From: an uncultured Acidobacteriota bacterium | GTDB lineage: Bacteria > Acidobacteriota > Thermoanaerobaculia > Thermoanaerobaculales > Sulfomarinibacteraceae | Direction: 5' to 3' | Assembly: GCA_963727925.1 (NCBI GenBank) | Contig: CAVSIS010000053.1 | Span: 32,319 to 96,318 of the forward strand | Length of the DNA: 64,000 nt | Shown here: one piece after another, positions 1 through 64,000 of the stretch | Layout: each line of letters opens with the position of its first letter | Numbering within the stretch: the first letter of the stretch is position 1 | Notes under the pieces: generated by a model | What the model saw: only the letters and a program-made list of their open reading frames with translations | Told to the model about the DNA's origin: nothing | Database searches by the model: none | Position numbers and translations under genes: made by a program

Positions 1-32
1 CGCCGTGACCAGCAGGAGTACAGCTCCGCTGG

Positions 33-1274
33 TCAGCTCGATGAAGAAGCCGGCGCCGGCAGCTCCCAGGTGTAGGGGACGAAGGTCCTGAGGACGCTCG
101 CGCGGTTGTAGATCTCCTCGGCGCCTGGGACCTCGATCGTCGCGGAGCCGTCGGGGCGGAGCTCAAAGTGGATCGCGCCGCCGGTGAAGGGGTCGGGCGC
201 GGAGGCCTCGGGCCAGCGCGCGAGGGTCTCCGGGTAGCGTCCCATAGCGAGGCCCTCGAGCCTCACCGAGATCGCGAGGCGCTCGAGCCGTCGCAGGGAG
301 AGGATGCTCTGGACCCGGACCAGCGCTCCGGCCAGAGTCTCGAGGGTTTCAGGCTTCTGGGCATCCTGGGTTACGGTCTTGTGCGCTTCGAGGTTGCGGA
401 TGAGCTCCGAGTTGGCGGCGATGGGGCCGTCTGAGAGTCGCGCTGCTTCCAACAAAGACTTCATGCCCATATTCTGGTCCGCGGCCGCATCCGTCATCTT
501 GCCAGAGGGGTCGTCGTGGCCGGAGGCGCCGGACATGAGCCGGGTCGCCCGGAGGCCGAGAGAACGCTTCCAGGCCGTGGTCAGATCGACCTCAGGAAGG
601 CTCGCGGCAAGACCGTCCAGAGCCTTCCGCGGTGTCTCCGGACTCTGCACTGCGGTCAGCACCACGTCCGCTGCCATGCGGTCAATGGCAAGGCCGACCA
701 GCAGTGAGATGAGGGGCGCCTCCCGTTCGAGCGATTCCGAGAGGCCGCCGATCTCGGCGACCGAGAGCCGGAACGCTGCCCAGTTGCCGGTTGCAATGGC
801 GAGCCGTGCCCGGACATCGAGGACCCGCGCGAGCCGGAGGAGCTGGAGCATCGGAATGTCCGGCCTGGGGCCGATCGCCTGGGAGCCGGAGAGACCCCAG
901 CTCGAGCCGCGCAGAGCCGCCGCCCGCTCGGCGAGGGAGAGCGCCGGCGCGCTGCGCGCGAAGGCCCGGTCGAGCCCCTCGCGCTGCGCGGGCGTCCAGT
1001 CGCCCACCCGCAGCTTTGAGAGGTCCCCGACCAGCGTCGTCTGGTCCTCGTCAAGATCGAGCGCGCCTGCGGCGGCGCGCCACCAAATCGCGGCGTTGTC
1101 CTCGTCGGCCACGGTGGCGGAGGCGTAGGCGTCGGGAGTCAGCGGTCCGATCTCCTGCTCGACGTTCTGGCGTGTCATTCGGGCCTGCACCCGCAGGGCG
1201 AGCAGCAGGGCAAGCACGAGGGCGGCGGCCACTCCAAGGATGCGGAAACCGGTGCTCAGTCGTGGGCGGTGCAT
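33..1274 (-). CDS. Hypothetical membrane-anchored alpha-helical protein (~413 aa)
   Basis: Internal ATG at 1274 (MHRPRLSTGFRILGVAAALVLALLL) has a strong SD (GAGGAG) and an N-terminal TM segment. The ORF track fuses it to the upstream small gene. Confidence 0.65.
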   Translation of the reverse strand: MHRPRLSTGFRILGVAAALVLALLLALRVQARMTRQNVEQEIGPLTPDAYASATVADEDNAAIWWRAAAGALDLDEDQTTLVGDLSKLRVGDWTPAQREGLDRAFARSAPALSLAERAAALRGSSWGLSGSQAIGPRPDIPMLQLLRLARVLDVRARLAIATGNWAAFRLSVAEIGGLSESLEREAPLISLLVGLAIDRMAADVVLTAVQSPETPRKALDGLAASLPEVDLTTAWKRSLGLRATRLMSGASGHDDPSGKMTDAAADQNMGMKSLLEAARLSDGPIAANSELIRNLEAHKTVTQDAQKPETLETLAGALVRVQSILSLRRLERLAISVRLEGLAMGRYPETLARWPEASAPDPFTGGAIHFELRPDGSATIEVPGAEEIYNRASVLRTFVPYTWELPAPASSSS

Positions 1275-1297
1275 GTCTGACTCCTCTCGGTGCGCTC

Positions 1298-1664
1298 TCA
1301 CGAGGTCGTGCGCAGGACCGTTGCGACGGTCAGGATCTGCCCAGCGGACGCTCCTCGGGTCCGTCTCGAGCCTGGCACCGAGCTGCTCGAGGTCGAGGGC
1401 CGACTGCAGGTCGGTCGGCGGCGCCTGCTGGCTCCTTTCGGCAACCAGCGTCGGTTGACTGGTCTGGGGATGGTGCAGCGAGAGCACGGCGTGGCCCAGG
1501 AGCAGCAGGGCCAGGGTCGCTGCGAGTCCGAGGTCGAAGCGGGACAGGCCGCGCCGATCTCGTCGGCGTTCCGGCGGTGCAGAGGCCGCCGCCCGCAGCA
1601 CCTTCTCGCGCAGGTCCGCCGGGGGTCGCCCGGGCGTCACCTTCGACAGTGGCTTCTCGATCAT
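1298..1664 (-). CDS. Putative anti-sigma factor (single TM); 3' end uncertain, probable frameshift
   Basis: ATG overlaps the ECF sigma stop. Pattern PPADLREKVLRAA plus one TM helix. A TGA at 1298-1300 in another frame would end it just before the next gene's SD. Confidence 0.45.
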
Positions 1665-2191
1665 GGCGTCACCCCCAGCAGCTTGCGGAGCTTGCGCAGG
1701 CCGAGCCGGACGCGGCTCGCCGCCGTGAATGTTGGGACGCCGGTCACCGAGCCAATGGCGGCGAACGACAGCCCCTCGTAGTGCCGCAGATACACCGCCG
1801 CTCGCTGTGCCGGAGGAAGCTTCCCGAGCGCTGACGCGACGACGGCCGCCTCGGCCCGGCTCTCGGCATCGGCTGCGACCGGCTCGGCGACCGCGTCGTC
1901 GATCGCGACCAGCCGGCGGCTCCGGCGGGCGAGGTCGACCGCCGCGCGGTGCGTCATCGCCAGCAGGTACGAGCGCGGGTTGCGGACCTCGGCAAGCTTC
2001 GCACCGGTCCGCGCGAGTCGCACGAAGACCTCCTGGACGACATCCGCTGCGTCCTGCCGGGAGCCGGTTCGGAACAGCGCAAAGCCGAACAGGTCCGCAG
2101 CACTGTGGTCGTAGATTCCGCCGAGCGCCTCGATACTACCGTCGGCGAGCGAAGCGAAGTGCAAGAAGAGGGGGTCGTCATCGCCAGTCAC
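1661..2191 (-). CDS. ECF-family RNA polymerase sigma factor
   Basis: Region 2 DAADVVQEVFVRL and region 4 LGKLPPAQRAAVYLRHYEGLSFAAIG...SRVRLGLRKLR. GTG at 2191 with GGAGAAGG SD chosen as start. Confidence 0.88.
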   Translation of the reverse strand: MTGDDDPLFLHFASLADGSIEALGGIYDHSAADLFGFALFRTGSRQDAADVVQEVFVRLARTGAKLAEVRNPRSYLLAMTHRAAVDLARRSRRLVAIDDAVAEPVAADAESRAEAAVVASALGKLPPAQRAAVYLRHYEGLSFAAIGSVTGVPTFTAASRVRLGLRKLRKLLGVTP

Positions 2192-2433
2192 GGCATCAGC
2201 CTTCTCCGGAGGTGCGGCAAGTTCGTGAGGTACGGCGGCGGTCAGTATCGAGTCGCTCACGCCCCAATGACGAGGTTCGGGCCCCATCTTGTCACTTCAC
2301 GGGCGAAGGAAACGGGAGACCTCGTACGGCTGCGAGGCACACTCTGGACAGAGGCATCCCGGCCTGCCTCGATTCTCAGAACACCATCAAGGGCCCCTGC
2401 TCAGCGGGCGCTCAGCCTGGTGAGAATCGCGGG

Positions 2434-3402
2434 CTACCCGATAGCGTGCCGCAGGTGGCCCACGATTTCCTGCAGGGCTTCGGGTCCGACGACGTCGTGG
2501 GGCAGGAGCGGGAGCTCGAGCTGGGGCAAGTCGGGGAACGTGGCCACGATCTCCTGCATGTAGCGCTTCTCCTGCTCCTTGCGCGCGGCCAGGAACGGGT
2601 GGCCGCTGGAGTCGTCGGGGAGAATCCGGTTGACGACCAGCCCGCCTACCGGGACCTTGAATCGGCGCAGCATGGTGACCGCCTTCGCGGTCTCGAGGAT
2701 CGGTAGCCGCTCGGCGAGAAGCACGAAGATGAACGCGGTCTCTCCGGGATTCAAGAGGAGGATCCGCATCTGGTAGAACTTCCGGCGCCGCGCGGTGAGG
2801 ATCTTCTCGACCGGGTCGGACGACTCCTCCTCCGGCGCCCCGCCCACCGTCATCTGGCGCCACATCCCGGACAACTCGTTGACCCGCTTGCGTCGCTCGA
2901 GCAGGCCGTCGATCCACGCCTGCAGCAGCTCGGGTAGGGTGAGTAGGCGCAGGGTGTGACCCGTGGGTGCGGTGTCGAAGACCACCAGGTCGTACTGGTC
3001 GTGGACCGTCAGCACCAGGTCCGCCACGCGGTCGAAAAGCGCCGCCTCCTCGGCGCCGGGCGACACCCGGGCGATCTCCACCTGGCGCTCCATCTCGGCG
3101 CGCAGGTGCTCGGGAGCGACCCGCAGGAGATGGATGCGCACCCGGTCGATGTACTCTGCGGCGGCCTTCTCGGAGTCGATCTCCAGGGCCCAGAGGTGCT
3201 CGGTAATCCTCCGCTCGGTCGGGCCGAGCTCGGTCTCGAGGATGTCCCCGGTGGAGTGCGCGGGATCGGTGGACACGAGCAGGGTGCGCCGTCCCCCTTG
3301 GGAGGCGAGCAGGGCGAACGCGGTCGCGCAGGTGGTCTTGCCGACTCCGCCCTTGCCGCCGAAGAAAAGGATCCGGCGGTCGAGCCAGTGAGGTTCGTTC
3401 AT
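2434..3402 (-). CDS. ArsA/GET3-family ATPase (single domain)
   Basis: GGKGGVGKTT deviant Walker A, STDPAHS and DTAPTGHTLRLL signatures. Start MNEPHW at 3402. Confidence 0.92.
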   Translation of the reverse strand: MNEPHWLDRRILFFGGKGGVGKTTCATAFALLASQGGRRTLLVSTDPAHSTGDILETELGPTERRITEHLWALEIDSEKAAAEYIDRVRIHLLRVAPEHLRAEMERQVEIARVSPGAEEAALFDRVADLVLTVHDQYDLVVFDTAPTGHTLRLLTLPELLQAWIDGLLERRKRVNELSGMWRQMTVGGAPEEESSDPVEKILTARRRKFYQMRILLLNPGETAFIFVLLAERLPILETAKAVTMLRRFKVPVGGLVVNRILPDDSSGHPFLAARKEQEKRYMQEIVATFPDLPQLELPLLPHDVVGPEALQEIVGHLRHAIG

Positions 3403-3424
3403 CGGGTCCTCGAGGAAAAGGCGC

Positions 3425-3443
3425 GGGGCCCCGCCGGGGCCCC
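3425..3443 (-). promoter_or_regulatory. Candidate bacterial SECIS hairpin
   Basis: GGGGCCCC-GGC-GGGGCCCC begins 11 nt 3' of the in-frame UGA at 3455-3457. Confidence 0.6.
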
Positions 3444-3448
3444 GGTCG

Positions 3449-3727
3449 TCAGCATCATCTGAAGCCCCCGGGGGGCGACTTCTCCATTCCCTGACGCAGG
3501 TGCCACGCATGGAAGCGCTCGAGCATCGCGGGCAGCAGCTCCAGGGTGTAGTAGTTCACCGGGTTGGGAATACCCATCATGTCCGAGAAGCAGAGCAGGA
3601 GGAAGAGATCCTCCTCGTCGCGGTGGCGGCGCGCCGCCACCGACCGGTACGGCGAGAAGAAAAGCTCGTCGTAGAACTCGTTGAACCGTCGCCAACGCTC
3701 TCGCAGCCGTTGCCAGAAGGAGCTCAC
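3449..3727 (-). CDS. cory-CC-star-like small protein, predicted selenoprotein ending U-C-stop (92 aa)
   Basis: GTG overlaps the cstA stop. Motif EEDLFLLLCFSDMMGIPNPVNYYTLELLP...FHAWHLRQGMEKSP. 3' codons TTC AGA TGA TGC TGA. Confidence 0.8.
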
Positions 3728-5424
3728 TTCTCTGCCGTCTCTGGAAGCGAAACGGGGGGCCGGCGCAGTGCCAGGTACGCCTCGAGCGCCATCCACACTG
3801 CGGAGAACAGCACGATCACGCCCATGACGCCCATCAGGTAGTTGGGCTTGTCCCCGAACAGCCATCTGCCCAGACTGGTGAGCATGGCCCAGGTGGTCAT
3901 GACGAGCAGGAAGGCCATCGGGAGCATGACCGGTAGGATGTTGCGCCCGAGCCGCCTGAGGTAGACCGCGATCACGATCAGCGAGAGCGCCGCCAGGAGC
4001 TGGTTGGTGGTGCCGAAGAGCGGCCAGATGACAAGGCCGCCGGTGCCAACCCCGCCGCCGGGAGCGTGGGCGCCGAAGGCGAGCGCCAGGCAGGCCGCGA
4101 CGGCGATGGTGGTGGACACGGTGGGCTCACTGAGGAACTTGATGTCGTACTGCTCGCCCAGCTCGGCGACGATGTAGCGCTGGAGGCGGACGCCGGTGTC
4201 CATGGTGGTCGCGGCGAAGCTGACCACGATGACCGCTGCGAAGACCTGTCCCACCGGCACCGGCACGCCGAGATTCTCCGCCATCTGGGCGACGCCGTTG
4301 ACGAAGTTGCCCGCGGCCCCGCCGGAGGCGGCGCCCCAGCTGCTAAAGAGGGCAGACCAGTCGGCACGGGTGGCGGCGATACCCGCCGTCACCACCAGGA
4401 TCGAGCCCAACGCGAGCGCGCCCTCACCCACCGCCCCCATGTAGCCGACGAACTTCGCGTCGGTCTCCTTGTCGAGCTGTTTGGACGAGGTGCCGGAGGA
4501 GACCAGCCCGTGGAAGCCCGAGATGGCGCCGCAGGCGATGGTGATGAACAGGATCGGGAGGATCGGGGGGGCCCCGGCGGGAGAGGGGTTGTAGGCTGGC
4601 GCCATGATGGTGGGGTTGCCGACCGCCATGCCGATATAGAGGACGCCGAGGCCGACGATGAGCTCGTGGGAGTTGATGTAGTCCCGCGGCTGCAGGAGCA
4701 ACCACACCGGAAGGCGGGAGGCCGCCCAGGCGTAGAGGAACAGCACCACCACCCAGAATCCGGCGGGGCCGAGCCCGAGGAAGTGCTCGGGAATGACTAC
4801 CGGCATCTTGGCGCCGTACCAGACCATGACGTAGAGTGCGATGAGAGCGCCGATGGAGGGCCACAGCAGCTTGCCGCCCTTGCGGTAGATGATCCAGCCG
4901 ACCAGGATCGCGACCGGGATTTCGAACCAGATCGGCACGACGCTGCCGGGGAACTTCACGAACAGCCGCGCGATCACGATCGCGAACACCGCGTTCACCA
5001 TCAGCAGCAGCAGGAAGATCACGATCATGAACAGGGTGCGGGAGCGCCTGGACAGCACCTGCTCGGTGAGCGAGCCCATCGAGCGCGCCTTGAAGCGGGA
5101 CGAGATCCAGAGGGTGCCGAAGTCGTGGGCGCCGGCGAAGAAGATCGTGCCGAAGATAACCCAGAGGAGAGCCGGGAGCCAGCCCCAGTACACGGCGATG
5201 GCCGGCCCGACGATCGGCGCCGCACCGGCGACCGAGGTGAAGTGGTGACCCCACAGCACGTGCTTGTTGGTCGGCACGAAGTCGACCCCGTCCTGAAACT
5301 CATGGGCCGGGGTCACGAAGTTGGGGTCGAGCTTGTAGATCTTTTCAGCCAGGAACTTCGCGTAGAACCGGTACGCAATGAGGAAGGCACCAAGACCTAA
5401 GATCGCCAGATAGATCGCCTTCAT
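3724..5424 (-). CDS. cstA: Carbon starvation protein A family transporter
   Basis: TPAHEFQDGVDFVPT, GHHFTSVAGAAPIVGP, ITIACGAISGFH and WPLFGTTNQLLA motifs, many TM helices. ATG at 5424 with GGAGGAG SD. Confidence 0.95.
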   Translation of the reverse strand: MKAIYLAILGLGAFLIAYRFYAKFLAEKIYKLDPNFVTPAHEFQDGVDFVPTNKHVLWGHHFTSVAGAAPIVGPAIAVYWGWLPALLWVIFGTIFFAGAHDFGTLWISSRFKARSMGSLTEQVLSRRSRTLFMIVIFLLLLMVNAVFAIVIARLFVKFPGSVVPIWFEIPVAILVGWIIYRKGGKLLWPSIGALIALYVMVWYGAKMPVVIPEHFLGLGPAGFWVVVLFLYAWAASRLPVWLLLQPRDYINSHELIVGLGVLYIGMAVGNPTIMAPAYNPSPAGAPPILPILFITIACGAISGFHGLVSSGTSSKQLDKETDAKFVGYMGAVGEGALALGSILVVTAGIAATRADWSALFSSWGAASGGAAGNFVNGVAQMAENLGVPVPVGQVFAAVIVVSFAATTMDTGVRLQRYIVAELGEQYDIKFLSEPTVSTTIAVAACLALAFGAHAPGGGVGTGGLVIWPLFGTTNQLLAALSLIVIAVYLRRLGRNILPVMLPMAFLLVMTTWAMLTSLGRWLFGDKPNYLMGVMGVIVLFSAVWMALEAYLALRRPPVSLPETAEK

Positions 5425-5698
5425 CGCTCCTCCCCTCCATGCTTTAGCAAGCGACCGCCGCCGGATGTCAAACCGGATCGATCTCTCGCTGGTTGCGTGG
5501 GTTCGCCCTGAGTTGATTTTCCTTGCCGGAAGCCCTGATGTCAACTGGATGCGCCGATGGCTACGGGCGGGCCCGTGGGGCGCGTCGACGCTGGGTGTGC
5601 GCCGTCATCGCCGGGCACGGCGGACTGCCCCACGAGGGAGGATCTGCCGGGGGATGCGAGGTGGGAGAGGACGGTTGGAACGTCTCGGGGCGGGCAGG

Positions 5699-6193
5699 CT
5701 AGAGGCGCCGGACCACCTCGAGGGCGAGCAGCCGCAGGGACTGAACGGGCACGGTGCGGAACCCTGGACCGCCGGCCGCAACCTGGATGACATAGCGGCC
5801 CTGCACCATGGCGTAGGCGGTGTCCTCCTGGGTGGTTGCCCAGAACGCCAACCCTCCTCCGTCCGTCGTGTCGAGCGACACCTTGGAGTCGGGGTCGGCC
5901 CTGGCCTCGGTCAGGCCGGCCTGCCATGGCGCGAGGGCCTCCGCGGCGGCCGAAAACTCGATGCAGTTCAGCATGACAGTGGCGGACCTCAGCTGATAGA
6001 CGCACATCGACCGCATCCCGCCGCTGCCCTTGTCGACCTCGGGCCCGTGCGGGCGCGCCGCCATGACAGCGGCGCCGAGGAGCCTGGCGACGTCGGTCTG
6101 GGGAACCAGGGCGCAGGGATCGGCGGCTCCGGCGACCGGTACGACGAGCACTACCAGGAGCGAGACGAGCGCGGACGAGAGGAGCTTTGACAC
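5699..6193 (-). CDS. Hypothetical secreted protein (~164 aa, DPC...C pattern)
   Basis: GTG at 6193 with AAGGAGG SD, signal peptide, ADPCALV motif. Confidence 0.65.
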   Translation of the reverse strand: MSKLLSSALVSLLVVLVVPVAGAADPCALVPQTDVARLLGAAVMAARPHGPEVDKGSGGMRSMCVYQLRSATVMLNCIEFSAAAEALAPWQAGLTEARADPDSKVSLDTTDGGGLAFWATTQEDTAYAMVQGRYVIQVAAGGPGFRTVPVQSLRLLALEVVRRL

Positions 6194-6353
6194 TTGGCCT
6201 CCTTGACGGGACCGTGACGGGCTTCCAGAGACACTGAGTATGAGAGGGATATTCCGCACAACTTGGCCCGCTGTCGGGCGACCGCGCCGGCCGCGCCTTG
6301 ACAGCCCGTCTCGGCGAGCCGTAGGCTCCCGGCCGTCTCCACGGAGGATCTCG

Positions 6354-7394
6354 ATGAGCCAGTACAGTCACCCCTCGGAGCCCGTGCGTCACTCGTACCC
6401 GGTGGCGGTCGAGAAGGCCGGCTTCGCCACTGCCATCGGGCTCTTCCTGAAGACCTTGCCCTACGCCGTGGTCCGATTCGGGATCCTGCTCGGGGTGAGC
6501 CTGGCCACGATCGTGTGGATGGTGGCGACCTTCGGTGGCGCCGCCTTCCTCGGCGCCGCGGTTCACCCGTGGGTCGGTCTGGGTTGGATGTTCGTGTGCC
6601 TCGGCGCTGCCGGCGCGGTCTGGCGTCTGGTCGTCCGTTACGCCCTCTACCTGGTCAAGGCCGGCCACATTGCGGTGATCACCGAGCTGGTCACACACGG
6701 TGAGGTGGGCAACGGCGGCGAGGGCATGTTCGGCTACGGCAAGCGGATCGTCATCGAGCGCTTCGGCGAGGTCAACGTGCTGTTCGGGCTCGACCTGCTG
6801 ATCCGCGGCGTGGTGCGCGCCTTCAACCGCAGCCTGGAGTGGATCTCCTCGCTGCTGCCGATCCCAGGGCTCGACTTCCTGGTCGGTATCGTGCGGGCCG
6901 TCATTCAGGCAGCGACGACGTACATCGACGAGACGATCTTCTCCTACAACCTCGCCCGGGGCGACGCGAGCCCGTGGCGCTCCGGCAAGGACGGGTTGAT
7001 CTACTACTGCCAGAACTCCAAGGAGATCCTCAAGACCGCAGCGTGGGTGGTTGTGCTCGACAAGGCGCTCACCCTGCTCGCGTGGGTGGTGATGCTCGCT
7101 CCGGCGTTCGCGATCGCGGCGGTTCTGCCGGAGAACACAAGGGTTTTCGGGGGCGGAGCGGCTCTGCTCATCGCGGTGTTGTTCGCCGCCAACATCCGAT
7201 CGGCGTTCCTGAAGCCGATCTTCCTGATCATGATCATGACCAAGTTCCACGTCCTGGTTCGCGGCCAGTCCATCGACGCGACCTGGGACACCCGCCTCAG
7301 CCAGCTCAGCGGCAAGTTCCGGGAGCTCAAGTCGAAGGTGCCGACTCCGGTGGTGGCCCCGACCGAGGCGTTGCCGCCGGTCCCGTCCTCCTGA
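6354..7394 (+). CDS. Hypothetical multi-pass membrane protein
   Basis: ATG at 6354 after GGAGG, several TM helices, strong GC3 codon bias. Confidence 0.8.
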   Translation: MSQYSHPSEPVRHSYPVAVEKAGFATAIGLFLKTLPYAVVRFGILLGVSLATIVWMVATFGGAAFLGAAVHPWVGLGWMFVCLGAAGAVWRLVVRYALYLVKAGHIAVITELVTHGEVGNGGEGMFGYGKRIVIERFGEVNVLFGLDLLIRGVVRAFNRSLEWISSLLPIPGLDFLVGIVRAVIQAATTYIDETIFSYNLARGDASPWRSGKDGLIYYCQNSKEILKTAAWVVVLDKALTLLAWVVMLAPAFAIAAVLPENTRVFGGGAALLIAVLFAANIRSAFLKPIFLIMIMTKFHVLVRGQSIDATWDTRLSQLSGKFRELKSKVPTPVVAPTEALPPVPSS

Positions 7395-7452
7395 CACCAC
7401 GGTGGCAGGAGCGTCGGTGTTTCCTGCCGACCCCTGACAGAACGCTGTCAGG
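7390..7452. promoter_or_regulatory. Tandem CCTGACA-N6-TGTCAGG inverted repeats, probable WYL-regulator operator
   Basis: Perfect site at 7433-7452 and one-mismatch site at 7390-7409, upstream of the VOC gene and near the WYL gene. Confidence 0.6.
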
Positions 7453-7518
7453 AGAGCGCTGCTGGAATCTCCATGCGGCCGGTGCCCAGAGCGCCCGCGC
7501 CGCAGAAGGGAGATCGAC

Positions 7519-7881
7519 ATGCACGAGTTCTGCTGGGTGGAGATGGTGACCGATGATCGCAAGGCGGCGCAGTCCTTTTACGGCGACCTCTTCGGCTGGT
7601 CGTACGAGGAGGTCCCGATGCGGGACGGGCAGCACTACGCCATGTTCCGACCCGAGGCGGGTGGGCCGGGCGGCGGGATTATGAACAAGCCCGACTCGAA
7701 GCTGCCGACGACGTGGATGCCCTATGTGGCGGTCACTGACCTCGAGGCTGCGGTTGCCAGGGTTGCTACGCTCGGCGGGTCGGTCCAGGTCGTTCCGACC
7801 GCGATTCCGGGAATGGGGTCGTTTGCGGTGATCCAGGACCCGACCGGGGGTGTTCTCGGCCTGTGGCGAAACGGTGCCTGA
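7519..7881 (+). CDS. VOC/glyoxalase family protein
   Basis: FCWVEM..D..AAQSFYGDLFGW, WMPYVAV.DL, DPTG motifs. Confidence 0.9.
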   Translation: MHEFCWVEMVTDDRKAAQSFYGDLFGWSYEEVPMRDGQHYAMFRPEAGGPGGGIMNKPDSKLPTTWMPYVAVTDLEAAVARVATLGGSVQVVPTAIPGMGSFAVIQDPTGGVLGLWRNGA

Positions 7882-7992
7882 TCGCCTCCATCCGTGGTGG
7901 AACAGCGGCCGGCCGGGACGGGAGATCCTCCCGGCCGTGCCGTTCTTCCGGACCGAAGGACGGTCGGCGCAGACCACGCTATAAAATGCCGC

Positions 7993-8688
7993 ATGCGCCG
8001 CGCCGATCGCCTGTTCCGCCTGGTGGAGCTGCTGCGCCTGCGGCGCATGCTGACCGCCCGCCAGCTTGCCGAAGAGCTTGAGGTCTCCGAACGGACGGTC
8101 TACCGCGACGTCGCAGACCTGGCGCGTCAGGGCGTGCCGATACGGGGCGAAGCGGGCGTCGGCTACGCCCTCGACCCGGGCTACGAGCTGCCCCCCATGC
8201 AGTTCAACGTCGATGAGCTCGAGGCGCTGGTGCTCGGCGCGCGGATGGTCCAGGCCTGGTGCGGAGACGACCTCGCCGGGGCGGCGCAGGACGCCGTCGC
8301 TCGAATCGAGCACGCGCTGCCGAAACGGTTGCGGGACCGCATGGCGCGCACCGCGCTCTACGTTCCCGACGTCGGGTGGACGCTTCCCGGCGCCCGCCAG
8401 ATGGTGACGCTTCGAGAGGCGATTCGTGAGCAGCGCAAGGTCAAGATGCGCTACGTCGACCTTCAGGAGCAATTCAGCGAGCGGGTGGTGCGTCCCCTCG
8501 CGCTCTTCTTCTGGGGACCGAAGGCGACTCTGGGCGCGTTCTGCGAGCTGCGCGAGGACTTTCGCAGCTTCAGGCCCGACCGGATCCAGTCGCTCGAGCT
8601 TCTGCCGGAGATCTTCGCAGCGGAACCAGGTCGCACGCTCCAGGATTACCTGCGCAGGGTGTCCGAGGACGGCAGCCCGTTCGGCTGA
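7993..8688 (+). CDS. YafY-like HTH-WYL transcriptional regulator
   Basis: MRRADRLF, TARQLAEELEVSERTVYRD HTH, CELREDFRSFRPDRI WYL motif. TAAAAT at 7982-7987 lies 5 nt before the ATG (leaderless-like). Confidence 0.92.
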   Translation: MRRADRLFRLVELLRLRRMLTARQLAEELEVSERTVYRDVADLARQGVPIRGEAGVGYALDPGYELPPMQFNVDELEALVLGARMVQAWCGDDLAGAAQDAVARIEHALPKRLRDRMARTALYVPDVGWTLPGARQMVTLREAIREQRKVKMRYVDLQEQFSERVVRPLALFFWGPKATLGAFCELREDFRSFRPDRIQSLELLPEIFAAEPGRTLQDYLRRVSEDGSPFG

Positions 8689-8846
8689 CCATACGCGGTC
8701 CGGCCGAGAAAGCCGAGCAGTCGGCGCCACAACTGCCTGCAGCCCTGGCTTGAGCCGCCGGGATAGGCGTCCTCCGACGGGGGATGGGTGACCTCGAGCG
8801 AGGTCAGGTGCGGCGTGGGCGCGTCGAAGCGAAACGCGGCGGAATA

Positions 8847-8862
8847 TGGCACAGTCCTCGCA
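8847..8862 (+). promoter_or_regulatory. Possible sigma54 (-24/-12) promoter
   Basis: TGGCAC-AGTCC-TCGCA with correct GG-N10-GC spacing. Confidence 0.4.
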
Positions 8863-8984
8863 GTGTCTTGCTGACGACGGATCCGAGGCGCCCCGGAGCG
8901 AGACAACCCGAGGCCTCCGCGATACGTCGGACAATGGAGTGAGGGCCTGCCGGGGGTCCGGCGGGTGAGTGGAGGGACGACACC

Positions 8985-9512
8985 ATGCGACGCACGATCG
9001 TTCGGTTGGGACTCCTGGGAGCGGCGATGCTCCTCGCCGCGGGCTGCTCGACAGTCGCGATCAAGGCCGACTGGGACCACGACGTTGACTTCAGCCGGTA
9101 CCACAGCTTCTCGTGGCTCGACGCCCGGGAGCTGCGCACGGCGCCGCGCAGCGTCAGCCCGTTGGTCGAGCAGCGCCTCCAACGCGAGATCACGCGCGGC
9201 CTCGAGTCGCGCGGTCTCCGGGCCGCGCCGCGCAAGGACGCCGACCTTCTCGTGGCGGTGCACACCGCCGCTCGCGAGCGGGTGAGCGTGACCTACACCG
9301 GGTGGGGCTACTGGCGGCCGTGGGGCTACGGCGGCGCGCACGTCAACACCTGGCGCGAGGGCACCTTGGTGGTCGATCTCATGGACCGCGACAAGAAGCA
9401 GCTCGTGTGGCGAGGCATCGCTGAGGGTGCGATCCGGGATATGGCGCCCGGTGACGAGGAGATCCGCGCCGTGGTCGAAAAGCTGCTGGTGGCGTATCCA
9501 CCGCCGCGGTAG
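8985..9512 (+). CDS. DUF4136-like lipoprotein
   Basis: Lipobox LAAGC, DFSRYHSFSW, EGTLVVDLMD...LVWRG. Confidence 0.85.
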   Translation: MRRTIVRLGLLGAAMLLAAGCSTVAIKADWDHDVDFSRYHSFSWLDARELRTAPRSVSPLVEQRLQREITRGLESRGLRAAPRKDADLLVAVHTAARERVSVTYTGWGYWRPWGYGGAHVNTWREGTLVVDLMDRDKKQLVWRGIAEGAIRDMAPGDEEIRAVVEKLLVAYPPPR

Positions 9513-9524
9513 CTCACGCGCAGG

Positions 9525-12290
9525 TCAGACGACCCGCGCCACTACGACCGTGACGTCGTCCTGAGCGTCTCCGGCCGCAAAGGTCCGAGCGCGCTCTGCG
9601 AGACGGCGGGCGAGCTCCGACGCGGGCTCGCCGTTGCGCGTTCTGAGTGTCGCAACGACCCGGTCCTCGCCGAACAGGTCGCCGGACGGGCTGGTCGCCT
9701 CGGTGACCCCGTCGGTGAACAGCGCCACGACATCTCCGGGCGCGACCGCAGTCACCGACCCCTGGTAGGGCAGGTCGGCGAGGAGCCGGGCGATGACCGG
9801 GCCGCCGTTCACGAGCCATTCGGCCGAACCGTCGCGGCGTAGGAGTAGCGGCGGCGTGTGGCCGGCGTTGCAGTAGGCGAGGGTGCCGGCGGAACGGTCA
9901 AGGATGCCGTAGAAGAGGGTCGTGAACCTTCCCCCGGTGAGATTCTGGCGAACGACGGCCCGCACCCGTTCGCACAGCACCTCGGGCGCCGTGTCCGCCG
10001 TCGCGACCGCCTTGACCGCGGCCTGGAGGCTCGACATCAGCAGCGCGGCCGACATTCCCTTGCCGGCGACGTCGCCGATCACCAGGCCGAGCCGATGCCG
10101 GTCGAGACGCACCACGTCGTAGGTATCGCCGGAGACCTCGCGTGCCGGCTCCCAGTGGGCCGCAACCTCGACGCCGTCGATCTGCTCGAGCCGCTGCGGC
10201 AGCAGTGATCGCTGAAGCTCGCGCGCCTCGTCGAACTCGAGCTCCATGCGACGCGGCTGCAGTGTCGCCAGCGCCAGGGCCAGCTCGGCCGCGGCGTCGG
10301 CGAGGAATCGCTCGTCCTCGTCGTCGTAAGGTTTCCGAGCGAGCTCGCCGCCGACCAGGATGATCCCGAGCACCTCGCCCCGGTGGCGGGCGAGGGCGGC
10401 GAGGTGCGCGCCGGTCCGGTTCAGAGCCTCGGCGTCATCCGGGTTTTCGGCGGACGGCTCGACGCGCACCACGTCGGTGGCGCTTCCGGCCAGTCGCCCG
10501 TCGCTGGACAGTGCGACGATCGAACGAACCGAGTCGGACAGGCCAACGGTGGCCGCCGCCCGCAGCCGGCGTCCCGGCGGCTCGCGGACCAGGATGGCGA
10601 CGGTTCTCGAGCCGAGCGCCGCCTGGAGCTCGTCCGCCATCCATGCGAGCAGCGGCGTCAGGGCGTTGGACGACCGTACGTGCGCGGCCAGCTGTTCGCG
10701 GGCCTCCCCGAACGCGCGCTCGCGGCGGAACAGGCGGCGATCAACGAAGGCCTGGATGCGGTTGCGTGCCGGCACCAGGAGCACGGCGACGACGACCGTC
10801 GCGATGACCGTCAGGATCTGGCTGCGCACCCCCGCCACCGCGACCAGGAGCACGCCGAACACGCCCACGATCAAGAAGTAGCCGACCACGATGAACCCGG
10901 TCAGGCCGGCGTAGACCACGGTCTTCCGCACGATGACGTCGATCGCCATCAACCGGTACTTGAGGATGCCGAAGGCGAACGACAGCGGGATCAGGCAGTA
11001 GATCAGCTTGGAAAGGGAGGATGCGCCGATGCTGATGACCGTACTTGCGGGCGGCTCGAGCGTCGTCACCGCGCCGACCACCAGGAGCACGACCACGATG
11101 ATCCCGGAGCCCCCGACCGCGACCAGCGTTCCCCACACCGGCCAGCGCAGCTGGTGGCGCGCGTCGGCGCCGGCGGTGCGGAAGCCGCGAGAGAGCTCGA
11201 CGCACGTCAGCACCGACCACACCAGCGTGATCAGGAGAACCACCATGATGCCCAAGGCGCCGGTCACAATCCCGACCGCCATTGCGGTACCGGACGGCAT
11301 CAGGGCAATGGCCGGTGAGAAAGCGGCGGCCGCGGCCAAGACCGCTCCCTGAACCGACCACGGGCTCGCGAGCAGTGCCCGCCGCAGGCCCTCCCGGTGT
11401 GCCCGCCGCACCAGCCGCACCACCCACAGCGCGAGCAGCGCGAGTGCGGCGATGACGAAAACCGCTGCCGCGCGTGCGGTGTCGACGACCTCGAAGCCGA
11501 GGGTCAATATCACGATGAGCGCGGCTGGCAGGAAGGGCACGGTGTGGATCCAGTGCAGCACCTCCGGCCAACGGCGCAGAACCGGGCGCTCCTCGGGGAA
11601 GACGAGCACCAGGTGGAAGAGGAGGTTGGCGAGCACGACCGAGAATAGGACGAAGGCGGCGAAGACCGCCACCAGACGGAGGTCGGTGCCGATCGGGACG
11701 AGGCCGCACAGGCCGGAGATCTCGGGTTCGACCAGCGCCCAGCCGAGGAAGAATGCGGCGCCGGTCGCCGACATCAGGAAGAAGACCCACGCGGCGCGCG
11801 ACCTGGGTTGGACCCAGCCGACGAGCAGGCTGATGGCCAGGTAGACAACGCCGGTCACCACGCTCGAGACGACGCCGACCAGGATCTGAGGGGAGCGCAG
11901 GGAGGAGCTCAACACCACCGGCATCGTCATGGCCAGGTGTTCGCGCCGCAGCGTGACCTCGACGGTGTCGCCGGGGTGCAGCTCAGTCCGTTGCGTCCGC
12001 AGGGCGGCGAGATTCGCGATCGGCGTGCTGCCGATCGCCTCCACGACGTCGCCCGCCTTGATGCCGGCTCGCTCGGCCGGCGAACCGGCCGCGATCGCGA
12101 GCACGCGGCCTGACGCCCTGACGAAGGGCAGCGCGATCGGCATGTCGGCGGGGACGGCAGCCTGGAACCCGAACCCCGCCCACCCTCGCTGAAGGTCGGC
12201 GCGGACGGTCGTCACCACCAGCGCCGCGAACAGCAGCAGCACGAGTCCAGTGATGCCGAGAAGCACAAAGCGTCGTGTGGTGTGCGTCAT
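9525..12290 (-). CDS. Membrane PP2C/SpoIIE-type serine phosphatase with N-terminal PDZ and GAF-like domains
   Basis: GSPAERAGIKAGDVV (PDZ), multiple TMs, VSGDTYD, GDVAGKG, CNAGH, FTDGVTEA, QDDVT. Confidence 0.9.
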   Translation of the reverse strand: MTHTTRRFVLLGITGLVLLLFAALVVTTVRADLQRGWAGFGFQAAVPADMPIALPFVRASGRVLAIAAGSPAERAGIKAGDVVEAIGSTPIANLAALRTQRTELHPGDTVEVTLRREHLAMTMPVVLSSSLRSPQILVGVVSSVVTGVVYLAISLLVGWVQPRSRAAWVFFLMSATGAAFFLGWALVEPEISGLCGLVPIGTDLRLVAVFAAFVLFSVVLANLLFHLVLVFPEERPVLRRWPEVLHWIHTVPFLPAALIVILTLGFEVVDTARAAAVFVIAALALLALWVVRLVRRAHREGLRRALLASPWSVQGAVLAAAAAFSPAIALMPSGTAMAVGIVTGALGIMVVLLITLVWSVLTCVELSRGFRTAGADARHQLRWPVWGTLVAVGGSGIIVVVLLVVGAVTTLEPPASTVISIGASSLSKLIYCLIPLSFAFGILKYRLMAIDVIVRKTVVYAGLTGFIVVGYFLIVGVFGVLLVAVAGVRSQILTVIATVVVAVLLVPARNRIQAFVDRRLFRRERAFGEAREQLAAHVRSSNALTPLLAWMADELQAALGSRTVAILVREPPGRRLRAAATVGLSDSVRSIVALSSDGRLAGSATDVVRVEPSAENPDDAEALNRTGAHLAALARHRGEVLGIILVGGELARKPYDDEDERFLADAAAELALALATLQPRRMELEFDEARELQRSLLPQRLEQIDGVEVAAHWEPAREVSGDTYDVVRLDRHRLGLVIGDVAGKGMSAALLMSSLQAAVKAVATADTAPEVLCERVRAVVRQNLTGGRFTTLFYGILDRSAGTLAYCNAGHTPPLLLRRDGSAEWLVNGGPVIARLLADLPYQGSVTAVAPGDVVALFTDGVTEATSPSGDLFGEDRVVATLRTRNGEPASELARRLAERARTFAAGDAQDDVTVVVARVV

Positions 12291-12348
12291 GGTCGTGCCG
12301 CGGCCATCATAGCGGTCCGTCGAGCCGTCGCGCGTTGATGAGCCGCCG

Positions 12349-13233
12349 TCAGGACAGCCGCCCCTCGGCGACGGGGACCACCCGTCCTCCGACCTCTACA
12401 GCGATGCCGTCGCCGTCGGGCCACGCCCGTAGCCGTAGCAGCGAGGGCCGGCCGATCTCGTGCCCCTGGCCGACCGTGACGTCGACGTGTGGGTCACCGA
12501 GCACCCGGTGGCGGGAGAGCCAGCCGGCGAGGCAGCCGTTGGCGCTGCCGGTAGCCGGGTCCTCGAGGACGCCGTGCGAGGCGGCGAAGACCCGCACCGA
12601 GAGCTGGTGGGAGGGATCGCGCCCCTCGCGCGCCACGATCAGGACGTCCTCAGCCATCCCGCCCTCGAGGAGAGCGGAGCACGCGGTAGCGTCGATGCGC
12701 GCCCTGCGCAGGGCGTCGAGGGACGCCAGCGGGGTGATGAGGAAGCCGATACCGGTCGAAACCTCCTCGACCGGCAGATCGGCGTCGACGTCCTCAGCCG
12801 CGAGACCGAGCACCCGGGCGATGGCGTCAGGCGCGAAGCGCGCCCCGAAGAGCGGCGGGACCTGGCGCATCCACAGCACCTCGGCGCCGTCCACGACTGT
12901 GGGCACCACCGAGATCGTGCCGACGGGGAGGTCGAGCTCGATGAGCTCGGCACGACCGCCGAGGAGGACCGAGCGGATCACCCACGCGGTGCCGAGGGTG
13001 GGGTGGCCGGCGAAGGGGAGCTCGTGCTGGGGGGTGAAGATCCTCACCGGCCAGCCGCGGGAACCGGGTTCGGAGGCGAGCACGAAGGCGGTCTCCGAGA
13101 AGTTGAACTCGCGCGCAATGGCCTGCATGGACGGGGTGTCGAGATCGCCCGCACCGAGAACCACCGCAAGCTGGTTGCCGGCCCAGCGGGCCTCGGCGAA
13201 GACGTCGACAATGAGGAATCGGTGACCCGGCAT
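12349..13233 (-). CDS. PhzF family epimerase/isomerase
   Basis: VDVFAE..AGNQLAV, NFSETAF, ELPFAGHPTLG, EDPATGSA. Confidence 0.92.
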   Translation of the reverse strand: MPGHRFLIVDVFAEARWAGNQLAVVLGAGDLDTPSMQAIAREFNFSETAFVLASEPGSRGWPVRIFTPQHELPFAGHPTLGTAWVIRSVLLGGRAELIELDLPVGTISVVPTVVDGAEVLWMRQVPPLFGARFAPDAIARVLGLAAEDVDADLPVEEVSTGIGFLITPLASLDALRRARIDATACSALLEGGMAEDVLIVAREGRDPSHQLSVRVFAASHGVLEDPATGSANGCLAGWLSRHRVLGDPHVDVTVGQGHEIGRPSLLRLRAWPDGDGIAVEVGGRVVPVAEGRLS

Positions 13234-13345
13234 GGCTGACCCTCCCAGGGAGATGGTACGGCAGCGCCACAGACGAGTTTGGTCCGAGAGGACTGCCGAG
13301 CAGCTCGGATAGGATGTGCGGTGAGGCCTGCTCGGAGGTTTCGGG

Positions 13346-13819
13346 ATGCGTGACGAAGATGCCGTGCTGCTTCGCGATCTGCTGACCCGCACCCGTGTGC
13401 TGTCCCTCGCGGTGGTAGCGGACGGCGAACCCGTGATTGGACTTCTGCCGTTCGCCGCCGAGCCCCGGTTCGAGGCCGTGCTGGTGCACACTTCCCGGCT
13501 CGCCGGCCACGCTCGCGGCCTGCTGCCCGGGGCGCCCTTCGCCGCCCTCGTGCACGCTGACCCGGCCGCTGCACCCGGCCCACTCCAAGTGCCGCGGCTC
13601 ACTCTCGAGGGGCGCGTCGAGACCCTCGAGCGTGGCGGGAATGCCTGGACCGCTGCCCGCGACCGCTACCTCGAGGTGCTGCCCTCCGCGGAGGTCACCT
13701 TCGGCCTCGGCGACTTCAAGCTCCACCGGCTGGTGGTCAACCACGGCCGGCTGGTGGTCGGCTTCGCGCGGACGATCAACCTACGTCCGGAGAACCTCCG
13801 CCGAGTTGCTGGGCCGTGA
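13346..13819 (+). CDS. Pyridoxamine 5'-phosphate oxidase/HugZ-like split-barrel protein
   Basis: SRLAGHARGL, RLTLEG, GDFKLHRL...LVVGFA. Confidence 0.75.
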   Translation: MRDEDAVLLRDLLTRTRVLSLAVVADGEPVIGLLPFAAEPRFEAVLVHTSRLAGHARGLLPGAPFAALVHADPAAAPGPLQVPRLTLEGRVETLERGGNAWTAARDRYLEVLPSAEVTFGLGDFKLHRLVVNHGRLVVGFARTINLRPENLRRVAGP

Positions 13820-13821
13820 AT

Positions 13822-13840
13822 CGCAGGGAGAAACCCTGCG
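13822..13840. terminator. Hairpin between convergent genes
   Basis: CGCAGGG-AGAAA-CCCTGCG between stops at 13819 (+) and 13846 (-). Confidence 0.5.
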
Positions 13841-13845
13841 GGCTG

Positions 13846-14599
13846 CTAGTCTTCGAGCGTCGGCAGCGTTTTCAGGACCTCGCTCGCCTTCGCCGGGCTC
13901 GCGACCGCTTTTTCCCTGCGCACGAGGCCGTCCCGAAAGACGACCACTCGTCTCGCGAACTGCGCGATGTCGTGCTCGTGGGTGACGAGCACGATCGTCA
14001 GCCCGCGCTCGTTGAGAGCTCTGGAGGACCTCCATGATCTCGACCGAGGTGCGGCTGTCGAGGTTGCCGGTCGGCTCGTCGGCGAGGAGCACGGAGGGCC
14101 GGTTCACCAGCGCGCGGGCGATGGCGACGCGCTGCTGCTGGCCGCCGGAGAGCTGCGAGGGGAAGTGGCGCGCCCGATCTGCGAGCCCGACCAGCTCGAG
14201 CGCCTCGCGGGCCCGTCGGTGCCGCTCCTGCTTGTCGATCGGTGAGTACAGCGTCGGCAGCTCGGTGTTCTCGAGCGCCGTCGTCCGAGGGAGCAGGTTG
14301 AATCCCTGGAAGACGAACCCGAGCTTGAGGTTGCGGATCGCCGCGAGCGCGCGCTTGTCGAGGCTCGCGACATCGACGCCTTCGAGCAGGTAGCGGCCTG
14401 AGCTCGGCCGGTCGAGACACCCGAGAATGTTCATGAGGGTCGACTTGCCGCTTCCGCTGGAACCCATGATCGCGACGAAGCCGCCGAGCTCGACCTCGAG
14501 GCTCACGCCACGCAGCGCGTGCACCCGCGTTTCGCCGAGCTCGTAGTACTTGTGGATCTCCTCGACGCGGATGACCGGGCCGGCGACCCCCGCGCTCAC
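13846..14599 (-). pseudogene. MacB/LolD-type ABC ATP-binding protein with +1 frameshift near 14020 (likely sequencing error)
   Basis: [23 protein letters not shown]. Removing one base restores [23 protein letters not shown]...LED* ending at 13846. Confidence 0.85.
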
Positions 14600-15957
14600 C
14601 GCCCAAACCCTCGCGTCGAGGGCGCCAGGGTGCTCGACCTGACGAAGCTCGTGACGACAACGTCACCCGGTTCCAGGTGTCCGACGAGGACGCTCGCGAC
14701 CTCGGTGTAGGTGTGGTCGGTGATGCCGAGCGAGATCTCGACCGGTTGGAGCCTGCTGCCGTCTTCGAGCTTCCAGACGACGGCAGTTTCCGTGCGGGTT
14801 GGGCGCGGCCCGCGGGCGCCCGGCCCAGCGTCGCTCGCTCCGGCGGGCGGGAACGCACCTTCGCCGCTCGGTTCGAGCTGGATCTTCGCCTTGGCGTAGA
14901 GCCCCTGGACCTGTTCGGGGGTCAGTGGAGGCTTGAAGCGCAGCGCCGCATTCGGGATCTTCGCAACGTTCTCTGCGGTTGCGACCGGAATCGTCACGTA
15001 CGCCGTCATGCCGGGGAAGAGCTTGAGATCCGGGTTCTCGAACGCGATGATCGCGTCGTAGGTCACCACATTCTGGACGGTCGTGGGGTTCATCCGTACC
15101 TGGCTGACCTCCCCGTGGAACATGTCCTTGGGAAAGGCATCCACCTTGAAGGTCACCGGCTGCCCGGCGCGGATCTTCCCGACGTCGGACTCGTCGACCT
15201 TCGCGTAGACCTGCATCTTGCTGAGGTCCTGCGCGATCGTGAAGATGGTCGGCGCCTGGAGCGACGCAGCGACCGTCTGGCCGACATCGACGTTGCGCGC
15301 GACGACGGTGCCGTCGATCGGCGAACGGATCACGGTGTAGGCGAGGTTCGTGCGGGCCACCGACACCGCGGCCTCTTTCTGCCGCACCTGGGCGCGGGCC
15401 TGGGTGACGTACGCCTGAGAAGCCTCGACGCCGGCCTTCGCCGCCTCGTGATTGGCCTGGGCCAGATCGAGCGCCTGCTGCGAGCCAATCGTCTCCTTGA
15501 CGAGCGCTTGTGCCCGCTCGTACTCGCGCCGTGTCTGCACCTCGGCGGCCTCCGCCTTGGTCAGGTTGGCGCTTGCGACGATCACGCTCGCCTTCGCGTT
15601 TTCGAGGTCGGCGACCGCCTGCTTGAGCGCTCCCTCGAGGAGCTGGGGGTCGATCAGCGCGATGATGTCTCCCGTACTGACGCGGGAGTTGAAGTCGGCA
15701 TTCAGCGCGGCGATCGTCCCGGAGACCTGCGAGCCGACCTGCACGGTGATGACGGCGTTGACCGTCCCGGTCGCGTCGACCGCATCTCGCACCTCGCCCC
15801 GCTCGACCTCGGCGGTGAAGTAGTGAAGCTGCTCGCCGCGCCCTGCGCGCGACGCGACGAAGATAGCGACGACGGCGAGGAACGCGACGATCGACAGCGC
15901 CACCCACCGCGACCTCTTGGGGCGTCTGACGACCGGCGTCTGATCGAGTTCACTCAT
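14596..15957 (-). CDS. MacA-like periplasmic adaptor (membrane fusion protein)
   Basis: VQVGSQVSG, IRSPIDG, VGQTVAASLQAP, VDESDVG. Confidence 0.92.
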   Translation of the reverse strand: MSELDQTPVVRRPKRSRWVALSIVAFLAVVAIFVASRAGRGEQLHYFTAEVERGEVRDAVDATGTVNAVITVQVGSQVSGTIAALNADFNSRVSTGDIIALIDPQLLEGALKQAVADLENAKASVIVASANLTKAEAAEVQTRREYERAQALVKETIGSQQALDLAQANHEAAKAGVEASQAYVTQARAQVRQKEAAVSVARTNLAYTVIRSPIDGTVVARNVDVGQTVAASLQAPTIFTIAQDLSKMQVYAKVDESDVGKIRAGQPVTFKVDAFPKDMFHGEVSQVRMNPTTVQNVVTYDAIIAFENPDLKLFPGMTAYVTIPVATAENVAKIPNAALRFKPPLTPEQVQGLYAKAKIQLEPSGEGAFPPAGASDAGPGARGPRPTRTETAVVWKLEDGSRLQPVEISLGITDHTYTEVASVLVGHLEPGDVVVTSFVRSSTLAPSTRGFGR

Positions 15958-17167
15958 AGCGCAGGGCCTCGATCGGATCGAGCGTGGACGCCCGTCGCGC
16001 CGGGTAATACCCGAAGAAGACGCCCACCGCGAGCGAGAACACGACCGCCAAGGCCACCGCCTCGAACGACATTTCCATTTGCCATCCAAGTGTTCGTCCG
16101 AGGAAGAAGGAGCCCGCGATACCGACCGCCACCCCGGCGGCGCCGCCGACCAGGCTCAAGATCACGGACTCGCCGAGGAACTGGAATCGGATCGCGTTGT
16201 CGGTCGCGCCAACCGCCACTCGGACGCCGATCTCGCGGGTCCGCTCGGTGACCGAGACCAGCATCACGTTCATGATGCCGATCCCTCCCACCACGAGCGA
16301 AATCGAAGCAATCGCGATCAGGAGCATGGCGAGCGTATGGCTCGCCGCGAGCTGGGCCTTGACCACGTCCTCGGGGTTGCGGATGTTGAAGTCGTCATCC
16401 TCTTCCGGCCTCAGGTGGTGGCGGTCGCGCAGGAGCGCGCCAGCCTGTTGGCCGGCAGCCTTCACGACATCCTGCGAGACCGCCGAGCACAGCACATCGT
16501 CGAGCCAGTTGTTGCCCTTGATCTTCTTCATCGCGGTCGTGTACGGAACAATGATGGTGTCATCCTGGTCGCGGCCCTCGAGCGAAACCCCTTTCGACTG
16601 GAGCGTGGCGATCACCTTGAGCGGCAGCGACCCCATCCGGATCACCTTCCCGATCGGGCTCTCGGCGCCGAACAGCTGGTCGCGCACCGTGCTGCCGATC
16701 ACGCACACGTTGGCGCTCGACTCGACGTCGTCCTTGGTGAACACCGCTCCGGAGTCGACCGGCCAGCTCTTGATGTCGAAGTACTCCGGCGAGACCCCGC
16801 GGTAGCGCGTGAACCAGTTCTCGTTGCCGTAGATAACCTGGGCGGAGCCGTCGACATTGGGCGACACGCTCTTGATCAGCGGGATCTGATTCCGTATCGC
16901 GGCGGCATCGGCGAGGGTCAGCGACTTCGTGCCGTGGGAGCCGGTGCGAACGCCGTTGACCGCGCGGCCCCCCGCCTCGATCCAGACGAAGTTGTCGCCG
17001 AGGCTGGCGAGCTGCTGCTCGACGCGGGCCTGACCCGCCTTGCCGATCGCGACGACGCAGATCACCGCCGCGATCCCGATCGTGATGCCGAGCACGGTGA
17101 GCAGGCTCCGAAGCTTGTTCCGGAACAGCGCCCACAGTGAAGAGCCGAGCAAGGCAGCCGAGTCCAT
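15950..17167 (-). CDS. MacB-like ABC transporter permease
   Basis: RNKLRSLLTVLGITIG, VGGIGIMNVMLVSVTERTREIG, DPIEALRYE. Confidence 0.93.
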   Translation of the reverse strand: MDSAALLGSSLWALFRNKLRSLLTVLGITIGIAAVICVVAIGKAGQARVEQQLASLGDNFVWIEAGGRAVNGVRTGSHGTKSLTLADAAAIRNQIPLIKSVSPNVDGSAQVIYGNENWFTRYRGVSPEYFDIKSWPVDSGAVFTKDDVESSANVCVIGSTVRDQLFGAESPIGKVIRMGSLPLKVIATLQSKGVSLEGRDQDDTIIVPYTTAMKKIKGNNWLDDVLCSAVSQDVVKAAGQQAGALLRDRHHLRPEEDDDFNIRNPEDVVKAQLAASHTLAMLLIAIASISLVVGGIGIMNVMLVSVTERTREIGVRVAVGATDNAIRFQFLGESVILSLVGGAAGVAVGIAGSFFLGRTLGWQMEMSFEAVALAVVFSLAVGVFFGYYPARRASTLDPIEALRYE

Positions 17168-17344
17168 GGCGACCTCCCGGGAAGGAGGATACGCTGTCGG
17201 CGAGTGTCCGGTGCGACGTCCAGGTGAGGTGCAGTCGGACAATCCTGCTGCCCATTGGGTGTATCACCTCGTGCCCGGCGGGGTACTGGACGATCGGGAC
17301 CGACCCGTCAATCCACGCAACCTACGGGCCGGGGGGGAGGGTTC

Positions 17345-17917
17345 GTGACCGACGTCCGTGACAAGCGCCATCTCACCACCGGCGACGTCGCCGAGCTGTG
17401 CGGCGTCAGCTTCCGCACCGTCACCCGCTGGATCCAACGCGGCGCGCTCAACGCCTTCAAACTCCCGGGGCGGGGCGATCACCGGATCCCGCGGGCGGAT
17501 CTCATGCAGTTCCTTCACGACCAGCAGATGCCGATTCCCGATGAGCTGCGCCCGGAGGAACGTCGGGTGGTGGTCGCCGACCGGGACAGCCGGCGAGCCG
17601 AAGCGATCCGCCGGGCGCTCGTCAAGCGCGGCCTCGTGCCTCTGGTCGTGGGATCCGCGTTCCACGCCGGAGTCGCCGCCGCAGCGTTCCGGCCGGCGGC
17701 TCTGATCGTCGATCTCGGCCTGCCGGGCCTCGGCGGCGAGACGGCCCTTTCCGTGCTCAGGGGCGAGGCGTCGCTGAGCGCGGTGCCGCTGCTTGCCTTG
17801 CGCGAAGCCGGTGGTCGAGCGGCCTCGAACGGCGGGCGGGCTGTCGCGGACGTCGTGCTCCGCTCGGACGCTGGCGCCGAGGAGGTCGCGGAGGCCGTCG
17901 CCACCGTCGTCCCCTGA
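17345..17917 (+). CDS. Excisionase-type HTH fused to a receiver-like domain
   Basis: LTTGDVAELCGVSFRTVTRWI...PGRGDHRI, followed by a REC-like segment LIVDLGLPG. Confidence 0.8.
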   Translation: MTDVRDKRHLTTGDVAELCGVSFRTVTRWIQRGALNAFKLPGRGDHRIPRADLMQFLHDQQMPIPDELRPEERRVVVADRDSRRAEAIRRALVKRGLVPLVVGSAFHAGVAAAAFRPAALIVDLGLPGLGGETALSVLRGEASLSAVPLLALREAGGRAASNGGRAVADVVLRSDAGAEEVAEAVATVVP

Positions 17918-18036
17918 CAGCGTTTGGCTGCGACACCGCCAGGGACGAGAGCTTGATCCCGTTGCGGCGCCGGCCGTGACGAGCAGGCGAGTTCACATTT
18001 CGAGTGCTCCCCCGTTATCTTGTGTGGGGAGGTTCC

Positions 18037-18867
18037 ATGCAGGCCGAGAGCAGTCAAGGGGGCGGCTGTGGCCGCTGGCTCGCCGGGTGTGGCATCGCCG
18101 CCGCGGCCGGGCTCGCGCTGTTCGTGGCGTTCGTGTACATGACGACGGTGCCGTTCCGGCGGGCAGTTGATGCCGAACGCGAGCTCGCCGAGCGCGCAGC
18201 GTCGGCTCCGTTCAAGGCTGCGGCGGACGGATCGATCGCACCGGAGCGGGTGGAGGCCTTTCTCGCGGTTCGGGCGGCGCTTGCGGAGCCATGTGAAAGT
18301 ATCGCCGAGTTCGACCGGGCGCTCCAGCGGATGGACTCCCTCGACAAGCGCGAAAGCGTCTCCCGGATGGAGGCCCTCAAGTTGGCGCTCTCCACGACAA
18401 AGGGCGCGATGGGAATGGCTCGTAATCTCGGGACCTTTTTTGCGGCGCGCGACAAGGCTCTGCTCGACGTTGGCATGGGCCTTGACGAGTACGACTGGAT
18501 CTACGTGCTCGCATACCACGGGCAGCTCCTCGATCCGCACGAGCGCACCGAGCGGCGGGCGTTCCACGACGCGGCGCTCAACGGGCGCGTCGCCGAGGGT
18601 CTTCACGGCGTGCTCGAACGCCAGCGCACGGCGCTCGCAGCCGTCGGGGGCTCGCCGGAGGAGCTCGCCGCTCTCGACGCCGAGCTCGCGGCGATGGCAG
18701 TGGATCCACGCAGGCTACCGTGGCAGGATGCTCTGCCGTTCGCGATCACCGCGTCCCTTGCACCGTTCAGGCAGCAGCTCGACGCAGCCTTCTGCCCGTC
18801 AGCGGTCGGGATCGAACTCAAGACCAACAAGGCCCATGCCGGCGGTTTCGTCGTCGAGAGCAATTGA
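18037..18867 (+). CDS. Hypothetical membrane-anchored protein
   Basis: ATG after GGAGG, N-terminal GCG...TM segment. Confidence 0.7.
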   Translation: MQAESSQGGGCGRWLAGCGIAAAAGLALFVAFVYMTTVPFRRAVDAERELAERAASAPFKAAADGSIAPERVEAFLAVRAALAEPCESIAEFDRALQRMDSLDKRESVSRMEALKLALSTTKGAMGMARNLGTFFAARDKALLDVGMGLDEYDWIYVLAYHGQLLDPHERTERRAFHDAALNGRVAEGLHGVLERQRTALAAVGGSPEELAALDAELAAMAVDPRRLPWQDALPFAITASLAPFRQQLDAAFCPSAVGIELKTNKAHAGGFVVESN

Positions 18868-18911
18868 CGCTCAGCGCGCAGCAGCATGCTGCGCGCTGAG
18901 CGTCAATTGCT
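18859..18911. repeat. Perfect 25-bp inverted repeat with 3-nt loop
   Basis: AGCAATTGACGCTCAGCGCGCAGCA-GCA-TGCTGCGCGCTGAGCGTCAATTGCT. Confidence 0.9.
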
Positions 18912-19212
18912 AGAAGAAGCCGAGCTCGAGTTGGGCGGCCTCCGACATCATGGACGGATCCCACGGCGGGTCCCAGACCACCTCGACCGTTGACGAGGCC
19001 ACGCCCTCGACTGCGGCGGTCTTCTCCTCGACCTCCGGCGGCAGGGACTCGGCGACCGGGCACATCGGCGAGGTCAGGGTCATCACGATGCGGGCGTTGC
19101 CGTCGCCGTCGACCTCGACCTCGTAGATCAGCCCGACCTCCCAGATGTTGATCGGGATCTCGGGGTCGTAGATCGTCTTGATGACGTCGATGATGCGGTC
19201 TTTGAGCTCCAT
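18910..19212 (-). CDS. sufT: SufT/PaaD-like (DUF59) Fe-S assembly protein
   Basis: YDPEIPINIWEVGLIY, MTLTSPMCP, VWDPPW. Confidence 0.9.
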   Translation of the reverse strand: MELKDRIIDVIKTIYDPEIPINIWEVGLIYEVEVDGDGNARIVMTLTSPMCPVAESLPPEVEEKTAAVEGVASSTVEVVWDPPWDPSMMSEAAQLELGFF

Positions 19213-19216
19213 GAGC

Positions 19217-19660
19217 CTACTCCGTGCTTGCCGCCTGCTCGCCCTCGACCGCAGCCTTGAGGGTGTGCCAGGCGAGGGTCGCGCATTTGACCCGCACCGG
19301 GTACTCGCGCACCCCCTCGAAGACCCTGAGCTTGCCGAGCTCGAGACCCTGCTCCTCGGCGACGCCGGTGAGCATGTGGTGGAAGCCTTCGAACAGCTGC
19401 ATGGCCTCTTCGATGGTCTTGCCCTTGACGGACTCGGTCATCAGCGACGACGAGGCGGTGCAGATGGCGCAGCCGTGGCCCTGGAACGAGACCTCCTGGA
19501 TGATCCCGTCCTCGATCCGCAGGTAGACACGGACGGTGTCGCCGCACAGCGGGTTGTGACCGTCGGCGGAGCGGTTCGGGCAGTCGAGGGCGTAGCAGTT
19601 CCGGGGCCGCCGGTTGTGGTCGAGGATGACCTCCTGATAGAGATCGCGCAGCTCTGACAT
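19217..19660 (-). CDS. sufU: SufU/IscU-type Fe-S scaffold/sulfur-transfer protein
   Basis: LYQEVILDH, NPLCGD, GCAIC, RVKCATL. Confidence 0.93.
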   Translation of the reverse strand: MSELRDLYQEVILDHNRRPRNCYALDCPNRSADGHNPLCGDTVRVYLRIEDGIIQEVSFQGHGCAICTASSSLMTESVKGKTIEEAMQLFEGFHHMLTGVAEEQGLELGKLRVFEGVREYPVRVKCATLAWHTLKAAVEGEQAASTE

Positions 19661-20913
19661 CAGGCGAAGACCTCCCGCACGCGGCGAAGGCCGCGTGCCA
19701 GCGCGGCGACCTCGTCGGACGTGTTGTACAGACCGAACGAGGCGCGCACGGTCGCGGAGATGTTGTAGCGCATCATCACCGGCTGGGCGCAGTGGTGACC
19801 GGCGCGGACCGCGATGCCCTCGGTGTCGAGGATGGTGCCGACGTCGTGGGGGTGGATGCCGTCCATCACGAACGACAGCGCACCGGAGCGGCGGCGGGCC
19901 TGGCCGATCAGGCGCACGCCGGGCACCTCGAGCACGGCTGCGGTGGCCTCCTCGAGCAGGCGGTGCTCGTGGGCCGCGATCGCCTCGAGGCCGACCGCGT
20001 CGACGTACTTCAGCGCGGCGGCGAGGCCGATCGCGCCCGCGATGTTGGGCGTTCCGGCCTCGAAGCGGTGGGGCGGCTCGGCGAAGGTCGTCTTCTCGAA
20101 GGTCACCGACAGGATCATGTCGCCGCCGCCCTGGTAGGGGATCATCTCGAGGAGGTGGCTGCGCTTCCCCCACAGGGCGCCGATCCCGGTCGGAGCGTAG
20201 ACCTTGTGGCCGGAGAAGGCGTAGAAGTCGCAGCCGAGCTCGAGCACGTCGACCCTCATGTGAGGCAGCGCCTGGGCGCCGTCGACCAGCACCGGCACGC
20301 CGTGGGCGTGAGCCATCCGCACGATTTCGGCGATCGGGTTGACGGTGCCGAGGGCGTTGGAGACGTGGACCACGGAGAGGATCTTCGTCCGCTCGCCGAG
20401 CAGCCGCTCGAGCTCGTCGAGGATCAGCTCGCCGCGGTCGTCAATCGGCGCCACCTTGAGCGCGGCGCCGGTGCGCTCGGCGAGGAGCTGCCACGGCACG
20501 ATGTTGGAGTGGTGCTCCATCGCGGTGATCAGGATCTCGTCACCGGGTGTCAGGCGGGGTCCGACGAAGGAGTGGGCGACCAGGTTGATCGACTCGGTGG
20601 TGCCGCGGGTGAAGACGATCTCGCGGCTGTCCTTGGCGCCGAGGTGGGCTTTCACCGCCGTACGGGCGTTCTCGTAGGCGACCGTCGCTCGCTGAGAGAG
20701 CGAGTGGACGCCGCGGTGCACGTTGGCGCAGTCGCGCTCGTAGAACGAGCTCACGGCGTCGATCACAACCCGCGGCTTCTGGGTCGTCGCGGCGTTGTCG
20801 AGGTAGACCAGCGGCTTGCCCCTGACCTCCTGGTGGAGGGCCGGGAAGTCGGCTCGCACCCGTTCGAGATCGAGCACGGCCTCGGCCGGGGTGGTGACCG
20901 GTTGCGTGGCCAT
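19660..20913 (-). CDS. sufS: Cysteine desulfurase SufS
   Basis: YLDNAATTQKP, EHHSNIVPW, FSGHK, RAGHHCA. Confidence 0.95.
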   Translation of the reverse strand: MATQPVTTPAEAVLDLERVRADFPALHQEVRGKPLVYLDNAATTQKPRVVIDAVSSFYERDCANVHRGVHSLSQRATVAYENARTAVKAHLGAKDSREIVFTRGTTESINLVAHSFVGPRLTPGDEILITAMEHHSNIVPWQLLAERTGAALKVAPIDDRGELILDELERLLGERTKILSVVHVSNALGTVNPIAEIVRMAHAHGVPVLVDGAQALPHMRVDVLELGCDFYAFSGHKVYAPTGIGALWGKRSHLLEMIPYQGGGDMILSVTFEKTTFAEPPHRFEAGTPNIAGAIGLAAALKYVDAVGLEAIAAHEHRLLEEATAAVLEVPGVRLIGQARRRSGALSFVMDGIHPHDVGTILDTEGIAVRAGHHCAQPVMMRYNISATVRASFGLYNTSDEVAALARGLRRVREVFA

Positions 20914-22247
20914 CAGAACGCCTCGCGGACGAGCTCGCCCTGGGGCAGCCTCTCGATCAGGAACTCCTCGAGCACGCGGCGGACCGGTTCGACCTTGACT
21001 CTCCCGACGATGTCGCTGGCAAAGGCCCAGGTGAGCAGGCTCTCGGCGGCGGCGCGGTCGAGCCCGCGCGAGCGAAGGTAGAAGACCGCGTCCTCGTCGA
21101 GACGGCCGATGGTGGAGCCGTGGGTGCACTTGACGTCGTCGGCGAAGATCTCGAGCTGCGGGTTCGAGTTGGCGAGTGCGGTCGGCGACAGGAGGAGGTT
21201 GCGGTTGGTCTGCTTGGCGTCGGTCTTCTGCGCGCCCGGGTCGACCACGATGCGGCCGGTGAACACGCCGTGGGCGCCGCCGTCGAGGATCCCCTTGTAG
21301 AGCTCGTGACTGGTGCAGTGGGGGACCGCGTGGCGGACCCGCATCGAGGTGTCGACGTGCTGGGTGCCGTCGACCACATAGAGTCCGTTGAGGACGCAGT
21401 CGGCGCCCTCGCCGAGCAGCTCGGCGCCGACGTCGGTCCGGGCGAGCCCGGCGCCGAGGGTCACGGCATGGGATGAGAACGAGCTCGCCCGTCCCTGGCG
21501 CACGGCCTGGACGGCGACGTGGGAGGCTTGGCGCGACTCCTCCTGTATCCGGTAGTGGTCGACGATCGCGCCGTCGGCGAGGATGATCTCGGTCACTGGT
21601 GCGGTCAGCGCCCGGCCGGCGGTGCCGAGGTAGGACTCGACCACCGTCGCCTGGCTGGACTCGCCCGCCACCACGAGCACGCGTGGAAAGGCAGCGACTA
21701 GGTGGTCGTTCGGCGAGGTCACGAAGACGAGGTGAATCGGGGCCTCGACCACCGCGCCTCGCGGGAGCACGACGGCAGCGCCGTCGACGAAACCGGCGGC
21801 GTTGAGCGCGCCGATCGGCGAGGTCTCCGGGGCGGCGAGTGCCCCGAGGTGGCTGCGGACCAGCTCGGGCCGCTCCGCCGCGAGGCTCGCGAGGCTGGTC
21901 ACGATCACCCCTGAGGGCAGCCCGTTGGACGAGCCGAGCTCGGAGACCAGCCTCCCGTTGACGAACACCAGCCGATGGGCCGGCTCGAAGCTCCGCGCGG
22001 CGACCGCGGCGCGCGTCGCACCGTCCACCATCGGACCGGCCGTGGTCCACTCGGTGGTCACGACCGGACGCAGGTTGGTGAAGCGCCAGTCCTCGTGGCG
22101 CGGCGTCGGGAGCCCGTTGGCGGCGTAGGCCTCGAGGCCGCGACGGCGCAGCGCGCCGAGCACCATCGGCTCCCCCGAGCGGGTGCCGGCGAGCGACGCG
22201 ACGAGACGGTCGAGTCCGGCCTGACGGGCGACGGCGACGTCCTTCAC
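20913..22247 (-). CDS. sufD: Fe-S cluster assembly protein SufD
   Basis: EDWRFT, PQLEIFADDVKCTHG, FYLRSRG. Confidence 0.93.
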   Translation of the reverse strand: MKDVAVARQAGLDRLVASLAGTRSGEPMVLGALRRRGLEAYAANGLPTPRHEDWRFTNLRPVVTTEWTTAGPMVDGATRAAVAARSFEPAHRLVFVNGRLVSELGSSNGLPSGVIVTSLASLAAERPELVRSHLGALAAPETSPIGALNAAGFVDGAAVVLPRGAVVEAPIHLVFVTSPNDHLVAAFPRVLVVAGESSQATVVESYLGTAGRALTAPVTEIILADGAIVDHYRIQEESRQASHVAVQAVRQGRASSFSSHAVTLGAGLARTDVGAELLGEGADCVLNGLYVVDGTQHVDTSMRVRHAVPHCTSHELYKGILDGGAHGVFTGRIVVDPGAQKTDAKQTNRNLLLSPTALANSNPQLEIFADDVKCTHGSTIGRLDEDAVFYLRSRGLDRAAAESLLTWAFASDIVGRVKVEPVRRVLEEFLIERLPQGELVREAF

Positions 22248-22257
22248 GGCCGCCCCC

Positions 22258-24485
<2,228 letters not shown>

Positions 24486-24537
24486 GCTCTCTCCTCGTTC
24501 CATTCGTTCCTTTTCGGCGGGTCGCACGGGTCGGACC

Positions 24538-25008
24538 TCAGCCTTCGGCGCCACCAGCCACCGGCAGGGTGGCCAGGTGCGGGGATACCGCCGTCGGGCG
24601 GTCGCCCCGCAGCAGGTCGGCGACCGTGATCTGGGACAGAAACTGACTCACAACTGCGGTCAGCCCACGCCACACCGGACGCAGGCCGCACCCGCTCGAG
24701 CGCACGCACGGCAGGCCCTCGGGGCCGTATCGTTCGCAGAAGCCGCGGTCGTAGAGCGGCGCGTCGAAGGCAGCGACGATGCCGGCGAGGGTCAGCTCGT
24801 CGGGTGCGACGGCCAGGCAATAGCCGCCGTTGCGGCCCCGCTCGGCGTCGACGACACCCGCGCGCCGTAGCTCGGCGATGACCTTGGCCACTGTGGGCTC
24901 GGGCAGACGCTCGGACTTGGCGATCTCGCGTACGGTGAGCTGTCGGCCGCTCGTGGCCAGCCGCATCACCAGGCGAACCCCGTACTCCTCGGCTTTGGTG
25001 ACCCGCAC
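24538..25008 (-). CDS. Rrf2-family regulator of the suf operon (three Cys, probable Fe-S sensor)
   Basis: RGRNGGY wing, C-x9-C-x5-C, first gene of the suf operon. Confidence 0.88.
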
Positions 25009-25035
25009 GTCGCGCCTCCGTGGAGTGGAACGACA

Positions 25036-25060
25036 AAACCTGAAACAGAATTCCAGATTT
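25036..25060. promoter_or_regulatory. Probable Rrf2 operator (10-5-10 imperfect palindrome)
   Basis: AAACCTGAAA-CAGAA-TTCCAGATTT, AT-rich, just upstream of the Rrf2 gene. Confidence 0.5.
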
Positions 25061-25117
25061 CTGTGGCGCGGCGAGGGCAATCACACTTGACCCTTGAAGT
25101 ATCTACAGAGATTGCGC

Positions 25118-25861
25118 TTAGACCTCTCGTCCCGACGCGGCGAAGAGGGTCGCCATCCGCGCGGGATCGTCGGTCATGATCCCGGTCGCGCCGCGGGCGA
25201 GCAGCTTCCGGGCGACTTCCGGGTCGTTGACCGTCCAGTAGTCGACCCGCAGGCCGAGTCGACGGCACCGAGCGATGAAGCGCTGATCGTCGAGGCGGAT
25301 CGCTCCGCTCGCGCGCGGCACCTGGGCGGCGTGGCCTCGGACAACGATGCGAGCGACTCCGGCGGGCAGGAAGCGCAGCGCCGCCACCTCGAGCTGCCCG
25401 AGCGCGGTCCTCCCCGGCCAGCCGAGGTGGCGCACCGCCGCCAGTACGCGCGGATGGAAGCTTGCCAGGGTGACGCGGTGCTCGGCCCCGAGGTGTTCGA
25501 GCAGATCAACGACGGAGCGCACGAGCGAGGGATCGGCCGGCTTGAGGTCGACGCTCAGCGGGACCCCGGGGAAAGTGCCGAGGAGCGCCTCGAGGGTCGG
25601 GATCCTCAAGCCGCGGCCGGCATCCCAGCGCTCGACCTCGGCGAGGTCGATGTCGGCGATGCGCTCCGGACGGCCCGCCATGCGGCGGCCGTCGGGGTCG
25701 TGGCACACGACCCAATGTCCGTCGCGGGTGCGGTGGACGTCGGTTTCGAGGGCATTGGCGCCGTCGGCGAGAGCCTGCCGGAACGCCTCGAGAGTGTTCT
25801 CGGGCAGTGCGGCGGAGCTACCGCGGTGGGCATAGAGGCGGAGCTCGTGCTCGCGGGCCAT
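25118..25861 (-). CDS. Glycerophosphodiester phosphodiesterase family protein
   Basis: AHRG, PENT, ETDV..TRDG..VVCHD, WTVND, TDDP. Confidence 0.92.
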   Translation of the reverse strand: MAREHELRLYAHRGSSAALPENTLEAFRQALADGANALETDVHRTRDGHWVVCHDPDGRRMAGRPERIADIDLAEVERWDAGRGLRIPTLEALLGTFPGVPLSVDLKPADPSLVRSVVDLLEHLGAEHRVTLASFHPRVLAAVRHLGWPGRTALGQLEVAALRFLPAGVARIVVRGHAAQVPRASGAIRLDDQRFIARCRRLGLRVDYWTVNDPEVARKLLARGATGIMTDDPARMATLFAASGREV

Positions 25862-25880
25862 GGGTGCATCGTACGACGTC

Positions 25881-26186
25881 GGAGGTGAGGAGGTGAGGAG
25901 GTAAGAGGGCGAGGAGGTGAGGGGTAGGGGCGGAGCTTGGAGGCTGTCTCACAACTCGTGACGGTGTGCCTTCTCCCGGCTTCACGATGCGCGACTTCCA
26001 GCGTTTTCGATTGAACCGCGAAGGCCGCGAAGAGCGCAAAGATCACAGAGAAGAGCATTCAAACAAGATACTTAGCGCTCTTCGCGTCTTTGCGGTTCAC
26101 ATTCTCGCGCGCGTCCGAACAGGCTCTCTCGGGCTCGGAGCAGGAGATCTGCCCGGTTTTCGAGACGGCCTCCTTGTCTCCGCCCG
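25881..26186 (+). repeat. Octamer tandem (GGAGGTGA)n followed by a GTAG-type REP interrupted by a MITE
   Basis: GTAGGGGCGGAGCTTG|insert|CTTGTCTCCGCCCG. Confidence 0.8.
25940..26172. mobile_element. MITE copy A (233 bp), TIR GAGGCTGTCTC, 4-bp target duplication CTTG
   Basis: TIRs at 25940 and 26172, CTTG at 25936-39 and 26173-76, internal palindrome 26012-26099. Confidence 0.8.
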
Positions 26187-26231
26187 TGATGGCACCGTCA
26201 AAGGTCGAGCCCTCGTAGGGGAGGAGACAGA

Positions 26232-26411
26232 GGGGCTGTCTCACGATACGCACTGGCATGCGTTCGCCGGCTCAGGGGGCGCGATTTCCAGCGTCTTGGA
26301 TGGAACCACAAAGGCCGCGAAGAACGCGAGGATCGCAGCAGAGAGTAATCACAATAAAATACTCAGCGATCTTCGCGGTCTTTGCGGTTCAGATTCTCGC
26401 GCGCGCCCGAG
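26232..26411. mobile_element. Degenerate or truncated copy of the same MITE
   Basis: GGGGCTGTCTCAC left end, then gcgcgatttccagcg, GAACCACAAAGGCCGCGAAG...CTTCGCGGTCTTTGCGGTTC, attctcgcgcgcg, as in copy A. Confidence 0.65.
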
Positions 26412-26498
26412 CGAAACTCGGGCGCAGCCGTGACGTGCACCACACGCGGCACGAAAGCTCCCGACGCCCGCGGTGGTTGTTTCCGTTGGAGGACCACC

Positions 26499-28325
26499 AT
26501 GCGACGCCCAGTGCTCTTCTCGAGTGTGGCCCTGCTGTCGACGATCGCCGCGGCTGTGGTGTGCACCGCCGCCGAGTGGCCGGAGATCGTGCTCGAGAGA
26601 CGGCTCGACGGCTTCGACAAGCCGCTCCAGGTGACCCATGCCGGCGACGGCTCGGGGAGGATCTTCGTCGTCGAGCAGGGCGGAAGGGTGTGGACGGTCC
26701 GCGACGGGATCCGGCAACCGACGCCCTTCCTCGACCTCTCGGACCGCGTGTCCTGCTGCGGTGAGCGCGGCCTGCTCAGCATCGCCTTTCCGCCGAGCTT
26801 CGCCGTCGACGGCTGGTTCGTCGCCGACTACACCGACCGCAGCGGCGACACCGTGCTTGCCCGCTATCGCTTCACCGGCGACCCCGAAAGGGCCGACCCG
26901 GCGAGCGAGCAGGTGCTGCTGCGGATCGCGCAGCCCTTCTCCAATCACAACGGTGGCCAGCTCGCGTTCGGGCCCGACGGTTACCTCTACGTGGGGACCG
27001 GTGACGGCGGCTCGGCGGGCGACCCCGGAAACCGCGCCCAGAACTCCGGCGTGCTGCTCGGCAAGCTGCTCCGGCTCGACGTCTCGCCCGAGCACGTGCC
27101 CTACGCCAATCCGCCGTCGAATCCGTTCTACGGCAGCGCGAGTGACCGGCCCGAAATCTGGGTGCTGGGTCTGCGCAACCCGTGGCGCTTCTCCTTCGAC
27201 CGCTCAACCGGGGACCTGTGGATCGGCGATGTCGGGCAGGGCGCGTGGGAGGAAATCGACCGCCAGCCGGCCGGGTCGGTGGGCGGCGAGAACTACGGCT
27301 GGAACGTCCTGGAGGGTTCACACTGCTACAGCGCGCCGAGCTGCGACGGCTCGGCGTTCGTGCTGCCGGTCGCGGAGTACGACCACGGTCAGGGGTGCTC
27401 GGTGACCGGCGGCTTCGTGGTCCGAGACCCGGCCCTGCCCCGGTTCGACGGCATCTACCTCTACGGCGACTACTGTAGCGGCCGCCTGTGGGGCCTGCAG
27501 CGTGCGGCGGGTGGTTGGGAGTCGTCGGTGCTGTCCGAGACCGGCCTCACCCTCTCGAGCTTCGGCGAAGACGAGCGCGGCACGGTCTACGTCGTCGACT
27601 ACAGCGGCGGTGCGATCTACGCCGTCGCCGATGCAGCGGGACCGACGCCGGTCATGACCGTGGTGCCCGCCGTCGCCCACCTTTCCGGTGCCGGCGGAAC
27701 TCCGTGGCGCACCACGGTCTCTGTGGTCAATCGCTCGGGCGCGTCGACCGAGCTGGTGCTCGGCTTCCTCGGCGACGTCCCGCTCGGCGACGCCACTGTC
27801 GAGCTCGGTCCCGGCGAGTCCCGGGTGTGGCGCGACGTCCTGGTGGACGCGCTCGGGCTCGATTCGGGAGCGAGCGCATCCGGTGTCCTGGTACTGCGCG
27901 CGGACGTCCGGCTCGCCGCCACCGCGCGGACCTTCGCCGAAGGCGCCGCGGGGACGTACGGCCAGCAGCTTCCAGCGCTCGGCGCTGACGACGGTTTCGG
28001 GCCTGGCGACGCCGGGGTGGTTCCGCTCGTGGTGCGCACCGAGACCGCTTACAGCAACCTGGGCGCCGTCAACCTGGGCTCGGCAGCGTGCCGGGTGCTC
28101 GTCCAGCCGCGGCGCCAGGACGGGACCGCGGCGGGCGGCCCGATCGAGCTCAACCTGGCGCCGGGAGAGTGGCGGCAGCTCTTCGACCCGCTTGCGGCGC
28201 TGCACCCGTTCGAGGGGTGGGCCGAGGTCGCGACGGCGACGCCGGGGTGCCGGGCCTGGGCGTACGCCTCGGTGATCGACTCCGGCACGCGCGATCCGAC
28301 CACGGTGGGAGTGGTGAGGAGGTGA
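26499..28325 (+). CDS. Secreted PQQ-dependent soluble sugar dehydrogenase (GSDH/YliI-like) with extra C-terminal beta domain
   Basis: Signal peptide, ERGLLSIAF, NHNGGQLAFGPDG, GLRNPWRFSFD, DVGQ...EEID. Confidence 0.9.
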   Translation: MRRPVLFSSVALLSTIAAAVVCTAAEWPEIVLERRLDGFDKPLQVTHAGDGSGRIFVVEQGGRVWTVRDGIRQPTPFLDLSDRVSCCGERGLLSIAFPPSFAVDGWFVADYTDRSGDTVLARYRFTGDPERADPASEQVLLRIAQPFSNHNGGQLAFGPDGYLYVGTGDGGSAGDPGNRAQNSGVLLGKLLRLDVSPEHVPYANPPSNPFYGSASDRPEIWVLGLRNPWRFSFDRSTGDLWIGDVGQGAWEEIDRQPAGSVGGENYGWNVLEGSHCYSAPSCDGSAFVLPVAEYDHGQGCSVTGGFVVRDPALPRFDGIYLYGDYCSGRLWGLQRAAGGWESSVLSETGLTLSSFGEDERGTVYVVDYSGGAIYAVADAAGPTPVMTVVPAVAHLSGAGGTPWRTTVSVVNRSGASTELVLGFLGDVPLGDATVELGPGESRVWRDVLVDALGLDSGASASGVLVLRADVRLAATARTFAEGAAGTYGQQLPALGADDGFGPGDAGVVPLVVRTETAYSNLGAVNLGSAACRVLVQPRRQDGTAAGGPIELNLAPGEWRQLFDPLAALHPFEGWAEVATATPGCRAWAYASVIDSGTRDPTTVGVVRR

Positions 28326-28477
28326 GACGCGAGACGCAAGACGCTAGAGGCACGACGTAAGGGCGGAGCTTGTCTCCGCCCGTGGTCCAGCCGCTCGGCC
28401 AGTTGCAGCGGGCGGTGACGGCGGGCAGGCAGTAGCCCGCGGGCCGGCGAGCGGGAGGAGACAAGCTCCTCCCCTAC
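28322..28477 (+). repeat. Heptamer tandem plus inverted REP doublet
   Basis: (GyrAGAC)n, then GTAAGGGCGGAGCTTGTCTCCGCCC (28357) and GGGAGGAGACAAGCTCCTCCCCTAC (28453-28477). Confidence 0.8.
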
Positions 28478-28903
28478 GAGACGAGGCGTGGTGACCGGCC
28501 ATGTCCGCTCCGGCATCGGAACCGCCGCTGGAACGACCCGCCCTAGCTCTCTCTTCTCTCCACCCCTGTCAGAGGCGCGTTTGGAGGAGCGCCGGAGGCG
28601 GTCCCCGGCGCGGCTCTGTGAGGGCGGCTGGGCGGGGGGTGGCGGGGCGGGATCGAATCGCGACTCGCAGTCCTCCTGCGCAAGAACGTTGGCATCGGGC
28701 CTCACGCGCGATGCGGGGCCCCGGCGGCCTGCGTCTGCAGGCCGGAGCGGGGCGCGGAGCCGGAGGGACGAACAGCTTGTGCTCGTCCCTCCGGCTCCGT
28801 GACACGCGGGGATCGCGGCTCCAGCCGCGATCCCGGGGCCCGCTACAGCTATCCCGGACATCGAGTTCGCCGCTGGCATATGCTCTTCGGTAAGGAGGCT
28901 GCC

Positions 28904-29659
28904 ATGCGTGCGCACCTTTCCCGATGGGTCTGCCTCGACCCCGAGTCGAACCTGTCGAGGTTCCGCGACGAGACCGCGGCGGCGGTCGCCGGCGGCGCCG
29001 AGATTGTGGTCTTCCCAGAGCTGTTCCTGACCGGCTACGGCCGGTCACTCGACCCTGAGCGTGCGTGGGCGGCCTTCGCCGAGGCCTCGCGCGCCGCCGG
29101 CGATGCGCTCCTGGTGTGCGGCTCGGTGAGCGTCGGGCGCGCGAACCGCCTCACCGCGTGGTGCGCCGGCGAGCGCCTCGCCGCGTACGACAAGATCCAT
29201 CTTTTCCGGCCTAACGGAGAGCACGAGCGCTGGGACCCGGGCGACCGTTACGTCGCGTTCACCTGGTGCGGGCTGACGATCGGACTGATGAACTGCAACG
29301 ACGTCCGCTTCCCCGAGCAGGCCCGTGCGCTCCGGCTGGGCGCCGGTGCCGAGATGCTGATCGCCCCCGCGTGGTGGCCGTGGCGGCGCGACCACGTGTG
29401 GCGGACGCTGCTCGCCGCCCGCGCGATCGAGAACTCGGTCTGGGTGCTGGGCTGCGCGATCGAGGCCTCGGTCGCACCCGGCGAGGAGTTTGCCGGGGCC
29501 GGCAACCACGTGTTCGACCCCGGCGGCGAGCCGGTGCGGACCGCCGACGATCGGATCTGGGAGCTCGACCTCGCGGGCGCCGCTCATCCGGTGGTTGACA
29601 CCGCCGCCCAGTTCCTCGACATCGCCACCGTCGAGCTCGACGGGGGGCAGGTTCGCTAG
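28904..29659 (+). CDS. Carbon-nitrogen hydrolase (nitrilase/omega-amidase family)
   Basis: Catalytic E (VFPE), K (YDKIHL), C (NCNDVRFPE), and ARAIEN. Confidence 0.88.
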   Translation: MRAHLSRWVCLDPESNLSRFRDETAAAVAGGAEIVVFPELFLTGYGRSLDPERAWAAFAEASRAAGDALLVCGSVSVGRANRLTAWCAGERLAAYDKIHLFRPNGEHERWDPGDRYVAFTWCGLTIGLMNCNDVRFPEQARALRLGAGAEMLIAPAWWPWRRDHVWRTLLAARAIENSVWVLGCAIEASVAPGEEFAGAGNHVFDPGGEPVRTADDRIWELDLAGAAHPVVDTAAQFLDIATVELDGGQVR

Positions 29660-29838
29660 CCTGCATTTCTCACGAGGTCACGTCGCGAGGGGGTCGAGAT
29701 GCGTGCCAGCGCTGAGTCATTGAGCGGCGAGGCGCCGAGTCGTATGGGTACATACGTCGCAGGCGTCGAGTTGCGAAAGGACCGGCGATGGCTGGCAGAT
29801 CGGCGCCCGGAGTAGGGAGCTGGTGAGAAGTGCAGGCT
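29658..29838. mobile_element. Second MITE family (~181 bp) at a TAG stop codon
   Basis: TIRs AGCCTGCATTTCTCACGAG and CTGGTGAGAAGTGCAGGCT (17/19 match). Confidence 0.65.
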
Positions 29839-29845
29839 GGGCCTG

Positions 29846-29879
29846 AAAAGAAACCGGCGCGCCCACGGGGGCGCGCCGG
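29846..29879 (-). terminator. Rho-independent terminator of the fasciclin gene
   Basis: CCGGCGCGCCC-loop-GGGCGCGCCGG followed by TTTCTTTT on the minus strand. Confidence 0.8.
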
Positions 29880-29909
29880 ATCAGGCGGGTGTCAGTCCGG
29901 CCGGCAGGG

Positions 29910-30440
29910 TCAGCCGCGCGGAAGAATCACGGTGTCGATCACGTGGATCACGCCGTTTGAGCTCTCGATGTCGGTGGCGACGACCTTTGCGCCGTCGACC
30001 ATCACGGAGCCGTTCTCGGTGCGGATCTGCACGTCGGAGCCCTGGACGGTCTTCGCCGACGTGAGTTTCACGACGTCGCCGGAGTACACCTTTCCTGCCA
30101 CGACGTGGTAGAGCAGGATCGAACGGAGCTTGTCGGGGTTGGCGAGGAGCGCCTCGACGGTGCCAGCCGGGAGCTTGGCGAACGCGGCGTCGGTCGGGGC
30201 GAACACCGTGAACGGTCCGCCGTTGGCGAGGGTGTCCGCGAGGCCGGCGGCCTGCACCGCGGCGACGAGGGTCGTGAACTGGCCGGCGGCGACGGCGGTG
30301 TCGACCAGGTTCGCCGGTGCGGTCATGGTGTTGGACGCGTGGGACGCCTTGGTTCCGCTCGCACAGTCGCCTGCGACTGCGGGAACGGCGGCCAGCGCGG
30401 TGATGGCGAGAACGGCGATCGAAAGCTTCACACTCTTCAT
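29910..30440 (-). CDS. Secreted fasciclin (FAS1) domain protein
   Basis: [28 protein letters not shown], signal peptide. Confidence 0.95.
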
Positions 30441-30716
30441 GAGGTACCTCCAGGTGTTTCCGGTCTCCGACCGGGTTCGGCTCGAGCAACATCGAGTATT
30501 TGTCGAGTATTTCGATAGGAGTGAATTTGACGGAGGATAATTCAGAAACTACTGCAATCGTTGTAGATTTGTTTCTGTTGAAATGCTATCTGGCTTTGCC
30601 GTGTATAAATATATCTAGATAATATGTTGTCTACACCGATCGCACCGCAGATCGGTGTCCGAAGCAGGGAAGGGTCGAAATATGCGGGCTAGAATACGCG
30701 GACCACAGGGAGGACG

Positions 30717-32948
30717 ATGAACGGAGTCGAGCTCGGCAGCCACGCTGTCCTGATCACCATCGCCGTTGCGGTTGCGGCAGGCGCGATGCTGATGGTCGTC
30801 GCGCGGCGGCTGCAGACCTCAGCCATCGTGGTGCTGCTTCTCGGCGGTATCGTGCTCGGCCCGGAGGTGCTCGGGGTCGTCCAACCTTCGAGCCTCGGCG
30901 ACCTGCTGCCGGTGGTGGTGTCACTCGCGGTCGGCCTGATTCTGTTCGAGGGCGGGCTCACGCTCGAGGTCAGCGGCTACCGCTCCGCCTCGGCCCTGAT
31001 CCGGCGCCTGCTGTCGGTGGGCGTCCTCGTGACCTGGTTTGCGACCGCGGCCCTCGCGTGGCTGCTGTTTTCCTTCCCGGTCCCGATCGCGTTGCTCGCC
31101 GGCAGCCTGGTCATTGTCACCGGTCCGACGGTCATCGCGCCGCTGCTCAAGCGCATCCACGTCACCGCCCGGGTCCACCAGATCCTCCACTGGGAGGGGG
31201 TGCTGATCGACCCGATCGGCGTCTTCATCGCCATCCTCTGCTTCGAGTTCGTGGACGGCCTCGGCGGCGAGCTCGCGCTCGTCAACCTCGCGCTGCGGGT
31301 CGTGACCGGGCTCGCCATCGGCGCGCTCGGGGGCTACCTCCTGGCGCGCGTGCTCGAGCTCGAGTGGGTTCCGGACGACCTCCAGAACGTCTTCACCTTC
31401 GGCGGGGCGATCCTGGTCTTCGGGCTCACCGAGGCGGTCGGGCACCGGCTCGGCTTCGCCGAGGCGGGGTTGCTTTCGGTGGTCGCGGCCGGGTTCGTGA
31501 TCGGGGCCCGGAGGCCGGCGGGTCTGGCCGACGTCAAGCGCTTCAAGGCCGACATCACCGAGTTGATGATTGGCATGCTCTTCATTCTCCTCGCCGCCCG
31601 TCTCGAGTTCGCCGACTTCGCGCGTCTCGGTTGGCGGGGAGCCGCGCTGGTCGCCGCGGTGATCCTCGTGGTGCGGCCGCTCAACGTCGCCCTGTCGTCG
31701 GCCGGCCTCGGCGTCAAGTGGCGCGAGAAGGTCTTCCTCGGCTGGGTTGCCCCGCGCGGAATCGTCGCCGCGTCGATGGCCTCGCTGTTCGCTATCGACC
31801 TCAAGAGCCGCACCGGGTACGAGTTCGCGGGGGTGTTCGTCGAGACCTTCACGTACTCGGTGATCATCGCGACGGTCCTGCTGGCCGGGTTCACCGCGGG
31901 TCCAATGGCGCGCCTGCTCGGCCTCGTCCGCACCCGTCCGATCGGCTGGATGATCGTCGGCGCCCACGAGCTCGCCCGTCAGATCGCCCGCTTCCTGATC
32001 GCGCGCGCCAAGGTCCCCGTGGTGCTGGTCGACACCAATCCGAGCCGGGTCGCCCACGCTCTGGACGACGGTCTCGTGGCGATCCGCGAGGACGCCCGCG
32101 ACCTCGCGATCGAGGAGCGGCCGGAGCTGATCGAAGCGGGGCGCCTGCTCGCCCTGACAGACAACGAGGACCTCAACAGCCTGTTGTGCGAGCGCTGGCG
32201 GGAGCGATTCGGTAGGGACCACCTGTACCGTTGGGGTACGACCGGCACCCGTGACGGTTCGCCGGCGGTCTCCGGGCGCCAGGTCTGGCCGGGACTGCCG
32301 AAGCCCTCGGCGCTGTCGGCGGAGCTGGCGCATGGCGAGGCGAGGGTGGTGCAGAGCCTGGGTCCGCACGCGGCGCCCGGCGAGGTCGTGACCTCCCTGG
32401 TCGCCCTGGCCGAAGGGCGCGTTGTCATTGACCCGTCCCCTGACTCCGTTGGGCTCGGGTCGGCCGAGACGCTCTCCCTTCGCCGCGAGGTCGACATCCT
32501 GCGTCGAGCGCTGCACCGCGAGCTCGTTCTGCGCCTCGACGTCCGCACGCCGCGCGAGCTCTACCTCGAGGTGGCCGACCGGCTCGCGGCCGTCGTACCT
32601 GGCCTCGAGGCAGCCCGCGCGGTCGAAGAGTTGATGGCCGGCGACCGCTTCTTTCCGGCCGCCCTCGGCCACGGCGTGGCGGCTCCCCACGTTTACTGCC
32701 CAGAGCTCGCGATGCGGCTGTGCGCCGTGGTCCAGCTCCCGGGCGGGGTCGATTTCCACGCCCACGACAGCGAGCGCGTCCACCTGGCGTTCGTCCTGTT
32801 CGGCCCGCCGGACGACCCCGAGGGCCACCTCGAGGCGCTCGCCGAGATCGCCCGACTGGTCAGCCGTCCCGAGCTGCGGCGGCTGCTCGCCGAGGCCGAG
32901 GTCCCGGACGGCGTGCTCGAGCTCCTCCTTACAGCCGACATTGGGTAG
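30717..32948 (+). CDS. NhaP-type (CPA1) cation/H+ antiporter fused to RCK-N and PTS EIIA-like domains
   Basis: ILFEGG, TGPTVI, EGVLIDP, PRGIVAAS; then an RCK-like segment; then ALGHGVAAPH and HLEALAEIARL (EIIA). Confidence 0.88.
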   Translation: MNGVELGSHAVLITIAVAVAAGAMLMVVARRLQTSAIVVLLLGGIVLGPEVLGVVQPSSLGDLLPVVVSLAVGLILFEGGLTLEVSGYRSASALIRRLLSVGVLVTWFATAALAWLLFSFPVPIALLAGSLVIVTGPTVIAPLLKRIHVTARVHQILHWEGVLIDPIGVFIAILCFEFVDGLGGELALVNLALRVVTGLAIGALGGYLLARVLELEWVPDDLQNVFTFGGAILVFGLTEAVGHRLGFAEAGLLSVVAAGFVIGARRPAGLADVKRFKADITELMIGMLFILLAARLEFADFARLGWRGAALVAAVILVVRPLNVALSSAGLGVKWREKVFLGWVAPRGIVAASMASLFAIDLKSRTGYEFAGVFVETFTYSVIIATVLLAGFTAGPMARLLGLVRTRPIGWMIVGAHELARQIARFLIARAKVPVVLVDTNPSRVAHALDDGLVAIREDARDLAIEERPELIEAGRLLALTDNEDLNSLLCERWRERFGRDHLYRWGTTGTRDGSPAVSGRQVWPGLPKPSALSAELAHGEARVVQSLGPHAAPGEVVTSLVALAEGRVVIDPSPDSVGLGSAETLSLRREVDILRRALHRELVLRLDVRTPRELYLEVADRLAAVVPGLEAARAVEELMAGDRFFPAALGHGVAAPHVYCPELAMRLCAVVQLPGGVDFHAHDSERVHLAFVLFGPPDDPEGHLEALAEIARLVSRPELRRLLAEAEVPDGVLELLLTADIG

Positions 32949-32978
32949 ACTGACCTACGATCCACAGGAGGCGCGGGC

Positions 32979-34412
32979 ATGACGACGGGGACCACGTTGC
33001 GGCGGACCAAGATCGTGTGCACCCTGGGACCGGCCACGGCCTCGCCGGTGGGCGTGGCCGCATTGCTTGCGGCCGGCGCGGATGTCTTCCGGCTCAACTT
33101 CTCCCACAGCGACCGCGAGAGCCACCGCCGGACGATCCGCATGGTCCGCGAGGTCGCCCGTGAGCACGGGCGGGAAGTGGCCATCCTCCAGGACCTCGCC
33201 GGGCCGAAGATCCGGCTCGGGGAGCTGGCCGGCGGCGAACGCGACCTGGCGACCGGTGGGAGGATCGACCTGGTGCCGACCGGCGGCACCGTCCGACCGG
33301 ACGACCTTCCGGTCGCCTACCCGTACCTGCTCGAGGACGTCCACGACGGTGAGCGGATCCTGCTCGCCGACGGCCTGATCGAGCTCAAGGTCCTGGAGCA
33401 CGTCGACGGCCGTCTGCGCTGCGAGGTCGTGGTGGGCGACCGCGTCGCCTCGCACAAGGGCGTCAACCTCCCCGGCACGACGCTGCGAGTACCTTCCTTC
33501 ACCGACAAGGACCGCGACGACCTGGCGGTGGGGATCGAGGAGGCGGTCGATCTCGTCGCCCTGTCCTTCGTGCGCCACGAGCGCGACATCGAGCCGGTGC
33601 GGGAAATGCTGGCGGGTCGGCCGAACCCGCCGCTGGTGATCGCCAAGCTCGAGAAGCCGCAGGCGATCGAGCGCCTCGAGGCGATCCTCTCCGCGGTCGA
33701 CGGGGTGATGGTCGCCCGCGGCGACCTCGGGGTGGAAATGCCTGTCGAGCAGGTGCCGCTGGTGCAGAAGCGGGTCATCAGCGAGACCCGCAGAGCCGGC
33801 AAGCCGGTCATCACCGCGACCCAGATGCTGCGCTCGATGGTCACCAGCCCGCGCCCCCTGCGCGCGGAGGCCTCGGACGTGGCCAACGCCGTGCTCGACG
33901 GCACCGACGCGGTGATGCTGTCCGAGGAGACCGCGATCGGGCAGTACCCGGTCGAGGCGGTCGGGATGCTCGACAAGATCGCGCGGGTGGTCGAGCCGAT
34001 CCTCGACTCGGACTCGATCCTGCGCGAGCCGATCTCGGAGGTGCTGCCGCGCACCGCGGCGGCGCTCGCCCGCTCGGCCGGGAGGCTCGCCCGGGACGTC
34101 GGCGCAGCCGCCATCGTCGCCTTCACCGCCTCCGGCTCGACCGCGCGCCTGATCGCACACACTCGGCCGGGTGTGCCGGTGCTGGGGCTCACCCCGAGCC
34201 TGGCCGTGGCCCGCCAGCTCGCCTTGTCCTGGGGCGTCGTGCCGGCGGTGACCGATGTCCTCGGCTCCGAAGACCCCCTGCTCGAGACCGCGAATCGCTG
34301 GGTGCTCCAGGCCGGCCTTGCCGCGTCCGGGGACCGGGTGATCGTGATGGCGGGTGTTCCGTTCGGGATCAAGGGATCCACCAACCTGGCAATGGTCCTC
34401 TCGGTGGAGTGA
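32979..34412 (+). CDS. pyk: Pyruvate kinase
   Basis: RTKIVCTLGP, RLNFSH, KGVNLPG, MVARGDLGVE, ATQML, DAVMLSEET. Confidence 0.96.
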   Translation: MTTGTTLRRTKIVCTLGPATASPVGVAALLAAGADVFRLNFSHSDRESHRRTIRMVREVAREHGREVAILQDLAGPKIRLGELAGGERDLATGGRIDLVPTGGTVRPDDLPVAYPYLLEDVHDGERILLADGLIELKVLEHVDGRLRCEVVVGDRVASHKGVNLPGTTLRVPSFTDKDRDDLAVGIEEAVDLVALSFVRHERDIEPVREMLAGRPNPPLVIAKLEKPQAIERLEAILSAVDGVMVARGDLGVEMPVEQVPLVQKRVISETRRAGKPVITATQMLRSMVTSPRPLRAEASDVANAVLDGTDAVMLSEETAIGQYPVEAVGMLDKIARVVEPILDSDSILREPISEVLPRTAAALARSAGRLARDVGAAAIVAFTASGSTARLIAHTRPGVPVLGLTPSLAVARQLALSWGVVPAVTDVLGSEDPLLETANRWVLQAGLAASGDRVIVMAGVPFGIKGSTNLAMVLSVE

Positions 34413-34473
34413 TAGGGCTGAGCCACGGAGACTCAGCGCGGGCCATCCCCGCAACCCAAGAAGGCGAAACGGC

Positions 34474-34584
34474 AGGGGTAAGAAGGTGAGAAGGTGAGAA
34501 GGGGGATCGTAGGGGCGGAGCTTGCCTCCGCCCGGTGGGACCGAAGGTGTTCCCAGCACGGGCGCACGCAAGGTGCGCCCCTAC
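34474..34584 (+). repeat. Octamer tandem plus inverted REP doublet
   Basis: (GAAGGTGA)n, GTAGGGGCGGAGCTTGCCTCCGCCC (34509), GGGCGCACGCAAGGTGCGCCCCTAC (34560-34584). Confidence 0.8.
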
Positions 34585-34740
34585 ACCAAGCTGCTCAGCT
34601 CGCAACCCTTCTCGGCTCGGCTGCCTGAGATCCTCAAGGGCATTCCACAACCTCAAACGGTCGTACTACACAGGACCGCAGAAGACTCTCGGGTGGGGGG
34701 GTGGCTCAGTGTCTCTGTGCCTCTGTGGTCTTCTGTTCGA

Positions 34741-34765
34741 GAACCTCGGTGTGGGTTTCTCCGTT
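34741..34765 (+). promoter_or_regulatory. ECF-type promoter GAACC-N16-CGTT
   Basis: Upstream of the DUF4097 gene. Same architecture at 63584-63608 (-). Confidence 0.5.
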
Positions 34766-34807
34766 CATCGCTGTGGAGACGTCATGCTCACATTCCGGGA
34801 GGTTGAC

Positions 34808-35785
34808 ATGCGTGTTCGCTGGATGGTCGTTCTCGTCGTCACCGCGCTCGCCCTGCTGTTCGTCCCCGCCGTCGCGTCGTCCGCGTCACAGGCGGTCCAC
34901 GAGAGCCACAGCTTCGCCGTCGACGGCGCCCGCCGGGTGATGGTAGACGCCAGCTTTCAGGACGTCGTGGTAACGGTTCGTCCCGGTGCCACGGTCGAGG
35001 TCAAGGTCGACATGGAGTTCACCGGCTCCCGGGCCGAGCGCCTCGCCAAGGAATATGCGCCGCGGTTCAAGGAGGTCGGCGGCGAGCTGCGCGTGATCTC
35101 CAAGCGCGAGAACGGATCGTGGAGCTTCGGCGGCTGGAGCGACCGCAGTTCCGGCACGATCACCGTGGCGATGCCCCCGGGCCTCGATGTGACGATCGAC
35201 GTGTCCTCGGGCGACGTCCACATCGACGGCGACCTCGGCGATGCCGAAGTGCTGTGCGACACCTCCTCGGGCAACTGCGAGATCTCCGGCGCGATGCGGT
35301 CCCTGAGCGCCGACACCTCCTCCGGCGAGGTCCGCATCCGGCTCACCCGCGAGACGGAGGAAGTCGTCGCCGACACCTCGTCGGGCAACGTGGTGGTCGA
35401 GGGTCCAGCGCGGACGCTCAAGGCGGACACGTCGTCCGGCGACATCCAGGCCGATGGGCTCCTGGGGGACGCCAGCTTCGACACCTCCTCGGGGGACGTC
35501 GAGGCGAGCTGGGCAGTCGCGCCCGGAGCCGCCCGCGTGGTGGCGGACACCAGCTCCGGCGAAGTCACCTTCGCTTTTCCGGCCGGAACGGAGCTCGACG
35601 GGCTGATCAGCACCTCGAGTGGCGACATTCGCTCGGACTGGAACGGCGACCGTAACCGCCACGGCGACGAGCTCCGGCTCGAAGGCGGCGCCGGTGCAGT
35701 CCGCCTGCGGGTCGACACCTCCTCTGGCGACGTGACGCTGCGCCAGGGCCGCGCCACCGCGGTCGAGGCCGCGCCGGGGCACTGA
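34808..35785 (+). CDS. DUF4097/putative adhesin beta-strand repeat protein
   Basis: Signal peptide and about nine (D/S)TSSG(D/E/N)-type repeats. Confidence 0.88.
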   Translation: MRVRWMVVLVVTALALLFVPAVASSASQAVHESHSFAVDGARRVMVDASFQDVVVTVRPGATVEVKVDMEFTGSRAERLAKEYAPRFKEVGGELRVISKRENGSWSFGGWSDRSSGTITVAMPPGLDVTIDVSSGDVHIDGDLGDAEVLCDTSSGNCEISGAMRSLSADTSSGEVRIRLTRETEEVVADTSSGNVVVEGPARTLKADTSSGDIQADGLLGDASFDTSSGDVEASWAVAPGAARVVADTSSGEVTFAFPAGTELDGLISTSSGDIRSDWNGDRNRHGDELRLEGGAGAVRLRVDTSSGDVTLRQGRATAVEAAPGH

Positions 35786-35804
35786 GCGGCGCGCGGCTGC
35801 GCGC

Positions 35805-35945
35805 CGGTGAAGGGTGAAGAGAAAAGGGTGAAGAGTGACGGGGCGGAGCTTGTCTCCGCCCGGCCTCGACCATCACACGGGAGCAGACAAGCTGCTCCCC
35901 TACGACTGACTCAGGCGGCGATTCCGGCACGGGCGCAGGTCAGGC
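35805..35945 (+). repeat. Heptamer tandem plus REP doublet plus conserved tail
   Basis: (GGTGAAG)n, GGGGCGGAGCTTGTCTCCGCCC, GGGAGCAGACAAGCTGCTCCCCTAC (35879-35903). Tail shared with 39757-39797. Confidence 0.8.
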
Positions 35946-35957
35946 TACACTCATGCA

Positions 35958-36170
35958 ATGGACCCGAGTGACGTCTCTCCCCGGTGCCCGTTGTGCGGCG
36001 GGCGGGCCGTGCTCAGGGGGCGTTGAAGCGGTCTCGTCATCGTGTGCACGGCGTGCACCGCGGAGAGACCGGCGAGCCAGCACCCCGAGGTGATCGAGGC
36101 CTACCAGCGTGCCATGCTGCGAGCCGCCGGCTGGCTGGACGAGGACGCTCCCGACTCGCCCTCAGGCTGA
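35958..36170 (+). CDS. Predicted small dual-CxxC selenoprotein (70 aa, in-frame UGA at 36024-36026)
   Basis: MDPSDVSPRCPLCGGRAVLRGR-U-SGLVIVCTACTAERPASQHPEVIEAYQRAMLRAAGWLDEDAPDSPSG*. TACACT -10 box lies 6 nt before the ATG and a hairpin follows the UGA. Confidence 0.72.
36029..36071 (+). promoter_or_regulatory. Candidate bacterial SECIS hairpin
   Basis: Lower stem CGGTCTC/GAGACCG, upper stem GTGCAC-GGC-GTGCAC (36044-36058). Confidence 0.6.
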
Positions 36171-36247
36171 TCCGCGCGTGGCACACAACGGCAACGTCGA
36201 ACAACGGTTCAATGCGGTGAGCAACGTTCGGGGCGACGTCAAACCAT

Positions 36248-36270
36248 AGGAATCCGCGCAGCGGATTCCT
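36248..36270. terminator. Hairpin at the icmF 3' end
   Basis: AGGAATCCGC-GCA-GCGGATTCCT between convergent genes. Confidence 0.55.
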
Positions 36271-36271
36271 G

Positions 36272-39200
36272 CTACATGCTCCTGCGATACCGCCCGCCGA
36301 CCTCGTAGAGTGCGTTCGAGATCTGCCCGAGCGAGGCGGAGCACACCGTGGCGAGCAGCTCCTGGAACAGGTTGCCGCCGGAGCGGGCAGTGTCCTGTAG
36401 GCGCGCCAGCGCTTCGGCCGACAGGTCGGCATGGCGCTGCCGGAAGTCGTGCAGGTGCGCGAGACGGGCGTCCTTCTCCTCCTTGGTCGCGCGGGTGAGC
36501 GGGGTGTCGTCGGCGGTCTCGGCGCCCTCGCGGAGGAAGGTGTTGACCCCGACGATCGGGTACTCACCGGTGTGCTTGAGCCGCTCGTAGTGCAGCGACT
36601 CCTCCTGGATCTTGCCGCGCTGGTACATCGTCTCCATGGCGCCGAGCACGTCGCCGCGCTCGGACAGGCGCTCGAACTCGTCGAGCACCGCCTCCTCGAC
36701 CCGGTCGGTGAGCCACTCCACGATGTGCGAGCCCTGGAAGGGGTTCTCGTTCTTGAGCAGGCCGAACTCGAGGGCGTTGATGAGCTGGATCGCGATCGCG
36801 CGCCGCACCGACTCCTCGGTCGGGGTTGTGATCGCCTCGTCGTAGGCGTTGGTGTGGAGGCTGTTGCAGTTGTCGGCCATCGCCAGCAGCCCCTGCAGCG
36901 TGGTCCGGATGTCGTTGAAGTCGATCTCCATCGCGTGCAGCGATCGGCCCGAGGTCTGGATGTGGTACTTGAGCTTCTGCGAACGCTCGTTGCCCTGGTA
37001 CCGGTTGCGGATCGCGATCGCCCAGATCCGCCGCGCGACCCGGCCGATCACGGTGTACTCGGGGTCCATGCCGTTGGAGAAGAAGAAGCTCAGGTTGTGG
37101 GCGAAGTCGTCGATGTGCATCCCGCGCGCGAGGTAGGTCTCGACGTAGGTGAAGCCGTTGGCGAGGGTGAAGGCGAGCTGGGAGATCGGGTTCGCGCCGG
37201 CCTCGGCGATGTGGTAGCCCGAGATCGACACCGAGTAGAAGTTGCGCACCTTCCAGTCGGTGAAGAGCTGCTGGATGTCGCCCATCATCCGGAGCGCGAA
37301 CTCGGTCGAGAAGATGCAGGTGTTCTGGGCCTGGTCCTCCTTGAGGATGTCGGCCTGAACGGTGCCGCGCACGACGTGCATGGTGCGCTTGAGCACTTCG
37401 CTCCACTCGCCGTCGGCGAGCAGGGGAGCGATGGCGTCCCAGTCCCTGCCGTCCACCACCGGCTGGAAGGCGGCCTCGGGCGGGGCGTCGAGCCGGCCCG
37501 ACTCGATCAGCCGCTTGCGGGCCTGCTGGCGGGCGGCAGCGTTGAAGAACATCGCCAGGATCATCGGCGCCGGGCCGTTGATGGTCATCGACACCGAGGT
37601 CGCCGGAGCGCACAGGTCGAAGCCGGCGTAGAGCCGTTCCATGTCCTCGACGGTGCAGATCGAGACCCCCGACTCGCCGACCTTGCCGTAGATGTCAGGC
37701 CGGGTGTGGGGATCCTCCCCGTACAGCGTGACCGAGTCGAAGGCGGTCGACAGGCGCACCGCGGGCTGGCCCTCGGCGAGGTAGTGGAAGCGCCGGTTGG
37801 TCCGTTCCGGGCCGCCCTCGCCGGCGAACATCCGGGTCGGCAGCTCCTGGGTGCGCTTGAGCGGGAACACGCCGGCGGTGTAGGGAAAGGCGCCGGGAAC
37901 GTTTTCGAGGAACAGGTAGCGGAGGATCCCGGGCCAGGTGATGAAACGCGGGAGCTGCACCTTCGGCACCTTGGTTCCGGACAGCGAGGTCGAGGTCAGG
38001 GGGACGCGGATCTCCTTGCCGCGGACGGTGTAGCTGAACTCGTCGCGGGCGAAGTCGGCGCGGATTTTCGGCCAGGCGGCGAGTAGTTCGCGGGAGTCAT
38101 AGTCGAGTCCGTGGGCGCGGCGTCGGATCTCAGCGTCGAGGTCGGCGAGGTGGGGCTCGGGGGTGGCCTCGGCGGCCGTGATCTCCTCGAACAGTTTCCA
38201 CAGGTCGGCCTGGCCGCCCTCGCCCTCGCGGGCCGACAGGATGGCTCGGGCCCCGACCAGCTGGTAGAGCCGGTCGGCGACCGCGATCTGCTCGTCGGCC
38301 CATGCCTTGTAGGAGCGCACGGACTTGGAGATCTCGCGCAGGTAGCCGGAGCGCTCGCCGGGGATCACGGGGTGGCGCTGGGGCGGGCCGATGGGCTTCG
38401 CCCTGGTCCCCTCGAGAGACCAATATCCGTCGTGGTCCGCGGCGAGGCGGCGCACGATCGCCTGGTAGAGGGCGTTGACGCCGTGGTCGTGGAACTGGTG
38501 GGCGCAGGTCGGGAAGACCGGGAGCTCCTCGTCCGCCGGGCCTTCGAACAGGACGTGGCAGCGGCGGTACTGCTTGCGCACGTCGCGTAGCGCGTCGAGC
38601 GCGCCCGGGCGGTCGAACTTGTTGATCGCCACGAAATCGGCGTAATCGAGCATGTCGATCTTCTCGAGCTGCATCGCGGCGCCGTACTCGGGCGTCATCA
38701 CGTACAGCGAGAGGTCGGCGATGTCGACGATCTCGGAGTCGGCCTGGCCGATGCCGGACGACTCGACCAGAATGAGGTCGAAGCCGGCGCCCTGGCAGAT
38801 GGCGATCGCCTCCTGGATGTGGCCCGAGAGCGCCCGGTGGGCCTGGCGAGTGGCGAGGGAGCGCATGAAGACGCGGTCGGAGCCGATCGCGTTGAACCGG
38901 ATCCGGTCGCCGAGCAGGGCGCCGCCAGTCTTGCGCTTGGTGGGGTCGATCGAGAGGATTGCAATCGTCAGCTCCGGAAAGTCGGCGAGGAAGCGCAAAA
39001 CGAGCTCGTCGGTGAGCGAGGACTTTCCGGCGCCGCCGGTTCCGGTCGATCCGAGCACGGGGGCGGGAGTCGCGCGCTTGGGGATCGCCACCGTCTGGCC
39101 GGCTTCCGCACGCGAGATCGCGCGCGCCACGTCGAGCCATCGCTCAGCGCCGGCGCCGAGCTCGTCGCCTCCAGGCAGCGCGGCGGGGTCGAAATCCGCG

Positions 39201-39625
39201 GCCTCGATCATGGCGTCGATCATGCCGTCGAGACCGAGCCTGCGGCCGTCCTCGGGCGAGAAGATCTTGGTCACACCATAGGCTTCGAGCTCCGCGATCT
39301 CGGACGGCACGATCACGCCGCCGCCACCGCCGAAAACCTTCACGTGGTCGGCGCCGCGCTCGCGCAGCCGATCGACCATGTAGGTGAAGAACTCCATGTG
39401 CCCGCCCTGGTAGGACGACACGGCGATGCCCTGGGCGTCCTCCTGGATCGCGGCGTCGACGATCTCGGCCACCGACCGGTTGTGGCCGAGGTGGATGACC
39501 TCCGCGCCGTGGGCCTGGAGGATGCGGCGCATGATGTTGATCGCGGCGTCGTGTCCGTCGAACAGGCTCGCGGCGGTGACGAAGCGGACCTTGTGCTTCG
39601 GGACGTAGGCGGGCTTCTGATGCAT
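36272..39625 (-). CDS. icmF: Fused isobutyryl-CoA mutase / MeaB-type GTPase chaperone
   Basis: B12-binding [45 protein letters not shown]; 1117 aa. Confidence 0.95.
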
Positions 39626-39673
39626 CGTCCCTCCCGTGGCGGGTGCCGCCCGATCTTAGCAGGAACCGGGGCG

Positions 39674-39797
39674 GGAGACGCGAGACGTCGTAGGGGCGGA
39701 GCTTGTCTCCGCCCGGTTTGAAAGGTCACACGGGAGGAGCCAAGCTGCTCCCCTACGACCGACCCACGCGGCGACTCTGGCACGGGCGCAGCTCAGG
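39674..39797 (+). repeat. REP doublet plus conserved tail
   Basis: GTAGGGGCGGAGCTTGTCTCCGCCC (39690), GGGAGGAGCCAAGCTGCTCCCCTAC (39732-39756). Confidence 0.82.
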
Positions 39798-39960
39798 AGA
39801 CTGTCTCGAAGCTCGAACGCGCCTCCCGCTCCTTGACCAGCGTTGGGTGTTCGGGAGCACGTGGGAGCTTGAACCGCCACGGTGCAAAGAGCTCAGAGAT
39901 CTCGGGTGACATCTCATGGCGGTCTTCTTCGCGGGCTTCGCGGTTCAATCGAAAGGGTGG
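39797..39960. mobile_element. Degenerate copy of the GAGGCTGTCTC MITE
   Basis: GAGACTGTCTCGAA end, TTGAACCGC...CTTCGCGGTTCAATCGAAA internal palindrome. Confidence 0.55.
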
Positions 39961-39969
39961 TTGCGTCCC

Positions 39970-39988
39970 GTATACTGGTTGTATACAA
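39970..39988. promoter_or_regulatory. GntR/FadR-type operator
   Basis: GTATAC-TGGTT-GTATAC, including the palindrome TTGTATACAA, upstream of the GntR gene. Confidence 0.6.
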
Positions 39989-40023
39989 TCTCTGTCATGC
40001 GAGGAAGCGCCGACGTTGTCGCG

Positions 40024-40701
40024 ATGCCGGGAGCCGTCGAACGGAGAACCGTCGCCGAAGGGGTCTACCGTGCGCTCAAGCGTGACCTGATCACGCTGCG
40101 CCACCGTCCGGGCGCGTCGCTCACCGAGCAGGAGCTCGCAGCCGCATACGGCTCCAGCCGGGTCCCGGTGCGCGAGGCCTGCCGGCGGCTCCAGCAGGAT
40201 GGGCTCCTGACCGCGGTGCCCTACAAGGGTTACTTCGTCAACCGGATCTCGCTCAAAGAGATCAACGACTGTTTCGAGCTGCGCGAGGTGCTCGAGACCC
40301 ACGCCGTCAACGGCGCCGTCGAGCGCGCCAGCGAGGACGAAATCGAGCGACTGGAACAGCTCGCCGAGACCGAGTACACGTTCCACGACTGGGCGTCGTA
40401 CGCCGACTTCCTCGATCGCAACCTCGAGTTCCACCTCGAGGTCGCGGGGCTGGGCGGCAACGAGAGGCTGGTCGCGATGCTGCGCGACCTGCTCAGCTCG
40501 ATGCAGCGCTTCTTCTTCCTCGGCCTCGACCTCGACGACTTCGCGGCCGAGATGCGGCGGGAGCACCAGACCCTGGTCGACCTACTGCGTCGGCGCAACA
40601 CCAAGGGCCTGGTGTCCTGCATCCGCTCGCAGATCGCGGCCTCGCGGCGTCGGATCATGACGGCTCTTCAGGACCGCCGGCTCGACATTCCCCTGGAGTG
40701 A
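40024..40701 (+). CDS. GntR family regulator (FCD domain)
   Basis: EQELAAAYGSSRVPVREA HTH, FELREVLE, FHLEVA...N..L. Confidence 0.92.
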   Translation: MPGAVERRTVAEGVYRALKRDLITLRHRPGASLTEQELAAAYGSSRVPVREACRRLQQDGLLTAVPYKGYFVNRISLKEINDCFELREVLETHAVNGAVERASEDEIERLEQLAETEYTFHDWASYADFLDRNLEFHLEVAGLGGNERLVAMLRDLLSSMQRFFFLGLDLDDFAAEMRREHQTLVDLLRRRNTKGLVSCIRSQIAASRRRIMTALQDRRLDIPLE

Positions 40702-40711
40702 GGTGACCCCG

Positions 40712-41911
40712 ATGACCGAGTACATCTACCTCGACAACGCCGCGACCACCTTCCCCAAACCGCCCGAGGTCATCCGCTTCATGAGCGAGTTCTACGCCAC
40801 CCGCGGCGTCAACCCGGGACGGACCGGGTTCGACCTTGCGCTCGAGGCGGAGGCGGTGCTCGCCGACGCGCGCAAGAAGCTGTGCGCCTTTTTCGGCGGC
40901 AGCGAGCCCAACCGGCTGGTGTTCTCGCACAACGTCACCGACGCGCTCAACCTGCTCATCACGAGCGTCCTTTCACCGGGAGACCACGCCGTCACCACCT
41001 GCCTCGAGCACAACTCGGTGCTGCGTCCCATGTACTGGCAGTCGCAGCACGGCGTCGATGTCGACTGGGTCCCCTTCGACTGCGACGGGTATGTCGATCC
41101 AGCGGACATCGCGCAGAGGATCAGACCCAACACCAAGCTCGTGATCATGAACCACGGGTCGAACGTGATCGGCACCGTGCAGCCGGTCGCAGAGATCGGC
41201 CGTCTCTGCCGCGAGCGCGGCGTGTTGTTTGCGATCGACGCCGCGCAGACGGCCGGCCTGGTCGACATCGACGTTGCCGCGATGAACATCGATGTGGTCT
41301 GCTTCACCGGCCACAAATCGCTGTTCGGGCCGACCGGGACCGGCGGCATGTACATCGCCGAACACGTCGACCTGAGGCCGAGCCGTTCCGGCGGCACCGG
41401 AGTCAAGAGCGCTCTACGCACCCAGCCCGAGGAGTACCCCTGGCACATGGAGTTCGGCACCCTGAACACCATGGGCATCGCCGGGCTGCTCGCCGCCCAA
41501 CGGTGGATCGAAGAGCGCGGTGGCGTGGCCGCGATCTTCGACCACGAGATGCGGCATGCACGTCGTCTGCACGACGGCCTCGCGGCGATCGACGGCGTCC
41601 GCATGTACTGCGCCGACATGAACCGCGACCACCTCCCGGTGCTGGTATTCAACGTCGACGGGCTCAACGCCGAGCTGGTCGGCCAGCTGCTCGACGTCGA
41701 GCACGACGTGATCACCCGTACCGGCCTGCACTGCGCGCCGATGGTCCACGAGGGTCTCGGCACGGCGGAGATCGACGGTACGGTCCGCTTCGCGCCGGGG
41801 ATCTTCACCACCGACGAAGAGATCGAGCACGCCATCGCGGCGGTCGCCGATGTCGCGGAGTACGCGAGGACCCGCAAAGGTTCGCCCTCGCAGGTGCTGG
41901 TCACGAGCTGA
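40712..41911 (+). CDS. Class V PLP enzyme, cysteine desulfurase/selenocysteine lyase-like
   Basis: YLDNAATTFPKP, EHNSV, FTGHK, RTGLHCAP. Confidence 0.9.
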   Translation: MTEYIYLDNAATTFPKPPEVIRFMSEFYATRGVNPGRTGFDLALEAEAVLADARKKLCAFFGGSEPNRLVFSHNVTDALNLLITSVLSPGDHAVTTCLEHNSVLRPMYWQSQHGVDVDWVPFDCDGYVDPADIAQRIRPNTKLVIMNHGSNVIGTVQPVAEIGRLCRERGVLFAIDAAQTAGLVDIDVAAMNIDVVCFTGHKSLFGPTGTGGMYIAEHVDLRPSRSGGTGVKSALRTQPEEYPWHMEFGTLNTMGIAGLLAAQRWIEERGGVAAIFDHEMRHARRLHDGLAAIDGVRMYCADMNRDHLPVLVFNVDGLNAELVGQLLDVEHDVITRTGLHCAPMVHEGLGTAEIDGTVRFAPGIFTTDEEIEHAIAAVADVAEYARTRKGSPSQVLVTS

Positions 41912-41928
41912 GCGCAAGACACGCGGGG

Positions 41929-41960
41929 CGCGAGACGTGAGACGCAAGACGTAAGACGTC
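41929..41960 (+). repeat. Heptamer tandem (GyrAGAC)n
   Basis: gcgagac gtgagac gcaagac gtaagac. Confidence 0.7.
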
Positions 41961-42161
41961 CGGCGCAAAGCGACCTCGAGAAGACAGCTCATCGCCCGGT
42001 GAGCCGCGCGGGGGACCCCTCGTGAGGGCCGGCTTGTGCTCGCTGAAGGCGGGCCGCTCGCGCCACACCTGAGCGGGTGGGGTCCTTCTCGTCTTCCAAC
42101 AACGCCTTGTGCGCATCGCTGAGTTCCGTGGTGAAATGGTCCGGCGAGTGGCCTCACCGAA

Positions 42162-43079
42162 GTGACGCATCAGACTGGGCCAGGCGCGGCGGAGACGACC
42201 ACCCCGCAAGCCCGCCTCGGAGCGATCGCCGAGGCGCTGCTGGTCACGGTGCTGTGGTCGAGCTCGTGGGTGCTGATCAAGATCGGCCTTGGCGACCTGC
42301 CGCCGCTGGTCTTCGCCGGCCTGCGCTACACCCTGGCGGCGGCCCTGCTCGCCCCGCTGGCGATCGCTAGGCTCCGGGCGGGTGCGGTGCCGAGGCGTTT
42401 CGGCCGCAGCGAGCTCGCTGAGCTCGCCCTGCTCGGGGTGGTCTTTTACGCCGTCACCCAGGGCGCCCAGTTCGCCGCGCTGGCCCTTCTACCGGCGGCA
42501 ACACTCGCCCTGATCCTCAGCATGACTCCGCTGCTGGTCGCGTCCGTCTCGTGGCTCGTGACGAGCGAGCGGCCGACGCCGCTGCAGTGGGCGGGAACCG
42601 CGGCCGTAGTGGTCGGCGCGGTGATCTACCTCGGTGCCGACCTCCGGGTCTTCGCTGCTCCGGCGGGGCTCGCTGTCGCCAGTCTGTGTCTTGCGGCCAA
42701 CGCCGCCGCGGCACTGCTCGGCCGCCGGATCAACCGGCGCGGCGGCTCGGCGGTGGTGGTCACCGGGGTGAGCATGGCGGTCGGTGCGCCCGTGCTGCTC
42801 GCCGCCGGCGTCGCGACGGAGGGCGTCCCGACCCTGTCGGCGCGCGCGGCTGCGATCGTGGTCGTCCTGGCGACGGTGAACACCGCCTTCGCCTTCACTC
42901 TCTGGAACCGATCACTGCGCCATCTGACCGCGACCGAGTCGAGCGTGATCAACAACACGATGATGATCCAGATCGCCGTGCTCGCCTGGCTGTTCCTGGG
43001 CGAGGCGCTCACCGTGCGCGAGGTCATCGGACTGGCGGTTGCCGCCGCGGGCGTGCTCATCGTCCAGCTCCGCCGGTGA
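42162..43079 (+). CDS. EamA/DMT family transporter
   Basis: About 10 TM helices, LWSSSW..IKIGL, LRY, FLGE. Confidence 0.9.
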   Translation: MTHQTGPGAAETTTPQARLGAIAEALLVTVLWSSSWVLIKIGLGDLPPLVFAGLRYTLAAALLAPLAIARLRAGAVPRRFGRSELAELALLGVVFYAVTQGAQFAALALLPAATLALILSMTPLLVASVSWLVTSERPTPLQWAGTAAVVVGAVIYLGADLRVFAAPAGLAVASLCLAANAAAALLGRRINRRGGSAVVVTGVSMAVGAPVLLAAGVATEGVPTLSARAAAIVVVLATVNTAFAFTLWNRSLRHLTATESSVINNTMMIQIAVLAWLFLGEALTVREVIGLAVAAAGVLIVQLRR

Positions 43080-43258
43080 GATGGGCGCTCACGCTCCCGA
43101 GCATGTCGCACGAGACCACTTGACCGTGCCGCCAGCACCGGCGCATCATGGCGGCACGCGGACCGGGACACCCGGTTGCTGCGGGGTGGGTGGGAGCGAC
43201 CAGATCCGAGTTCTCGGGTCTTCGCTCCGCGCGACCCCGAGGGCACCAGGAGGCACCC

Positions 43259-44788
43259 ATGTCCGTCACCCTTACCGGCTCATCCCTGACGATCGAGGAC
43301 ATCGAGGCCGTCGCCCGCCGCGGCGAGCCCGTCGAGCTCGCGACGGAGGCCCTCGAGCGCATCCGGGCGTCACGTGCGTTCATCGAGCGGCGGATCGCGG
43401 CGCACGAGATCATGTACGGCGTCAACACGGGCATCGGGGAGTTCTCCGAGGTCGTGCTGTCGGACGACCAGGTGCGCGACTTCCAGCGCTACCTGATCTA
43501 CAACCATGCCGCCGGCATCGGCGATCCGGCCCCAGAGGACCACGTGCGCGCCGCGATGCTGCTGCGCGCCAACGTGCACGCCCACGGCTGCTCGGCGTGC
43601 CGGTCGGAGATCACCCTCACGCTGATCGAGATGCTCAACCGTGGGGTGACGCCGGTGGTGTGCGTGAAGGGCTCGGTCGGCGCCTGCGGCGACCTCGCGC
43701 CGATGAGCCAGATTGCACTCCTGATGATGGGCGAGGGCGAGGCGTTCTTCGCCGGCGAGCGCCTGCCGGGCGGCGTCGCCCTCGAGCGGGCGGGGATCCC
43801 GGTGCCGGGGCTTCAGGCACGCGACGGTCTCGCCGTCATCAACGGCTCCAACCTGCTCAACGGCATCGGGGCGCTCGCGGTCTTCGATGCCGAGCGCTGG
43901 CTCAAGCAGGCGGAGATCGCGGCCGCGATGTCGCTCGAGGCGCTCAAGGCCAACATGAAGCCCTACGACGCTCGTCTGCACGAGCTGCGCGGCTTCCGCG
44001 GCGCGGTGACCTCGGCCGCCAACCTGCGCCGCGTGATGGACGGCTCGGACCTGCTCACCGGCAAGGAGACGGTCAAGGTCCAGGACGCCTACTCGATGCG
44101 CTCGACGCCCCAGGTTGTTGGCGCCGCGCGGGACCAGCTGCGTTGGACCCGCTCACAGATCGAAATCGAGGCCAACGGCGTCGGCGACAACCCGATCTTC
44201 CTCGCCGAGGACGGTATAGTGCTCACCGGTGCGAACTTCCAGGGCACCCCGGTCAGCCTCCCGATCGACACCCTCGGCGCAGCGGTCACGATGGTGTGCG
44301 TGCTCTCGGAGCGGCGCCTCAACCGGCTCACCAACCCCGCTCTGTCGGTCGGGCTGCCGCCGTTCCTCACCAAAGGTGCGGGGATGTTCTCGGGCCTGAT
44401 GCTCTCCCAGTACACCGCCGACATGCAGATCGTCGAGCAGAAGATCCTGTCGGCGCCGGCGTACATCCAGTCGATCCCCGCCGCCGCCGACCAGGAGGAC
44501 TTCGTCTCGATGGGCATGAACTCCGCCCTCAAGACGCGTCAGATCCTCGACGTCGCCTGCGGCGTGCTCGGGATCGAGCTCATGGGGGCTGCGCAGGCGC
44601 TCGACCTCCGCAGCTTCACGCCGGGCCGGGGCACGCGCGCTGCCCACGCCGCGATCCGCCGCCGGGTCGACTTCCTCGAAGTGGATCGCCCGCTCCACCC
44701 GGACCACAACGCGATGATGGCGGCGGTGCGATCGCGGGAGATCCTCGACGCGGTCGAGGCAGAGGTCGGCGAGCTCGCGACGTACTAG
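43259..44788 (+). CDS. MIO-type aromatic amino acid ammonia-lyase (HAL-like) with Ala-Cys-Gly triad
   Basis: YGVNTGIG, GSVGACGDLAP, QDAYSMR, DNP, GANFQG, QEDFVSMG. Confidence 0.92.
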   Translation: MSVTLTGSSLTIEDIEAVARRGEPVELATEALERIRASRAFIERRIAAHEIMYGVNTGIGEFSEVVLSDDQVRDFQRYLIYNHAAGIGDPAPEDHVRAAMLLRANVHAHGCSACRSEITLTLIEMLNRGVTPVVCVKGSVGACGDLAPMSQIALLMMGEGEAFFAGERLPGGVALERAGIPVPGLQARDGLAVINGSNLLNGIGALAVFDAERWLKQAEIAAAMSLEALKANMKPYDARLHELRGFRGAVTSAANLRRVMDGSDLLTGKETVKVQDAYSMRSTPQVVGAARDQLRWTRSQIEIEANGVGDNPIFLAEDGIVLTGANFQGTPVSLPIDTLGAAVTMVCVLSERRLNRLTNPALSVGLPPFLTKGAGMFSGLMLSQYTADMQIVEQKILSAPAYIQSIPAAADQEDFVSMGMNSALKTRQILDVACGVLGIELMGAAQALDLRSFTPGRGTRAAHAAIRRRVDFLEVDRPLHPDHNAMMAAVRSREILDAVEAEVGELATY

Positions 44789-44790
44789 GC

Positions 44791-45165
44791 AAACCACAGA
44801 GGCACAGAGACACAGGCGGCCATGCCCGGAGTAGCGGCGGAGCTTGGAGGCTGTCTCGAAACCCGACCAGAACTGCCGCTCCTCGGCCGTCATAGCCGGC
44901 TCGGACGCGCGCGAGAATTTGAACCGCCAAGACGCGAAGAGCGCTAAGTAGCTATTAGGAATGCTCTTGGCATCGTTCTTCGCGTGCTTCGCGGCCTTTG
45001 CGGTTCAATTGAAAAGGCTGGAAGTCGCGCCTCCTGAACCCGGCAAGGCCTGGCGGTGGGAGTTGAGAGACAGCCTCCGTGTCTCCGCCCGGTGTTCGAA
45101 CGATGGTCCTGCGCCCGGATCATCGCGGTGACGTCACCACGGGAGCAGGCAAGCTGCTCCCCTAC
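44791..45165 (+). repeat. ACCACAGAG-type repeat plus REP doublet interrupted by a MITE
   Basis: GTAGCGGCGGAGCTTG|insert|CGTGTCTCCGCCCG, partner REP at 45141-45165. Confidence 0.8.
44847..45077. mobile_element. MITE copy B (231 bp), inverted relative to copy A
   Basis: GAGGCTGTCTC...GAGACAGCCTC TIRs, flanks CTTG and CGTG. Confidence 0.8.
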
Positions 45166-45181
45166 GAGCCCGTTGGCGCGC

Positions 45182-46063
45182 TCATCCACAGTTCAGGATC
45201 TGGGACGGGACCGCCATGATGAACTCGGCATCGCCGGTGCCTTGGGGATTGCCGTCGACCTTCGAGATGTAGCCCATGAAGGAGTTGGCGCCTGCGCCGC
45301 CCTGCGCCGAGCAGGGATCGGGCGTGACGTCGGCCGGGTCGAGCCACAGCTCCACCGTCAGGGGTCCGGTCGCGTTGGGCACGCCAAGATCGGCGATGGC
45401 CCACTGCCCCATCGATCCGGCCGGGACCTCCTTCGTGCCCTCGGCTCGGGCTGCGCCGGAAACGTCGCGCACGCGGTAGTGCACCGTGACCGGGCCGCCC
45501 TGGGACAGGTTGACGATGCCGAGGTTCGAGCGGAAGCGGCTGTCTTGACGAGCTCCGGTCGCGTAGGACGGCGTCCCATAGGCGTTGATCAACTTCTCGT
45601 TGGCCGGGACGGTCTGGCCGTACGTGCCGAGGCTGCTGCCGGTGTTGTAGGTCCGGCTCGTGGTGACGATGGCCGAGCCCTCCGGATTGCCGGGGACGAG
45701 ATCCGGATCGCAGGTGACGAGCAGCAAGCCCTTGATTCCGTTGGTATAGCCGAGCTCGCCGATGACGTCTTCGACCGTCTTCGTTCCGTGCCCTGCGAGG
45801 CTCACCTGGAGTGAACGCTGACCGCTGAAGCTGGGATCGAACTCATTCGCCTGGCCCTCGGGGAAGAGCTGGAGGGCAACGGTGAGGCTCTGCTCGCCGA
45901 CGTTGTGGAGGGTCACGTCCGACTGCCACATGGTGGGCGGGTCGCCGAGACCCTGGGCGTGGACCACGACCGGGAAGAGGTGGCTGCTGCCGACCTTCTG
46001 GGCAGCGACCGGGCCGGCGACGAGCACAATCGAGACAACCGCGAGAATCCTCGTCAGACGCAT
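45182..46063 (-). CDS. Secreted protein made of the same beta domain found at the GSDH C-terminus
   Basis: Signal peptide, W.SDV.L.N, SRTYN...GTYGQ, RSNLG.VN, Y.S.VD...TGD. Confidence 0.8.
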   Translation of the reverse strand: MRLTRILAVVSIVLVAGPVAAQKVGSSHLFPVVVHAQGLGDPPTMWQSDVTLHNVGEQSLTVALQLFPEGQANEFDPSFSGQRSLQVSLAGHGTKTVEDVIGELGYTNGIKGLLLVTCDPDLVPGNPEGSAIVTTSRTYNTGSSLGTYGQTVPANEKLINAYGTPSYATGARQDSRFRSNLGIVNLSQGGPVTVHYRVRDVSGAARAEGTKEVPAGSMGQWAIADLGVPNATGPLTVELWLDPADVTPDPCSAQGGAGANSFMGYISKVDGNPQGTGDAEFIMAVPSQILNCG

Positions 46064-46248
46064 GGCAGGCCTCCCTATTTCAACGTGATCTGCAACGTGG
46101 AACTTGAGCATCGGAGGTCTCATTCCCCGGAATGGGCATCATTCATGGCGAGGAACCGCATCGAGCCGTGCGTCGCGGCGCCGCATTGTGCAAAGGAAAA
46201 CGCCCGGAACCGGGCCCGAGCGCCGTCCTCATCGGCGGGAGCCTGCGG

Positions 46249-47227
46249 TCACGACTGCACGATTCTCTCCAGCTGCTCGGTGACGAGCCCCTTAACCAGC
46301 GACACCTTGTAGGCGTTCTGCTCGAGCGGCTCGGCGCCGGCGACCGCGGCCTCGGCAGCGTCGGTGATGGTGGCCGCGTCCAGGGATCGGCCGACCAGCG
46401 CCTGCTCCGCCGCCTTCGAGCGCCAGGGGACCGGCGCCACGCCCGAGAGGAAGACCCGGGCGGAAGTGACGCGGGCCCCGTCGAGGACCAGGGCGAGCGC
46501 GACTCCGGCGAGGGCGAAGTCCCACGATGCGCGCTCTCGGACCTTGCGGTAGGACGACCGCAGACCGGGCTCTGGACGCGGGATGACCACCTCGGTGAGG
46601 ATCTCGTCGGGCTCCAGTACCGTCTCGCGCTGCGGGTCCACCGACGGCGGCACGTGCAGCGACTCGACCGGGACCGCCCGGCTCGAACCCCTGCCGACGA
46701 CCCACGCCACCGCTCCGAGGACGGCGAGGGCGGGGGCGGTGTCGGAGGGATGGACGATGTAGCAGGCGTCGCCTCCGAGGATGCAGTGGTAGCGGTTCTC
46801 TCCCTGGAAGGCGAAGCACGTGTCGCCACCCTTGCGCAAGCAGTGGAACTCGCCCCGGTAGTACCAGCAGCGCGGCTTCTGGCAGAGGTTGCCGCCCAAG
46901 GTCCCCTGGTTGCGGAGCTGAGGGGACGCCACCTGGGAGGCGGCCTCGGCGAGGGCCGTGAACCGGCTGCGGATGGTGGGGTCCTCCGCGACCGCGGAGA
47001 TCGTCGTCATCGCGCCGATGCGCAGGCTGCCGTCAGCGGTGGATTGAACTCCCCGCAGCCCCTCGAGCGCCGACAGGCTCACCACGCTCGAGGCCGGGAA
47101 GATGCCGTCGTGGAGACAGCCGAGCAGGTCGCTGCCGCCGGCGTGAATCCGGGCGTCCTCGTGCATCGAGGGCGGTGAGCGCCTCGTCGAGTGTGCGCGG
47201 ACGGAGGTAGCCGAACTTGGGGAGCAT
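46249..47227 (-). pseudogene. Mo-hydroxylase FAD subunit (PaoB/YagS-like, 4Fe-4S insert) with +1 frameshift near 47163
   Basis: MLPKFGYLRP start, AGGSDLL, ASPQLRNQGTLGGNLCQKPRCWYYR...C...C...C, DFALA. Confidence 0.85.
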
Positions 47228-47228
47228 T

Positions 47229-49529
47229 TCAGCCCTCCTTTCCGGCCGCGGCCAGCAGTGCGGCGAGCTGGGTCGGGTTGAGCGGCGTGTCGGTGACGCG
47301 GGTGCCGATCGCATGGGCGACCGCGTTTGCGATCGCGGCGGCGGTGGGGATCGTGGCCGGCTCGCCAAGGCCCTTGGTCCCGGTCGTGTTGAAGGCGTCG
47401 TCGGGACGGTCGAGGGGAATGCTGGTCTGGTCCGGCGCCACGTCCAGCATCGTCGGCACCTTGTAGGCGTGGAAGTTGGCGTTGAGCATCTTCCCTGTCC
47501 TGCGGTCGAGGATCCGAGCCTCGGTCATGCCGAACCCGACGCCCATGGTGATGCCGCCGAAGACCTGGTTGTCGAAGGTCAATCGGTTGAGCACGCGCCC
47601 GGAGTCGTGGGATCCGAGGAAGCGCAGGAGGCGGACCTCTCCGGTGCGGGTGCCGACCTCGACCTCGCAGAACTGGGCGGCGAATGGCCAGGTGACCGAG
47701 CCTTCGGGGTTTGGCCCCCGGTAGCCGGTGCCAACCACCACGCCCTGCCGTTGAAGCTCCTGGACCGCGGTCACCGCGACCTTCGTGCCGGGGCTCGAGC
47801 GGCTGACAATCTCGAGGTTTTGCAGCTCGAGGTCCGAAAGCGGCACCTTGAGCTGCTCGGCAGCCATCGCCAGCAGCTGCCGCCGCACCTCGACCGCCGC
47901 CGCGCGGACCGCAGGCGAGTCCGAGGGCACGGTCTTGCTGCCCCCCGAAGAGGTCGCGTACTGGGTGGTGGCGGTGTCGGCGTGCTCGATCTGGATCTGC
48001 TCGAGCGGCACGCCGAGCTCCTCGGTGACGATCATGGCCGCCCACGTCTTGGTGCCGGTGCCGATGTCAGACGCTCCCATGTTGAGGTTTGCGCTGCCGT
48101 CGGCGAAGAGCTTGACAATCACGGTGGAGGGGGGACCCCCAGGATAGACCCAGAAGGCGGCCGCAACACCGACGCCGCGGCGGATCGGCCCTGAGCCCTT
48201 CGTCCGGGCTCGAGCCGCCTTCCAGCCGAACGCGTCGGCGCCTTGGCGCAGGCACTCGGCGAGCAGGTTGTTGGTGAACGGAATCCCGTCGCGGACCTGC
48301 GCGACGTCGGAGATATTGCGCAGGCGGAGCTCGACCGGGTCGATGTCGAGCTTGTCGGCGAGCTCGTCGATCGCCTGCTCGAAGGCCCACGCGCACTGCG
48401 GGAAGCCGGGCGCTCGCATCGGTCGCGCCTTGCCGGCATTGGTGTAGACGGTGGTGTCGCGGGTGCGCACGTTCGGGCAGCGGTAGAGGTAGGCGGCCAT
48501 GGTGCTCGTCCCGGCGTTGTAGGGGTAGGCGCCGTTCGAGCCGAGGCTGGTGTAGTCGATCGCCGTCAGGGTGCCGTCTTGCTTGGCTCCGACCTTGACG
48601 GTGATGGTGTTGGCGGGGCGGTTGCCCGTGACCCGGAAGCAGTCCTCGCGGGGGAGGAAGAGCTTCACCGGCCGCGCGGTCATGCGTGCGAGCAGCGCAG
48701 CGATCACGGTGTACTTACCGGTCTCCAGCTTGGCTCCGAAGCCGCCGCCCATGTAATGCCCGATGACCCGGACGTTGGCCATCGGCATCTTCAGCACGCG
48801 GGCGAGGTCGTCCTGGACGCTGAAGACGCCCTGGGTGCTGTCCCAGACCGTGAGCCTGGCGCCGTCCCACTTCGCCACCGACCCATGGGGTTCCATCGGA
48901 GCCTGGATCTCGCACGGTGTGTGGTAGGTGCGTTCGACCACGACGTCGGCGTCGGCGAAGCCACGCTCGACGTCACCCCGCTCCCGGGTGCTCGGCTGGC
49001 CGACCACGTTGCCGCCTTCGTGCACCTTGGGCGCGCCTGCGGCGAGCGCCGCCTGGTCGTCGATCACAAAGGGCAGGGGCTCGTACTCCACCACGATGGC
49101 CCGCAGTGCGTCTGCTGCCTGGTAGGGCGTTTCGGCGGCGACTGCCGCAACCTCCTCGCCCTCGTGCCGGCAGTGAGGGTCGAAAAGTCGGCTGTACGCC
49201 GTGCCCTCGCGCTCGTACCAGGGGATGTCGGCGCCTGGACTGCTTCCGGTGAGCACCCCGCGGACGCCCGGCATCTTCGCGGCGGCCGAGGTGTCGACCC
49301 GGCGCACCATCGCGTTGGCGTGGGGGCAGCGGAGGATCGCCCCGAACAGCATGTCGGGAAGCGAAACGTCGAAGGGGTACACCGCGGAGCCGCTGACGCG
49401 CTCGTAGGCATCGACCCTCGTCTGCCGGGTGCCGACCACCCGCGTCGTGGTCCACGGCCCGGGTTCGGTCGAACTCTGGGGGGTTTCGGGGACGGCGCCT
49501 GGGAGGTGATAGGCTTCTCGTTCGGTCAT
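47229..49529 (-). CDS. Mo-hydroxylase molybdopterin-binding subunit (PaoC/YagR-like)
   Basis: GGGFGAK, MRAPG, DIGTG, SSGGS, KGLGE. Confidence 0.93.
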   Translation of the reverse strand: MTEREAYHLPGAVPETPQSSTEPGPWTTTRVVGTRQTRVDAYERVSGSAVYPFDVSLPDMLFGAILRCPHANAMVRRVDTSAAAKMPGVRGVLTGSSPGADIPWYEREGTAYSRLFDPHCRHEGEEVAAVAAETPYQAADALRAIVVEYEPLPFVIDDQAALAAGAPKVHEGGNVVGQPSTRERGDVERGFADADVVVERTYHTPCEIQAPMEPHGSVAKWDGARLTVWDSTQGVFSVQDDLARVLKMPMANVRVIGHYMGGGFGAKLETGKYTVIAALLARMTARPVKLFLPREDCFRVTGNRPANTITVKVGAKQDGTLTAIDYTSLGSNGAYPYNAGTSTMAAYLYRCPNVRTRDTTVYTNAGKARPMRAPGFPQCAWAFEQAIDELADKLDIDPVELRLRNISDVAQVRDGIPFTNNLLAECLRQGADAFGWKAARARTKGSGPIRRGVGVAAAFWVYPGGPPSTVIVKLFADGSANLNMGASDIGTGTKTWAAMIVTEELGVPLEQIQIEHADTATTQYATSSGGSKTVPSDSPAVRAAAVEVRRQLLAMAAEQLKVPLSDLELQNLEIVSRSSPGTKVAVTAVQELQRQGVVVGTGYRGPNPEGSVTWPFAAQFCEVEVGTRTGEVRLLRFLGSHDSGRVLNRLTFDNQVFGGITMGVGFGMTEARILDRRTGKMLNANFHAYKVPTMLDVAPDQTSIPLDRPDDAFNTTGTKGLGEPATIPTAAAIANAVAHAIGTRVTDTPLNPTQLAALLAAAGKEG

Positions 49530-50158
49530 TTTCCACCCCCCGTCCTGCGGAGCTGCGCCGCGGTGTCCACCGCCTGAACGATGTGGACATAGGCGCCGCA
49601 GCGGCACAGGTTGCCGCTCATGCCCTGGCGGATCGTGGCGTCGTCAGGTTGCGGGTGGGCCCGCAGCAGACCCTCGGCGGCCATGATCTGACCCGGCGTG
49701 CAGTAGCCGCACTGGAAGGCGTCGTGCTCGGCAAACGCGCGCTGCGTCGACCCCAGCGCCTCGCCGTCAAGCAGACCCTCCAGCGTAATGATCGCGTGCC
49801 CCTCGGCCTCGACCGCGAGCATCATGCAGGCGTAGCGGGGTTGGTCGTCGACCAGCACCGTGCACGCCCCGCACTCGCCGCGCTCGCATCCGACCTTGGT
49901 TGCGGTGAGGCCGAGCAGGTCGCGCACCACGAACAGCAGCGACCACCGCGGCTCGACCAGCAGGTGCCGCACGCGGCCGTTGATCGAGAGCGCGATCCGG
50001 ACCATCGCCTCCGGATCGGTGATCTCCAGCGCCGCCGCGCTCTCCTGGCCCGCGAGCCCTGCGGCGGCGGCCACCGCTCCAGCACCGACGCCGCCGAGAA
50101 ATCCCCGGCGGGTCACGCCGCGGGCTGCGTCGTTCTTCCCGTCATGGCGATCGGACAT
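49526..50158 (-). CDS. Mo-hydroxylase 2Fe-2S subunit with Tat motif (PaoA/YagT-like)
   Basis: TRRGFL, GCERGECGACT, QCGYCTPG, NLCRC. Confidence 0.93.
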   Translation of the reverse strand: MSDRHDGKNDAARGVTRRGFLGGVGAGAVAAAAGLAGQESAAALEITDPEAMVRIALSINGRVRHLLVEPRWSLLFVVRDLLGLTATKVGCERGECGACTVLVDDQPRYACMMLAVEAEGHAIITLEGLLDGEALGSTQRAFAEHDAFQCGYCTPGQIMAAEGLLRAHPQPDDATIRQGMSGNLCRCGAYVHIVQAVDTAAQLRRTGGGK

Positions 50159-50450
50159 GTGATACCTCCCTCGCGCTCAACGTTTGTTGAACTGAGACTT
50201 CGTCTTTCTCAAAGGGTCACACATTGATCCTATCATCGCACTGCGGATAGGCCGCATCAGTCGGGACACCGGTTCTCCGGCGGAGGAACCAGGGGCGGCG
50301 TCGCGAGCGGAGACTCTGCAACCCCCGTCCCGCTCGGGTTGCCGTCGACCTTCGCATGCGGCCTCCTCGGTGCACCGTGTGGCGGTGCGGACCAGGCGCC
50401 CTCGCCCTTGGGCTGGAGATCGATCAGAATGTGGGCCGGGGAGAGTGAGG

Positions 50451-51240
50451 ATGCACGCGCATGACCAGAATCGATCTGGGACCCGCTGCGGGGGAGAAAC
50501 GCTCGATCGACTGATCGAGGAGCTCGACCGCGGCCGCGCCGGGGGGAGCGCGTTGCTCGACCTCACCGTCGGGCCGTTCTGGGCCGGCGTCAGGACCACC
50601 CTCGGGGCGGGCATGGCCTCGACGCTATGGTCCGAGGGCTGGCGCCACGGCGGGGCTGCGGTCGCCGAGGCGGGGTCATTGCACTCGCGCGCCCCCCTGG
50701 AGATTGCGGGCATGCGTGCGTTCGGCGTCGACACTCGAGGCGGCGATCGGTCTCGCCGCGGTCAACGCGCTGCTGCCCCCGCCAAGCGGCCGCGTCGACA
50801 CGACCAACGCCTTCGAGGTACTCGCCGAGCACGGTGGTGGCCTACAGGTGGCGGTGATCGGCCACTTCCCCTTCGTCGACCGGTTGCGACCCGCGTGCCG
50901 TGAGCTCTGGGTGTTCGAGCGTGGCAATGGCCTGGGACCCGGCGACCTCGGACCGGAGCGCATGGCGGAGCTGCTGCCCGAAGCCGACATGGTTGCGGTC
51001 ACTGCCACGACCCTCATCAACCACACCCTCGACGAGGTGCTCCGCCACCGTCAGCCGGGGGCCCTGTGGATGATGCTCGGCCCCTCGACGCCGTTCGCGC
51101 CGGTCCTCTTCGAGCTCGGGTTCGGCGCGCTGTGCGGCACGTCGGTGGAGGATCCCGAGGCAGCGATGCGGGCGATCCGCGAAGGGGCCACCGCGCGTCA
51201 GATTCCCGGTTGTCGGCGCCAGGTGTGGTGGCATAGGTGA
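50451..51240 (+). pseudogene. DUF364/Rossmann-like protein with +1 frameshift near 50715
   Basis: N-half (VG.FWAGV...GMASTL) and C-half (IGLAAVNAL, VIGHFP, TATTLINHT, LGPSTP) lie in different frames. Confidence 0.75.
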
Positions 51241-51878
51241 CAAGGATCGAGTGTGTGGGGCTGATCCTCGCCGGCGGCGAGGGGCGGCGCTGGGGCGGAC
51301 CCAAGGCATGGGCGCGACTGCCTGACGGCCGGACCTTCCTCGCCGCATGCGGGGAGGGGCTCGCCGAAGGCGGCGCGCGGCCGGTGGCGGCGACGCTGCC
51401 GCCGGGCTCGCCGACGGACGCCGTTCCTCCGGGCGTGGTCCCGGTGGTGCTGCCCAGCCCGGGGATGGACATGTTCGCCTCGCTCGCGTGCGGCCTTCGA
51501 TGCTTGGTCGAGACGGAGGGCTGGACGACCGTGGTCGTGCTGCCGGTGGACCACCCGTTGGTGCGCGCTGCGACGGTCGCTGCGGTGGCGGCGGCTGCCT
51601 CCCCCGCGGCGATCGCCACCACACCGTGGGGCCGTCACGGCCACCCGATCGCGCTCTCGCGGGGGCTCGCCGAGGCAGTGGTGGCAGGCTGGTTCCGAGG
51701 CCCGACCCTGCGCGAGGTGTTGAAGGCCGCGCGCGCGGTCGATGCCGCGGTCGACGACCCCGGCGTGCGCGCCAACTGCAACACCCCCGAGGCATTGGCC
51801 GCGGCATGGGAGCGGGCAAACCACAGAGGGACGGAGACACAGAGAGACACAGACCCCCCCACCCACCCAGGAAGATAG
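51237..51878 (+). CDS. MocA/MobA-like nucleotidyltransferase
   Basis: ILAGGEGRRWGGPKA, PVDHP, GHP, N.NTPE. Confidence 0.85.
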   Translation: MTRIECVGLILAGGEGRRWGGPKAWARLPDGRTFLAACGEGLAEGGARPVAATLPPGSPTDAVPPGVVPVVLPSPGMDMFASLACGLRCLVETEGWTTVVVLPVDHPLVRAATVAAVAAAASPAAIATTPWGRHGHPIALSRGLAEAVVAGWFRGPTLREVLKAARAVDAAVDDPGVRANCNTPEALAAAWERANHRGTETQRDTDPPTHPGR

Positions 51879-51952
51879 CCCTCAGGCCCGTGCCGGGCAC
51901 GGGCCTGAGGGTCGTTCCTCGGGAGGGCGGGTGGTCTGTGTCTCTGTGGTTC
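51819..51952. repeat. Long palindromic ACCACAGAG/CTCTGTGGT element with a perfect 16-bp core
   Basis: CCCTCAGGCCCGTGCC-G-GGCACGGGCCTGAGGG (51879-51911) inside the outer inverted arms. Confidence 0.8.
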
Positions 51953-53180
51953 AACTCTCTCGTTTGACGATCCGCGTCCCGTCCTCGACCGCGTCCGGGG
52001 GGTGGGCGATCACGGCGTCGCCCTCGGAAAGGCCGTCGACCACCTCGGCGTGGAGCTCGTTGCGGTGGCCGACGGTGATCGTCCGCAGGTGGGCGCGGCC
52101 GTCTTCGACGACGAAGACGGCCCAGCTCTCGCCCGACCGGAAGATTGCGGCAGTAGGTACCTGGAGAATGTTGTCCCCGTGCCACACCACGACTTCGGCC
52201 TCGACCCGGTAGCGGTCGCCGAGGGCGGGGTGAGTGTCCGCGGGCGCGTCGAGGTCGATCACGACCCATACGCGCTGCTCCTCGACGCCGAGGGCGGAGA
52301 CCTTGGTAAACGCCGACGGCTCAACACGGCGCACTGTTCCGGTGAGGGGCTGCTCGCCGCCCCACTGGGTCAGGTGGACTGCCATCCCGGGCTGGATGGC
52401 GGTGGCGTCGGAGGACAGGAAGTCCGCGACGACCTCGAGGTCGCGGCGGTCGGCGATCTCGAGCAGCGGCTCGCCGGCCGGCACCACTGCCTCGCTCTCG
52501 TGGAGGCGGCGCAGCACGACGCCATTTACCGGCGAGGTCAGCCGGAGGGCTCGCCCGTCGGCGACCTCCTGGCCCGGACCGTCGCTCCACGGCTCGAGCA
52601 GCGAGGCCTGGGCGCTCTCGAGCTCGTGCCGTGCGCTCTCGACCGCCGCCTCGGCAGCGGCTACCGAGCCCTCGGTCGAAGCGGCCGCCATCGCCGCGAT
52701 CTCGGCCTGCTCCTGCGGCACCACTCCGCCGTCGCCGAGCGTCCCGTAGCGCTCGCTCTCGGCGCGGGCGAAATCGCGCTGCGCCCGTTTGGTGAGCAGG
52801 TCGGCGTGGGCCTGGTCGAGCTGGGCCCTCGCGGAAGCGACGCGGGCTTCGGCCTCGCGGCGGGTGCGCGGGTCGAGCGGGGTCGAGGCGGCGGGCGAGA
52901 AGACCGCGACCACGGTCGTGCCAGCGGTGACCTCGTCGCCGGGCTCGAGCTTTGTCCGGAGCACCCGTCCGGCGACCGGCGCCGAGACCACGAAGCGCTC
53001 GCGAACTCGGGTGTGGCCCTCGTGCTCGAGGGTCACCTCGAGTGGGCCGCGCGTCGCGCGGTCGGTGTCGACCGCGACGCGGTCGGGCAGCAGCGCCATG
53101 ACGGCGGCCGCCACGACGACGACGGCGGCGACGATCGCGAGGATCCAGCGTGTGGTGCGAGAGGTGGACATGAAGCTCAC
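51951..53180 (-). CDS. Efflux periplasmic adaptor (HlyD/MacA-like)
   Basis: VSAPVAG, SPVNG, KVSALGVEEQRV. Confidence 0.9.
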   Translation of the reverse strand: MSFMSTSRTTRWILAIVAAVVVVAAAVMALLPDRVAVDTDRATRGPLEVTLEHEGHTRVRERFVVSAPVAGRVLRTKLEPGDEVTAGTTVVAVFSPAASTPLDPRTRREAEARVASARAQLDQAHADLLTKRAQRDFARAESERYGTLGDGGVVPQEQAEIAAMAAASTEGSVAAAEAAVESARHELESAQASLLEPWSDGPGQEVADGRALRLTSPVNGVVLRRLHESEAVVPAGEPLLEIADRRDLEVVADFLSSDATAIQPGMAVHLTQWGGEQPLTGTVRRVEPSAFTKVSALGVEEQRVWVVIDLDAPADTHPALGDRYRVEAEVVVWHGDNILQVPTAAIFRSGESWAVFVVEDGRAHLRTITVGHRNELHAEVVDGLSEGDAVIAHPPDAVEDGTRIVKRES

Positions 53181-55546
53181 TCCCGGGTCTTGAGCACCTC
53201 GATCAGGTCGAGGTGGTCGAGCTTGCGGCGCACCACCAGCGACGACACCGCGGTGGCGGCGGCGACGACGATGGCGGCCAGGGCATTAGTCTGGGACGAG
53301 ATGACGAGGGGCAACCGCCACATCTCGGTGTCGTAGAGCCTGGCCACCGCGGCCGCCAGACCATGGCCGATGACGAGGCCGAGGGGAACCGCGAGAGCCG
53401 TCAACAGGGCGAGCTCTCCGAGCAGGATGTAGGCGATCTCGGCGCGCTCGAAACCGATCACACGCAGGGTCGCGAGCTCCCGCGAGCGCTCGGCGAGCGC
53501 GATGCGGGCGGCGTTGTAGACGACCCCGAAGGCGATCACGACCGCGAAAACGATGTTGATCGTGCGGATGGCACCGATCATGGTTCCGAGAGTCTCGTTG
53601 AAGCTCGCCAGCGCGGCGCTGCGCAGGCTCACCCCGGAGACCACCGGCAGCGTCTTCAGACGGTGGAAGAGGGCGGGTTCGGCGCGGGTGTCCGCCTGGA
53701 GATAGACTCCGCTGAGCACGTCGCTCTCGTGCATCAGCCGGTGTAGGGCCTCGAGGTCCATGTAGGCGCCGGCGCCGATCGACTCGTCGACCAGGAGGGT
53801 CACCGGCACTCTCCGGACCGGGCGCGCGCCCTCGAGCACCTCGACCGTGACCAGGTCGCCGAGCTTCGCACCGATGAGCTTGGCGAGCTCGGTCGAGAGC
53901 ACGAGACCACCGGGCGGCAGCGTGACAGGGCGGGAGTGGGCGTCGACCAGGCGGTAGAGCTCCGATCCGTGCGCGATCCCGGTGATGCCGGACGTGCGGC
54001 GACGGTGCCCGAGCACGAACCTGACAGGCACCGCTCGGTAGGGCTCCACGCGGAGTGCGCCGGGCAGGTGGAGAGCCGCGTCGAGCGCCTCCGCCGACCT
54101 CGGCTCGGCGAACGAGACCGCGAGGTCCCAGCGCTGCGAAATGTTGAACTGGACGTCCATCATGGCGTCCATCGCGTCGATCGAGAAGCTTCCGGCGATG
54201 TAGAGGGCCGCCCCGAAGGCGATCCCGACCACCGACAGCGCGGCCCGTCCCGGGTGGCGCTCGAGGTTGCGCAGCACGATCCGGGTCGGCTGACTGAGCC
54301 ACCGTGTGAGCCCGAGATGCTCGGCAAAGCTGGTGCGATAGAGGGTCGGCGGCTCGGGCCGCATTGCCTCGGCAGGCGGCAGAGTCACCGCGCGGCGCAC
54401 GGCGGCGAGCGCGCCGATGACGGCGGAAGCAAGGCTCACCGCAACCGCTGCGAGTACGATCCGTCCAGCGAGGTGGTACTGCAGGAGCGGGAAGCGGAAG
54501 AAGGCGGTGTACATCTCGGTCATGCCGCGGCCGAGCCAGGCGCCGACGCCGACGCCGAGTGCGGCCCCGATTCCGGACACCAGCACCGCCCACTTGACGA
54601 AGTGCAGACCGACGGCCCGATTCGAGTAGCCGAGCGCCTTGATAGCGGCAATCTGCTCGCGTTGGACGTCGACCATGCGCGAGAGCACCACGTTGACCAG
54701 GAAGGCGGCCACCCCGAGGAAGATCACCGGAAGCACGGTGCCGAACGCACGCAGCCCGCCGAGCTCGCTCGAGAGGTAGAAGTTGGACGCCTGGAGCCGC
54801 CTGGGGATCGCGCCGAGACCGCCCCAAGGCCCGAGCAGGGCGTCGACCCGATCGATGACGGCAGCCGACGAGGCGCCGCGCATCACCCGGATCACGACGT
54901 CGTTGAACGCGCCTTCCATGTCGAAGGCCGTTGCCAACGCGCGCCGTTCCATCCAGATGATCGCGTAACGCCGGTCGTCGGGTAGCAGCTCGCCGGGCCG
55001 GATGGTGTACACGAACTCGGGCGACAGCGCGAGCCCGGCGATCCGGAGACGTCGCCAGCGCCCATTGACGACCGCAGCGAGGGTGTCTCCCGGCGCGAGG
55101 TGGTTGGCGGTGGCGAAGGCCTCGCTGACCAGCACCTCGTCCGAGCGGCCGACCTCCGGGTAGCGACCGGCGCGCAGGACGACGTCGTCGAGGGTCGGTC
55201 GGTCGGGTACCGGAAGCGAGATCATCCGCGCCGCCGCCGGCTCGGCGAGCCCTGGCACGTCGAGGGTGACGTGCTCGACGACCCGGGCCTCCGCCCGGGC
55301 GACGCCGGGGATGTGCCGAATCTGCTCCGCGACCCGTAGTGGCGCCCGCTTGCACGACACGAAGACGTTCCCGAAGCGGTAGCGGTCGTAGTAGGCGGAC
55401 TCGGTGAGCTCGAGCGACGCGATCGTAGTCCGCAGCAGCACGAACAGCGCTACGCCCGCCGCCACCACCATGGCGATTGCGATCGCCTGGCCCTTGGCGA
55501 GCCAAAGGTCCCGCAGCAGCTTGCGGTCGAGCGTTGCGAGCTTCAC
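53177..55546 (-). CDS. ABC transporter permease (double FtsX/MacB-type)
   Basis: Two permease repeats, [12 protein letters not shown] and [13 protein letters not shown]. Confidence 0.92.
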
Positions 55547-55574
55547 TGCTCCCGCCTTCCGGTCCGTGAACGTC

Positions 55575-56305
<731 letters not shown>

Positions 56306-56309
<4 letters not shown>

Positions 56310-56943
56310 GGGGCACTCCTCTCGGCGGCGCCTCCACCAGGCGTCGCAGCATCCGGAAAACCTCTCCGCCGATGCGCATCGCCTCGCTGTCGCCGAGCCT
56401 CAGCCAGCTCTCGGCCAGCCAGCGGTCGGCTGACTCGGCCGCAGCAACCAGCATTGCAACCAGGAGACCGGAGGGAAGGTCAGGACGCACGACGCCGACC
56501 TCACGGCCGCGATCGACCAGGCTCTCGAGGTAGGAGCGGGCCTCGTCGAACAGCTCGGCGACCACGCTGCGGACCCCGGACACGGGGGGAGGCTGGTACA
56601 TCAGGGTCGCCACTCCGCTCATCCACGGATAGGAGGCGGCGCGCTCGGCGAGCTCGAAGAACCGAGCCTCGAGGGTCGGCCAGAAGGATGCCGCGTCGAG
56701 CGCCGCCGGGTCGAGCGGGTCGCCTTCGAGGAGCACCTCCCAGGTCATCTGAACCACGGTCGCGAAGAGGTCGGCCTTGTCGTCGAAGTAATAGTAGAAG
56801 ACACCCTTGCTGAGCCCGGAAACCTCGAGAATGTGGTTCAGGGAGGCGCTTTCGAAGCCGCGGCGCGCGAACTCCGCGGCGGCGTTCTCGAGCAGGCGGC
56901 GCTTGGTCTCGAGGTCGAGGTTGTCGAATCGGGGTCGCGGCAT
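56306..56943 (-). CDS. TetR/AcrR family regulator (3' end probably frameshifted; ORF track extends it to 56050)
   Basis: [14 protein letters not shown]...[23 protein letters not shown] overlap with the next gene at 56306-56309 is one base out of frame. Confidence 0.85.
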
Positions 56944-56962
56944 GCGAGTTCGGCTCCCTGGC

Positions 56963-57021
56963 TAAACCAATCAGTTCGACCGACCAGTCTAGAAGATGGG
57001 CCTTCCGCTACAGGGTGTCAA
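56963..57021 (-). promoter_or_regulatory. sigma70 promoter and tandem TetR-type operators
   Basis: TTGACA-N17-CATCTT, then TAGACTGGTCGGTCGA and CGAACTGATTGGTTTA. Confidence 0.45.
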
Positions 57022-57123
57022 CCCCTTCCTCCGACTTCCGATGGTGAAGTTGGCGGAGGTGGTCCGCGCGAACGTGATCCGTTGCGTGCGAGAGCCGGGG
57101 TCCGAAGGGTCCTCTTGTCGGGC

Positions 57124-58479
57124 TCACTCTACCGGGGTGTGCATCGTGACAAGCTCCTCCGCGGCGGTCGGGTGGATGCCGAGTGTGGCGTCGAGCTGGG
57201 CCTTGGTGACTCCTGCAGTGAGGGCCACGGCGAAGCCCTGCACGATCTCGCCGGCGTCCGGAGCGAGCACGTGCACCCCGAGCAGGCGATCGGTCGAGCG
57301 CTGCACGATCAGCTTCATCAGCGACCGCTCAGCACGCCCTGAAAGGGTGTGTTTCATCGGTCGGAACGACGAACGGAAGATCACGACGTCGTCGCCGTAG
57401 CGCTGCTTCGCGTCCTCTTCGGTGAGGCCGACGGTGGCCAGGTTGGGCTGGCTGAAGACCGCTGTTGGCACGTTTTCGTAGTCCACGCCGCGTGGCGTCC
57501 CGCGGATCTCGGTGGCAACGAAAGCCATCGCTTCGGCGATGGCGACCGGGGTCAGGTTGAGCCGGTCGGTCACGTCGCCGATCGCCCAGATCGATGGCAC
57601 GCGGGTGCGCGAGTGGCGGTCCACCACTACCGCGCCGGTAGAGCTGAGCTCGACACCGGCCGTCTCGAGCCCGAGGCCCTGTGTGTTGGGCAGGCGTCCG
57701 ATCGCGAGCAGGACCTGATCCGCCCGATGGAGGGCGCCTGCGCTGTCGATGACTTCGAGACCGGCCGTGGCGCGCCGGATCTCGGCCGGGCAGCACTCGA
57801 AGCGGAGGTCGATCCCGCGCTTGGGCATCTCCTCGGCGAGCTGGCGGCGAAGATCGCCATCGAAGCCGCGCAGGAACAGCGGTCCGCGGTACATCAGGGT
57901 GACCTCGCTACCGAGTGCCCGGAAGATCCCTGCGAACTCCACCGCGATGTAACCGCCGCCTGCGATCAGCACTCGACGCGGCAGCTCGGCGAGATGGAAC
58001 GCCTCGTCGGAGGTGATCGCGAGCTCGTCGCCGGGGATGCCGAGCCGCTGTGGTCGTCCCCCGGTGGCGACCAGGATCCGATCGGCCGAGACGCCCCTGC
58101 CCTCGACTTCGACCTCGTAGGCACCGGTCACGGTCGCCCGGGCGCGCAGCACGGTAACGCCGGCGTCCTCGAGGAGGCGGGCGTAGATGGCGTTGAGGCG
58201 GGCGATCTCGCGGTCCTTGTTGGCGATCAGGCGCGCCCAATCGAACGAGCGTCCCGGGGTCGTCCAGCCGAAGCCCGTCGCGTCGTCGAAGCCCTCGCCG
58301 AGCTGGGCTGCGTAGACCAGCAGCTTCTTCGGCACGCAACCGGCGTTGACGCAGGTGCCGCCGAGCGGGCCGGAGTCGGCGACCGCGACCCGCAGGCCCG
58401 CGGCCGCCGCCATCCGGGCCGCGCGAACGCCGCCCGAACCGGCGCCGATCACGAACAGGTCGTAGTCGCGGTCTGTCAT
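57124..58479 (-). CDS. gor: Glutathione-disulfide reductase
   Basis: GAGSGG, GGTCVNAGCVPKK, GGGYIAVEFA, LTPVAI, IHPTAAEE. Confidence 0.93.
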   Translation of the reverse strand: MTDRDYDLFVIGAGSGGVRAARMAAAAGLRVAVADSGPLGGTCVNAGCVPKKLLVYAAQLGEGFDDATGFGWTTPGRSFDWARLIANKDREIARLNAIYARLLEDAGVTVLRARATVTGAYEVEVEGRGVSADRILVATGGRPQRLGIPGDELAITSDEAFHLAELPRRVLIAGGGYIAVEFAGIFRALGSEVTLMYRGPLFLRGFDGDLRRQLAEEMPKRGIDLRFECCPAEIRRATAGLEVIDSAGALHRADQVLLAIGRLPNTQGLGLETAGVELSSTGAVVVDRHSRTRVPSIWAIGDVTDRLNLTPVAIAEAMAFVATEIRGTPRGVDYENVPTAVFSQPNLATVGLTEEDAKQRYGDDVVIFRSSFRPMKHTLSGRAERSLMKLIVQRSTDRLLGVHVLAPDAGEIVQGFAVALTAGVTKAQLDATLGIHPTAAEELVTMHTPVE

Positions 58480-58705
58480 GTGGCTCCTCGCCGCGCGGTT
58501 TGATGAGGCTTACGTCCGGGCGGCGGTGGTTGCGCGAGGGGTCCGCCCCGTCCGGCGTGGGAAGCGTGTGCCGGCCAGGCGGTATTCCGTTCTCCCTCGC
58601 CCTCGCCGCTGTCGGCCGATACGGCATGGAGCCTTTGATCGGAGTGGGGTACGCTCTTTCCCTGGAGATCCGACGCCACCTTCACAGCGACACCGAGGTG
58701 ACCGA

Positions 58706-59101
58706 GTGAGCGCGCTCCGGCTCGATCTCGAGGTGTCGCCGGAGCGGCTGGCGGTCGTTCGACTCGACGCGGATGCAGAACTTCCGGACTGGGCGATGAG
58801 GTCGGGCTTTCACTCGCTGACCCGCACGGAGGAGGAGCTTTCCCTTGTCTGCGCCGGGGCCGACGTGCCGGCGCGGCTCGCGGCCGAACGGGGATTCTGC
58901 CGGCTGACGGTCCGGGGTCCGCTCGAGTTCTCGCTGGTCGGCGTGCTGGCGTCGCTCACGGCGCCGCTGGCCGAGGCCGGGGTGAGCCTCTTTTCGATCT
59001 CCACCTTCGACACCGACCACGTGCTGGTGCGCGAAACAGACCTCGACCGGGCCTGCGCAGCGCTCGAGGCTGCCGGTCACCGCGTGGCGAGGGAGAGGTA
59101 G
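58706..59101 (+). CDS. ACT domain protein (CASTOR/ACT_7-like)
   Basis: SLTRTEEELSLVC, GPLEFSLVGVLA, ISTFDTDHVLV. Confidence 0.88.
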   Translation: MSALRLDLEVSPERLAVVRLDADAELPDWAMRSGFHSLTRTEEELSLVCAGADVPARLAAERGFCRLTVRGPLEFSLVGVLASLTAPLAEAGVSLFSISTFDTDHVLVRETDLDRACAALEAAGHRVARER

Positions 59102-59772
59102 ACGACGTTTGGGGGCTCTCCCTCCGGCCTGCTGAAGGCCTCCGTGCCGACCGCCTCGACATCGCTGAAGACCCGGCCGAGGACGCCTTCAAGCTCACGG
59201 TTGACGCCGGGGCTCCAGATCGCGAGGACACGCCCGGGCCGCAGGGCCGCACGCGCGGCAGAGAGCCCGGTCGGGTCGTACAGCGCCGCGTTGACCGGTG
59301 CCGCGAGCCAGCCGGGGCCGTTGTCCACGTCGAGCAAGATCATGTCCCACGCCGCCGGGGTGTTGCGGATGACCTCCAGGACATCGCCGACCACGATGAC
59401 GACCCGCGGGTCGTCGAGTGCGGCGCCGTTGACCTCGTTGAAGTAGCGCCTGTTCCAGTCCACGACCCGTGCGCCGATCTCGGCGACGACGACGTGTGTG
59501 ACGCCGCGCTGGTCGAGCACTGCGCGCAGTGTGTGGCCGGCGCCGAGGCCGCCGATCAGCACCCGCACGCCGGTCCGATCCGGTTCGAGCCGCGCCCGCG
59601 CGATAACCGCCATCGCACGCTCGCTGGCACTGCCGTGGCTGGCCATGAGGAATGCGCCGTCGATGAGGATCTCGTAGCCGGTCTGACCGTCCGGGGCCCG
59701 GTAGCGGGCGAGCTCGAGCAGGCCGAACGATGTGACCTCAGAGTCGATGACCTCGACCTCAATCTCCATCAA
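59077..59772 (-). CDS. Spermidine-synthase-like SAM-binding protein
   Basis: VLIGGLGAG, DMILLDVDNGP, LAIWS. Confidence 0.85.
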   Translation of the reverse strand: MMEIEVEVIDSEVTSFGLLELARYRAPDGQTGYEILIDGAFLMASHGSASERAMAVIARARLEPDRTGVRVLIGGLGAGHTLRAVLDQRGVTHVVVAEIGARVVDWNRRYFNEVNGAALDDPRVVIVVGDVLEVIRNTPAAWDMILLDVDNGPGWLAAPVNAALYDPTGLSAARAALRPGRVLAIWSPGVNRELEGVLGRVFSDVEAVGTEAFSRPEGEPPNVVYLSLATR

Positions 59773-61123
59773 CCGCCTCGCACATCGGCTCCATCGGGCC
59801 TGGCGCCTCTCCGGCCGCGGTCGCTGCCGTGACCGCCGCGACCCGAAAGGCCCCCCGGCGCGGCATGGTGCAGTGGCCGACCCATGCGGATTCGGCCAGG
59901 CTCCCGTCGGCGAGGCGGTGCTGCAGCCACCCGACGAGATACCGCGACGGCGGAAGGTCGAAGCCGGCGCGGCGTCCGATCACCCAGCGCCGGTTGACCG
60001 CCTCGTGGGACCCGACCGGGCTCGTCAGCAGCAGCGGCAGGCTGAGTGCGGCGATGAACACGAGCTCGCTCGGCTTGGTCACCAAGAGGTCGGCCTCGGC
60101 GAGGAGCGCGTTGAAGGCCCGGTAGTAGCTCGCGAAGCTCTGCTCATGGAGGACATGCAACGCGGAAGCGGGAAGATCGCTGAGGCCGAGCCCGTCGATC
60201 GCTCTTCGGAATCGGGCGGCGACCTCGGAGCGGACCCCGGCGACCAAGGCGAGCCGGAGCGCGCCGCGTCGCAGCTCCGGCGCGAGCGCCGCGAGCAGGG
60301 GCCGTACGCCGTGCGCCTGGGCGCCGGCTCCGCCGACGGCGAACACGAGCAGTGGCGGGCAACCGCGTTCGCCCGCGGGTAGGTGGCCGAGGGTCGCTTC
60401 CACCCTGCGTCGTCGGCCGTCGAAGAAGGCCCGGCTTGGGTCAAGGCGGGCCAGGCGCGCTGCCAGGTTTCCCTTGAGCACCCCGAGAGAACGCCCGCCG
60501 GTGAGCTCGTCCGGGAGCGGAAAGCCGGTGAAGTGGATCCGATCCGCCGGGACGCCGTACGAGCGCAGGCGCCGCGATGCCCGGCGTGAGGGCACGCAGT
60601 AGACGATCCGGCTTTCTTCCGGCTTGACCGAGACCCAGATCCGATGCAGATCGCTGTCGGTGACCACACAGACGACCGGCGTGTGAGCGAGCCGGTCGGC
60701 GGCGATCGCCGGCGCATAGAAGGTCGAAAGGAGCGTCTCGCCGCTGCCCTTGAGGCGCTTGGCGAGCGCACGGCCGAGGCCGGCGTCGACCAGGCGCGCC
60801 AGCCTCCGGGCCGCCAGCCCCGGAGGGACAGGGTGATGCCCGTCGCCGTCCGCGATCTCGGTCGCTGCGTCGAGCGCGAGGCGGAACGGGACGCCCGCGA
60901 CCGGGACCTGGGACATCCGCGAGACGACCTCGTAGGTCCGCCGCAGGCGCCGCCACCTGTGGGTGTCGCCCGGATCGGCGAACGGAGCGCGATCGATCGC
61001 CGCCACCTCGAGCCCGAGGTGATCGGCGAGTGCGGTGGCGGCGCGCAGGTGGCCGTAGCCCATCTCGACCGCGGCAACGAGTGTCGGCGGAAGGGCGGCT
61101 GCGGGCGTTCGGAGCTGCGGCAC
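59759..61123 (-). CDS. GT-B fold glycosyltransferase-like protein (MGDG synthase/UgtP-like); start uncertain
   Basis: MGYGHLRAA, VVTD, TGFP, ADLLVTKPSE, PVGSHEAVN. Confidence 0.65.
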   Translation of the reverse strand: MPQLRTPAAALPPTLVAAVEMGYGHLRAATALADHLGLEVAAIDRAPFADPGDTHRWRRLRRTYEVVSRMSQVPVAGVPFRLALDAATEIADGDGHHPVPPGLAARRLARLVDAGLGRALAKRLKGSGETLLSTFYAPAIAADRLAHTPVVCVVTDSDLHRIWVSVKPEESRIVYCVPSRRASRRLRSYGVPADRIHFTGFPLPDELTGGRSLGVLKGNLAARLARLDPSRAFFDGRRRRVEATLGHLPAGERGCPPLLVFAVGGAGAQAHGVRPLLAALAPELRRGALRLALVAGVRSEVAARFRRAIDGLGLSDLPASALHVLHEQSFASYYRAFNALLAEADLLVTKPSELVFIAALSLPLLLTSPVGSHEAVNRRWVIGRRAGFDLPPSRYLVGWLQHRLADGSLAESAWVGHCTMPRRGAFRVAAVTAATAAGEAPGPMEPMCEAVDGD

Positions 61124-61206
61124 GGCGGGTATGAGAGCACATTCGCGAGGGTTTTGCCTCCGCTTCACGGGGTCTTCACCGGTGCCGCGCGAAACTCGAA
61201 GGCGAG

Positions 61207-62415
61207 ATGATGACGACGACCCTTTCCGTTCTGACCGTCGTCGGTGCTGCGCTGGTGTGGCTGATGCATCTCTGCCAGCGTCGATTCCTGTGTGGGCTGC
61301 CGCCTGAGATCCTGAGCCCGCTCCCAGCGATCAGCGTGCTCAAACCGCTCAAGGGCGTCGATGCCGATCTCGAAGGCAACCTGCGCAGCTTCCTCGACTT
61401 CGACTATCCCGAGTACGAGATCCTGCTCGGAATCCAGGACCCGGATGACCCTGCGGTCGCGGTCGCCCGCCGCGTTGCCGCCGACGCGTTGGCGCGCGGC
61501 GTGCGGGCCAGGGTGGTGGTCGACCAACGCGAGATCGGGGCGAACCCCAAGGTCAACAACCTCGCCAATCTGCTCGCGGTGGCGAGCCACGAGGTCATCC
61601 TGATTTCGGACTCCAACGTCGCGGTCGGTGAGGGCTACCTGAAGGGGATGGCCGCCCACCTCCTGCAGCCCGAGGTGGGGATGGTGACGTCGTTCTTCCG
61701 CGGCACCGCCCCACGCGGGCTGGGCGGCGTGCTCGAGGCCGTCCAGCTCAACACCTACGTCATGGGGGCGGTGGCCGCGGCGAGCGGGCTGCTCGGTCGG
61801 GTGTGCGCGGTCGGCAAGTCGATGCTGCTGCGCCGAGGCGACCTCGAACGCATCGGCGGTCTCGGCGAGCTCGGCCGCTACCTCGCCGAGGACCAGGTCT
61901 GCGGCGAGGCCATCCACGCGCTCGGGCTCGGCGTCGTGGTCTGTCCGCAGTTTGTCGACAACGTCCTCGGTGAGGTCTCCGTGCGCCGCTTTGTCTCACG
62001 TCACCTGCGTTGGGCGAGGATCCGACGACACATCAGCCCGTGGGGCTATGCGGCAGAGGTGTTGGCGAACCCGCTGCTGGCGGCGGGCGCCGCCTTCGTG
62101 CTCGACCCCGGACGGACCACCGCCGTGCTCCTGGCCGCCACCGTGGGTCTCGTGGCGGGCTCGGCGCTGGCCTCCGAACGCGCGGTGGGCGTCCGCCGCA
62201 GCCCGGCGCTGTATCTGGTGCTCGAGCCGTTGCGCGAGATCCTGGTCGCGCTGCTGTGGCCGGTGCCGTTCCTGAGTCGGACTGTCGCCTGGCGGGGACG
62301 TGCCTACAAGATCGGGCGCCGCACGCTCCTTGAGCCGCTCGATCAGGCGGTGCGAGTGGATGTGATCGAGGAGCTGGAGCCGGTCCTTGCCGCCGAGGGA
62401 GCCTCGGCCGCCTGA
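61207..62415 (+). CDS. GT21 ceramide-glucosyltransferase/HpnI-like glycosyltransferase
   Basis: ISVLKPLKG, NPKVNNL, ISDS, LAED, RHLRW. Confidence 0.9.
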   Translation: MMTTTLSVLTVVGAALVWLMHLCQRRFLCGLPPEILSPLPAISVLKPLKGVDADLEGNLRSFLDFDYPEYEILLGIQDPDDPAVAVARRVAADALARGVRARVVVDQREIGANPKVNNLANLLAVASHEVILISDSNVAVGEGYLKGMAAHLLQPEVGMVTSFFRGTAPRGLGGVLEAVQLNTYVMGAVAAASGLLGRVCAVGKSMLLRRGDLERIGGLGELGRYLAEDQVCGEAIHALGLGVVVCPQFVDNVLGEVSVRRFVSRHLRWARIRRHISPWGYAAEVLANPLLAAGAAFVLDPGRTTAVLLAATVGLVAGSALASERAVGVRRSPALYLVLEPLREILVALLWPVPFLSRTVAWRGRAYKIGRRTLLEPLDQAVRVDVIEELEPVLAAEGASAA

Positions 62416-62452
62416 ACCCGTGGACTGTGTGGTGAGCGCGGGCGTACCCCGC

Positions 62453-62992
62453 TCACCAGGTCGTGATCACAACCCGCGTGCCGTCCTTCGCCTCGACCGT
62501 GACCAGGCGACCGAATCCAGCCTTTGACAGGACCCGGAAGGCGAGATTCGGGTCGACCGTCTTCCAGTCCCATCTCTCCAAGGCGTCGATCACGCCGTCG
62601 ATCGGGATCGAGCAGCGGACGGTCGCGTCGTCGGCGTCGACGGCGATGTCGAGGTCGTCGCCGCGCTTGGTCACCGTGACCTTGGCATCCGGAGCGTCGA
62701 CGCGCACCAGGGTCGCGTCCGGGGCGTCGTGGAGCGCGTGCAGCGCCTGGAGCACCTGGGGCCGCGCCGTGCGCACCTCGTCGGGAATGGTCGCGTCCTC
62801 AAAGGCCTCGGCGGGGATGAAGCCGGCCGCCACCCGAGCTGCGAACAGCGGGAACGGCACGACGACACGGACGTCGTCCTCGGGCACCTTGACGTCGACC
62901 ACCACCCAGTCGGAGAGCGCGACCGCGGCGGCGAGCCCTGCCACGGTCGCGAGGAGGATCGCGCCGACGGTGGAGATCCCGCGCTGGTTCAT
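62453..62992 (-). CDS. Hypothetical exported protein (paralog of 63008-63553)
   Basis: N-terminal hydrophobic segment, GGAGG SD, similarity to its neighbour. Confidence 0.75.
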   Translation of the reverse strand: MNQRGISTVGAILLATVAGLAAAVALSDWVVVDVKVPEDDVRVVVPFPLFAARVAAGFIPAEAFEDATIPDEVRTARPQVLQALHALHDAPDATLVRVDAPDAKVTVTKRGDDLDIAVDADDATVRCSIPIDGVIDALERWDWKTVDPNLAFRVLSKAGFGRLVTVEAKDGTRVVITTW

Positions 62993-63007
62993 GGTCGCCT
63001 CCCGTTG

Positions 63008-63553
63008 TCACTCGATCCAGATGCGGACGTTGGCCTCATTGGAGGTCACCCGGACGATCTCGCCGTCCGGCAGTCGATCGAGGCCGGCGAGGAGCGTCTT
63101 CACGTCGATTTCGTTGTGTTCGTCGAACGTCAGGGCGTCGATCAGCGTCGCCGGCAGGGTGACGTCGACCACCGCGTGCTCGTCCTCCTTCTGGGTGACG
63201 TGGATGCGGAGCATCCCGGATGCCTTCTGCACTTTCACGTCGGCGTCGTTCGAGGTCACCGTGACGTAGTCGCCGTCCGGCGAGTCCTTGAGCGCCTTCA
63301 TCAGCTGCGGCCAGTCGATGTCGGTGTCGTGATCGAGGTCGATCTGGATCTTGCCGCGGTGGAAGTTCTCGACGTCGACACCGTCGAGGACCGCCATGAC
63401 GAGCCCGAAGGGCAGATGGAGCTCGACGTTTGCTCCTTCCTTGGTGTCGGTCACGTGGACGTTGAGCCACCGGGTGGCGTCGCCGGCCATGACCGGGACA
63501 GCCGCCAGGAGAACCAGGGAAAGCAGCGCAGCGGAAGTTCGCCTCATCGTCAT
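63008..63553 (-). CDS. Hypothetical secreted protein
   Basis: Signal peptide, GGAGGT SD, internal two-fold repeat. Confidence 0.78.
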   Translation of the reverse strand: MTMRRTSAALLSLVLLAAVPVMAGDATRWLNVHVTDTKEGANVELHLPFGLVMAVLDGVDVENFHRGKIQIDLDHDTDIDWPQLMKALKDSPDGDYVTVTSNDADVKVQKASGMLRIHVTQKEDEHAVVDVTLPATLIDALTFDEHNEIDVKTLLAGLDRLPDGEIVRVTSNEANVRIWIE

Positions 63554-63583
63554 ACCGCACCTCCGAACCGTCTCATCCCCTCA

Positions 63584-63608
63584 AACGGGTAGTGGCGAAG
63601 AAAGGTTC
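63584..63608 (-). promoter_or_regulatory. ECF-type promoter GAACC-N16-CGTT
   Basis: GAGAACC-TTTCTTCGCCACTACC-CGTTT upstream of 63553. Confidence 0.5.
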
Positions 63609-63734
63609 TCGGGAGGTCAGAAGGTGAGGAGGTGAAAAGGGGGCGCGAGGCACTCCACTTCCCAAACAACCATGGATGCGCGCGGCGCATGAGAGGAATC
63701 CTGAGGGCGTCGGTCGCGACAGCGGTCGATGCCC

Positions 63735-63935
63735 TCAGGATTCCTTCGGCATCAGGAGCCACAGCAGCAGGTAGACGAGGATCCCGGGAAAGGCGGCCGA
63801 GAGGACCGAGATCAGGACGTAGAGGATGCGGACCACCGTGGGCCGCCAGCCGAGCCACCTCGCGATGCCCCCGCACACGCCGGCGATGATCTGATCCTCG
63901 GACGAGCGGTGCAAAGGGTTGCGGACGGCGTCCAT
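63735..63935 (-). CDS. pspC: PspC domain protein
   Basis: LHRS...IAGVCGGIA, ILVYLLLWLLMP. Confidence 0.92.
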   Translation of the reverse strand: MDAVRNPLHRSSEDQIIAGVCGGIARWLGWRPTVVRILYVLISVLSAAFPGILVYLLLWLLMPKES

Positions 63936-64000
63936 GACACACCTCCATCAGGGTGGAACCCGCCACCAGTATGTGATACGCAGGAGCTGTGAGGAGGTTC

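Follow-up and report, generated by a model that had tools for sequence, protein, structure and literature searches.

A predicted Sec-Cys terminus in CstX, encoded between cstA and a Get3/ArsA-family ATPase gene in an Acidobacteriota genome

Three genes, cstA, cstX and an ATPase gene, lie in that order on the minus strand of the window, the stretch of 64,000 nt of Acidobacteriota DNA that was analysed as a whole. The first, cstA (3724..5424), encodes a CstA-family membrane carrier of 566 aa (PF02554, 462.6 bits). CstA relatives that have been studied carry pyruvate or peptides, and the E. coli CstA, to which the carrier is ~31% identical, is annotated through NF011590 as a pyruvate/proton symporter and has no adjoining ATPase gene. 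Upstream of cstA is a sigma-70-like promoter, TTGACA-17-GAAAAT (5516..5544, minus strand), that matches 10 of the 12 consensus positions. The scan found one such element against 0.4 expected in shuffles, and a comparable -35/-10 pair is located 5' of cstA in the loci L007, L008 and L061. The GTG start of cstX (3449..3727) overlaps the cstA stop codon as GTGA, and a 46-nt spacer separates cstX from the ATG of the third gene (2434..3402), which encodes a single-domain ATPase of 322 aa of the TRC40/Get3/ArsA family (TIGR00345, 268 bits against a cut-off of 135). A preliminary description of this DNA had claimed the GTGA coupling and an ArsA gene 46 nt further on, and both are borne out by the coordinates. 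The absence of arsB, acr3, arsC and arsR from the window, also claimed there, agrees with a Pfam search in which none of 45 ORFs (3 + 8 + 34) matched ArsB, Acr3, ArsC or ArsR, in a list filtered by codon bias and length from which a small gene could be missed. In the source genome (G000, 79% complete) acr3 was not found.

Clusters of the type cstA-cstX-(cstY)-arsA-homologue have been described from genomes, as 26 operons with matching trees (Castillo and Saier 2010, PMC2963123). The operons of that paper likewise comprise three genes in the same order, with a CstX of ~90 aa, a single-domain ATPase of ~320-330 aa and no ars genes, and its authors share the hypothesis of a functional coupling with the preliminary description. 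From size and position the CstX of the paper is inferred to be the same family, NF041419, as the small protein encoded here. A literature search found no bench test of the cluster. Among 40 distinct loci compared here the ATPase gene follows cstX in 39 and cstA directly precedes cstX in 24, as it does in all nine loci with the putative selenocysteine (Sec) form discussed below; the association of the three genes in this order is more than chance. Castillo and Saier (PMC2963123) state that CstX does not occur where CstA is absent, whereas here 16 of the 40 loci contain cstX and the ATPase gene without an adjacent cstA; a cstA gene is present elsewhere in the genome in 9/9 of the cstA-less genomes tested. 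cstX thus stays with the ATPase gene more than with cstA, and of the three-part system proposed earlier the conserved module stands but the strictly three-part arrangement does not.

The cstX-ATPase pair also occurs in further contexts. In the twin operons L098-L100 the two genes are duplicated jointly, and one of the twin-operon CstX paralogues ends in a His-rich tail. The pair is located downstream of an ArsR/SmtB regulator gene and a gene for a heavy-metal P1B ATPase in G424 and G671, and downstream of a MerC gene in L014. These metal-transporter contexts are few, being confined to one lineage (3 genomes) and one locus, and the matches made in 12 cstA-less loci contained no metal gene, the neighbours being mostly M61 peptidase and DinB genes; the help that gene context lends to the idea of a metal-binding tail is circumstantial. 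A search of longer proteins for CstX fusions gave 12 hits. Fusions of CstA to CstX were rejected as support, since they have off-frame linkers and are mostly frameshift artefacts, and the five that were looked up are singletons; P0084 is the exception, an in-frame CstA-CstX fusion that is itself a singleton.

The product of cstX belongs, judging by profile matches, to the NCBIfam family cory-CC-star (NF041419; Pfam PF25952, DUF7990) and not to YbdD. The match is full-length and scores 119.1 bits against a cut-off of 80, or 111.8 bits on the DNA with the TGA read through. The YbdD/YjiX proteins (DUF466, PF04328), with their KCU-star form NF033934, are likewise small proteins encoded after a CstA gene, and they too end in a vicinal Cys pair, of which a Sec variant exists, and have a short, similar "G-x-P" motif. 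In KCU-star, however, the Sec is the last residue (C-U) whereas in the CstX described here it would be the second-last (U-C), and the partner of CstX is a Get3/ArsA ATPase. The kinship to YbdD/YjiX that had been assumed for the small protein was not upheld, as PF04328 matched 0 of 66 CstX members at E<=10 and profile-profile comparison by hhalign gave a probability of 3%, within a range of 2-6%, with 1 of 100 column shuffles scoring higher; a very remote kinship is conceivable. The predicted structure of CstX is helical (residues 2-51, 56-59 and 64-78; pLDDT 75.5, pTM 0.48). Foldseek returned no match for this model, VIA-align returned generic helices only (best Z 5.2), and sequence searches found no solved relative of either CstX or CstA. 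Castillo and Saier (PMC2963123) call CstX a single-TMS protein, which is not supported by hydropathy here, the best 19-residue window of CstX reaching 1.03 and only 1 of 81 homologues reaching 1.6.

CstX is distinctive due to its C-terminal end. The reading frame runs ...GGFR-TGA-TGC-TGA, with an in-frame TGA (3455..3457) that aligns to the first Cys of the Cys-Cys end of the family, a TGC codon (3452-3454) and a stop codon TGA (3449-3451), all on the minus strand. If the first TGA encodes Sec, the protein is 92 aa long and ends Arg-Sec-Cys-COOH. In this Acidobacteriota lineage CstX genes end TGA-TGY-TGA while their homologues end Cys-Cys-stop; an operon of the Cys-Cys kind is found, for instance, in the cultured species Pseudidiomarina salinarum (L010). 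The TGA-TGY-TGA end is invariant in six loci from the protein and HMM search, the window included (TGC in four, TGT in two), and a pattern scan of metagenomes gave 6 loci, with L065 left out as another family and L063 and L066 as duplicates of L020. The alternative, that translation simply ends at the first TGA, that CstX is a tail-less protein of 90 aa as in the database annotation and that the Cys codon is a relic, is highly improbable, since this codon is kept, with synonymous change, across proteins that are 63-90% identical. Short database entries argue the same way. Among 80 database homologues 52 have the Cys-Cys end, the remaining 28 are shorter by exactly two residues and none ends in a single Cys, and short and Cys-Cys forms fall within one 90% cluster (P0101 with P0011/P0102). 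All 29 short forms in the tree share one subclade (SH-aLRT 90), alongside 13 Cys forms; a single origin of the short forms is neither shown nor excluded by this quick tree, which has 84 columns and weak support. The terminal Cys pair is not universal, because a terminal Cys is missing from many distant CstX-like proteins; 64 of 150 representatives are without the Cys-Cys end, many of them being fragments or frameshifts.

Just 3' of the UGA is a SECIS-like hairpin (3424..3444, minus strand) with a 9-bp stem and a GGC loop, whose first G opens the apical loop, as expected of a bacterial selenoprotein gene, and lies 22 nt from the first nucleotide of the UGA. The call was made from stem, loop G and spacing. 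A stem of at least 8 bp whose GGC or GGT loop lies at +21 to +23 occurs in 9/9 TGA loci against 0/27 Cys-Cys loci (27 of 28, L071 having been missed by the tail regex), and in the genome background the same pattern follows 343 of 74,935 TGA triplets. In the hairpin alignment 95% of cells pair and two-sided changes affect five of the nine pairs, stemming from about two lineages (L019/L062 and L020). Under the plain-stop reading the hairpin would be unrelated and simply GC-rich, and in favour of this its stability is no greater than that of shuffles (z -0.6), but its restriction to the TGA loci argues otherwise. The hairpin was also considered as a terminator and rejected, as it is absent from the terminator scan list and the relatives have no U run; an Rfam search found nothing. 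Among sequencing runs no RNA data set was listed as containing this DNA, and the contigs aligned to the locus did not reach over the TGA.

The selenium machinery gives a less decisive picture. Five genomes of relatives with the TGA form (G070, G026, G182, G209 and G301) each contain tRNA-Sec(TCA), SelB and SelA, G301 being the same-genus genome G674, in which selA, selB and selC are present. In the source genome SelB and SelD score over the cut-off; selA and tRNA-Sec were not found in this 79% complete assembly, which is in favour of a plain stop, and the assembly is also without the stretch that holds selC in the same-genus genome. The Rfam matches to tRNA-Sec in the source genome proved to be tRNA-Ser, and FdhA gave no match there. 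The source genome has three further genes with an in-frame TGA, in which the motifs TxxU, UxxC and CxxU can be recognised and which from these motifs are presumably peroxiredoxin-like, TlpA-like and HdrA-like, respectively. Cys-Cys CstX was found in 5/5 selA-negative genomes tested. Co-occurrence with the Sec machinery discriminates little, because selA is also present in 22/22 Cys-Cys genomes of the phylum.

Overall, CstX very probably has a Sec-Cys-COOH end, to judge from the aligned codons and the hairpin, and the earlier claim of Sec use in the small protein is well supported. SelB would read the hairpin, Sec would be inserted at the first UGA and translation would end at the second, which lies so near the hairpin that, given bacterial SECIS spacing, it would not be recoded. 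The Sec-Cys form of CstX is absent from a 119-family selenoprotein inventory of 2026, the name of the NF041419 model carries no "(seleno)" tag, and the accessible part of Castillo and Saier makes no mention of it (PMC2963123). The predicted Sec form would thus be new, the cstA-cstX-ATPase module having been known since 2010. A comparable case, similarly called from a UGA at a Cys position, a 7-bp stem, a GGU loop and similar spacing, is the SaoC Cys-Cys-COOH (seleno)protein (NF040734; bioRxiv 10.1101/2022.07.06.499078). SaoC, too, has two Cys at its terminus and exists in a Sec variant, but it is a lipoprotein of an ABC system with the order C-U.

The ATPase shares its fold and the P-loop and DTAPTGH motifs with Get3/TRC40 and with ArsA of the ArsA/ArsD pump, but it contains only one Cys and has neither the As(III)-binding cysteines, nor the tandem domain, nor the CxxC of Get3. 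No dimer-bridging CxxC occurs in 37 locus rows of the ATPase, some of which are duplicates, and aligned homologues and structures show no conserved Cys at the As or Zn sites. An arsenic pump is therefore unlikely, and no ars genes were found among the window ORFs scanned. An arsenite/antimonite efflux pump in which CstA replaces ArsB and CstX replaces ArsD could draw on the ArsA_ATPase family match, the vicinal thiol tail and a weak ArsD-like lead (score 0.85, 14% of members) in a domain to which some CstX proteins are fused. Such a pump is extremely unlikely given the single domain, which scores 151 bits against the 650-bit cut-off of the arsenical pump model TIGR04291, the unmatched arsenite cysteines, and the lack of ars genes both among the window ORFs scanned and in the 26 operons (PMC2963123).

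Closest among solved structures are the algal ArsA1 (226 bits) and the archaeal TRC40-like proteins 3zq6 (212) and 3ug6 (187), with the arsenite ArsA structures ranking below (9nbl, 184; 1f48, 166). In addition the helical insert, which forms the client groove in Get3/TRC40, aligns with 3zq6 and 3ug6 and has no large gap against 3zq6, as seen at the level of sequence. This ranking would suit a role in membrane-protein biogenesis, with the ATPase as a Get3/TRC40-like chaperone, CstX as its cofactor and the tail as a redox switch, and the change of neighbouring transporter between CstA, P1B ATPase and MerC fits a client-general function. Such a role is nevertheless doubtful, as the ATPase lacks the Get3 CxxC, the low hydropathy of CstX and its homologues is not that of a tail-anchored client, and the operon has no insertase receptor gene.

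Castillo and Saier proposed that the ATPase energises uptake by CstA as a primary active system with CstX as a structural coupler, the tail then being incidental or only forming or resisting disulfides. The matching trees of the 26 operons favour this (PMC2963123), as do the cstA-cstX order in 24/40 loci and 9/9 Sec loci, the stop/start overlap, and the existence of Cys-free CstX paralogues. This model is rather unlikely in view of the symporter annotation of E. coli CstA, which has no ATPase gene beside it, of the 16 loci in which the cstX-ATPase pair is away from cstA, and of the kept Sec codon and hairpin, which argue for a chemically active tail.

It is tentatively proposed instead that CstX and the ATPase work together as an accessory unit that responds to metal or redox state and acts on a membrane transporter, in most cases CstA. 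CstX may be an amphipathic helical adaptor, not membrane-spanning, that docks on the ATPase dimer, and the joint duplication of the two genes would predict a 2:2 complex; a complex prediction for this dimer with the 90-aa form of CstX scored 0.29, under the mark of 0.32, and counts neither for nor against such binding. The vicinal selenol-thiol tail of CstX could supply soft-metal or redox ligands in trans to the cysteine-poor ATPase, in loose analogy with ArsD serving ArsA, and the ATP cycle would serve to switch the transporter or to assemble it, not to power transport. Taken as a whole, a conserved module in which a predicted Sec-Cys CstX and the ATPase probably serve CstA as an accessory unit responsive to metals or redox state is the best explanation, with a probability of roughly 0.5. 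A bolder version has a distinctly smaller chance: CstX and the ATPase may be a portable metal-sensing or metal-handling unit, ArsD/ArsA-like for soft metals, that serves CstA, P1B and MerC, in which case the Sec-Cys form would be a new family of bacterial selenoproteins and would point to the tail as the site of reaction, and CstA proteins of this subfamily would be metal-regulated or carry a metal complex, not simply pyruvate or peptides.

The terminal Sec-Cys is likely to represent a selenoprotein type from which gene callers clip two residues. If the Sec reading is true, both YbdD/KCU-star and CstX have a Sec form of their C-terminal pair, which would indicate that genuine chemistry takes place on the cytoplasmic face of CstA transporters. 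The findings also offer a way into this widespread module, proposed in 2010, and into the function of single-domain bacterial Get3/ArsA ATPases, and the tail hints at a possible metal- or redox-sensing feature.

The operon lies on the minus strand and comprises cstA (5424-3724; 566 aa, PF02554), the 92-codon cstX (3727-3449), whose GTG start overlaps the cstA stop as GTGA, and an ATPase gene (3402-2434; 322 aa, 268 bits against TIGR00345 with a cut-off of 135) after a 46 nt spacer, an arrangement that agrees with the preliminary description. A sigma-70-like promoter (5544-5516, minus strand) recurs in three close relatives. A near-identical direct repeat upstream of cstA (5463-5478 and 5535-5549) carries TTGACA on the minus strand in each copy; tandem promoters or an operator are candidate readings, and the repeat is not obvious in relatives. 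Directly downstream of the ATPase gene (33-2287, minus), an ECF sigma factor gene is accompanied by a small ORF resembling an anti-sigma factor and by the gene for a large protein anchored in the membrane. Elsewhere the window has an HTH-WYL regulator gene downstream of a glyoxalase/VOC gene (7519-8688, plus), suf Fe-S assembly genes with an Rrf2 regulator (18910-25080, minus) and a single protein fusing B12-binding, MeaB GTPase and mutase domains (36272-39625, minus), presumably of IcmF-like architecture. The nearest relatives are Acidobacteriota MAGs (L007, L008).

Profile searches identify CstX as NCBIfam cory-CC-star NF041419 (119 bits, cut-off 80), equivalent to Pfam DUF7990. The cstA-cstX-ATPase module is already known: Castillo & Saier 2010 (PMC2963123) describe 26 cstA-arsA operons, 24 with a cstX of about 90 aa, remark that ars genes are missing from these operons, and propose that CstX links CstA to ATP hydrolysis. 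This was the sole paper our literature search found to treat CstX together with CstA, and the search returned no experimental study of the module and no paper combining Get3, ArsA, CstA and bacteria. New here are the probable Sec-Cys-COOH end of CstX and the contexts in which cstX-ATPase is uncoupled from cstA.

In the window cstX ends in TGA-TGC-TGA, where homologues have Cys-Cys-stop. Among 80 database homologues 52 end in Cys-Cys, 28 are annotated exactly two residues short and none has a single-Cys end; 46 of 47 further cluster members are short, and one 90% cluster contains both forms. At 50% identity 150 representatives comprise 85 Cys-Cys ends, one that is two residues short and 64 other ends, and in the tree all 29 short forms group with 13 Cys forms in one weakly supported subclade. 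TGA was present in all five of the 301 class genomes that exceed the family cut-off and in 5/5 from 119 genomes of the order (a set overlapping the former). Of 401 genomes of the phylum 24 exceed the cut-off, and TGA occurred in only two of these, both of this class. The following codon is TGC in four and TGT in two of the six loci found without a DNA pattern. Three additional loci come from a scan that itself required TGA-TGY and were used for the hairpin only. In all nine TGA loci a stem of 8-11 bp closes a GGC/GGT loop positioned at +21 to +23; among 27 Cys-Cys loci, no stem of at least 7 bp has a loop opening with G. Two-sided changes affect five of nine stem pairs, with about two lineages contributing them. 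The folding energy by itself is unremarkable (z -0.6), and 343 of 74,935 TGA triplets in the genome satisfy a similar hairpin filter. The element behind the selenoprotein call of SaoC (bioRxiv 10.1101/2022.07.06.499078) has a similar geometry. Overall, CstX in this lineage very likely ends in Sec-Cys-COOH, and it is improbable that the first TGA is a plain stop codon.

SelB and SelD are present in the source genome; selA and tRNA-Sec were not found in its 79% complete assembly, nor does that assembly contain a region corresponding to the one around selC in the same-genus genome. tRNA-Sec, SelB and SelA occur together in five genomes with the TGA form, and selA in 290 of 301 class genomes (a tally including three unpublished ones, none of which carries a claim by itself). 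All five selA-negative genomes have Cys-Cys. Counting against the Sec argument, all 22 Cys-Cys genomes of the phylum have selA as well; the Sec form is thus lineage-bound and not a consequence of the machinery. In three other genes of the source genome an in-frame TGA falls in a motif typical of selenoproteins, and two of the genes also have a clear hairpin; we take all three, a peroxiredoxin-like TxxU (C6:11291, minus), a TlpA-like UxxC (C38:79327, plus) and an HdrA-like CxxU (C56:54862, minus), to be probable selenoproteins. A further in-frame TGA candidate (C38:97281, minus) has no explanation. The literature search met no mention of a Sec CstX under cory-CC-star, NF041419, DUF7990/PF25952 or UC-star, and BSepDB Table S2, Haft & Tolstoy 2025, bioRxiv supplements or the NCBIfam comment could contain it. 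Table 1 of a 2026 review of 119 families (PMC13188914) includes KCU-star and SaoC, both CU, and neither NF041419 nor terminal UC; likewise a term search of the available deep-Sep supplements (PMC12013277) and the passages and supplement part of BSepDB examined (PMC13326102) gave no mention.

Forty distinct loci were compared (nine Sec, six Cys-Cys outside and 22 inside the phylum, three divergent). The proposed conservation of all three genes was supported in part: the ATPase gene follows cstX in 39/40, and cstA precedes cstX in 24/40 of these kin-clustered, non-independent loci. Twelve of the loci without cstA belong for the most part to one family, in which M61-peptidase and DinB genes are neighbours; a cstA lies elsewhere in 9/9 tested genomes with cstA-less loci. 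In L077-L088 (mostly family f67) a divergent cstX ending LPCC and the ATPase gene, without cstA, are often flanked by M61 peptidase and DinB/YfiT-like genes. The cstA of genomes with such loci is nearer E. coli CstA (4/4 tested), with no ybdD within the loci examined. ArsR/SmtB regulator and heavy-metal P1B ATPase genes directly precede the pair, with no adjacent cstA, in L101 (G424:C2:43000-53000, minus) and L124 (G671:C138); downstream in L101 come a TolC-like gene, an adaptor gene and what are probably RND efflux genes. In L102 (G500:C14) a degenerate cstX lies behind the same two genes, with its ATPase partner missing and no adjacent cstA, and in L014 merC is upstream of the pair. A second operon type in some 25 genomes of the class (L098-L100, L021-L045) has the order cstA, antisense membrane ORF of about 190 aa, two distant cstX paralogues and two ATPases; the first paralogue has a His-rich tail and neither a terminal Cys. 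Transposase-like ORFs lie directly upstream of one Sec-type operon (L104 in G209, 2073-3077, operon strand). That the ATPase energises CstA directly is doubtful.

The structures nearest to the ATPase are those of algal ArsA1 and of archaeal TRC40-like proteins. It retains the helical insert and has no Get3 CxxC; operon ATPases have 0-3 cysteines. CstX is predicted to be a helical protein whose ends are amphipathic and which lacks transmembrane segments. Get3-like insertion by this ATPase is unlikely. The arsenite-ArsA cysteines are absent too, and the reported lack of ars genes was borne out by the 45 window ORFs scanned, none of which matched; an arsenic pump is highly improbable. Kinship of CstX with YbdD was not established, the alike short motif notwithstanding. 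Three fusion proteins (P0085, P0090, P0092) carry a thioredoxin-like domain of about 130 aa with a Cys motif N-terminal to CstX, with a weak ArsD-like lead (0.85). It is tentatively proposed that CstX would serve the ATPase dimer as an adaptor, that its selenol-thiol tail would bind a soft metal or shift redox state, and that the state of the tail would govern ATP-dependent switching or assembly of CstA.

Follow-up and report, generated by a model that had tools for sequence, protein, structure and literature searches.

A candidate selenocysteine codon at the penultimate cysteine of a cory-CC-star gene located between CstA- and ArsA/Get3-type genes in an acidobacterium

Does an in-frame TGA near the 3′ end of a small acidobacterial gene terminate translation, or is it read as selenocysteine (Sec)? 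The question is raised by a 64,000-nt stretch of DNA from an uncultured Acidobacteriota bacterium (contig CAVSIS010000053.1 of GenBank assembly GCA_963727925.1; hereafter, the window), where a gene on the minus strand reads K-S-P-P-G-G-F-R and continues as TGA TGC TGA. From comparison of the sequences, we consider with a probability of roughly 0.88 that the gene at 3727-3449 is a cory-CC-star member in which the first of the two C-terminal Cys is replaced by Sec.

The small gene and its neighborhood

The features of the locus, in window coordinates, are as follows.

3724-5424, minus strand: CstA-family transporter gene (pyruvate/peptide transporter; PF02554 CstA, 462.6 bits), its start taken as the ATG at 5424
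3449-3727, minus strand: cory-CC-star small gene of 92 codons plus stop, with the proposed reading ...GGFR-Sec-Cys-stop (matches NF041419 end to end)
3455-3457, minus strand: TGA in frame at residue 91, the putative selenocysteine codon
3449-3454, minus strand: TGC (Cys92, 3454-3452), then the true stop TGA (3451-3449)
3425-3443, minus strand: SECIS-like hairpin, entirely beyond the true stop codon (from sequence and folding)
2434-3402, minus strand: ArsA/Get3-family ATPase gene, 322 aa (TIGR00345, 268 bits, cut-off 135; PF02374, 252.8 bits)

The transporter gene also scored 242 bits against NF011590, under the cut-off of 1188, and its stop codon (TGA, 3726-3724) overlaps the GTG start codon of the small gene (3727-3725) as GTGA; TGA is an ordinary stop elsewhere in the operon. 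At the other end of the small gene, the Arg codon (3460-3458) is followed by the first TGA, and the spacer CGACC (3448-3444) separates the true stop from the hairpin, which consists of a 5′ arm GGGGCCCC (3443-3436), a GGC loop (3435-3433) and a 3′ arm GGGGCCCC (3432-3425). A ninth stem pair, C-G 3444/3424, is possible. The 3′ flank contains GCGCC, TTTT (3419-3416) and GAGGA (3411-3407), the last located 5 nt upstream of the ATPase start codon (ATG, 3402). The earlier note, made from the letters of this DNA alone, had described the unusual ending and an 8-bp hairpin starting exactly 11 nt past the first TGA, and both were confirmed to the base.

When the TGA was read as Cys, the small protein (roughly 10.8 kDa) scored 119.1 bits against the cory-CC-star model NF041419 (cut-off 80), residues 13-92 covering model positions 1-80 of 80 and the TGA coinciding with the first Cys of the terminal pair. 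A six-frame search running straight through the stop gave 111.8 bits and reported one TGA within the match. The family name given in the earlier note was the right one, and the placement between cstA and ArsA-type genes was borne out as well: among 128 cory-CC-star loci, the gene immediately after the small one encodes an ATPase homolog in 126, a CstA homolog lies upstream in 110, and both neighbors are present in 108. The window gene keeps this order of CstA gene, small gene and ArsA/Get3-like ATPase gene, shares the motifs GIPNP, YTLELLP, FHxWH and SP with the family, and is otherwise intact and conserved.

The window form differs from the rest of the family at its 3′ end. The hallmark Cys-Cys-COOH, as the family name is read, is not encoded, and with TGA-TGC-stop in the DNA the protein ends in Sec-Cys, or has no tail at all if the TGA terminates. 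In addition, a SECIS-like hairpin lies past the stop, and the public gene calls for this subgroup end two residues early; one NCBI entry of the shortened form is named merely 'hypothetical protein'. In the predicted structure, residues 79-92 form a coil behind helices (pLDDT 55-58), and a fold search of the prediction (pLDDT 74.3) against the PDB returned nothing, the best E-value being 3.3.

The TGA and the hairpin across homologs

Alignment of the window protein with 36 Cys-Cys homologs placed the TGA at the penultimate Cys (C91), as the earlier note had expected, and both terminal Cys were invariant. Among 61 related genomes, all five NF041419 matches above the cut-off carried one TGA, and of 401 genomes from the class of the window's genome, six had the family, each with the TGA. 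The survey of 401 genomes of the phylum gave 24 above the cut-off; the TGA occurred only in the window's genome and one family-mate, and the other 22 were without a stop. At the protein level, 52 of 80 homologous clusters end in CC and 28 end exactly two residues short (...GFR/Q/T/G or TFK), while a single-C ending was found in none. Gene calls for this form do end two residues early, as the earlier note had supposed.

All ten distinct TGA-form DNAs read TGA-TGY-TGA, so that the codon following the first TGA, TGC or TGT, varies only synonymously. Two features of a bacterial selenoprotein, a UGA aligned with Cys and conservation beyond it, are observed here. That the next stop is TGA in all ten carries little weight, since 25 of the 33 high-GC Cys-Cys forms end in this codon too, and the idea that the second TGA is part of the signal was rejected on the same count. 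Cys46 was considered as a partner of the Sec residue and likewise rejected: 34 of 35 TGA or two-short forms have it, as do 42 of 158 Cys-Cys forms, and so it tracks the clade with no specific link. Sec forms cluster in the family tree, with 5 label changes on 193 rows, and may have a single origin. Contigs of four public runs from three studies cover 3420-3554 and showed zero differences from the window at 3425-3457, although they differ by up to 19 letters outside this segment.

The hairpin follows the TGA closely. In all ten TGA-form DNAs, a perfect stem of at least 8 bp, capped by a GGC or GGT loop, begins 9-12 nt past the TGA, whereas a stem of at least 8 bp was found in none of 114 Cys-Cys forms (none of the 33 in the high-GC subset), and a GGY loop in none. 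The first G of the loop is the 20th nt after the UGA in the window, and it lies at 18-21 nt over the TGA forms. Pairing was maintained in 80 of 80 cells across the ten sequences, with one G-U. The compensatory changes for which the earlier note had suggested a search were observed at 4 of the 8 pairs, the lower four, which change on both sides from GGGG/CCCC to CCUC/GAGG in two sequences; the observed score was reached by none of 500 shuffles, although covariation may reflect a single event because the two sequences share one alternative stem. These values fit the published rule for bacterial SECIS elements (PMC4605307), by which a stem of 6-8 bp carries a loop G some 20 nt past the UGA; the window element, just 3′ of the UGA, has an 8-9-bp stem, a GGC loop and its loop G at +20. 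An Rfam scan of 3300-3600 yielded no family match and only chance-level hits (E > 2). The folding energy was unexceptional (z-score -0.62; 54 of 200 shuffles folded equally well), and the motif GGGGCCCC-N3-6-GGGGCCCC occurs twice in the 3.6-Mb genome, the other copy being a terminator with a T5 run. It is the comparative data that put the hairpin beyond chance.

Selenocysteine genes and other readings of the TGA

Decoding of the UGA as Sec calls for the corresponding machinery, for which the earlier note had proposed a search. The window's genome contains selB (335.5 bits; SelB winged-helix domain, 46.3 bits) and selD (368 bits). Neither selA nor, with Aragorn, tRNA-Sec was found in the 79%-complete assembly. 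Two RF01852 matches in this genome, at 48.8 and 48.7 bits, proved to be tRNA-Ser genes. The selA locus of the same genus has no counterpart in the window's assembly, flanks included, and for the tRNA-Sec locus of the same genus three short stretches match, none at the tRNA itself. Because the assembly is 79% complete and the selA locus lacks a counterpart together with its flanks, failure to find the two genes is not evidence of their absence, and the requirement for selA and tRNA-Sec is unproven for the window's own genome. In TGA-form relatives, selA was present in 5 of 5 tested (the fifth being genome G589), selB in 5 of 5, and tRNA-Sec in 4 of 4 at 71-78 bits. Sec machinery was also found in 4 of 4 acidobacterial genomes with the Cys-Cys form, so its presence is no predictor of the Sec form.

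Hairpin scans and the formate dehydrogenase alpha-subunit model TIGR01553, which had no match, revealed no second selenoprotein in the window's genome. The genome-wide scan for a TGA followed by a GGY-loop hairpin was unspecific, with 236 matches, and the one further candidate with a long upstream frame from a scan for the apical CCCGGYGGG motif was a spurious Arg/Pro-rich frame. No RNA data for the locus were listed among public runs.

Among the other readings, the one that survives best, although we judge it improbable, is that the TGA is an ordinary stop, that the lineage makes a tail-less (delta-CC) protein, and that the hairpin is an intercistronic weak terminator, attenuator or mRNA-stability element. 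The caveat in the earlier note that a UUUU just past the hairpin could make it a weak terminator is weakened. The T run is there, and a T-rich stretch is also found after the stem in L025. However, a terminator is expected to have a T run immediately after a GC-rich stem, whereas the four T in the window start 5 nt past it; a terminator scan gave no call at the site, and most TGA forms are without a T run after the stem (L022, L023, L024, L062, L139, L141, L142 and L187). A terminator at this point would also be unexpected because the small gene and the ATPase gene adjoin, in this order, in nearly all loci. The ordinary-stop reading draws further support from the similar hairpin elsewhere in the genome that is a terminator, from the unexceptional fold energy, and from the failure to find selA and tRNA-Sec in the incomplete assembly. 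The conservation described above weighs against it: TGC or TGT is kept after the TGA in 10 of 10 DNAs even though it would be untranslated, the hairpin is missing from 114 of 114 Cys-Cys forms, the 33 high-GC ones included, and silent loss of a terminal Cys pair that is otherwise invariant would be odd.

Stable downstream structures can stimulate stop-codon read-through in general. The UGA might accordingly be read without a Sec system, by a near-cognate Trp or Cys tRNA or through lineage-specific recoding, with the hairpin acting as a generic stimulator. We consider this very improbable, as the position is that of an invariant Cys, the classic site of Cys/Sec exchange, and the hairpin geometry and G-first loop fit the description of a SelB-type SECIS; moreover, the TGA-form relatives tested carry selA, selB and tRNA-Sec, and TGA is the normal stop of the neighboring gene. 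Finally, one base parts TGA from TGC or TGT and the genome is in draft form, with 58 contigs, but an error of sequencing or assembly, or a recent mutation that inactivated the gene and left it pseudogene-like, is effectively refuted by the recurrence of the same TGA in ten distinct DNAs from separate genomes and metagenomes and in the contigs of four runs from three studies, by the 28 of 80 protein clusters shortened at the same place, and by the intact, conserved remainder of the gene.

The reading of the first TGA as Sec, giving a U-C-COOH ending, is supported by the Cys alignment, the TGY conservation, the covarying hairpin and the Sec genes of the lineage. We infer from these that SelB brings Sec-tRNA(Sec) to the UGA at 3457-3455 and that SelB itself would be recruited by the hairpin at 3443-3425, with its 8-9-bp stem and GGC loop. 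The hairpin would then be a bacterial SECIS even though it lies wholly past the real stop. Where decoding failed, release at the UGA would yield a product merely two residues shorter.

Related C-terminal tails and a possible role of the Sec-Cys end

We compared this arrangement with known systems. The stem-loop of the E. coli fdhF SECIS is located 11 nt past the UGA. In fdhF-type elements, the stem-loop is likewise just 3′ of the UGA, with its conserved loop G about 20 nt downstream (PMC4605307), but the window element differs in being outside the coding region and in having a triloop, with no bulged U evident. A closer match is found in SaoC, the CC-COOH protein of the CD2366 family, of which rare members (3 of 52) end in Cys-Sec-COOH and have a SECIS beyond the stop codon, where 10 nt separate the UGA from a perfect stem of 7 bp with a GGU loop (bioRxiv 10.1101/2022.07.06.499078). 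This is nearly the same architecture as the 9-12 nt, 8-9 bp and GGC/GGU loop of the TGA forms. SaoC, however, belongs to an unrelated protein family and neighborhood (the SAO locus of anaerobes), its Sec takes the place of the last Cys and not of the first, and the Sec form is rare, whereas it is fixed in the window's class (6 of 6).

The second comparison is with KCU-star and YbdD/YjiX (DUF466; PF04328, 'Sel_put'; NF033934), which are also small proteins encoded beside CstA-type transporters and have C-termini of Arg/Lys-Cys-Cys or Lys-Cys-Sec. The KCU-star form was described by Haft & Gwadz, and pyruvate uptake in E. coli needs YbdD together with CstA (PMC5847655). E. coli YbdD ends in ...GGARCC and matches PF04328 and NF033934, the latter at 70 bits, under the cut-off of 85. 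In a profile-profile comparison of cory-CC-star with DUF466, the C-terminal 41 columns aligned up to the CC with a probability of 52.6% (E = 1.4e-4), a value that is suggestive of relatedness and not of membership. The window protein had no match to NF033934 or PF04328 at E ≤ 1 and falls outside KCU-star/DUF466; because neither model matches it, homology of the two families is borderline at best. The E. coli cstA-ybdD locus also lacks an adjoining ArsA-like gene, and Sec is the last residue in KCU-star (C-U), in contrast to its proposed penultimate position (U-C) in the window protein.

C-terminal Cys-Sec is already in print for KCU-star and SaoC, including next to CstA. Sec in the cory-CC-star family was not found in the literature searched, although the family lists in BSepDB Table S2 or the Haft supplement could hold it. 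We found no papers naming cory-CC-star or PF25952, or joining selenoprotein, CstA and ArsA, and papers joining selenocysteine and CstA included none on cory-CC-star by title or abstract. The text and table of a 2026 review had no NF041419, cory, CC-star, CstA, ArsA or Get3, and the main text of the BSepDB paper had no cory or CstA.

By analogy with other vicinal Cys/Sec tails, Sec-Cys-COOH on a flexible tail could be a working redox or soft-metal/thiol-binding end, and the small accessory protein would have the co-transcribed CstA-type transporter and ArsA/Get3-like ATPase as its partners. A broader reading, possible but doubtful, joins cory-CC-star and YbdD/DUF466 in a single ancient superfamily of proteins accessory to CstA transporters, with the terminal dithiol as their working part; in this acidobacterial class, a selenenylsulfide-forming Sec-Cys tail would then work with a Cys-less ArsA/Get3-like ATPase. 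The UGA would be a selenium-dependent switch: the full-length protein would be active and the form lacking the last two residues inactive, and the switch might tune translation of the ATPase gene as well. It is proposed because the putative SECIS is located in the spacer, directly before the ribosome-binding site of that gene.

If the UGA is read as Sec, cory-CC-star is added to the selenoprotein families missed by current gene calls, which overlook the Sec form because only two residues are lost. This form seems to be the sole one in the window's class, and the correction would apply to every member of the subgroup. The locus would also offer a clean natural example of a bacterial SECIS wholly outside the coding region, useful for SECIS models that assume a coding location. 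Replacement of Cys by Sec usually marks the chemically active residue and would here point to the penultimate Cys as the key one of the cory-CC-star tail, giving a handle on what the small 'CC-COOH' proteins, widespread in association with transporters, do in the cell.

Terminal codons of the small gene

The small gene of the cory-CC-star family is located between genes for a CstA-family transporter and an ArsA/Get3-family ATPase, and its reading frame ends in TGA-TGC-TGA followed by a hairpin.

Features of the locus, in window positions
3726-3724, minus strand: stop TGA of the CstA-family transporter gene (Pfam CstA, 462.6 bits)
3727-3725, minus strand: GTG start of the small gene, overlapping the stop of the CstA-family gene
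3460-3458, minus strand: Arg codon closing MSSFWQRL...MEKSPPGGFR, in the small gene reading frame
3457-3455, minus strand: first TGA, in frame after the Arg codon, the proposed Sec codon
3454-3452, minus strand: TGC, between the two TGA codons of the small gene
3451-3449, minus strand: second TGA, the stop after TGC
five bases between the second TGA and the hairpin, minus strand: spacer CGACC
3443-3436, minus strand: 5′ arm of the hairpin, GGGGCCCC
3435-3433, minus strand: hairpin loop, GGC
3432-3425, minus strand: 3′ arm of the hairpin, GGGGCCCC
3′ of the hairpin, minus strand: GCGCC, then TTTT at 3419-3416
3411-3407, minus strand: GAGGA, 5′ of the ATPase ATG
ATG at 3402, minus strand: ArsA/Get3-family ATPase gene, 322 residues (TIGR00345, 268 bits; PF02374, 252.8 bits)

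When the sequence was re-read, every element described in the earlier note proved correct, including the 11-nt spacing from TGA to stem and the G-first loop, and RNAfold added a ninth C-G pair to the stem. The overlap of the CstA-family stop with the small-gene start (GTGA, 3724-3727) is a layout typical of translational coupling, and just upstream of the cstA-family gene, at 5516-5544 on the minus strand, the sequence resembles a sigma-70 promoter (TTGACA, 17 nt, GAAAAT; 10/12 matching).

With the first TGA taken as Cys, the 92-residue product matched NF041419 'cory-CC-star protein' with 119.1 bits against a cut-off of 80, residues 13-92 corresponding to model positions 1-80 of 80. Because the match reaches residue 92, the two terminal positions belong to the model. 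When the whole genome was searched in six frames, one family copy was found, with one TGA within the match. A Pfam search gave no family for the small protein; PF25952 is a precomputed label on its homologs. The family occurs more than 600 times in species-representative genomes (Bacillaceae, Idiomarina and kin, Gemmatimonadota, Spirochaetes and Acidobacteriota), and the nearest named loci are from Acidobacteriota MAGs, one of them labelled Thermoanaerobaculia.

Among 80 homologous protein clusters from a collection of 5.8 billion proteins, 52 end in CC, none ends in one C, and the remaining 28 stop precisely two residues earlier, at ...GFR, GFQ, GFT, GFG, GVR or TFK. The TGA aligns with a Cys position, as the earlier note had supposed, and the 28 short clusters fit the truncation by two residues that it ascribed to gene callers. 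In NCBI naming, one two-residue-short entry is only a 'hypothetical protein', whereas Cys-Cys entries are called cory-CC-star. At the genome level, one TGA was present in all five above-cut-off matches from 61 related genomes, and in 6/6 family members from a class sample of 401 genomes. In a phylum sample of 401 genomes, 24 genomes were above the cut-off, and a TGA was found only in the window's genome and one family-mate, the other 22 being without a stop.

We collected ten distinct DNAs of the TGA form, with an in-frame TGA at the first terminal Cys (L021 to L025, L062, L139, L141, L142 and L187). All ten carry TGA-TGY-TGA, with both TGC and TGT seen, so that the Cys codon shows synonymous change only, although, with the TGA as a stop, this site would not be translated.

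The hairpin past the stop

In the description of the bacterial SECIS hairpin in PMC4605307, the stem is usually 6-8 bp long and a conserved G of the loop lies about 20 nt downstream of the UGA; the loop G of the window is exactly the 20th nucleotide. A perfect stem of at least 8 bp was found in all ten TGA forms. It begins 9-12 nt downstream of the TGA and is capped by a loop, GGC except for one GGT, whose first G is 18-21 nt from the TGA. In contrast, among 114 distinct loci of the Cys-Cys form, which ends in CC, the longest comparable stem was 7 bp (2 loci) and none had a GGY loop; in the fair control of 33 such loci with a downstream G+C of at least 63%, the count was 0/33. In L140, a close Cys-Cys relative (79% identical), TGC-TGC-TGA runs straight into the ATPase start with no hairpin.

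The covariation proposed as a check in the earlier note was observed when the ten sequences were aligned: standard pairs occupy 80/80 stem cells, with a G-U pair in one sequence. No variation is seen in the loop or in the four upper pairs next to it (CCCC-GGY-GGGG), and the lower four are switched on both sides in two sequences, from GGGG...CCCC to CCUC...GAGG. The covariation score was reached by 0/500 shuffles and slid registers all scored lower, but the two variants have one common stem and may reflect a single evolutionary event. By folding energy, the window hairpin did not stand out from shuffled versions of its own G+C-rich sequence (z = -0.62), and the argument is therefore based on comparison, not energy.

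The caveat of the earlier note, that the hairpin could be a weak terminator between the small gene and the ATPase gene, found little support. The 3.6-Mb genome holds one other GGGGCCCC-N3-6-GGGGCCCC, an N5 copy at about 94409-94435 of contig C33. This copy lies 22 nt downstream of the stop codon of an OmpA-like gene, with TTTTT behind it, and by its sequence it resembles a classical intrinsic terminator, suggesting that such stems are able to terminate, but the T run is then present. At the small gene, a consensus terminator scan did not call the site, most TGA forms lack a T run after the stem, and the ATPase gene directly follows in 126/128 family loci, so that termination between the two is not expected. 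A sequencing error at the TGA is excluded by the ten independent DNAs together with four public runs from three studies, whose contigs cover 3420-3554 with no difference at 3425-3457; two contigs differ from the window elsewhere (at 9 and 19 places), and two of the runs may be its own source.

Selenocysteine machinery

The window's genome (79% complete, 58 contigs) encodes SelB (335.5 bits, cut-off 242), with the beta-barrel and the C-terminal winged-helix domain, and SelD (368 bits), adjoining a cysteine-desulfurase/selenocysteine-lyase-like gene. The latter precedes selD (L008:25-1137 and L008:1216-2514, contig C49) and gave a sub-cut-off score of 207 bits with the model for SclA, a selenocysteine lyase. 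About 95 residues of the longest selD frame precede the model start, leaving the true start of selD uncertain. In this 79%-complete assembly, two models found no selA and aragorn found no tRNA-Sec. Two RF01852 matches just over threshold coincide with tRNA-Ser genes and were rejected; aragorn also reported, at 60594-60674 of the third contig in its output, an 81-nt 'tRNA-???' whose anticodon was given as two bases (cg) and which was not called as tRNA-Sec. selA is often located just upstream of selB. Here, an open frame of 475 codons (L001:57-1484, contig C56) extends up to the start of selB; neither NCBIfam nor the selA models gave a match in it, and it probably represents an unrelated gene or a frame open by chance in high-GC DNA.

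Neither the selA region of the same genus nor its flanks have a counterpart in the assembly, and only three short stretches of the tRNA-Sec region match, all of them away from the tRNA, which fits missing sequence rather than gene loss. Four TGA-form relatives (93-98% complete) all have selA and a 95-nt tRNA-Sec (71-78 bits), a fifth, G589, has selA, and selB is present in all five. The search for sel genes suggested earlier succeeded for selB and selD in the genome itself and failed there for selA and tRNA-Sec, which are present in the TGA-form relatives tested. Against a simple link, selA was also found in 4/4 Cys-Cys-form acidobacterial genomes tested; the Sec machinery is required but not sufficient. 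The Sec reading of the earlier note is thus supported by the codon pattern and hairpin in 10/10 DNAs and by the Sec genes of relatives, and we put the probability that the TGA is read as Sec, with a SECIS-like hairpin past the stop, at roughly 0.88.

Precedents and possible function

According to Haft and Gwadz (bioRxiv 10.1101/2022.07.06.499078), SaoC is a CC-COOH protein with rare Cys-Sec-COOH members and a proposed SECIS past the stop (UGA, 10 nt, 7-bp stem, GGU loop), and the KCU-star selenoprotein, a DUF466 protein whose gene adjoins those of CstA-type transporters, is related to E. coli YbdD/YjiX. Small transporter-linked proteins with a terminal Cys-Cys able to hold Sec and a SECIS past the stop are therefore a known kind. 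Neither Sec in the cory-CC-star family nor the U-C order appeared in the literature searched; supplements could hold them. E. coli YbdD ends in ...GGARCC and matches PF04328 'Sel_put', with NF033934 'KCU-star' below its cut-off, and, according to PMC5847655, E. coli pyruvate uptake needs YbdD together with CstA. Profile-profile comparison aligned the last 41 columns of the cory-CC-star and YbdD families right to CC (probability 52.6%, E = 1.4e-4), compared with a probability of 7% for a single YbdD sequence; a common origin is a lead, not proof.

On a weakly resolved FastTree tree built from 78 columns of 193 distinct family sequences, the label of TGA or two-residue-short form requires 5 changes, compared with a mean of 32.8 after shuffling, and may have a single origin. 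Cys46 (motif LLLCFSD, window 3590-3592), considered as a possible partner of Sec, occurs in 34/35 of these forms and in 42/158 Cys-Cys forms, in which this position is most often Val; like a few other residues, it tracks the clade without being specific to it. In 18 Cys-Cys-form loci (entry L173-L183, acidobacterial family f59), the ATPase is directly downstream with no CstA homolog within 1.5 kb upstream, indicating that the ATPase is the more constant partner.

In the predicted structure (mean pLDDT 74.3), helices extend to residue 78 and a low-confidence coil covers 79-92, which would place Sec-Cys on a flexible tail; a PDB fold search with this structure gave no relative. Since only one Cys is present in the window's ATPase and no Cys column is invariant across 26 aligned homologs, this tail would be the sole conserved thiol/selenol pair seen in the two proteins. 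The small protein, we infer, is best read as an accessory of the transporter/ATPase module with a working vicinal Sec-Cys tail, which could form a selenenylsulfide or bind a soft ligand, Sec marking the penultimate position as the reactive one. As a side effect of the layout, failed decoding at the UGA would shorten the protein by two residues only. Given the Cys-Sec-COOH precedents already known beside CstA, the surprise is moderate rather than high; the small protein would be a new selenoprotein family member, and its annotation merits correction.

Follow-up and report, generated by a model that had tools for sequence, protein, structure and literature searches.

A gene at positions 35958 to 36170 (+ strand) of the window, which is the whole 64,000-nucleotide stretch of DNA analysed here, was found that very probably encodes a selenoprotein in which an in-frame TGA is read as selenocysteine (Sec), and which would be a divergent relative of the NCBIfam family NF041197. 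Judged from the sequences compared, the TGA at 36024 almost certainly encodes selenocysteine. The first-pass annotation had proposed an unannotated selenoprotein at this locus, and the proposal was borne out by the conserved TGA, purifying selection on both of its sides, a SECIS-like hairpin and the selB and selD genes that the genome contains. The gene belongs to a type of system that is already known.

Reading frame, homologues and the TGA column

The coding features of the locus were as follows.

35958–36170, + strand: predicted selenoprotein gene of 70 codons, with an ATG start, the Sec-TGA as codon 23 and a terminal TGA stop at 36168–36170
35985–35996, + strand: first CxxC knuckle, C10-P-L-C13 (motif CPLCG); C10, P11, C13 and G14 invariant in 18/18 homologues, their codons varying synonymously
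36024–36026, + strand: in-frame TGA, predicted selenocysteine at residue 23; TGA in 18/18 homologues, aligned with position 14 of NF041197
36045–36056, + strand: second CxxC knuckle, C30-T-A-C33; its codons build the SECIS hairpin, with C30 and C33 invariant and each encoded by TGC throughout

The frame was found to be open from the ATG at 35958–35960 to the stop TGA at 36168–36170 on the + strand with the TGA at 36024 as the sole interruption, and its translation reads MDPSDVSPR-CPLC-GGRAVLRGR-(TGA 36024–36026)-SGLVIV-CTAC-...-DSPSG. The 70-residue CxxC-U-CxxC frame described earlier from the ATG at 35958 was thereby reproduced, together with its stated absence from the open reading frame track, as the mechanical list contained only a 42-residue GTG fragment (36042–36170) and not the complete frame, and with the GC3 bias said to continue beyond the TGA, which was 0.86 on the 5′ side and 0.87 on the 3′ side. 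The upstream DUF4097 gene was found to contain a full-length Pfam match followed by a TGA stop, so that TGA is a normal terminator there, and 17 of the 18 homologous genes were also found to terminate with TGA. The contigs of two public soil runs span 36024–36026 without difference; these contigs are not independent, because they may derive from the source sample.

The homologue set consisted of 18 distinct sequences with an identity of 39–80% to the protein of the window, and every one of them derives from a metagenome-assembled genome (MAG), the labels being Acidobacteriota/Thermoanaerobaculia and a few others. A comparison across the TGA had been proposed as a check on the reading, and TGA was found at the same column in all 18 sequences, with pN/pS below 1 on both sides. 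On the 5′ side (codons 8–22), pS was 0.64 and pN 0.21, with a mean pN/pS of 0.33, whereas on the 3′ side of the hairpin (codons 35–56), pS was 0.61 and pN 0.35, with a mean pN/pS of 0.58. The invariant residues 5′ of the TGA were each encoded by 2–4 different codons (n = 18), and I28, located between the TGA and the GTG at 36042, was invariant among the 18 homologues.

Of 61 related genomes, 10 gave a match with a single TGA in it (E 6e-44 to 9e-10), and in a scan with each species represented by one genome, all 16 confirmed loci were found to contain TGA at the Sec column. A class-wide sample gave a match in 15 of 401 genomes, again with one TGA in each of the 15, and the subfamily was present in 1 of the 23 Thermoanaerobaculia families of this sample. 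The TGA frame is beyond chance, because every homologue found has TGA at the same column. Elsewhere in the genome, two weak TGA-containing matches were observed on contig C44, at C44:16306-16422 (E 0.013) and C44:217936-218013 (E 0.53).

A profile search gave 56 matches, of which 39 were fetched and P0002, P0007, P0008, P0011 and P0013 had already been collected, whereas P0019, P0023, P0030, P0038, P0041, P0042, P0046, P0049, P0057, P0058, P0061 and P0063 were left out; the matches were sorted by eye into collinear and Lar-like proteins. In the public protein sets, the Sec column of the 16 fetched collinear relatives was occupied by Cys in eight and by W in the other eight. At the DNA level, the W was found to be TGA and not TGG in 20/20 loci of the P0036 clade, the one W clade checked in this way, and the W of this clade is thus an artefact of gene calling. 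Of the Cys/TGA pairs to be looked for at this column, the Cys side was therefore present among the collinear relatives but not inside the subfamily, since the homologue scans and the 401-genome class sample gave no Cys form of the Thermoanaerobaculia subfamily.

The hairpin, the selenocysteine machinery and rival readings of the TGA

The TGA was found to be followed by two stems.

36041–36060, + strand: predicted SECIS upper hairpin of 8 pairs (36041–36060, 36042–36059 and 36044–36058 through 36049–36053) with a bulged U at 36043 and a GGC loop at 36050–36052, from the RNAalifold consensus
36029–36071, + strand: lower stem, 36029–36035 with 36065–36071 (CGGTCTC/GAGACCG), from the minimum free energy (MFE) fold of the window and specific to it

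The two-stem hairpin of the first-pass annotation was thus found in the window with both of its stems, and its upper part was kept in 18/18 homologues, whereas its lower part was not conserved. In the upper stem, six pairs were kept in all 18 sequences and one in 17, and the closing pair was GC in nine, CG in five and other in four; it exchanged CG for GC with both sides altered in five sequences and was unpaired in four. Six of the seven lower-stem pairs were unpaired in 11–14 of the 18 sequences, and the seventh (columns 19–53) was unpaired in two. The loop G was found 23 nt past the A of the TGA, exactly as had been claimed, and it is the invariant third base of codon 31.

The upper hairpin had an MFE of −7.6 to −10.6 kcal/mol in 18/18 sequences, with a loop of 3–5 nt starting with G-G or G-U. 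According to the Fig. 2 legend of PMC13188914, a bacterial SECIS has a loop of 3–9 nt, a stem of 4–16 bp, a G in the first two loop positions, a UGA spacing of 16–37 nt and an MFE of −7.5 kcal/mol or lower, and the hairpin agrees with the rules quoted there in its loop, 8-bp stem, spacing of 23 nt and MFE. The two-stem fold of the window, taken over 60 nt, gave an MFE of −26.3 kcal/mol with a z-score of only −1.82, and 9 of 200 shuffles were as stable. Only one hairpin pair was found to covary (n = 18); in the whole-structure test, the covariation score was the only measure that exceeded every one of the 500 shuffles, and a higher value was obtained with the partner slid by −2 (0.145 vs 0.103). 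An apical-hairpin regular expression matched 8 sites in the genome, a SECIS-like position being found only at the gene itself. The Rfam search returned only a chance-level miRNA match (E 0.61) located upstream, and no match to the hairpin itself.

The codons of the hairpin (28–34) had a pS of 0.12, about five-fold lower than the value of about 0.6 elsewhere. Within them, Ile was ATC and Val (codon 29) was GTG in 18/18 sequences, and residue 31 was always ACG (Thr) or AGG (Arg), the Arg being AGG in 13/13 although CGN dominates the other Arg columns. The conservation of the hairpin is partly driven by the protein, because it is built from the codons of the invariant residues I-V-C-x-x-C-T.

The sel genes of the genome, whose examination had been suggested beforehand, were found in part. 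The genome contained selD (369 bits) and selB (335 bits, with the SelB winged-helix domain), but selA and tRNA-Sec were not found in the assembly; this is weak counter-evidence, because the assembly is 79% complete. No selA was located upstream of selB, where two long frames had neither a Pfam nor an NCBIfam match. Among the relatives, selB was above the cut-off in 58 of 61, and in the five close ones selA was found in 5/5 and tRNA-SeC(tca) in 4/5, with both present in the same-genus genome G002. No tRNA with the anticodon tca other than SeC was seen in the relatives or among the 35 tRNA genes of the genome. TIGR01553, sought as a second selenoprotein for comparison of the SECIS, gave no match in the genome, TIGR01591 gave only sub-cut-off matches without stops in three of five close genomes, and no selenoprotein of the formate dehydrogenase type was found in the five close genomes searched.

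Other readings of the TGA were weighed against selenocysteine. It is very improbable that translation truly ends at TGA 36024, so that the region would make a peptide of 22 residues and perhaps also an independent protein of 42 residues from the invariant GTG at 36042, even though 17/17 database proteins of the clade are fragments of 36–49 residues starting just 3′ of the TGA, a GTG start codon is at hand at codon 29 in 18/18 sequences and the terminator of the gene itself is also TGA in 17/18. The invariance of this GTG is accounted for by the location of the codon within the hairpin. The frame between the TGA and the GTG is conserved, as seen from the invariant I28, no Shine-Dalgarno sequence was found 5′ of 36042 in the window, the relatives with Cys at the column are single polypeptides of 54–76 residues, and the two CxxC halves are predicted to make one zinc-ribbon domain, all of which argue against a stop. 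That the gene is decaying and has acquired a nonsense mutation at 36024, or that an assembly or sequencing error lies there, is extremely unlikely, since TGA is present in 18/18 independent assemblies at identities down to 39% with purifying selection on both sides; the agreement of the two soil-run contig sets at 36024–36026 points the same way, but possibly reflects the source sample and is not independent. In favour of decay or error are the origin of the window in a single MAG and the ease with which a tiny open reading frame is over-read in DNA of 69% G+C.

The reading of the TGA as one of the ordinary amino acids (Trp, Cys or Gly), through near-cognate decoding or an altered code, is likewise given very little credence. 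The W recorded at the Sec column in half of the collinear relatives (public sets) and the missing tRNA-Sec and selA of the assembly would agree with it, but in the P0036 clade the W is TGA in the DNA of all 20 loci, no tca tRNA other than SeC was seen in the relatives or among the tRNA genes of the genome, and the neighbouring DUF4097 gene stops at TGA. Moreover, selB is nearly universal in the order (58/61) and the hairpin resembles a SelB-binding element, so that the insertion of selenocysteine at 36024 is the preferred reading. In the mechanism proposed, SelB with Sec-tRNA(Sec) would be bound to the hairpin at the time when the ribosome reaches the UGA, and would insert Sec, as at E. coli fdhF.

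Flanking signals, predicted fold and possible function

Two further features were found outside the coding frame.

35946–35951, + strand: TACACT, a −10-like hexamer 6 nt 5′ of the ATG, candidate promoter for a leaderless mRNA
36249–36269, strand not assigned: perfect 9-bp inverted repeat GGAATCCGC / GCGGATTCC with a 3-nt loop, between the gene and the convergent icmF-like gene

The TACACT reported 6 nt before the ATG was located at its place, and a TAnnnT hexamer was found 6–7 nt 5′ of the start in 5/5 of the closest homologues, none with a Shine-Dalgarno sequence, whereas the more distant homologues contained a GGAG-type Shine-Dalgarno instead. A leaderless mRNA transcribed from a promoter with TACACT is plausible on these grounds; a simple scan for the sigma-70 consensus gave no promoter at the gene. 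The inverted repeat is a possible two-way terminator, and it was not listed by a terminator scan requiring a T-run.

The neighbours in the window, the DUF4097 gene and the IcmF-like mutase, were common only to the genus. Other Thermoanaerobaculia loci were found to contain a histone-deacetylase-like gene, a ParA/Mrp-like ATPase, an HTH_25 protein and an aldo-keto reductase, most on the opposite strand, and in low-GC relatives the gene adjoins dnaX-ybaB-recR, topA or rimP-nusA. The context gave no functional lead, because no neighbour was conserved beyond the genus.

The AlphaFold2 model had a mean pLDDT of 85.6 and contained strands at residues 16–20, 27–30 and 36–38 followed by a helix at 43–57. 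The nearest PDB folds in Foldseek were zinc ribbons, none of them significant (best E 0.14), and the PDB sequence search likewise gave nothing significant (best E 0.046), with rubredoxins at E about 1 and LysW at E 0.1. The secondary structure of the model suggests a Cys4-type zinc ribbon that would carry Sec at its hairpin tip and in which C10, C13, C30 and C33 would hold a structural metal, followed by the C-terminal helix. Sec23, exposed and with basic flanks, would lie in the G-[R/G]-U turn that forms the beta-hairpin tip, distal to the metal site.

On the basis of this model, the gene product may, tentatively, be a small redox or chalcogen/metal-transfer protein in which the single exposed selenolate is the reactive group. 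A different function, in which Sec is secondary and the protein is either a FeCys4 redox centre as in rubredoxin or a Lar-like modulator binding a nucleic-acid enzyme, is rather unlikely. CPxCG-type knuckles are also present in rubredoxins, rubredoxins and LysW were among the weak PDB matches, Lar gave sub-threshold matches and many Lar-like proteins were contained in the profile search, and the gene of the low-GC relatives lies beside genes such as dnaX-ybaB-recR, topA or rimP-nusA; but every supporting match was sub-threshold, the neighbours differ from clade to clade, and the strict retention of Sec/Cys at the hairpin tip across the family argues for a functional centre there. Within the reading of an exposed reactive selenolate, a more specific proposal is improbable on present grounds: that the clade is an obligate-Sec one whose metal-stabilised zinc ribbon would use the exposed selenolate as a covalent shuttle, working as a small carrier of selenium, sulfur or a soft metal after the manner of LysW or ThiS and not as a classical oxidoreductase. 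If this were so, the second zinc knuckle would form a single co-evolving element with the SECIS, and therefore the protein motif could not change without the loss of Sec insertion.

Significance and comparison with known systems

The public protein sets were found to represent the clade only by C-terminal fragments of 36–49 residues, and what is very probably a genuine selenoprotein gene is here invisible to standard annotation. Because of such truncated fragments and the recording of Sec as Trp in the P0036 clade, the counts of the family and the use of Sec in Acidobacteriota are probably too low. The clade belongs to a lineage from soil that contains selB almost without exception, and its RNA signal appears to be embedded in the codons for a protein motif. 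The range of the NF041197-type family would be extended beyond Desulfobacterota, the sole group described for it in the accessible parts of PMC1976440 and PMC12013277; published alignments may already include Acidobacteriota, and the string "Acidobacteri" has 0 occurrences in the accessible text of the review PMC13188914.

The loop G and U of the E. coli fdhF element, together with its bulged U, are the contacts of SelB. The hairpin described here shares with fdhF (NC_000913.3) a UGCA/UGCA stem and a 5′ bulged U, and its loop starts with G-G or G-U where that of fdhF is GGUC. It differs from fdhF in the start of the loop, 23 nt past the UGA here and 18 nt in fdhF, and in a stem that is longer by 1–2 pairs with a loop of 3–5 nt, and the binding of SelB would follow by analogy. 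As the hairpin is close to the fdhF element, direct expression in E. coli may work and could make the function of the family more approachable.

The zinc ribbons ZifS (8yoz), aIF2-beta, RPB9/TFIIS and LysW were the top Foldseek and PDB-sequence matches, and the model likewise contains a three-stranded sheet with two Cys knuckles, whereas a conserved Sec/Cys at the hairpin tip is found in none of them as far as the matches show. Judged by sequence, the subfamily is distantly related to the Lar-type zinc ribbons (PF14354, TIGR03655), with which it shares a CP[FL]CGG-x-A knuckle, a beta-hairpin and a second CxxC followed by a helix. The Lar matches were specific but sub-threshold, with 25.1 vs 28.6 bits for PF14354 and 20.3 vs 39.6 bits for TIGR03655 (E 2e-5 and 5e-4), and Lar-like proteins were found in the profile search. 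In contrast to Lar, the gene product does not contain the W-N-x-R helix motif, most Lar-like proteins do not contain a conserved Cys/Sec at the hairpin tip, and no link to phage or restriction was found for the gene here.

The existence of a small-protein family with two CXXC motifs and U or C between them, named in the first-pass annotation, was traced to NCBIfam NF041197, "dual CXXC motif small (seleno)protein", which the table of PMC13188914 equates with OS_HP3 of Olavius symbionts and "hypothetical protein DW" of Desulfosarcina, the latter with the motif GxU. The protein with C replacing U scored 24.7 bits (E 1.9e-5) against NF041197, below the 40-bit equivalog cut-off, with residues 10–47 placed ungapped on profile positions 1–38 and U23 on position 14; with the stop unread, the score was 15.4 bits. 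The spacing C10xxC13-9-U23-6-C30xxC33 was found to be that of P0022 and P0029, with an identical Sec/Cys column. A profile of the 18 sequences found these two proteins among 1.84 billion representatives (E 3.0e-10 and 2.7e-8), which with 45.2 and 45.1 bits lie above the NF041197 cut-off and contain Cys at the Sec column. Of 10 collinear relatives tested, nine also had NF041197 as their top NCBIfam match.

The likeness to NF041197 thus consists of a small protein with CxxC-9-[U/C]-6-CxxC, a Gly at −2 of Sec as in protein DW and a C-terminal helix with [DE]-x-[IV]-E-x-[WYF]-[KQ], and a SECIS hairpin overlapping the codons of the second CxxC is common to this clade and the P0036 clade. In its second knuckle, the subfamily has C-[TR]-x-C-T where NF041197 has C-x-x-C-G, and it contains IVC and P-A-S motifs of its own. 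All members found here contain Sec whereas the wider family also contains Cys, the hosts are Acidobacteriota MAGs, and the closest five genes appear to be leaderless. The suggestion of a divergent member agrees with the gap between 24.7 and 40 bits, the retained spacing and the presence of TGA at the family's Sec/Cys column, and as the score lies below the cut-off, the clade is filed as a divergent sister subfamily of NF041197 and not as an equivalog member.

Gene, neighbourhood and start signals

The stretch 35958-36170 is a genuine, unannotated selenoprotein gene of 70 codons, in which an in-frame TGA occupies codon 23. The gene and its neighbours in the window are as follows.

34535-35785, + strand: gene of a DUF4097 'toastrack' protein, upstream neighbour of the selenoprotein gene
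35958-36170, + strand: selenoprotein gene, ATG 35958 to stop TGA 36168-36170 (translation of the window)
36249-36269: perfect 9-bp inverted repeat between the selenoprotein gene and the mutase gene
36272-39625, - strand: gene of an IcmF-like fused mutase of 1117 aa, convergent with the selenoprotein gene

The translation was found to contain MDPSDVSPR-CPLC-GGRAVLRGR, followed by the TGA at 36024 and then by SGLVIV-CTAC-...-DSPSG. The first-pass annotation had read this frame from sequence, with both CxxC motifs, the TGA and the stop ending at 36170, and every sequence detail was found in the window. GC3 was 0.86 upstream and 0.87 downstream of the TGA. The locus looks like a gap because the mechanical ORF list for the window holds only a 42-aa piece starting at GTG 36042. 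The neighbouring DUF4097 gene ends in TGA by ordinary termination, and the mutase was found to contain B12-binding, MeaB GTPase and methylmalonyl-CoA mutase domains; both neighbours were common to genus members only.

In the five closest sequences, a TAnnnT hexamer was found 6-7 nt upstream of the start codon and the Shine-Dalgarno sequence was absent, a pattern consistent with a leaderless mRNA. The leaderless-like start proposed earlier is plausible for these five. A GGAG-type Shine-Dalgarno was present in most of the more distant homologues. No RNA data for the gene were found among the sequencing runs. A short hairpin repeat was found at 35870-35906, separating the selenoprotein gene from the DUF4097 gene upstream, with the core GGGAGCAG-ACAA-GCTGCTCCC; its 22-nt core was present in four copies in the source assembly (the others at C11:6572 on the - strand and C55:557 and C55:612 on the + strand), and in soil sequencing runs the repeat was found on several contigs with unrelated flanks.

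Conservation of the TGA

The translated frame was searched, with stops read through, against 60 related genomes and the source assembly (3.6 Mb, 58 contigs, 68.9% G+C, 79% complete), and matches were found in nine other genomes (E 1e-34 to 9e-10) with exactly one TGA apiece, every further match being at E 0.002 or worse. A species-wide pattern scan (one genome per species, 185,579 species) gave 172 pattern matches and 16 confirmed loci, from MAGs labelled Acidobacteriota, Thermoanaerobaculia, Thermoanaerobaculales, Holophagae or Sulfomarinibacteraceae and one Methylomirabilota. Eight of these loci repeated sequences of the 60-genome search (identical translations), leaving 18 distinct homologues with 39-80% identity to the window's protein. 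In a class-wide sample, 15 of 401 genomes matched, all with one TGA and all in one family (14/64 genomes excluding the source assembly; 8/133 counted by genus), and none of the 336 genomes of the other 22 families did. Two weak one-TGA matches elsewhere in the source assembly, at C44:16306-16422 (-; E 0.013 to the window's protein) and C44:217936-218013 (+; E 0.53 to the family NF041197), are probably due to chance.

The TGA was found at one shared column in 18/18 homologues, within the ungapped core C-P-[LV]-C-G-x-x-A-x-L-[RKH]-G-[RG]-TGA-x4-I-V-C-[TR]-x-C-T. Mean pS and pN were 0.64 and 0.21 in codons 8-22, upstream of the TGA, and 0.61 and 0.35 in codons 35-56, downstream of the hairpin; the invariant residues C10, P11, C13, G14, A17, L19 and G21 were encoded by two to four different codons each. 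By this substitution pattern, with pN below pS on either side in the 18 homologues, the sequence on both sides of the TGA is coding. A nonsense mutation or sequencing error at the TGA is ruled out by the conserved column and the coding signature on both sides. Among 5.8 billion clustered proteins, 17 matches were found, all of them fragments of 36-49 aa starting just past the TGA, so that the full-length protein of this clade is missing from annotation.

Probable SECIS hairpin and selenocysteine machinery

RNAalifold, run on 69 nt around the TGA, gave a single consensus hairpin (+ strand):

C36041-G36060, G36042-C36059 and G36044-C36058 through C36049-G36053: paired
U36043: bulged
G36050-G-C36052: loop

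Six pairs were retained in 18/18 sequences and one in 17/18. The closing pair, the only covarying one, was G-C in nine sequences, C-G in five and unpaired in four, and its covariation links a Thr-to-Arg replacement (ACG to AGG) to a synonymous third-position change two codons on. In the lower stem (36029-35 with 36065-71), six of the seven pairs were unpaired in 11-14 of the 18 sequences and the seventh in two; thus, of the two-stem hairpin described earlier, the upper stem is kept in homologues and the lower is not. The window's own 60-nt fold was unremarkable (-26.3 kcal/mol, z-score -1.82).

Part of the hairpin conservation reflects protein constraint because the hairpin sits in the I-V-C-x-x-C-T codons, and synonymous sites were used as the control. 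In codons 28-34, covering the hairpin, pS was 0.12 against about 0.6 on both flanks. The Ile ATC, Val GTG and both Cys TGC codons were invariant in 18/18, whereas first-knuckle Cys codons vary (C13: TGC in 13, TGT in 5); Arg31 was AGG in 13/13, whereas other Arg columns were mostly CGN. The loop G, the third base of the residue-31 codon, never changes in the 18 sequences. The hairpin lies within the limits that PMC13188914 gives for a bacterial SECIS (legend of its Fig. 2).

Bacterial SECIS constraints (Fig. 2 legend, PMC13188914) and values found here
Apical loop: rule 3-9 nt; here 3-5 nt
Loop start: rule G within positions 1-2; here G-G or G-U
Upper stem: rule 4-16 bp; here 8 bp
Spacing from UGA: rule 16-37 nt; here 23 nt
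MFE: rule at most -7.5 kcal/mol; here -7.6 to -10.6 kcal/mol, 18/18

The hairpin behind the UGA (codon 140) of E. coli fdhF, taken from NC_000913.3, contains the same UGCA/UGCA stem as the gene, a 5′ bulged U and the loop GGUC; GGTC was present at the matching position in 13/18 homologues. In E. coli the fdhF loop and bulge nucleotides are contacts of SelB. Sec is very probably inserted through a SelB-dependent hairpin.

The sel genes suggested for checking were found in part: the source assembly contained selB (335 bits; SelB winged-helix and beta-barrel domains) and selD (369 bits; N-terminal Se/S-carrier-like domain), and neither selA nor, among 35 tRNA genes and one tmRNA called by ARAGORN, tRNA-SeC was found in this 79%-complete assembly. 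Two marginal Rfam tRNA-Sec matches were both tRNA-Ser. Of five close relatives, all contained selA and four contained tRNA-SeC (anticodon tca), a 98%-complete same-genus genome being one of the four; tRNA-SeC adjoins tRNA-Ala(ggc) in three of these four, and tRNA-Ala(ggc) is likewise absent from the list of the source assembly. The gaps are therefore read as missing assembly. The selD gene (C49:42001-43299; L001:1216-2514) encodes 433 aa, in which a 'putative Se/S carrier protein-like' domain (PF11823) is fused to an AIR-synthase-type selenophosphate synthetase body, and the protein is Cys-type since the gene contains no in-frame stop. selB was above cut-off in 58/61 genomes of the order sample, yet no formate dehydrogenase alpha gene with an in-frame TGA was found (TIGR01553, TIGR01591) in the source assembly, the same-genus genome G002 or the close relatives G007, G014 and G017. 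The small protein occurs in just 15/401 class genomes.

Predicted fold and family placement

An AlphaFold2 model built with the 18-row alignment (mean pLDDT 85.6, pTM 0.65) contained strands at 16-20, 27-30 and 36-38 followed by a helix at 43-57. Foldseek gave no significant match in the PDB (best E 0.14), zinc ribbons (ZifS, aIF2-beta, RPB9, TFIIB; none significant) heading the list; for the Cys-form protein P0022, the nearest Atlas structural clusters were named dual-CXXC (seleno)protein, then zinc ribbons. Because C10/C13 precede strand 1 and C30/C33 follow strand 2 in the predicted topology, the four Cys would together bind one metal. Residue 23 would belong to the turn of residues 21-26, at the tip of this beta-hairpin opposite the metal, a placement that would leave Sec exposed and remote from the metal site. 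An invariant Gly at -2 and basic residues precede Sec. MsrB contains a structural Cys4 metal site and a separate catalytic Sec or Cys, the same kind of arrangement as predicted here. The favoured, though tentative, reading of its function is redox chemistry or the transfer of chalcogen or metal by a reactive selenolate. It may instead hold a rubredoxin-like iron centre or play a Lar-like protein-binding role. The best Pfam match was Lar_restr_allev (25.1 bits; gathering score 28.6).

The dual-CXXC (seleno)protein family mentioned in the first-pass annotation corresponds to NF041197, the best NCBIfam match (E 1.9e-5, 24.7 bits; cut-off 40 bits), whose profile positions 1-38 align to residues 10-47. 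A profile of the 18 homologues, searched against 1.84 billion representatives, gave 56 matches at E <= 0.001, 39 of which were retrieved. Sixteen of these were small (54-82 aa) and collinear with the window's protein, sharing its CxxC-9-X-6-CxxC spacing and C-terminal helix pattern, X being Cys in eight and Trp in eight; most of the rest were Lar-like zinc ribbons with a W-N-x-R helix motif. NF041197 was the best NCBIfam match in nine of ten collinear proteins tested, and its cut-off was passed by P0022 (45.2 bits) and P0029 (45.1 bits), both with Cys. In these two and the window's protein, the first Cys falls on NF041197 position 1 and the variable residue on position 14.

In the clade of P0036, a 'Trp' form, Trp was rejected as an artefact: TGA was present at the variable codon in 20/20 metagenome loci (L077-L096, about 30-52% G+C), each followed by a hairpin spanning the second CxxC codons. 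The Trp seems to stem from gene calling with a TGA=Trp code; the DNA check covers the clade of P0036, one of eight 'W' representatives (the other seven being P0021, P0024, P0025, P0027, P0035, P0043 and P0045). In 12 loci of low-GC relatives, the small selenoprotein gene directly precedes dnaX-ybaB-recR in six (L083-L086, L088, L090), directly follows topA in two (L093, L095) and lies upstream of rimP-nusA in two (L080, L082), each time on the strand of these neighbours, which vary by clade and are all nucleic-acid-handling.

NF041197 is entered twice in the review table of PMC13188914. One entry is OS_HP3 (motif RxU), which PMC1976440 reports from delta-proteobacterial symbionts of Olavius; the other is 'hypothetical protein DW' (motif GxU), which PMC12013277 reports from Desulfosarcina; the available parts of the three papers give no function for either. 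The finding is solid and moderately new, being a divergent clade of an already known family without an assigned function. On sequence comparison, the gene is a divergent sister of NF041197: both belong to the same homologous group with the same architecture, whereas the window's gene forms a separate clade outside the reach of the curated model.
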